The notes below the pieces were generated by a model, which was not told the origin of the DNA, did no database searches, and saw only the letters and a list, made by a program, of their open reading frames with translations. Below are positions 1-4,514 of a stretch of 4,514 nucleotides of DNA, one piece after another. The stretch is taken from the IMG/VR virus record IMGVR_UViG_2585427748_000002; one strand, given 5' to 3'. The translations under genes were made by a program, and so were the position numbers. This DNA is from a virus. Lineage: Duplodnaviria; Heunggongvirae; Uroviricota; Caudoviricetes. The stretch's first letter is position 1. The number at the start of each line of letters is the position of its first letter.

Positions 1-166
1 GCTCTGTCGCTTCACTCAGTGCCATCAATGATGCTGCCGTCATTGGCACATCATTATTATCAGCATCCGTCCGGAAAAATTTCTCTGGCAACTTAAAACA
101 ATATCCTATATATCCGGCGTCTCCGGTATGTAGAACGTGAAGTTTTTAAAATTATTCATTTACCAT

Positions 167-679
167 TTAACTAATTTTTAGATCCTGGGGTACTCCCGTC
201 TTTTTCATTGCCTCCACGAAAGCGGAACTAACAGAACCTGACCAGTAATACTGGAACCCACTAACAACGCCCTGATAAATCATGGTTTGTGTAGCACCAC
301 CTACGTTTACGGTGATGTTACCTGCTTTACCACCGGCTAAATAAACAGCAGCTGTCGGTGTAGAGTTCGTCAAAAAGTGAGAAAGTGTAACGACAGCCCC
401 TACCAGCCTCCCTGATCCGCAGCTTGCGGCGTTTGTAATTGTACCTTTACTTTTTTCTTCTAAAGGCCAGTCAGCGCCAACTGCGCCCCAGTTATCAACC
501 TTGTCAGAGTATTTCCATTTATAGTACTCAGTTGCAATTTTACAGCCCATAGTTCGCCCAACCATTTGGCTCATCATAAAAGGTTTACTCAGTCCCAGTT
601 TGGTTCCGGCGGCTCCCATCCACTGCTCACCTGTTTCGCTCTTAGCCGAAGAGCCTACCCATCCCGATGTTACCCCCAT
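167..679 (-). CDS. Hypothetical protein of about 170 aa, Gly/Trp/Tyr-rich, no recognisable family; accessory gene downstream of stf in the position lambda uses for tfa
   Basis: The ORF track gives 167-724 with a TTG start, but the first ATG (679-677) is preceded by a strong Shine-Dalgarno GGGGGAG with a 5-nt spacer, so I place the start there. An in-frame stop at 749-751 prevents upstream extension. Stop TAA at 169-167. No signal peptide or transmembrane segment is visible, and there is no resemblance to lambda Tfa. GC content appears somewhat lower than in stf. Confidence 0.6.
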   Translation of the reverse strand: MGVTSGWVGSSAKSETGEQWMGAAGTKLGLSKPFMMSQMVGRTMGCKIATEYYKWKYSDKVDNWGAVGADWPLEEKSKGTITNAASCGSGRLVGAVVTLSHFLTNSTPTAAVYLAGGKAGNITVNVGGATQTMIYQGVVSGFQYYWSGSVSSAFVEAMKKTGVPQDLKIS

Positions 680-701
680 CTCATCTCCCCCTTCTGAATG
701 C

Positions 702-722
702 GTGGGGTGAGTGTCACCCCAC
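702..722 (-). other. Perfect 9-bp inverted repeat (stem-loop or protein-binding palindrome) between stf and the downstream gene
   Basis: Seen in sequence: gtggggtga (702-710), 3-nt loop, tcaccccac (714-722). It sits about 20 nt upstream of the SD of the 170-aa gene and has no following T-tract, so it is not a canonical intrinsic terminator. Confidence 0.4.
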
Positions 723-764
723 AATTTAAATTCAGTAGAAACCAGAAACTACAACAGCTGTCGT

Positions 765-2324
765 TTACTTCTCCCGGAGTTCTTTAATCTCATGACGAAG
801 TGTTTTAAAGCCCTCGACTAACAATGCAATTATGCCGTTGTAGTTAAGACGCAGACGTTTTTCACCAGATATAACGTCTGCGTCTTCAGTTACCAGTTCA
901 GGCAATGCTTTTTGTGCATCCTGAGCAATTAAACCAACCGACGTTTGCCAACCGTCGGCAGAGTACTGTATCTCGTAAAGATAACCAGTAAGTGCCTCCA
1001 GACGATCTAACGCATTATCCAGTTTTACCAGATTTCGCTTGTTGCGTTTATCCGAACGGATCTGAATATCGTTAAATGAGCCGTTTCCGGTCACCGTCAA
1101 ATTGCCATTAATACCACCATTAAAAGTTTGTGCCTGAGTCCATGTATTGGCAGTAGTAAGCAGTTCTGTTCCTTGCCCGGGGGCTCCTGTGTCTCCCTTC
1201 GGTCCCTGTGGCCCCGCCGGACCTGCTGGACCTGCTACTCCCGGATCACCTTTATCGCCTTTCGGCCCCGGCGCCCCTGCCGGACCTGCTGGTCCAGCCA
1301 CTCCCGGATCGCCTTTGTCACCTTTTGGCCCCTGTGCGCCTGCCGGGCCTGCAGCTCCCGTATCTCCCTTTGCCCCCTGTGGACCTGCATTTCCCGTCAG
1401 ACCGGTCTCTCCCCTGTCGCCTTTCGGCCCCTGCGGGCCTGCCGGACCAGCATCACCTGCCGGCCCCCGTTCACCGGTTGCCCCTGCCGGGCCGGTGTCG
1501 CCACGCTCTCCTTTATCTCCCTTCGGCCCCTGAGGACCCGCGGGCCCCGGTTCCCCCTTTGGCCCGGGAGGTCCCACCACGGTGGGGATTCGGTTTACGG
1601 CCTCTTCCGCCGCTATCCTGCTTTGTTCCGCTGACTGTGCGCTTTCTGCTGACTCCCGGGCTTTTTCTGTTGCGGTCGTTGCATCCCTGACTGCATTACC
1701 GGCTGCACTTTCTGCCGTCTTTTTTGACAACTCAGCATCTGTTGCACTTTGTAATGACTCACTGGCTTTTTGAGCGGCCGCAGAGGCCGAGGACGAGGAC
1801 GCCTCCTCTGACTGCTTTGCTGAGGCTGCACTTTCTGCCGCCTGCCGGGCTGACTCCGATGCATCCCCTGCTGAAGTGTCAGCATTTGCAGCGCTCTCTT
1901 CTGCCTGACTGGCTGATATGCCGGCATTCCTCGCTGACGTCTCCGCCTCTCCGGCATTCTTCTTCGCCTCCTCTGCGTTACGCACCACCTCTTCCACCAT
2001 CAGTTCAAAGCGACGCAGTGCCTCCGGACGGGCATCATCCTCCGTCATGGCACCGAGAAAATCATTCAGCGTACCGGGTTGAGAATCTTCATACACGGTG
2101 ATGGTCCCGGCATGTGACGGCGGGAACCCTTCCACCAACAGAATAACGCTGTACTGACCGTACTCAACGTCCATGCTGTAACGCCCGGCTTCATCCGGAT
2201 TTTCTGAGGCCAGCGTGTTCACCACCACCGTGGTGCTGTTACGTTTTGCTTTCAGCTGGATTGTGCAGTTCTGTACCGGTTTTCCTGTGCCGTCTTTCAG
2301 TACACCTGAAATCTTTACTGCCAT
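765..2324 (-). CDS. stf: Side tail fibre protein (lambda Stf-like N-terminal tail-attachment domain, Ala/Ser/Glu-rich linker, collagen-like Gly-X-Y tract, C-terminal intramolecular chaperone / peptidase S74-type auto-cleaving domain)
   Basis: The translation from the ATG at 2324 begins [36 protein letters not shown], matching recalled lambda Stf (orf-401). The ORF-track start at 2330 is a GTG two codons upstream; GGGGTG lies a few nt before the ATG. Track residues about 118-247 are an A/S/E-rich low-complexity region, and about 253-386 are roughly 44 Gly-X-Y triplets ([26 protein letters not shown]...). The C-terminus carries the motif [31 protein letters not shown], which fits the S-D-x-R-x-K auto-proteolysis signature of tail fibre and endosialidase intramolecular chaperone domains. 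Stop TAA at 767-765. Confidence 0.9.
1173..1574 (-). repeat. Collagen-like Gly-X-Y coding repeat tract inside stf, including an imperfect 63-bp tandem duplication at about 1206-1331
   Basis: Seen in sequence: GC-rich triplet periodicity encoding GPxGxxG repeats. The protein segments [21 protein letters not shown] and [21 protein letters not shown] are adjacent 21-aa units, with DNA copies at about 1269-1331 and 1206-1268 that are similar but not identical. The lack of stops here in several frames on both strands explains the stacked ORF-track hits. Confidence 0.75.
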
Positions 2325-2335
2325 ATTCACCCCAC

Positions 2336-2362
2336 AAAAAAGCCCGCCTGAACCGGCGGGCT
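2336..2362 (-). terminator. Rho-independent terminator candidate immediately downstream of lom
   Basis: Seen in sequence: 8-bp GC-rich stem agcccgcc (2341-2348) pairing with ggcgggct (2355-2362), 6-nt loop, followed on the minus strand by a T run (plus-strand A at 2336-2340). It sits 27 bp after the lom stop and just upstream of the stf start. Confidence 0.65.
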
Positions 2363-2388
2363 GTTATAACACTGTGTTACCTGGCTAA

Positions 2389-2988
2389 TCAGAACTTATA
2401 ACCGACACCCACGATGAAACCGTCAGTGCGCCAGTCGCCACTGCCGGAACCTTCATAAGCAAGGTCAATGGTCACGGATTCGGTCGGGTTAAACTGCACG
2501 CCAGCCCCCCACGCCAGAGACGTGTTGCTGTGGCGACCGTCATCACTTCCGGTCAGCACATCGTGCGTTTTCCCCTTGTTGTCAGTTACGCGGAGATAAT
2601 CCCCGGAGAAAGTCGACACACGGCTGTAAGCCACACCCACCATCGCATACGCGCTGAACCATTCATTCACGCGTACAGACGGCCCCACCATCACGCTGAA
2701 CCAGCGGTTACGCACGGAATCTTCATGCCAGCGGGTATCGCTGTAGTGCGTTTTTTGCTCATCCTCAGCATTGGCATAACTGAAGGACGTAATCAGCCCC
2801 AGCGCGTCCGTAAACTCATAACGGTATTTCACGTTAATCCCGTTCAGATTATCGCTGCCGGGAACGTTCGTCGAGGCATGGAGATACCCCGCGCTCAGCG
2901 TGGACTGATGTTCTGCTGCACTCGCTGGCGTAGCAGCGGCGACCTGCCAGACTACTGCGGACAAAATAACAGCACAAACTTTACGCAT
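2389..2988 (-). CDS. lom: Lom outer membrane protein (Ail/Lom/PagC/Rck family 8-strand beta-barrel); lysogenic-conversion-type cargo gene
   Basis: The 199-aa translation has an N-terminal signal peptide (MRKVCAVILSAVVWQVAAATPASA|AEHQ), the Lom-like stretch STLSAGYLHASTNVPGSDNLNGINVKYRYEFTD...RWHEDSVRNRWFSVMVGPSVRVNEWFSAYAM...GSGSGDWRTDGFIVGVGYKF, and a C-terminal aromatic F typical of outer membrane beta-barrels. SD-like GAGG sits 6 nt upstream of the ATG. The gene lies between J-like sequence and stf, as in lambda. Confidence 0.93.
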   Translation of the reverse strand: MRKVCAVILSAVVWQVAAATPASAAEHQSTLSAGYLHASTNVPGSDNLNGINVKYRYEFTDALGLITSFSYANAEDEQKTHYSDTRWHEDSVRNRWFSVMVGPSVRVNEWFSAYAMVGVAYSRVSTFSGDYLRVTDNKGKTHDVLTGSDDGRHSNTSLAWGAGVQFNPTESVTIDLAYEGSGSGDWRTDGFIVGVGYKF

Positions 2989-3012
2989 AATTACCTCTCG
3001 CTTTTCTGCAAT

Positions 3013-3036
3013 AAAAAAGGCGCCATTTCTGGCGCC
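3013..3036 (-). terminator. Rho-independent terminator candidate downstream of the Nu1::J ORF (tJ-like)
   Basis: Seen in sequence: the palindrome ggcgcc (3019-3024), a 6-nt loop, then ggcgcc (3031-3036) forms a GC stem, followed on the minus strand by a run of six T (plus-strand A at 3013-3018). It lies between the ORF stop (3056) and the lom start (2988). Confidence 0.6.
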
Positions 3037-3055
3037 CGTATATGGGTTATAAAAT

Positions 3056-4219
3056 TCAGCTGATACTGATGCCTGCGGTGGCTTTCTTCATCACCACAAC
3101 CAGCAAATCGCTGATACTTGCTGTGGGATACCAGTTATTCACCAGCCATGCTGATACCGAAAACTCCAGCGTCATGTGACCGTGACCGGCAGGCATATCA
3201 ATAACGCCACTGTAAATCAGCGTATTATCCAGCGCGGTACGGTTATAAATTTCAGCACCGTTTTTCCGCACTATCAGACGGCATGAGGAGTAAATATCAG
3301 TATGCTCTCTCTCATGCTTAGCGCCGCTGAATGCCACCGCCGGAATAACAATTTGCCGGTCAAAAGGCTGATCGTCATAAATCCTGACGGTAACGGTCCC
3401 TGATGGCCACCGCTCCGGTGCCCGGGAGTCCCGCGGAAAAGCCTTACCCACTGTTTTAACGAGATCGCCTTCAATCTGGTTCGCGGACAGTTTTCCCAGA
3501 ACCCGACAGTTCTCGTTAATCGTGACGTTGTTGAGCGTCCCGGAATTCGCATTCACGTTACCGCTGATATCAGCATTTCTTGCGGTCAGCCTGCCCTCCG
3601 GCGTCAGGGAAAACGTCGGGGGATTGCCGGACGAGGTGATACTCACCGCAAACAGCCGCTTCAGGAACACATCGTTCATGAACAACTGATTCCCCTGCGC
3701 CACAAATAACGGCGTGGTGTTGCCGTCCTCCGGGTTAATCATCGCAATACGGTCAGCCAGCAGCAGTATGTTGCTCAGGGGCTGGCCATCAGTATCCTCA
3801 AAACGCCGCTGCACCGACAGGGGGATCCCGTCGAGAATACTGGCAATTTCACCTGCGATCCGCGACAGCACGAAAGTACAGAATGCGGTTTCCACCACTT
3901 CAGCTGAGTCTCTGGCATTCTTCAGTTCCTGTGCGTCGGCCTGCGCACGCGTAAGTCGATGGCGTTCGTACTCAATAGTCCCTGGCTGGAGATCTGTCTC
4001 GCTGGCCTGCCGCAGTTCTTCAACTTCCCGGCGCAGCTTTTCGTTCTCAATTTCAGCATCCCTTTCGGCATACCATTTTATGACGGCGGCAGAATCATAA
4101 AGCACCTCATTACCCTTGCCACCGCCTCGCAGAACGGGCATTCCCTGTTCCTGCCAGTTCTGAATGGTACGGATACTCGCACCGAAAATGTCAGCCAGCT
4201 GCTTTTTGTTGACTTCCAT
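3056..4219 (-). CDS. Chimeric ORF: terminase small subunit Nu1 N-terminal 140 aa (winged-HTH DNA-binding and self-association region) fused in frame to a ~247-aa J-like host-specificity C-terminal receptor-binding domain; probable deletion remnant
   Basis: Translation starts [39 protein letters not shown] and stays Nu1-like through ...[13 protein letters not shown] (codon 140, plus-strand 3800-3802), matching recalled lambda Nu1. After that it diverges from Nu1 (lambda continues PELENRHVDF) into [27 protein letters not shown]...[34 protein letters not shown]. That tail ends 67 bp upstream of lom with a terminator in between, which is where the 3-prime end of J sits in lambda. ATG at 4219-4217, stop TGA at 3058-3056. 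Assignment of the C-terminal part to J rests on position and recalled similarity, not a search. Confidence 0.8.
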
Positions 4220-4240
4220 TGTTCATTCCACGGACAAAAA

Positions 4241-4408
4241 CAGAGAAAGGAAACGACAAAGGCCAAAAAGCCCGCTTTCAGCACCTGTCGTTTCCTTTCT
4301 TTTCAGGGGGTATTTTAAATAAAAACATTAAGTTACGACGAAGAAGAACGGAAACACCTTAAACCGGAAAATTTTCATAAATAGCGAAAACCCGCGAGGT
4401 CGCCGCCC
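4241..4408 (-). promoter_or_regulatory. cos: lambda-type cos site: cosN cohesive-end sequence plus cosB (Nu1-binding R1, R2, R3 elements and an AT-rich IHF-type site)
   Basis: Seen in sequence: plus-strand 4397-4408 aggtcgccgccc is the reverse complement of GGGCGGCGACCT, the lambda 12-nt cohesive end. Three copies of the cgtttcc(t/g)ttct motif lie at about 4244-4255 (R1, reverse orientation on plus strand), 4289-4306 (R2) and 4340-4355 (R3), with an AT-rich stretch at 4307-4335 between R2 and R3. Spacing from cosN to the Nu1 ATG at 4219 is about 190 bp, as in lambda. Positions 4409-4514 match the recalled non-coding right end of lambda (the cosQ side). Recognition is from memory of the lambda sequence. 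Confidence 0.85.
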
Positions 4409-4514
4409 CGTAACCTGTCGGATCACCGGAAAGGACCCGTAAAGTGATAATGATTATCATCTACATATCACAACGTGCGTGGAGGCCATCAAACCACGTC
4501 AAATAATCAATTAT

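Follow-up and report, generated by a model that had tools for sequence, protein, structure and literature searches.

A short Gp38-type adhesin that very probably caps the side tail fibre encoded next to it in a defective lambdoid prophage of Escherichia coli

What kind of protein is encoded in the tfa position behind a tail fibre that already possesses a chaperone of its own? This question is raised by a stretch of 4,514 bases (hereafter, the window), which makes up an entire contig of an E. coli draft assembly (GCA_000713235.1, JORO01000079.1) and carries all its genes on the minus strand. Read in the direction of transcription, the window encodes an in-frame fusion of residues 1–143 of the terminase small subunit Nu1 to the C-terminal ~244 aa of the tail-tip protein J (3056–4219; 387 aa), Lom (2389–2988), a side tail fibre of 519 aa (765–2324; gene call) with the Pfam domains phage_tail_N, Collagen and Peptidase_S74, and a protein of 170 aa (167–679, the stop codon occupying 167–169). 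Downstream of the latter lies the 3′ fragment of a DUF4376 gene (1–94), devoid of its N-terminus and cut by the contig end, which is a pseudogene in the RefSeq annotation of near-identical loci. In two other loci, L014 and L015, an intact 222-aa DUF4376 gene (707–1375 in L014) begins 8 nt past the adhesin stop codon and is followed by a YadA_anchor gene. An Rfam scan of the window returned no match.

An earlier, sequence-only reading had found no recognisable family for the 170-aa protein. Pfam, PHROGs, the PDB entry 6F45 and RefSeq annotation each place it, and we conclude that it belongs to the Gp38 adhesin family and is already annotated as such, representing the short type without polyglycine that has been known since phage RB43. 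[quoted passage not shown]

The reading frame and its family

The reading frame reported at 167–679 is real: an open frame spans 167–724 on the minus strand, and the ATG at 679 yields 170 aa. The choice that had been left between this ATG and a TTG at 724 can be made by sequence comparison in favour of the ATG, because residue 1 of the 170-aa protein pairs with position 1 of the Pfam Gp38_N model and with residue 1 of S16 Gp38, a 1-nt indel in the Stx-phage orthologue puts the TTG out of frame, and four other homologues have a stop codon 1–12 codons before the ATG. The strong ribosome-binding site that had been noticed is present as a Shine-Dalgarno sequence, AAGGGGGAG, which is read directly at 685–693 on the minus strand, 5 nt from the ATG. 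The richness in glycine, tryptophan and tyrosine, with cysteine and histidine, is borne out by counting (24 Gly, 6 Trp and 7 Tyr, along with Cys46, Cys87 and His101).

The spacer between the fibre and the adhesin gene also contains the perfect palindrome described earlier, at 702–722 on the minus strand, with a 9-bp stem and a 3-nt loop (GTGGGGTGA-gtg-TCACCCCAC). It is nearly invariant among close relatives, the Stx phage departing from it by one G·U change and one bulge, and the alignment holds too little variation for a covariation test. The z-score of its RNA fold is only −1.7, indicating that its stability is not unusual. An intrinsic terminator was considered and rejected, as the coding strand lacks a T-run after the stem; the terminator call made by a scan at this position is on the plus strand, which has no gene there. 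One might speculate that the palindrome tunes the ratio of fibre to adhesin expression.

The Pfam model PF21721 (Phage tail fibre adhesin Gp38 N-terminal domain) is fully covered by the protein, with residues 1–40 matching model positions 1–40 at E=8e-20 and a score of 71 bits against a gathering cut-off of 25. The match to PHROG 1121, "tail fiber adhesin", runs over the full length (E=6e-60). Chain D of 6F45, the receptor recognition protein Gp38 of Salmonella phage S16, aligns with residues 1–45 at E=2e-3 when the single sequence is used and at E=4e-13 with a family profile of 14 members; its N-terminal domain was the only accepted match in PDB sequence searches with either the single protein or the profile. 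The RefSeq name of 99.9%-identical E. coli genes is "receptor recognizing protein Gp38" (WP_000539253.1), and in GenBank the 92%-identical orthologues of phages P13374 (the Stx2a phage of the O104:H4 outbreak), phi191, 75/02 Stx and Ss-VASD are named "tail fibre adhesin". The gene was found in 61 of 5,426 complete genomes. Gp38_N is the sole Pfam match at E<=1, with neither Tfa/Caudo_TAP nor any other chaperone family among the matches at that threshold, and a scan of the protein against NCBIfam gave no match. The annotation of the gene as a short Gp38-type tail-fibre adhesin thus draws on the open frame itself, PHROG 1121, the RefSeq name and dN/dS values.

Its position within the family can be further specified. 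The protein displays the N-terminal Gp38_N homology and the location directly downstream of a fibre with an S74 chaperone that characterize the Gp38 adhesin family in its broad sense. It falls outside the classical T2/T6/S16 Gp38 group typified by PF05268 and the polyglycine sandwich, there being no PF05268 match in the adhesin and no glycine run longer than 2. It conforms to the RB43-type short gp38 layout of ~170–180 aa, in which Gp38_N precedes a head of ~120 aa lacking glycine enrichment, and by sequence it does not belong to the Tfa/T4-gp38 family of assembly chaperones.

The sequence-only reading had named as a refuting outcome that the gene be a truncated fragment of a tail fibre or tail protein. 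This is contradicted by its relatives, all of which are full length at 160–183 aa, and by the signature of selection. Across six alleles pairwise dN/dS is 0.06–0.21, and dN is 0.03–0.13 in the N-terminal domain versus 0.25–0.50 in the head, the latter figure referring to divergent pairs. Sequence comparison therefore indicates that the adhesin is under purifying selection, in a pattern that is that of a working modular adhesin and not of a decaying fragment.

The partner fibre and the proposed docking of the adhesin

The fibre is composed, in order, of a lambdoid Stf-type N-terminal anchor (phage_tail_N), an alanine-rich stretch, a collagen run, a short tip and a Peptidase_S74 domain. A mechanical list of open reading frames begins the fibre at a GTG at 2330 (521 aa); the phage_tail_N alignment and independent gene calls favour the ATG at 2324 (519 aa). 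The collagen run comprises 135 residues of G-X-Y repeats (aa 251–385; 1170–1574, minus strand) and has recombination joints inside it. Strain 23CRST047 has a near-identical locus whose fibre is annotated as two pieces, split inside the collagen repeats. Alignment with 6F45_A and other S74 fibres delimits the mature tip to aa 386–423 (1056–1169, minus strand), which we regard as the probable docking surface for the adhesin.

The C-terminal intramolecular chaperone that had been attributed to this stf-like fibre is confirmed by the Pfam match to Peptidase_S74. It extends over aa 424–519 (768–1055, minus strand), with PF13884 matching aa 424–479 at E=5e-12, and the last ~115 residues of the fibre align to the S16 gp37 construct 6F45_A at E=2e-13. 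The motif FN..IRS424D...K429.N is invariant in six fibres encoded ahead of short Gp38 genes, one of them gp37 of the T-even Kosakonia phage 305. By analogy with endosialidase and T-even gp37 (PMC9569957), we predict that the chaperone is cleaved off N-terminal to Ser424 (codon 1053–1055). A second perfect inverted repeat lies within the chaperone-coding part of the fibre gene, at window positions 846–886, with 14-nt arms (AAGACGCAGACGTT and AACGTCTGCGTCTT) spaced 13 nt apart.

The juxtaposition of a self-chaperoned fibre with an unfamiliar gene in the tfa slot, to which attention had been drawn, is a hallmark of the T2/S16-type gp37-gp38 system (PMC9569957, PMC6851490). In that system the gp38 monomer attaches once the self-cleaving chaperone of gp37 is gone, and its C-terminal domain recognises the receptor (PMC9569957); docking of the S16 type proceeds by insertion of three tryptophans at the helix apices of the gp38 N-terminal domain into the fibre trimer (PMC6851490). 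The corresponding domain in our protein, aa 1–45 (545–679, minus strand), is delimited by PF21721 and 6F45_D and is predicted to dock on the tip of the fibre trimer. Trp7 and Trp20 are conserved, and the third apex tryptophan of S16 (W36) corresponds to Met35, at which position other family members display PFW. In the AF2 model the N-terminal domain is poorly confident (pLDDT 44–67).

The remainder of the protein, aa 46–170 (170–544, minus strand), is predicted to form a β-rich head without a polyglycine sandwich and to be the domain determining receptor-binding specificity. Sequence likeness to PDB entries ends at residue 45, and by sequence it is only the first ~45 residues that are demonstrably homologous to a structurally characterised Gp38. 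Fold searches recovered no solved relative of the head in the PDB and no fold resembling an enzyme, a hydrolase or a CBM. Predicted-structure searches gave as best matches other short Gp38_N proteins of T4-like phages, and a search with the head alone retrieved gene 38 products of Edwardsiella, Klebsiella and Kosakonia T4-like phages at ~40% identity. A head-only hhalign comparison with the RB43-type/Pseudotevenvirus group reached a suggestive E=1e-4 with a probability of 56% over 71 colinear columns, as against E=0.26 for the reversed control. The 174-aa gp38 of RB43 itself combines a T6-like segment of ~50 aa with an unrelated head of ~120 aa, and in selected RB43 host-range mutants every one altered Q100, a residue of the head (PMC3157838).

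Several weaker signals were discarded in the course of these searches. PDB matches to a fucose-binding lectin (E=0.38) and to LM2363 (E=0.07) were treated as noise. A lectin fold had been suggested through two further proteins, P0037 with nine tandem F-type-lectin-like repeats and P0059 with four; these are repeat-inflated, low-complexity matches, and the fold searches gave no backing for the F-type-lectin-like match.

Could the protein instead be a non-structural assembly factor akin to lambda Tfa or T4 gp38, which helps the fibre to fold, stays outside the virion and binds no receptor? Its gene occupies the tfa/gene-38 position, and some GenBank homologues are labelled "distal long tail fiber assembly catalyst" or "tail fiber assembly protein". 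Such labels are, however, inherited from T4 gp38, which is unrelated in sequence to the T2/S16 adhesin (PMC6851490, PMC3157838), and the Pfam search described above yielded no chaperone family. Moreover, the fibre is already provided with its own S74 chaperone, the N-terminal domain shares homology with the part of S16 Gp38 seen capping gp37 in the crystal, and the host-range mutations of the short RB43 gp38 fall in the head. We accordingly regard an assembly factor as very unlikely and retain the fibre-tip adhesin as the preferred reading.

The sequence of events proposed for this adhesin is as follows. The 519-aa fibre would trimerise with the aid of its C-terminal Peptidase_S74 chaperone, which would then cut itself off at the IRS424D...K429 motif. 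One 170-aa monomer might thereupon dock on the exposed tip of the trimer, at a putative stoichiometry of 3:1 patterned on the T2/S16 system, by means of its helical N-terminal domain (aa 1–45, with W7, W20 and M35). The β-rich head (aa 46–170) would become the distal end of the fibre, where it may bind a host surface receptor and set the host range.

A shared cassette and its defective carrier

The sequence-only reading had viewed the gene as possible accessory cargo and had proposed a survey of homologue neighbourhoods, with tail fibres and defence islands as the two contexts to be distinguished. Every homologue that could be placed directly follows an S74-ending fibre, and none occurs in a defence-island-like context. 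A full-length homologue with 38% identity occupies the gp34-35-36-37-38-holin slot of Kosakonia phage 305; in Stx phage 75/02 and podovirus-type prophages the homologue follows a fibre of 494–677 aa; and among large myovirus-like contigs, homologues with 67% and 60% identity come after S74 fibres of 1,532–1,708 aa. In complete lambdoid prophages the adhesin closes the H-L-K-I-J-Lom-fibre operon, at the junction of prophage and chromosome. In one of the myovirus-like contigs (L016, 474–6513), a 1,555-aa S74 fibre is succeeded by a classical glycine-rich Gp38 of 261 aa (PF21721+PF05268) and then by a short Gp38 of 170 aa (P0004) that is 67% identical to the protein studied here; this tandem suggests two alternative adhesins for one fibre tip.

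These contexts bear directly on the possibility of a moron unrelated to the fibre, whose product would serve in defence or superinfection exclusion or hydrolyse carbohydrates. The gene does lie at the prophage end past the tail fibre, a frequent position of morons, and Lom is encoded nearby. Against this, a scan of the adhesin against PADLOC-DB returned 0 families at E<=1, upon which a defence role was dropped, and no enzyme or CBM fold was matched. Cys87 and His101, which might have been taken for a catalytic pair, are unconserved beyond the closest clade, and the N-terminus is a Gp38 attachment domain and does not resemble a signal peptide. Furthermore, the gene is invariably found beside an S74 fibre tip, even in lytic T4-like phages, which carry no lysogenic cargo. 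Such a moron is hence scarcely credible. The adhesin is not free-standing; it is co-inherited with the fibre tip. Among the roles offered earlier, that of an adhesin partner for the fibre is well supported, whereas hydrolytic or carbohydrate-binding and defence or exclusion functions are without support.

Comparison of the loci reveals the extent of the co-inherited segment. Window positions 1–1457 share 96.5% identity with a podovirus-type prophage of strain NMBU-W12E19, and positions 48–1269 share 94.3% with Stx phage 75/02. Both homologies, ending at 1457 and 1269 respectively, stop inside the collagen repeats, and GC content drops from 0.70 to 0.44 in the same region. Podovirus-type and lambdoid contexts alike encode the exact 170-aa protein, and both can share one genome. 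From the shared boundaries and the identity of the protein in both contexts we infer that fibre tip, chaperone and adhesin travel together, in keeping with the description by Trojet et al. (PMC3157838) of gp37 C-termini and gp38 N-termini that pair as lock and key. The GC content of the 170-aa gene (0.474) is indeed lower than that of the whole fibre gene (0.562), as had been remarked, but the 3′ end of the fibre gene, encoding tip plus chaperone (765–1180), itself has a value of 0.438; low GC thus marks the fibre-tip-plus-adhesin block and not the 170-aa gene alone. Under the adhesin model, tip, chaperone and adhesin would move as one cassette of ~1.3–1.45 kb that recombines inside the collagen repeats, and such movement would account for the same adhesin on lambdoid side fibres, on fibres of short-tailed Stx2 phages and, distantly, in the T4-like gene-38 slot.

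Two rearranged contigs from ENA may be recorded here. The first, of 796 nt, encodes a 95-aa protein (P0012) in which the first ~66 residues of the Stf N-terminus are fused to the last 29 residues of the adhesin, and is a deletion derivative without almost the whole of fibre and adhesin. The second, of 5,741 nt (L009), joins a lambdoid-side Lom-fibre-adhesin arrangement to the 541-aa and Phage_Tail_Tip genes of podovirus-type prophages that follow the adhesin there, and reflects natural hybridisation or, alternatively, a chimeric assembly across the cassette common to both.

The copy of the cassette in the window resides in a damaged prophage. The Nu1::J fusion implies the loss of everything from nu1 to the 3′ part of J, head and tail-shaft genes included. 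An identical fusion of 387 aa is present on 12 contigs (including L019–L023), which derive from assemblies of independent isolates and from a metagenome, and its context of lysis genes-cos-Nu1′::′J-Lom-fibre is constant in 12/12; the deletion is therefore real and inherited. Its junction occurs in none of the complete RefSeq E. coli genomes. At window positions 4397–4408 lies aggtcgccgccc, which we take to be the reverse complement of the lambda cohesive-end sequence GGGCGGCGACCT; as it is flanked by lambda-like cos-region sequence, the defective prophage appears to retain a cos site beside the truncated nu1. In consequence of the deletion, the cassette is probably not displayable on a virion made by this prophage alone, and would act only via recombination with, or complementation of, another phage.

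It could accordingly be argued that the adhesin gene is a functionless leftover at this locus, neither used nor selected here, while the family is functional elsewhere. This argument draws on the nu1-to-J deletion, seen on the 12 independent contigs, and on a related genome in which the fibre gene is split into pseudogene pieces. The dN/dS values of the adhesin, being a between-lineage measure, are blind to current selection on this single copy. On the other hand, the fibre and adhesin ORFs are both intact, the protein is residue-for-residue identical to copies in apparently complete podovirus-type prophages, and the same cassette is carried by co-resident prophages of one genome, making rescue by recombination possible. 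We consider a dead leftover unlikely, albeit a rival of appreciable weight. For the window, the most fitting view of the adhesin cassette is that of a reservoir copy, open to rescue through recombination.

Comparison with known systems

To a specialist on phages this result will appear ordinary, and its practical value is modest. A false "unknown gene" is removed, and the last gene of a prophage tail module receives a functional annotation. The wider interest of the locus emerges when it is set beside the systems already described.

The adhesin of the O104:H4-type Stx2a phages P13374, phi191, 75/02 Stx and Ss-VASD, ORF66, is an orthologue of our protein with 92% amino acid identity, and these phages share the spacer, the hairpin and the fibre tip with the window. 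In them the cassette is mounted on a podovirus fibre anchor, whereas in the window it is mounted on a lambdoid Stf N-terminal domain, and the two proteins differ by 13 aa, including clusters in the head at residues 49–62 and 85–86. The segment formed by the fibre 3′ end and ORF66 has been reported as a signature of O104:H4-type Stx2 phages, with a proposed tropism for enteroaggregative E. coli (PMC4122784). The same fibre-tip/adhesin cassette sets the Stx2 phages of the 2011 O104:H4 outbreak lineage apart from other Stx phages (PMC4122784), and the identity of its receptor would tell which E. coli these toxin phages can convert. The cassette also represents a ready-made and naturally lambda-compatible part with which lambda-based delivery particles could be retargeted.

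The short gp38 proteins of the pseudo-T-even phages RB43, RB42 and RB16 (174 aa; Trojet et al. 2011, PMC3157838) agree with our protein in size, architecture and occupation of the gene-38 slot, and short Gp38s are widespread in T4-like phages. For RB43, the control of host range by the head is genetically proven. The heads of RB43 gp38 and of our protein are at best distantly related, and the receptor requirement of RB43, LPS core plus OmpF, is not transferable. A bolder reading, in which the head is a new receptor-binding fold and the cassette a host-range module across T4-like myoviruses, short-tailed Stx2 phages and lambdoid siphoviruses, we would put forward as a doubtful conjecture. If true, defective prophages could be reservoirs that give Stx phages their tropism, for instance for enteroaggregative E. 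coli.

With the Gp38 of T2, T6 and S16 (PDB 6F45; PF21721 + PF05268) our protein shares a homologous N-terminal attachment domain, a gene placed right after a fibre with a self-cleaving S74 chaperone and a gp37-like tip, and a modular construction in which the N-terminal domain is conserved and the C-terminal domain variable. The classical proteins are longer (~250–260 aa versus 170 aa) and contain a β-helix and a polyglycine-II sandwich, both of which are absent here along with the glycine-rich motifs; the third docking tryptophan of S16 is replaced by methionine; and the carrier is a myovirus long tail fibre in the one case and a lambdoid side tail fibre in the other. Lambda Tfa and T4 gp38, finally, have in common with our protein the slot immediately downstream of the fibre gene. 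They differ from it in that no sequence relationship was detected, and in that the chaperone role falls here to the S74 domain of the fibre itself. The succession of a self-chaperoned fibre and a gene other than tfa, which had at first appeared to be an oddity of this locus, is the standard design of T2 and S16.

Follow-up and report, generated by a model that had tools for sequence, protein, structure and literature searches.

A lambdoid prophage remnant with an EPclD-class collagen-containing side tail fibre and a probable Gp38-type adhesin partner

Results

Genes and signals in the window

By the window we mean the whole 4,514-bp stretch of DNA analysed here, which is one entire contig. The J remnant, lom and a side tail fibre gene follow one another on a single strand in the order J'–lom–fibre, as they do for lambda Stf-type fibres, and a small adhesin gene lies beyond the fibre. 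The genes and signals are as follows.

1–94, minus strand: beginning of a truncated remnant of a DUF4376-domain gene, which continues beyond the end of the contig (by correspondence with the annotated pseudogene at 11879–12094 of L001)
167–679, minus strand: Gp38-type tail fibre adhesin gene, 170 aa (Pfam Gp38_N, phrog_1121 and 6F45_D)
679, minus strand: ATG of the adhesin gene, preceded by AAGGGGGAG (upstream sequence)
765–2324, minus strand: side tail fibre gene of the EPclD class, 519 aa (ORF list, Pfam and the lengths in Table 3 of Ghosh et al. 2012)
2341–2362, minus strand: strong intrinsic-terminator-like hairpin and T-run in the interval between lom and the fibre start (8-bp stem with 7 G-C pairs, TTTTTTG tail)
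2389–2988, minus strand: lom, an Ail/Lom outer-membrane beta-barrel gene, 199 aa (Pfam Ail_Lom, E = 5e-124)
3018–3037, minus strand: hairpin resembling a terminator, in the interval from the J remnant to lom (scan)
3056–4219, minus strand: in-frame fusion ORF, 387 aa, joining Nu1 residues 1–~139 to J residues ~910–1157 (Pfam and alignments to the parents)
about 3800–3802, minus strand: Nu1::J junction (alignment to the parents)
4397–4408, minus strand: exact match (pattern search, 0 mismatches) to the 12-nt GGGCGGCGACCT, which we take to be the cohesive end (cosN) of lambda, 178 nt upstream of the Nu1 start

Scanning the window against Rfam and for tRNAs gave no hits. Of 5,426 genomes, 5,212 contain DNA that matches the window, at a median of 4 places each. 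The homologue searches gave almost only near-identical fragments from E. coli, Shigella and Salmonella, and deep conservation was therefore assessed by tblastn against phage genomes together with alignments to PDB and Pfam entries.

Domain architecture of the side tail fibre

A preliminary description of this DNA had read 765–2324 as the gene of a side tail fibre that combines a collagen tract with a C-terminal chaperone, and the ORF does lie there, on the minus strand, with three Pfam domains. Its parts are as follows.

765–767, minus strand: stop codon; the ATG start is at 2324, with an alternative in-frame GTG at 2330
1926–2324, minus strand: N-terminal anchor PfN/phage_tail_N (collar domain), residues 1–133 (Pfam)
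1584–1925, minus strand: Ala/Ser/Glu-rich low-complexity segment (PCoil), residues 134–247, a predicted trimeric coiled coil (composition)
1170–1574, minus strand: collagen-like tract, residues 251–385, with 45 uninterrupted Gly-X-Y triplets (regex count and Pfam Collagen)
1211–1352, no strand: 63-bp (7-triplet) tandem repeat, 2.3 copies, within the collagen tract (Tandem Repeats Finder)
1056–1169, minus strand: fibre tip, residues 386–423 (38 aa), the predicted adhesin docking face after cleavage (6F45_A alignment)
768–1055, minus strand: Peptidase_S74 intramolecular chaperone, residues 424–519 (Pfam PF13884, alignments to 6F45_A and MyRF)
1053–1055 and 1038–1040, minus strand: codons of Ser424 and Lys429, with the predicted scissile bond between R423 and S424

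Peptidase_S74 and collagen were the domains that the earlier description had expected a search to find, and both matched; together with phage_tail_N, all three exceed the curated Pfam cut-offs. The phage_tail_N match (PF08400, E = 1e-68) covers 1–133 of the 134 profile positions, which upholds the Stf-like N-terminal region noticed before but extends it from ~115 to 133 residues, and residues 1–94 are about 94% identical to the solved collar domain of Ur-lambda Stf (PDB 9E7M/9MGH). The linker that follows had been read as rich in Ala, Ser and Glu, and these account for 35, 23 and 15 of its 114 residues. The homologous PfN-PCoil fragment of EPclA is alpha-helical and trimeric (PMC3368898). The collagen tract (Pfam Collagen, E = 4e-21), previously counted at ~44 triplets, would measure about 39 nm if triple-helical, and the tandem repeat within it has 85% matches and a score of 200. 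That 45 perfect triplets should coincide with three domain matches above curated thresholds is far beyond chance. Judged by its sequence, the protein belongs with the lambda-type side tail fibres and joins a predicted coiled-coil linker to a collagen tract and, at the C-terminus, an S74 chaperone bearing a Ser-Lys dyad.

This architecture is not new, as the EPclD class was already catalogued by Ghosh et al. 2012 (PMC3368898; e.g., ECoL_05072 and SDB_03138), with the same 519 aa, a PfN, a PCoil of 116, one Col of 135 and a non-PfC C-terminus. We find no structural difference from that class; what is added here is the identification of the C-terminus as a tip plus Peptidase_S74 and its tie to the downstream adhesin. 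Ghosh et al. left this end, termed PfC2, uncharacterised, their experiments having concerned EPclA and EPclB, which have a different C-terminus (PMC3368898). The fibre likewise gave no Pfam match to the PfC domain (PF06820). Our literature search found no experiment on this fibre or on any EPclD member, and the phi24B and Sp5 literature was set aside as a match, since it concerns another fibre type (EPclB, with a PfC end).

The fibre of Ur-lambda offers the closest comparison for the anchor, the stf gene there likewise following J and lom. The distal half of Ur-lambda Stf is gp37(T4)-like, whereas that of the window is made of collagen, S74 and a Gp38-type adhesin. Folding of lambda Stf depends on a separate Tfa chaperone. 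No Tfa-type assembly chaperone gene follows the fibre in the window, where the next gene matches only Gp38_N in Pfam and what lies beyond it is the DUF4376 remnant. The distal half of Ur-lambda Stf is reported to bind OmpC (PMC12617516).

Prophage proteins with collagen-like sequences are over-represented in pathogenic E. coli (PMC3368898), and the collagen tract shows a weak, sub-threshold similarity to the streptococcal Scl and Legionella Lcl adhesins, so that one might suppose that the bacterium has taken over the fibre as a collagen-like adhesin of its own surface, or as a virulence factor, acting independently of any phage particle. We regard this as extremely unlikely. The Scl and Lcl NCBIfam matches reach 74–108 bits against cut-offs of 325–500 and fall in the repeat region only, the N-terminus is without a signal-peptide-like hydrophobic stretch, and every fibre domain other than the collagen is a phage fibre domain. 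Moreover, the same protein is found in prophages with complete tail modules and in Stx phages.

The S74 chaperone and its predicted cleavage site

The match to Peptidase_S74, a family of intramolecular chaperones of the endosialidase, T5 pb1 and S16 gp37 type (PF13884, residues 424–479), spans all of the profile (positions 1–58 of 58) and scores 46.4 bits against a cut-off of 22 (E = 5e-12). When the tip and chaperone are taken together as a 134-aa query, the sole strong PDB match is S16 gp37 (6F45_A, E = 1.3e-13, query residues 20–133), with the tip aligning to the end of mature gp37; the segment also matches phrog_1699, 5667 and 19966, which are C-termini of "long tail fiber distal subunit" proteins. 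The motif S424-D-K-R-N-K429, rightly singled out in the preliminary description as the S-D-x-R-x-K of a self-cleaving chaperone, puts its dyad in register with SSDRRIK of S16 gp37 and with (S587A)/K592 of MyRF, and it is conserved among the relatives of the fibre. A monomer AlphaFold2 model of the tip and chaperone, built from an 8-sequence alignment, had a pLDDT of only 48.6 and was discarded with no fold search made on it; the S74 fold is thus assigned from sequence similarity.

The homologues also indicate where the chain would be cut. According to PMC7917993, the last 113 aa of S16 gp37 autocleave at DLNVS^SDRRIKK, exposing the docking surface for gp38, and the correspondence of the pre-cut ends DLNVS, DVYIR and DIQIR is taken from that same paper; our alignment puts the cut region of the fibre in register with the S16 site. 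MyRF is cleaved at P586^S587, as demonstrated by mass spectrometry and mutagenesis, and its S587 and K592 are equivalent to S911 and K916 of endoNF, with roles assigned to each member of the dyad (PMC8326128). Because S16 gp37 and MyRF are both cut before the catalytic Ser, we place the predicted cut of the fibre at R423^S424 by alignment. A cut after the Ser of RSDK, as first proposed, is off by one residue, and the fragment freed, put at about 95 residues, would come to 96. The calculated masses are 52.7 kDa for the full chain, 41.8 kDa for the mature chain and 10.9 kDa for the chaperone.

A Gp38-type adhesin gene downstream of the fibre

The preliminary description took the fibre for the whole receptor-binding unit and overlooked the gene that begins after an intergenic gap of 85 nt. 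This gene, which has a good ribosome-binding site in its upstream sequence, encodes a 17.8-kDa protein with a Gp38_N domain (PF21721, E = 9e-20) and is spanned over its full length by phrog_1121, "tail fiber adhesin". The N-terminus matches S16 gp38 (chain 6F45_D), and the layout comprises an N-terminal attachment plug (about residues 1–44) followed by a specificity body for which a predicted model suggests a beta-sandwich. The plug is conserved among relatives, with W7 and W20 present and invariant; the third Trp prong of S16 gp38 (PFWIS) is Met (PFMMS) in this adhesin and in all of its close relatives. These matches place the protein in the T2/S16-type Gp38_N family rather than in the T4/lambda Tfa chaperone family. 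Since it is homologous to the adhesins of S16, T2 and related phages, it would act as a receptor-binding cap that docks on the face exposed by release of the S74 domain.

The pairing of fibre and adhesin has clear parallels. The gp37-gp38 pair at the long-tail-fibre tip of Salmonella phage S16 (PDB 6F45; Dunne et al. 2018) and gp37/gp38 of T2 and T6 share the S74 end with its ...[SR]^SD-x-R-x-K cut site, and in these phages, as in the window, the very next gene encodes a small monomeric adhesin that bears a Gp38_N plug; each of the two window proteins matches its S16 counterpart in 6F45. The g37-g38 pair of Kosakonia phage 305 (Tevenvirinae) is 41% and 38% identical to the fibre and adhesin, respectively, in the same gene order, the latter figure being a full-length comparison with the gene-38-position adhesin, and the order of fibre then adhesin recurs in P13803. 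In contrast to the myovirus gp34–37 fibre of S16, however, the shaft here consists of collagen and coiled coil on a siphovirus Stf anchor, and the tip, at 38 aa, is much shorter than the beta-helical domains of S16 gp37. Because the tip is so short after the collagen, the docking geometry could differ from that of S16.

The body of the adhesin differs from S16 gp38 as well. At 170 aa in all, the protein has a beta-sandwich body in the predicted model in place of the polyglycine (PGII) sandwich with its glycine-rich motifs, which is absent. Our searches found no solved structural relative of this body, and in sequence it gave weak matches to a few straboviruses (39–40% identity, E = 2e-5 to 1e-3). 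In layout it resembles the short gp38 adhesin of the RB43 type (Trojet et al. 2011, PMC3157838), which is also about 170 aa long and joins a T6-like attachment domain of ~50 aa to an unrelated specificity domain of ~120 aa without glycine-rich motifs. The likeness is one of layout only, as RB43 itself was not among the matches to the body. Host-range mutations of RB43 map to the specificity domain of its adhesin (PMC3157838).

A different reading would keep the S74 domain uncleaved as a C-terminal trimerisation knob, with the Gp38-like protein either helping in assembly only or having no interaction with the fibre. The unrelated PfC of EPclA does act as a retained trimerisation module (Ghosh 2012, PMC3368898) and the gp38 protein of T4 works as a chaperone, not as an adhesin (PMC6851490); in addition, the tip ahead of the cut is unusually short and one Trp prong of the adhesin is missing. 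Such a reading nonetheless seems quite improbable to us. The dyad agrees in register with MyRF and with S16 gp37, whose cleavage PMC7917993 cites, as do its S-x4-K spacing and the D-x-x-I-R/S-D motif around it, and the family to which the adhesin belongs is the T2/S16-type Gp38_N family, not that of the T4/lambda Tfa chaperones.

The same cassette in Stx2 phages

The fibre end and adhesin are also carried by complete and inducible phages. Oslovirus-type Stx2 phages (P13803 ORF65/66, P13374 of O104:H4, phi191, 75/02 Stx and Ss-VASD) encode a tail fibre and a "tail fibre adhesin" whose identity to the window proteins is about 98% over the final ~185 aa of the fibre and about 92% for the adhesin. 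The adhesin segment that differs from the allele of the O104:H4 phage comprises residues ~24–103. The shared DNA extends from ~120 nt beyond the end of the adhesin gene into the collagen tract. Upstream of that tract the two differ, the 695-aa fibre of the Stx2 phages having a podovirus-type N-terminal anchor and a longer collagen region. One and the same host-range cassette is joined, by way of the collagen repeat, to fibre bases of both the lambda type and the Stx-podovirus type, among the latter that of the Stx2a phage from the 2011 O104:H4 outbreak lineage. Cassette exchange is therefore evident, but the suggestion that the locus persists as a recombination reservoir describes, for the copy in the window, a possible consequence rather than a demonstrated function.

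Deletion of the head and tail genes

In the fusion ORF upstream of lom, Pfam recognises Phage_Nu1 (residues 1–143), Phage_Tail_Tip and Ig_GpJ_C, and the two parents share ~2 bp of microhomology at the junction. The earlier proposal that the tail genes had been deleted is supported by this Nu1::J fusion, which marks the loss of every head and tail gene from A through most of J, V and M among them. An identical fusion protein is encoded on 12 contigs, from at least five isolate assemblies and one metagenome, and the junction is absent from 5,426 complete genomes.

That absence, the length of the fusion-bearing contigs (all 2–5 kb, the window being one of them in its entirety) and the many near-identical lambdoid segments held by E. 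coli genomes might be taken to mean that the junction is a short-read assembly artefact and that the fibre comes from an intact prophage. We judge this highly improbable and reject it on the microhomology and the independent recurrence: about 2 bp is far under any assembler k-mer, and the identical junction was recovered independently in the assemblies counted above. The contig, moreover, continues unbroken for about 700 bp beyond the junction, and the fusion is a clean in-frame ORF. An analogous nohA-J'-stf' scar exists in the K-12-type Qin prophage, and such deletions are a known mode of decay. In this cryptic prophage (nohA, J fragment, stf fragment, tfaQ, pinQ), the morphogenetic genes are lost and the gene of the small terminase stands next to a piece of J; the nu1/cos segment of the window is 99.2% identical to the Qin nohA region. 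The two nevertheless differ, in that nohA is full length in Qin, whereas the break in the window falls at codon ~139, and Qin, unlike the window, has lost lom and most of stf and has a Tfa-type distal end.

Stf docks at the gpV/gpM junction of a lambda-type tail (PMC12617516). Both docking partners fall inside the deleted interval, from nu1 ~139 to J ~910, and are not encoded by the element that carries the fibre, so that the fibre is orphaned in cis. The earlier statement that the fibre has no virion to attach to holds to that extent; in trans, the anchor could plausibly fit the tails of co-resident lambdoid phages, because it is about 94% identical to that of Ur-lambda Stf. The same 519-aa ORF, with 2 aa differences, adjoins a complete tail gene set in NZ_CP042892 in the order J-lom-fibre, in a prophage whose portal gene is annotated as frameshifted. 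The annotation there (PGAP) splits the fibre gene as a "pseudogene", but its translation is an intact 519 aa, and we dismiss the split as an annotation artefact.

Copies that bear the deletion differ from one another at just 3 sites over 893–4219 (3.3 kb), two of the differences being silent and one a third-codon-position change. Given so few differences, the deletion is young, and the intactness of the fibre and adhesin needs no special explanation. Of the two reasons offered in the preliminary description for the persistence of the fibre, recent deletion is the one that these data favour. The cassette is being carried along in a prophage that decayed recently, and the decay is of an ordinary kind.

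Discussion

Considered together, the EPclD fibre and the Gp38-type adhesin probably form a two-protein receptor-binding tip in the style of T2 and S16, stranded by a recent deletion of head and tail genes. In the mechanism that we propose, three fibre chains would trimerise, with nucleation by the S74 chaperone and the coiled coil, and the ~39-nm collagen triple helix would then zip up. Once folding is complete, the Ser424/Lys429 dyad would cut between R423 and S424 and release the 96-aa chaperone, leaving a mature chain that ends in ...FNDIQIR. The flat trimeric end bared by the cut would be capped by one copy of the 17.8-kDa adhesin, attached through its conserved N-terminal plug (W7, W20, F34 and M36), and the variable beta-sandwich body would bind a cell-surface receptor. 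On a virion, the N-terminal domain of the fibre would make up the collar where gpV and gpM meet in a lambda-type tail. In this element the last step is ruled out in cis by the illegitimate deletion that joined nu1 in frame to J, at codons ~139 and ~910, respectively, and the cassette, presumably without a current function, would still be intact for want of time to decay.

Two readings would grant the cassette a present role. In the first, it is expressed from the late operon on induction, and the fibre and adhesin join the tails of co-resident or superinfecting lambdoid phages and alter their host range, by phenotypic mixing or fibre donation. The similarity of the anchor to Ur-lambda Stf speaks for this, as does the high conservation of PfN across E. 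coli prophages. In sister contigs, the DNA directly upstream contains lysis genes and cos, from where late transcription could reach the cassette, both ORFs are intact with a good ribosome-binding site before the adhesin, and a slightly different second copy of the fibre end is present in a different but related assembly (fragment P0034). Expression would nevertheless require Q antitermination, since lom, the gene just ahead of the fibre start, lies between strong terminators, and the intactness is fully explained by a young deletion; we consider use in trans unlikely. The second reading makes the element a satellite, packaged by the terminase of a helper lambdoid phage and supplying its own host-range module to the helper tails, thereby redirecting the particles. 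It was entertained because the element retains the cosN 12-mer match, the DNA-binding N-terminal part of Nu1, the upstream lysis genes and an intact fibre and adhesin, and we hold it to be very unlikely.

On the favoured account of a stranded two-protein tip, the case is well explained and ordinary: the type of cassette was already known, and its orphaning opens no new question. Its wider interest lies in the PfC2 end of EPclD fibres, which would correspond to an S74 chaperone that cleaves itself and has a separately encoded Gp38-type adhesin as its partner. Host-range studies of O104:H4-type Stx phages would do well to seek receptor specificity in the small adhesin and not in the fibre. In a lesser version of the satellite reading, the modelled beta-sandwich body of the adhesin, which is common to the O104:H4 Stx2a phage, may represent a new receptor-binding fold.

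Gene layout and expression context

The window spans all 4,514 bp of contig JORO01000079.1 from the draft E. coli assembly GCA_000713235.1, and every large ORF in it lies on the minus strand. The first five features below are given in transcription order, followed by a gene remnant 3' of the adhesin and two hairpins on either side of lom.

4397-4408, minus: 12-nt exact match to GGGCGGCGACCT (pattern search)
3056-4219, minus: Nu1::J fusion ORF, 387 aa
2389-2988, minus: lom
765-2324, minus: side tail fibre ORF, 519 aa
167-679, minus: adhesin ORF, 170 aa, ATG at 679
1-94, minus: remnant of a DUF4376-domain gene, N-terminus absent in the annotated relative
2341-2362, minus: terminator-like hairpin between lom and the fibre
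3018-3037, minus: terminator-like hairpin on the other side of lom

The lom gene is an insulated unit, bracketed by two strong terminator-like hairpins. One of these ends ~11 nt before the fibre ATG, so the fibre presumably needs late transcription antiterminated by Q to be expressed; the contig ends before any Q/pR' region. The DUF4376 remnant suggests an older fibre-accessory gene, replaced or decayed, downstream of the distal cassette formed by the fibre end and the adhesin.

The fibre is a member of a catalogued collagen-like class

A preliminary description made from the sequence had proposed an orphaned fibre with an Stf-type N-domain, a collagen tract and a self-cleaving chaperone. We confirm this observation, whereas its interpretation is partly supported. 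The 519-aa ORF is real, and Pfam places phage_tail_N at residues 1-133 (E 1e-68), Collagen in three stretches (E 4e-21) and Peptidase_S74 at residues 424-479 (score 46.4 bits, cut-off 22), all above curated cut-offs, as the description had expected of the last two. By direct inspection, an Ala/Ser/Glu-rich segment (residues 134-247; A35, S23 and E15 of 114) is followed by 45 Gly-X-Y triplets with no break (residues 251-385), a 38-aa tip (residues 386-423) and the motif S424-D-K-R-N-K429, whose Ser424 begins the final 96 residues. The proposed architecture therefore stands with adjusted figures (an N-domain of 133 rather than ~115 residues, 45 rather than ~44 triplets, a C-terminal piece of 96 rather than ~95 residues) and with the ORF placed on the minus strand.

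Collagen-like proteins of E. coli and Shigella prophages have been sorted into classes EPclA to EPclD (Ghosh et al. 2012, PMC3368898), and the window fibre is an EPclD protein. Members of that class listed in Table 3 of PMC3368898 (ECoL_05072 and SDB_03138) are exactly 519 aa, with a PCoil of 116 and a Col of 135; their C-terminus, unrelated to the PfC domain, was left uncharacterised there. EPclA has been shown experimentally to be a trimer, a ~60-nm dumbbell whose collagen domain is a triple helix, and its PfN-PCoil fragment to be alpha-helical and trimeric (PMC3368898). The C-terminal biology of this class can now be read by homology.

Inside the collagen tract lies a 63-bp (21-aa, 7-triplet) tandem repeat (1211-1352; 2.3 copies, 85% match). 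It is a likely source of the family's variation in Col length, consistent with the polymorphism noted by Ghosh et al. 2012 (PMC3368898). Four sister contigs (L002, L003, L005 and L007) stop inside the fibre gene, within window 893-1691 and flanking this repeat on both sides; the repeated sequence may be a place where assemblies break.

A predicted cleavage site and a Gp38-type adhesin

When the tip and S74 segment was compared with all PDB sequences, one strong match was found, S16 gp37 (6F45 chain A, E 1.3e-13). After trimerization, the last 113 residues of S16 gp37, the intramolecular chaperone, autocleave between two serines (DLNVS^SDRRIKK), baring the surface where gp38 docks via conserved tryptophans; the authors aligned DVYIR^SDGRLKI of other phages to this site (PMC7917993). 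The corresponding stretch of the window fibre aligns in the same register. For MyRF, mass spectrometry has located cleavage between P586 and S587, and S587/K592 are the counterparts of endoNF S911/K916 (PMC8326128). Cleavage had earlier been proposed after the serine; S16 and MyRF both place it before, so the predicted scissile bond is that between R423 and S424, with calculated products of 41.8 and 10.9 kDa.

The same description overlooked the adhesin gene, 85 nt 3' of the fibre, with AAGGGGGAG just upstream of its ATG at 679. Pfam assigns its product a Gp38_N attachment domain (PF21721, E 9e-20), and the whole protein aligns with PHROG 1121 ('tail fiber adhesin'); in the PDB-wide search, its residues 1-44 match S16 gp38 (6F45 chain D). 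Unlike S16 gp38, it is short (170 aa versus 249) and without glycine-rich motifs; of the tryptophan prongs, W7 and W20 are invariant, whereas the third is Met in the window adhesin and all close relatives. Its layout is that of the short RB43-type gp38, in which a T6-like ~50-aa plug is joined to an unrelated ~120-aa specificity domain to which host-range mutations map (Trojet et al. 2011, PMC3157838); a search with the adhesin body found no sequence match to RB43 itself.

The Tevenvirinae phage Kosakonia 305 has the gene order g35-g36-g37-adhesin-holin. The end of its gp37, where FNNVYIR-SD...K occurs, shares 41% identity with the last 110 residues of the fibre; the two adhesins share 38% along their full length. 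By these alignments, the fibre end and adhesin are homologous as a two-gene unit. Reading the pair by homology, we infer that the S74 domain would cleave itself off between R423 and S424, and that the fibre would next be capped by the Gp38-type adhesin, which would bind the receptor. The 85-nt gap contains a 9-bp G+C-rich hairpin (GTGGGGTGA-CAC-TCACCCCAC, 702-722), with no T-run on the coding strand.

Distribution of the distal cassette

The cassette is uncommon: among 5,426 complete E. coli genomes, 70 have it, and in 54 of these its coverage reaches 80% or more. The adhesin body is matched in 24 phage records: 17 are Stx phages at ~92% identity (e.g. P13374 from an O104:H4 strain, phi191, 75/02 Stx and Ss-VASD), one is an E. 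coli phage at 61%, and six are weak matches in a few straboviruses. In phage P13803, the last ~185 aa of the fibre (ORF65, 695 aa) are ~98% identical to the window fibre, whereas the N-terminal anchor differs; ORF66 is annotated as an adhesin. The DNA block in common runs from ~48 to ~1390, that is, from ~120 nt 3' of the adhesin stop into the collagen tract; identity is 95-100% across the tip and S74 and falls to 77-88% at ~371-610 (approximately adhesin residues 24-103). Because this shared block ends in the collagen tract, the collagen repeat is the joint linking one host-range cassette to different fibre bases.

A second allele of the collagen-tip-S74 end is present on a 437-bp contig (L011, JNNB01000053.1) of the related assembly GCA_000700505.1, named E. 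coli 2-011-08_S3_C1, with a P-to-S substitution in its collagen part and DVQIR in place of DIQIR at its tip. This allele hints at two cassette copies per strain in such strains.

The deletion scar

The 387-aa ORF combines Phage_Nu1 (residues 1-143) with the J domains Phage_Tail_Tip and Ig_GpJ_C (Pfam). Alignment with an intact J (L001, in NZ_CP042892) and with a nohA locus (L009) maps the break to ~3800-3802, where the reading frame passes from nu1 codon ~139 straight into J codon ~910 (of 1157). Everything between the nu1 end and most of J is absent from the element. The parents share ~2 bp at the break (J ...TCCTCAA / AAAACGCC... nu1). We ruled out an assembly artefact: an overlap of 2 bp is too short to mislead an assembler, and 12 contigs, drawn from one metagenome and at least five isolate assemblies, all encode this fusion protein without a single difference. 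None of the 5,426 complete E. coli genomes spans the junction. Upstream of the fusion, the deletion-bearing contigs carry Rz and a DUF3950 gene. K-12-type Qin prophages have an analogous yet different scar (nohA, a J fragment, an stf fragment and tfaQ), and their nohA region is 99.2% identical to the window nu1/cos segment.

In this ORF, the N-terminal DNA-binding part of Nu1 (residues 1-~139) is followed by the final ~248 residues of J, among them the C-terminal receptor-binding domain. The chimera is probably an accident, yet a translatable fusion of cos-binding and receptor-binding domains. GenBank entries for the identical protein read 'terminase small subunit' or 'DUF1983 domain-containing protein'. 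The GGGCGGCGACCT 12-mer, the sequence of lambda's cohesive end, is still present ahead of Nu1, 178 nt from its start.

Orphaning and age of the deletion

The fusion bears out, in cis, the proposal that the tail genes are gone and the fibre orphaned, as it shows loss from the end of nu1 into most of J. In the Ur-lambda cryo-EM structure, the gpV/gpM junction is ringed by a collar of twelve Stf N-domains (PMC12617516), and residues 1-94 of the window fibre are ~94% identical to the solved domain. Given the deletion, the element has therefore lost the fibre's docking partners gpV/gpM, beyond J alone.

Over 893-4219 (3.3 kb), only three sites distinguish the window from the other deletion-bearing contigs. 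Two fall in the fusion ORF and are silent, since all of these contigs encode the same fusion protein; the third, at 1275, affects a third codon position of the fibre gene. The non-coding stretch near cos accounts for almost all the divergence (8 to 29 differing positions over 4234-4500, including a 7-nt indel) and looks like a mosaic boundary. Judged by these sequences, the deletion allele is young and the prophage a recently decayed lambdoid, so the intactness of the fibre requires no selective explanation. Of the two explanations offered earlier, the recent deletion is the one that the three differences favour; a recombination reservoir agrees with cassette mobility in general, and nothing further supports that role.

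The claim that the fibre has no virion to attach to holds in cis. It cannot be asserted for the whole cell, since anchors of this kind are general among lambdoid tails, several such prophages are usual in an E. coli genome (a median of four places per genome match the window) and a variant copy of the fibre end exists in a related assembly.

In the closest tail-bearing relative, NZ_CP042892, all tail genes from the major tail subunit through J adjoin the fibre, and the portal gene is annotated as frameshifted. Its fibre is the same 519-aa ORF with two substitutions. RefSeq/PGAP splits this locus (L001 12765-14324; NZ_CP042892.1 1688718-1690277) into a truncated pseudogene and a 109-aa 'tail fiber domain-containing protein'. 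The pseudogene call is an annotation artefact, as translation gives a single uninterrupted ORF; it is apparently the collagen tract that defeats gene calling. Similar fragments make up many database entries of this fibre family.

Follow-up and report, generated by a model that had tools for sequence, protein, structure and literature searches.

A hybrid terminase-tail tip (Nu1::J) gene as the probable scar of an 18-kb head-tail deletion in a lambda-like prophage

How does a single open reading frame come to begin as the small terminase subunit of a lambda-like phage (TerS, Nu1) and to end as the receptor-binding part of its tail tip protein (J)? Such a frame, encoding 387 aa at 3056..4219 on the minus strand, lies in the window, i.e., the whole 4,514-bp stretch of DNA analyzed here, which is identical to contig JORO01000079.1 (GCA_000713235.1; locus L003). 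The window is very probably the right-hand part of a defective lambda-like prophage in which a single deletion of approximately 18 kb left, by chance, an in-frame Nu1::J product. All its genes are on the minus strand, and their order is that of the lambda late region:

4220..4514, minus: cos region and end of the late/lysis region, 98.1% identical to lambda/DE3 prophage-form records across cos
4409-4514, minus: homologue of the lambda right end, by comparison with lambda
4408-4397, minus: cosN, 12-nt cohesive-end sequence GGGCGGCGACCT, exact and intact
4396-4220, minus: cosB side, equivalent of lambda bp 13-190, with 97.4% identity to lambda bp 1-190
3800..4219, minus: Nu1', codons 1-140 of the terminase small subunit gene (Pfam Phage_Nu1; 98.6% aa identity to lambda Nu1)
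3800..3801, no strand: deletion junction with a 2-bp microhomology (base-level three-way alignment with the intact relative L011)
3056..3799, minus: 'J, last 247 codons, ending at the native stop codon of J (99.7% nt identity to L011 J nt 2729-3474)
3037..3018, minus: terminator-like hairpin and T-run in the J'-lom spacer (positional equivalent in lambda, 18920-18935)
2389..2988, minus: lom, intact gene of an Ail/Lom outer-membrane beta-barrel, 199 aa (Pfam Ail_Lom 1-199 of 199, E 5e-124)
2341..2362, minus: terminator-like hairpin 3' of lom (lambda equivalent 19612-19633)
765..2324, minus: stf, intact side tail fibre gene, 519 aa from ATG (Pfam phage_tail_N, Collagen and Peptidase_S74; gene call in L003)
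167..679, minus: Gp38-like tail-fibre adhesin gene, 170 aa from ATG (Pfam Gp38_N; annotated in relatives as 'receptor recognizing protein Gp38')
1..166, minus: DUF4376 tail-fibre-assembly-like pseudogene fragment at the contig edge, collinear with L011 20001-20166

The product of stf combines a lambda-like N-terminal domain, collagen-like Gly-X-Y repeats and a C-terminal S74 intramolecular chaperone (Pfam). No homologue of A (terL) was found anywhere in the window by open reading frames, alignment or Pfam. Downstream of the hybrid gene, the lambda-like J-lom spacing and the tJ-like terminator of the original prediction are both present: the spacer measures 67 nt vs 61 nt in lambda, and the hairpin with its T-run lies within it. 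In L011, the DUF4376 pseudogene is situated at the prophage end, adjoining the host genes ykgJ-like and potB.

The original prediction, made from the DNA letters, had the frame running from Nu1 codon 140 without a stop into a J-like C-terminal domain (residues 141-387), and profile searches bear out both halves. Pfam Phage_Nu1 covers hybrid residues 1-143 (E 3e-87), residues 1-140 being 98.6% identical to lambda Nu1 1-140, and the TerS DNA-binding domain is matched in the PDB by 1J9I over residues 1-68 and by 6HN7 over residues 1-98. On the J side, where a lack of similarity to J-family C-termini would have spoken against the prediction, such similarity is extensive: Phage_Tail_Tip is found on residues 141-228, N-terminally truncated (profile positions 42-138 of 139), Ig_GpJ_C (PF12421) on residues 257-387 over its full profile (1-135 of 135, E 5e-38), so that the predicted gain of the J receptor-binding region amounts to a complete domain, and the gpJ structures 8IYK, 8XCJ and 9WCA match residues 138-387. 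The frame thus consists of Nu1 codons 1-140 and the last 247 J codons.

Although residues 1-140 match lambda gpNu1 and residues 141-387 show homology to the C-terminus of gpJ with its receptor-binding domain, both parents are incomplete in the hybrid. TerS proteins have been described as consisting of an N-terminal wHTH, a central oligomerisation domain and a TerL-binding region in approximately the last 40 residues (PMC9026076). On this map, the Nu1 part keeps the wHTH DNA-binding domain and the central oligomerisation region, while the TerL (gpA)-binding C-terminus (Nu1 141-181) is absent, collinearity with Nu1 stopping at residue 140 of 181; the predicted division between what is kept and what is lost therefore holds, with about 40 residues missing. 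Codon 140 is followed by J and not by the adjacent, overlapping terL (A) gene of a lambda-type TerS. The J part corresponds to aa 911-1157 of J in the intact relative, a protein of 1157 aa, i.e., part of the central fibre and the whole receptor-binding domain; the N-terminal TipJ hub, the FN3/Ig domains and most of the fibre are gone, and, unlike longer Nu1::J fusions, the hybrid gives no Pfam match to Ig_J or Ig_J_second. Hybrid residues 131-386 are 52.9% identical to lambda J 879-1131, and with a receptor-binding domain only about 53% identical to that of lambda gpJ, receptor specificity may differ. Since the TerL-binding tail, a terL partner and the J hub domains are all lacking, the hybrid appears unable to take part in packaging or in the building of tails and most likely represents an inert by-product, the transcription of which would occur only as part of the late operon, read through cos from the lysis genes. 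Public records (NCBI accessions) name it either 'terminase small subunit' or 'DUF1983 domain-containing protein'.

The origin of the join can be read from the best relative among complete Escherichia coli genomes, the intact prophage of NZ_AP045820.1 (L011), in which the genes are ordered Rz-orf46-ynfO-like-Nu1-A-W-B-C-D-E-FI-FII-Z-U-V-G-T-H-M-L-K-I-J-lom-stf. The window aligns with L011 in two blocks, 1-3801 at 98.5% identity (the J part alone at 99.7%) and 3790-4514 at 96.4%. Collinearity on the J side extends up to 3801 and on the Nu1 side from 3800 upward, which places the join at 3800-3802, within 1-2 nt of the frame switch predicted at 3799/3800. The bases common to both parents are AA on the plus strand, i.e., TT in codon 140 (TTT) on the coding strand, so that inspection of the junction for microhomology yields 2 bp, set in a weak imperfect patch (TTCCGGA-ACTG in Nu1 and TTGAGGATACTG in J). 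The block absent with respect to L011 measures 17,980 bp, or roughly 17.6 kb in lambda coordinates, in keeping with the 17-18 kb of head and tail genes on the lambda map; it comprises A (terL), all head genes, the tail-shaft and tip-assembly genes through I, and J codons 1-910 (the first 79% of the gene). Sibling contigs reaching further upstream are about 97% collinear with L011 back to Rz, and the order Rz-orf46-ynfO-like-cos-Nu1'-'J-lom-stf is that of L011 minus 17,980 bp, as expected of a defective prophage. With both flanks collinear with an intact prophage, the proposal of a single deletion stands, as does the survival of cos, lom and stf (cosN exact, lom and stf intact by Pfam), to which the Gp38-like adhesin gene can be added. 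One illegitimate recombination event, at the level of a 2-bp microhomology, would have fused Nu1 codon 140 with J codon 911 and would have removed about 18 kb with terL, the head, tail-shaft and tip-assembly genes and most of J. It is because this join happened to keep the J reading frame that gene callers report a 387-aa hybrid. Judged by the loss of terL, head and tail genes at this locus, the prophage would be defective.

A join observed on a short contig could also be an assembly mis-join of two lambdoid prophages, or a contaminant shared between data sets. All carrier contigs are indeed short (about 3-5 kb, none exceeding 4.8 kb), with prophage repeats at their ends, none of 5,426 complete E. 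coli genomes has the junction, every match to the window in these genomes ending at 3801, and an exact-pattern search of species-representative genomes, IMG/VR and JGI metagenome contigs did not recover it. However, 12 contigs encode exactly this 387-aa protein; they come from approximately 10 isolate assemblies and 2 metagenome assemblies that differ in contig naming style and end points, and the junction from F140 to J 911 is confined to its own cluster of one sequence. The DNA of the carriers is identical from 4081 down to 1276, whereas all differences lie at or above 4082, i.e., within Nu1 codons 1-46, in cos and upstream of it, and define at least four haplotypes, one of which (L010) has a different cosN. 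As only 2 bp are common to the parents, there is no k-mer repeat at the join by which a de Bruijn assembler could be misled, and the several flanking haplotypes speak against a single contaminant; moreover, analogous junctions are present in complete genomes. An artefact at about 3800, which the original prediction had itself named as a danger, is thereby excluded as far as assemblies permit and must be regarded as extremely improbable. The junction is real, and recombination has since taken place on its cos side.

The hybrid could alternatively belong to a conserved natural protein family accompanied by intact morphogenesis genes. The architecture does recur: protein searches revealed at least 12 other in-frame Nu1::J fusions in E. 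coli, of 362-670 aa (e.g., P0002-P0019), which share with the hybrid the succession Phage_Nu1, Phage_Tail_Tip and Ig_GpJ_C, the same gene neighborhood and cos upstream. Their junctions differ, however, Nu1 residue 131/132 or 169 being joined to at least eight J positions, at other loci and with other J alleles. In the six contexts examined, the fusions lie at the Qin locus or att-lambda, preceded by lysis/ynfO-like genes and followed by lom-stf, and head or tail genes were found near none of them (0/6). As no morphogenesis genes accompany the fusions in these six contexts, they are better regarded as parallel deletion remnants than as a natural family, for which one common junction and intact morphogenesis genes alongside would be expected.

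Similar losses are not limited to those leaving an open frame. When a composite probe, made of cos and Nu1 nt 1-390 joined to lom and the N-terminus of stf, was searched against complete E. coli genomes, 38 of them displayed the two parts 1.4-2.7 kb apart, in at least 14 span classes, none of which has the junction of the window. Mapping of one representative per span class onto L011 located left breaks near cos, at Nu1 nt 46, 211, 268, 288, 457 and 507, and at A nt 170, 205, 246 and 1048, with right breaks scattered over J and lom; portal, V and I contain additional internal scars. Among the eight Nu1-anchored junction classes, which were collected independently of frame, a single one is in frame (L033, Nu1(1-169)::Lom, which bears the annotation of an Ail/Lom protein). 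Chance alone would put one-third of the joins in frame, and the observed share does not exceed this, so that the open frame of the window looks fortuitous, and selection for in-frame joins was rejected on the same count. The excess of in-frame joins in protein searches reflects a detection bias: ranking favors long matches, and short out-of-frame tails are probably absorbed into large Nu1 clusters.

Deletion scars of this kind are a common form of prophage decay, long annotated in E. coli K-12. In Qin (nohA-stfQ), a lambda-type Nu1 remnant likewise adjoins side-tail-fibre genes after loss of the head-tail block, with the cos-proximal ynfO/ydfO and lysis genes kept upstream and the left break in the 3' part of Nu1 (nt 529). 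In contrast to the window, its right break falls within stf, with the consequence that J and lom have been lost as well, and the join is out of frame, NohA consisting of Nu1 1-176 and 13 unrelated residues; moreover, Qin sits at ydfJ, whereas the prophage type of the window is collinear with one adjoining potB in NZ_AP045820.1. In DLP12 (nohD-aaaD-tfaD), the head and tail genes are also missing, the left break is just past Nu1, inside A, and the cos-proximal ylcI/ybcV/bor and lysis genes are kept. Unlike in the window, the whole of Nu1 is present, a 5' piece of A persists as a pseudogene (aaaD) and the right break falls within the region of tail-fibre assembly. In annotation, the 387-aa product should accordingly be flagged as a fusion or pseudogene, since it is a deletion scar; its junction is lineage-specific and could serve as a typing marker. 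By itself, the hybrid scar matters little, being one more defective lambdoid prophage.

A deletion origin would still be compatible with mobility, if the remnant were packaged and transferred in trans by a co-resident phage of lambda specificity, in the manner of a cosmid or a satellite. The exact cosN and a cosB 97.4% identical to that of lambda would allow it, the several cos-proximal haplotypes of the carriers are consistent with exchange among prophages, and in O157 Sakai, other prophages help to package and transfer defective lambdoid prophages that are devoid of head, tail or packaging genes (PMC2669165). Against this stand the absence of excision or replication functions on the short carrier contigs and the lack of any hallmark of a dedicated satellite: cos is of the lambda type, and the neighbors in the window and in sibling contigs are ordinary lambdoid late genes, not those of a phage-inducible chromosomal island (PICI) or satellite. 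Furthermore, lambda packaging has a minimum genome size, and with about 18 kb lost from a genome of roughly 45-50 kb, a monomer would probably fall below it. Mobility of this kind is therefore judged unlikely. A selected function is still less probable, and indeed very improbable, for the Nu1(1-140) moiety, which would act as a dominant-negative or decoy by binding cosB or by forming TerS heterodimers, thus hindering the packaging of related lambda-like phages. It can be argued in its favor that the part kept spans the dimer interface of the TerS DNA-binding domain and the long alpha3 helix, which mediate TerS dimerisation and the formation of Rpp-TerS heterodimers (PMC9026076), that the native ribosome-binding site and start codon of Nu1 are intact, and that many independent deletions cut Nu1 at residues 131-176, keeping its N-terminal two thirds; the other in-frame Nu1::J fusions likewise leave some room for a selected truncated Nu1, independently of the frame that follows. 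PICI Rpp offers a likeness at the level of what could work: it is also a TerS-type DNA-binding/dimerisation module without a TerL-binding domain, located by cos (PMC9026076), but it forms a distinct conserved family in dedicated islands with their own cos specificity, whereas the hybrid is a truncated Nu1. Several observations weigh against selection: junctions also occur early in Nu1 (nt 46, 211, 268, 288) and in A, in-frame joins are not enriched, and the sample of Nu1 fusions is skewed to long Nu1 parts by score ranking. Late-operon genes of lambda are, in addition, silent in lysogens. A chance deletion product remains the preferred reading of the hybrid.

In E. coli as a whole, Nu1 nt 507 is the position at which the left ends of these deletions accumulate; the junction of the window, at nt 420, lies outside this hot spot. 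In-frame Nu1::J breaks fall after residue 169 (with seven J partners), after 131/132 (four) and, in the window, after 140. A search with full-length Nu1 returned 27 distinct tails starting exactly after I169 (nt 507, between GAACTGATA and CCGGGG), as compared with four after residue 170, three after 168 and at most four elsewhere, in a sample of fusion proteins skewed to long Nu1 parts and long tails but with a stark contrast within the sampled residues 145-181. Among the partners fused at I169, with tails of which some are in frame and others are not, are A, portal, capsid, FI, U, V, J, lom, stf, tfa and an integrase, and a left end at nt 507 is common to three classes from complete genomes (L024, L028, L033). 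Five of the 13 distinct left sites end in TA, vs a 3% background (p ~3e-5), and microhomologies range from 0 to 6 bp. Descent of all nt-507 junctions from one ancestral fusion by nested deletions is a strained explanation, as several Nu1 haplotypes are found among the carriers, whose J parts diverge by 5-30% at the DNA level and whose loci are different (Qin and att-lambda). The nucleotide precision of the pile-up is indicative of a mutational hot spot rather than of selection at a domain boundary, which again speaks against a selected truncated TerS.

More broadly, head-tail loss might be non-random, either channelled through the nt-507 hot spot (CTGATA before and CCGGGG after the break; a minor site at nt 395, and others) by a site-specific break or replication stall, or accompanied by the retention of TerS-deltaC proteins, Nu1(1-140)::J included, as a poison of the packaging of related phages, or both, in which case the hybrid would be a product of directed domestication. 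This proposition is improbable; the agent at the hot spot would be, e.g., a nuclease, a Chi-like element or a template-switch pause site. The survey of frequent and diverse head-tail deletions with left ends concentrated in Nu1 may nevertheless matter more than the hybrid: if a defined mechanism were behind the concentration at nt 507, this would be of relevance to the ways in which prophages are disarmed by bacteria or by competing phages, and the hot spot may be the sole part of this case worth further attention. Among candidate causes, an IS insertion hot spot at nt 507 is unsupported, the one nu1::IS case checked (Sakai Sp4) being an ISEc8 at about nt 262, and so is a hairpin or quasi-palindrome, the single-stranded DNA fold of lambda 551-760 having a z-score of only -1.3. 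A pseudo-crossover of a Pin/Gin-type invertase, a secondary att site of lambda Int and the Chi-like GCTGGATG located 8 nt upstream all seem, by their consensus sequences, to fit the exact break positions poorly. On the right-hand side, a 'hot' J need not be invoked, the coincidences observed being about those expected by chance; J breakpoints must fall at Ile/Met codons because of the in-frame requirement combined with an AT-type microhomology.

Where lambdoid prophages of E. coli have lost head-tail genes by deletion, the left ends of the deletions accumulate at nt 507 of Nu1, the terminase small subunit, directly after codon I169 (...CTGATA|CCGGGG). In a sample of Nu1 fusion proteins that is biased toward long Nu1 parts and long tails, 27 distinct fusion tails follow I169, while every other residue is followed by at most four, and the partners joined at nt 507 range from A through to an integrase. 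A second cluster of left ends is found at nt 395 of Nu1 (GGGAT|CCCC). Among the 13 distinct left sites, five are terminated by TA, for which the background is 3% (p~3e-5).

Nu1 nt 507 break: would equal window position ~3713 (minus strand) if the gene were intact; found in E. coli loci L015, L019, L020, L021, L024, L028, and L033, and in fusion proteins P0134-P0185

In L033 (NZ_CP036202.1, 3303788-3304522), Nu1(1-169) is fused in frame to Lom(125-199), giving a protein of 244 aa, and the same fusion is found in 13 more complete genomes (H114-H127). It is labeled by PGAP as "Ail/Lom family outer membrane beta-barrel protein"; since both the signal peptide of Lom and ~60% of the barrel are absent, this annotation is misleading. 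NohA of K-12 (189 aa; Qin prophage locus L036, 5799-6368) is likewise a fusion product, in which collinearity with Nu1 extends up to nt 529 (...GAATATA|ACCGCG) and is followed by 13 out-of-frame residues from stfQ; it is annotated as "putative prophage DNA-packaging protein", with no mention of the fusion. In prophage Sp4 of O157 Sakai (L038, 27126-30081), nu1 is interrupted ~262 nt into the gene by ISEc8, an element of the IS66 family, and each half carries its own annotation as a small protein.

Between the window and the contigs with an identical junction (L001, L002, and L004-L010), differences are confined to the part upstream of 4082 (compared over 4082-4514), which comprises Nu1 codons 1-46, cos, and the sequence beyond. 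The restriction of the variation to this part, where at least four haplotypes can be distinguished, suggests that sequence has been exchanged here with other lambdoid prophages resident in the host, by gene conversion or recombination. The metagenome contig L010 has a different cosN (GGGCGGAAGGCG) and four synonymous changes in Nu1, and for these differences the assembly of mixed strains is a possible alternative source. The loci L017 (LVPE01000058.1) and L018 (CAXJJS010000001.1) carry the same Nu1::J remnant (P0016), and in both the left flank is that of att-lambda (ybhC, int, xis). The right flank of L017 is of the Qin type (pin, ynaE-like, ydfJ, ydfI), not bioA/bioB, and this combination points to either a chromosomal rearrangement via recombination between two prophages or a mis-join in the L017 draft.

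Two tail-fibre genes are found in the window:

765-2324, minus strand: stf, with a lambda-type N-terminal domain, a collagen-like Gly-X-Y repeat stretch of ~170 residues, and an intramolecular chaperone of the S74 type
167-679, minus strand: Gp38-like adhesin gene, after stf, where the classical tfa would be

The stf gene of the window is intact, whereas in L011, the closest complete relative, it is split into a pseudogene and a fragment. Several long ORFs (114-168 aa) at 1128-1957, some antisense to stf and some in its alternative frames, overlap its collagen-repeat and Ala/Ser-rich part; they were rejected as genes, as they arise from the GC-rich repeat composition.

Follow-up and report, generated by a model that had tools for sequence, protein, structure and literature searches.

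A truncated nu1 joined in frame to the end of J beside a lambda-type cos site in an Escherichia coli prophage remnant

When a phage-derived sequence retains a cos site and the DNA-binding part of the small terminase subunit next to it, is it still doing something or is it only debris? This question is raised by a locus in which the lambda nu1 gene breaks off and continues as another gene. The initial annotation proposed two answers – that the truncated product acts as a packaging decoy against lambdoid phages, or that the cos site allows a helper phage to mobilise the defective element. Our analysis points to a simpler one. We read the locus, with a probability of about 0.78, as the scar of one illegitimate-recombination deletion in a decaying lambda-like prophage of Escherichia coli, with a by-product open reading frame (ORF) and a cos site that is a passive leftover. 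It looks like ordinary prophage decay rather than a device for defence or mobilisation.

The window – the whole stretch of DNA that was analysed, 4,514 bp – is the complete contig JORO01000079.1, reversed, from E. coli assembly GCA_000713235.1. Its minus strand carries every gene. Read from position 4514 down, the order is a lambda-right-end equivalent with cosQ, then cosN, cosB, a 387-aa ORF, a hairpin, lom, the side tail fibre gene (stf) and a gp38-like gene (Table 1).

A lambda-type cos site and a chimeric reading frame

In the alignment to the lambda genome (NC_001416), minus-strand window position 4408 corresponds to lambda bp 1, where the cohesive end begins. From 4408 to 3800 the window corresponds to lambda bp 1 to nu1 codon 140 with 98–99% identity; the match takes in cosB and then nu1 as far as ...CAGCGGCGTTTT at window 3800, where it ends. 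At ~98% DNA identity over ~610 bp, the match is far above chance. The region 3800–4408 singled out by the initial annotation thus proved exact at both ends.

All parts of a lambda-type cos are present: cosQ, cosN and a cosB with R3, I1, R2 and R1 at lambda spacing. The placement of cosQ relative to cosN is as in the lambda right end, where we take cosQ to occupy lambda coordinates 48473–48479. An earlier description of cosN and R1–R3 as intact was slightly generous; it holds for cosN and R2, which are unchanged, while R3 and R1 each carry one change. With the limits of R3 taken from PMC9026076, its change at bp 53 lies outside the TerS contact segment (bp 55–63), and the same variant is found in phages 2H10 and PhiR70_1 and in Qin. 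The other differences from lambda in cosB are at bp 73, at bp 102 and in a 1-bp deletion near bp 137, between R2 and R1. Since every difference from lambda in this cos recurs in the deposited complete phage genomes 2H10 and PhiR70_1, as well as in Qin-type prophages, the site is very probably competent. Judged from its sequence, it would very probably still be recognisable by a lambda-type terminase given in trans.

Table 1. Features of the 4,514-bp window, from the cosQ side to the tail-fibre genes.
Feature	Position	Strand	Remarks
Lambda-right-end-equivalent sequence, 5' of cosN	4409..4514	-	Holds cosQ; same as Qin-type prophage
cosQ GGGTCCT, packaging-termination element	4432..4438	-	Same as lambda
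cosN, 12-base cohesive end GGGCGGCGACCT	4397..4408	-	Same as lambda bp 1-12
cosB R3 (lambda bp 50-65), AGGTGTTTCCGTTCTT	4344..4359	-	One change, bp 53 C>T
cosB R2, inverted (lambda bp 109-124)	4285..4300	-	No change relative to lambda
cosB R1 (lambda bp 151-166), TTGTCGTTTCCTTTCT	4244..4259	-	First base altered, bp 151 C>T
Chimeric 387-aa ORF	4219-3056	-	Nu1 1-140 + J 911-1157
nu1' codons 1-140, lambda-type small terminase	3800..4219	-	wHTH DNA-binding domain and central region; without TerL-binding C-terminus
Deletion junction, nu1 ...GCGTTTT / GAGGATACTG... J	3799..3802	-	Only TT common to both parents
'J, last 247 codons and stop, in frame with nu1'	3056..3799	-	Tail-tip fibre and C-terminal receptor-binding domains
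Terminator-like hairpin and T-run, between chimeric ORF and lom	3018..3037	-	Predicted, consensus match only
lom, Ail/Lom outer-membrane protein, 199 aa	2389..2988	-	
Side tail fibre gene (stf), 519-521 aa	765..2330	-	Collagen-like Gly-X-Y repeats
gp38-like tail-fibre adhesin/assembly gene	167..724	-	Called as 170 aa, Gp38_N

The 387-aa ORF downstream of cos is a chimera of two lambda proteins. Pfam assigns Phage_Nu1 to residues 1–143, Phage_Tail_Tip to residues 141–228 and Ig_GpJ_C to residues 257–387; the Phage_Nu1 match (PF07471, E 3e-87) leaves profile positions 144–164 unmatched. Among structures in the PDB, the Nu1 DNA-binding domain (1J9I) matches chimera residues 1–68 with an E value of 6e-39, and further matches are to TerS 1–98 (6HN7) and to residues 882–1131 of lambda J (8IYK). 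The TerS dimerisation surface is retained, as judged from the PDB match. At the residue level, 138 of the 140 Nu1-derived positions are the same as in lambda Nu1, and the 41-residue C-terminus (Nu1 residues 141–181) is replaced by J. Pfam, PDB and alignment therefore bear out the original description of the Nu1 module, in which the wHTH is kept and the gpA-binding C-terminus is lost; the central region is kept as well.

The last 30–40 residues of TerS are protease-sensitive and required for TerL binding (PMC9026076). With that segment gone, the chimeric product is expected to be unable to build terminase. The gene for the large-terminase partner (A) is absent directly downstream, where lom and stf come next, and falls inside the deletion described below. 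NCBI labels the chimera either 'terminase small subunit' or 'DUF1983 domain-containing protein', and both labels call for a warning, as the protein can work neither as a subunit of terminase nor as a tail-tip protein.

Origin and distribution of the junction

The nearest relative of the J'-lom-stf-tfa part of the window (98.5%) is a lambda-like prophage in strain 23CRST047, which is apparently intact, ~46.7 kb long and located between potB and potC. The 'J part is 99.7% identical to nt 2729–3474 of the J gene of this strain. Compared with the 23CRST047 prophage, the window is without L013 2024–20002, or 17,979 bp, comprising the end of nu1, A, all head and tail genes and J codons 1–910. Longer carrier contigs have Rz and Rz1 upstream of the chimeric ORF in the same orientation, and the gene order of carriers – Rz/Rz1, a 46-aa gene, YnfO(-), cos, chimera, lom, stf – is that of the intact 23CRST047 prophage. 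At the join itself the parents share only TT, which argues for illegitimate recombination rather than a homology-driven or site-specific event; besides the shared TT, an imperfect AGCGG lies near the join. The reading frame is kept across the join, for which the chance expectation is 1 in 3.

The junction is real but rare. An exact search for the junction 22-mer returned 0 matches in GTDB representative genomes, IMG/VR and JGI metagenome contigs, and megablast of the window against 5,426 complete E. coli genomes and 50,697 phage records never spanned it; the matches of the whole window all end at window 3801. The exact protein is present on 12 contigs of 3–5 kb (~18 samples), which come from NCBI draft assemblies and two ENA metagenomes, and strain 2-011-08_S3_C3 has a partial copy of the chimera.

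One rival explanation is that short-read assemblers made a chimeric nu1-J contig at a prophage repeat. Every carrier is a short contig from a short-read assembly, and the first 588 window bases are the same as Qin nohA, which the strain probably also carries. Yet the same junction recurs across the 12 contigs, which come from different submitters and assemblers and include the two metagenomes; the 2 bp that the parents have in common at the join are far below any assembly k-mer; and SNPs specific to the chimera sit just upstream of the junction. Because the same protein occurs on 12 contigs and its parents share only 2 bp, the junction is no one-off assembly error, and we reject an assembly chimera as its source, giving that explanation next to no weight. 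It stays a caveat for which cos haplotype is attached, since the identity of the first 588 bases to Qin nohA means that the haplotype joined to the junction could be a repeat-resolution choice.

The carriers themselves vary in an uneven way. A complete cos precedes the chimera in all of them. At least four haplotypes exist for their first 433 bases, a stretch that takes in the cosQ side, cosN, cosB and 46 initial codons; differences number 11–31 around cos as against 0–1 in the remaining ~4 kb. From base 434 of the reverse-complemented window on, junction included, the carriers are the same except for one SNP. The haplotype of the window equals Qin for 588 bases and then has chimera-specific SNPs. 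One metagenome carrier contig has a different cosN core. Changes among carriers are synonymous only, with no amino-acid change; they sit in the part exchanged with functional phages, and downstream of the junction the carriers are nearly clonal. Either homologous exchange with co-resident lambdoid prophages or repeat resolution by assemblers fits the cos-proximal mosaic. In recombination between lambda and DLP12, half of the junctions adjoin cos (De Paepe et al., PMC3945230).

These observations can be assembled into a putative history. A single deletion of 17,979 bp would have joined nu1 codon 140 to J codon 911, in frame by chance, and the 387-aa ORF would be its by-product, transcribed only within the Q-dependent late transcript. 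The cos left behind most probably has a passive effect today, as a substrate that the terminase of a co-resident or infecting lambda-type phage would cut in place. Packaging would then start toward J'-lom-stf-tfa and could not finish without a second cos. The break at cos may stimulate homologous exchange with other lambdoid phages and make the site a recombination hot spot, and a ~430-bp mosaic around cos with identical sequence downstream would follow from such exchange.

Scars joining nu1 to J, in frame or not, are common among old cryptic prophages, Qin being one of them. A protein search, which detects in-frame fusions only, identified >15 further E. coli clusters with Phage_Nu1 and the J C-terminus fused in a single ORF of 362–670 aa. 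The grounded prophages that hold these in-frame scars (P0002–P0019) occupy the Qin locus (P0002, P0010) or the lambda att locus (P0004, P0016), or combine the two in rearranged form. Spot checks revealed out-of-frame scars in FORC064 Qin, E. coli C (DLP12-type locus) and ZYB62 (Qin locus), the latter two of which PGAP calls pseudogenes. Qin nohA is a nu1::J scar too, consisting of Nu1 1–169 followed by out-of-frame J sequence, with a junction that is present in 52 complete genomes. Orphan Nu1 remnants beside cos are near-universal in E. coli cryptic prophages.

Many of these scars share a nu1-side breakpoint. A nu1-side end at nt 507 (CTGATA/) is common to eleven in-frame fusion clusters and Qin nohA, another at nt 395 (GACGGGAT/) is common to four in-frame clusters, and in both cases the J-side ends vary. 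The J-side ends of the longer alleles come directly after GATAAC, GATA or GATTAC. To judge by these motifs, the nt 507/395 series would fit deletion between 4–6-bp direct repeats, and its members are possibly secondary deletions from an ancestral junction. The window junction (nt 420, TT) is outside both series and is a separate single event.

Decoy, mobilisation and decay as readings of the locus

A scan for sigma-70-like promoters found none above chance upstream of the ATG and a single internal site, at chance frequency. The homologous region upstream of K-12 nohA/nohB showed low activity as a lacZ fusion (PMC1802558), and the FNR site described in that work falls ~33 bp past the window end. 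Since Rz/Rz1 lie upstream in the same orientation, the ORF stands where nu1 normally does in the Q-dependent late transcript.

As a decoy, which is mechanistically conceivable, Nu1(1–140)-J' would bind the R elements of cosB, or heterodimerise via its DNA-binding domain with incoming TerS, and, unable to recruit TerL, poison the packaging of superinfecting or induced lambda-cos phages. The chimera has a suitable anatomy, having lost the TerL-binding tail but neither the DNA-binding domain nor the central region, and its amino-acid sequence does not change among carriers. Interference directed at TerS also has a precedent: the DNA-binding domain is where lambda TerS dimerises, and Rpp, a PICI protein, occupies that very surface and so blocks lambda (PMC6739421). 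Our literature search on dominant-negative small terminase in lambda yielded nothing beyond Rpp-type proteins, and that on gpNu1 truncation biochemistry nothing usable beyond reviews. The expression context argues the other way. The ORF is without an independent promoter. Its product would come late only, when the phage makes its own Nu1, and a single chromosomal copy would have to compete with nu1 on many replicating phage genomes. Moreover, the terminase protomer is TerS2:TerL1 (PMC9026076), so a mixed dimer may still recruit TerL. The junction is very rare, and its sister scars are often frameshifted or annotated as pseudogenes. With no promoter of its own, a late operon position, a rare junction and sister scars that are often out of frame, we consider the proposed decoy highly improbable. 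A broader version, in which truncated Nu1, with or without a J tail, would be made upon late transcription of a lambda-cos phage and act as a dominant negative or cosB blocker – such that the orphan Nu1 of cryptic prophages would be kept as an anti-lambdoid defence – strikes us as a distinct long shot. If truncated TerS did hinder lambdoid packaging, the widespread nohA/nohD-type genes would gain a function; nothing here points so.

Under helper mobilisation, a co-resident or infecting lambda-cos phage would supply terminase and virion proteins, by which this cos is cut and the defective element, or DNA next to it, is packaged into transducing particles. It is a reasonable idea, given a cos that is probably competent, with cosQ, cosN and cosB complete and a haplotype common to viable phages; the cos and nu1 of the cryptic prophage DLP12 work in lambda (PMC3945230), and the O157 Sakai prophage Sp4, whose nu1 is disrupted, is most likely packaged by the Sp14 terminase via a near-identical cos (PMC2669165). 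With the Sp4 precedent published, it is not a new one, and even if true it would be an already-known phenomenon. The obstacles lie in what surrounds the site. Terminases of the cos type depend on another cos for the terminal cut (PMC6687093), and only a single cos is visible on the 4.5-kb contig. Subtracting the deletion from the intact relative of ~46.7 kb leaves ~28.7 kb. Lambda packages DNA of roughly 38–51 kb; a monomer of such an element falls below these limits and a dimer above them. P0016, another element with a scar of this sort, is a remnant of ~15 kb and has no replication or immunity genes. Taken together, mobilisation appears unlikely. We also considered a PICI or other satellite and rejected it: no rpp-like or replication gene was found in the window or in the ≤2 kb upstream on carriers, no satellite gene is visible, and the cos has the helper's own type of sequence rather than a different one. 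A PICI is expected to bring an integrase, a replication module, a TerS-redirecting Rpp and a cos of another sequence.

Of the functional interpretation first placed on this locus, the anatomy – a truncated Nu1 with cos upstream – stands, and the decoy and mobilisation consequences drawn from it find no support. We therefore favour decay by deletion. Against this reading stand the preserved frame of the fusion and the lack of amino-acid change among carriers, and the kept cos, Nu1 DNA-binding domain and J receptor-binding domain could reflect undetected selection. As a case of lambdoid decay, the locus illustrates the loss of the morphogenesis block; what stays behind is cos, the beginning of nu1 and a host-range set, J'-lom-stf-tfa. 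Remnants of this kind probably serve infecting phages as a store of cos-proximal and host-range sequence with which to recombine. The locus also illustrates that short-read contigs ending in prophage repeats cannot carry claims about mobility.

Comparison with known packaging systems and remnants

The published model of helper-dependent use of a cos is Sakai Sp4, in which nu1 is broken by an IS and cos is near-identical to the one in a co-resident phage (Asadulghani et al. 2009, PMC2669165). Both are lambdoid prophages without a working terminase of their own. They differ in that the Sp4 genome is for the most part still there and a neighbouring prophage amplifies it, whereas here all head and tail genes are deleted.

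The nearest demonstrated mechanism to the proposed decoy is that of Rpp, a wHTH protein of Gram-negative cos-PICIs that sits on the TerS dimerisation surface and blocks lambda packaging (Fillol-Salom et al. 2019, PMC6739421). A dedicated satellite gene, which is expressed, encodes Rpp, and Rpp redirects terminase to a different cos. The chimera, unlike Rpp, is a truncated TerS with unchanged DNA specificity and no promoter of its own, and there are no satellite genes in view.

Laboratory truncations of TerS cover the same residues as the chimera: TerS 1–98 (6HN7), the DNA-binding domain 1–68 (1J9I) and gpNu1 cut at Pro141. The last of these is the deltaP141 gpNu1 construct that Yang and colleagues reportedly made in 1999. 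The natural break after residue 140 coincides with the boundary between self-association and gpA-binding regions used in laboratory constructs, though these are isolated fragments and the chimera has 247 J residues attached.

The closest likeness is to Qin nohA. The cos-nu1 segment of the window is 99.6% identical to it, exactly so over the first 588 bases; neither has a large terminase gene after the nu1 part, and Qin nohA has tail-fibre remnants downstream. The two differ in breakpoint (nu1 nt 420 in the window, nt 507 in Qin), and the window has an in-frame join and retains the entire J C-terminus, lom and a complete stf. The upstream genes of carriers (Rz, 46 aa and a 61-aa YnfO-like gene) resemble the potB/potC prophage of 23CRST047, not Qin. 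We therefore reject the notion that the locus is simply Qin nohA, given its other breakpoint, its chimera-specific SNPs, its non-Qin upstream genes and the out-of-frame join in Qin. It does fit the type of grounded-prophage remnant to which Qin nohA and DLP12 nohD belong – a cos and a nu1 homologue without terL, lying between upstream lysis genes and downstream tail-fibre genes, with sequence deleted that an intact relative has.

Recurrent nu1::J scars and their breakpoints

Grounded lambdoid prophages of E. coli carry repeated nu1::J deletion scars at Qin, DLP12-type and lambda att loci. Among the in-frame fusions, the only ones that our search could detect, the breakpoint in nu1 falls chiefly at two sites: nt 507, directly after CTGATA, is the end in 11 protein clusters, and nt 395, directly after GACGGGAT, is the end in four. 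Qin nohA, whose join is out of frame, also has its nu1-side end at nt 507. The J-side ends vary and are preceded by GATAAC, GATA or GATTAC. This pattern of a fixed nu1-side end combined with variable J-side ends resembles the outcome of nested deletions in which short direct repeats recombined.

We also observed that a single base change from the lambda GGGCTC to GGGATC in the window (Leu132Ile) creates a GATC/BamHI site. The site lies at the exact nu1 position (nt 395) of the breakpoint in the four other fusion clusters.

One scar-bearing prophage remnant (P0016) is found in two chromosomal settings. Its left flank is that of lambda att (ybhC, int) in both L019 and L020, whereas its right flank is either that of lambda att (ybhB-bioA) or that of Qin (pinQ-ydfK-ydfJ). 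The two alternative right flanks imply that, in some strains, the chromosome has been rearranged between two prophage remnants.

Coordinates of features in the window and related loci
Feature	Location	Details
Collagen-like Gly-X-Y region, long, in stf	window 1150-1560	minus strand
63-bp tandem repeat in stf Gly-X-Y region	window 1211-1352	2.3 copies; TRF array
Gained GATC/BamHI site	window 3823-3828	
Variable cos-proximal segment of carriers	window 4082-4514	compared with L002-L011
FNR-binding site TTGATGCAGATCAA	L012 (Qin-type locus) 8968-8981	~33 bp past window position 4514
nu1::J scars	L012 9296-10101; L019-L027	proteins P0002-P0019
Divergent cohesive-end core	L011 1438-1460	metagenome contig k141_4412

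Variation around cos among carriers

Contigs that share the window's junction differ at 11-31 positions in the ~430 bp around cos – a segment covering cosQ, cosN, cosB and nu1 codons 1-46 – and the following ~4 kb holds 0-1 differences among these carriers. Either a recombination hot spot lies near cos, or the segment is a repeat common to other prophages that assemblers resolved differently. Within cosB, the majority haplotype (L002 and six further contigs) has an A>G change in the conserved R2 core at lambda bp 118, so that the R2 strand reads CGCTTCC instead of CGTTTCC; this change is absent from the haplotype of the window.

One carrier, L011, has the cohesive-end core GGGCGGAAGGCG instead of GGGCGGCGACCT. 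Its sequence upstream of cosN is unrelated and the nu1::J chimera downstream is unchanged. The contig could have arisen by recombination with a phage that carries another type of cos, or it could itself be a metagenomic chimera.

An FNR-binding site has been described 5' of K-12 nohA/nohB (PMC1802558). We found it retained in Qin-type and several other loci; carrier contigs L002-L011 contain no exact match.

The side tail fibre gene

The stf gene, with its collagen-like repeats, is a single intact ORF of 519-521 amino acids in the window, whereas its counterpart in the closest complete genome is annotated as split or as a pseudogene.
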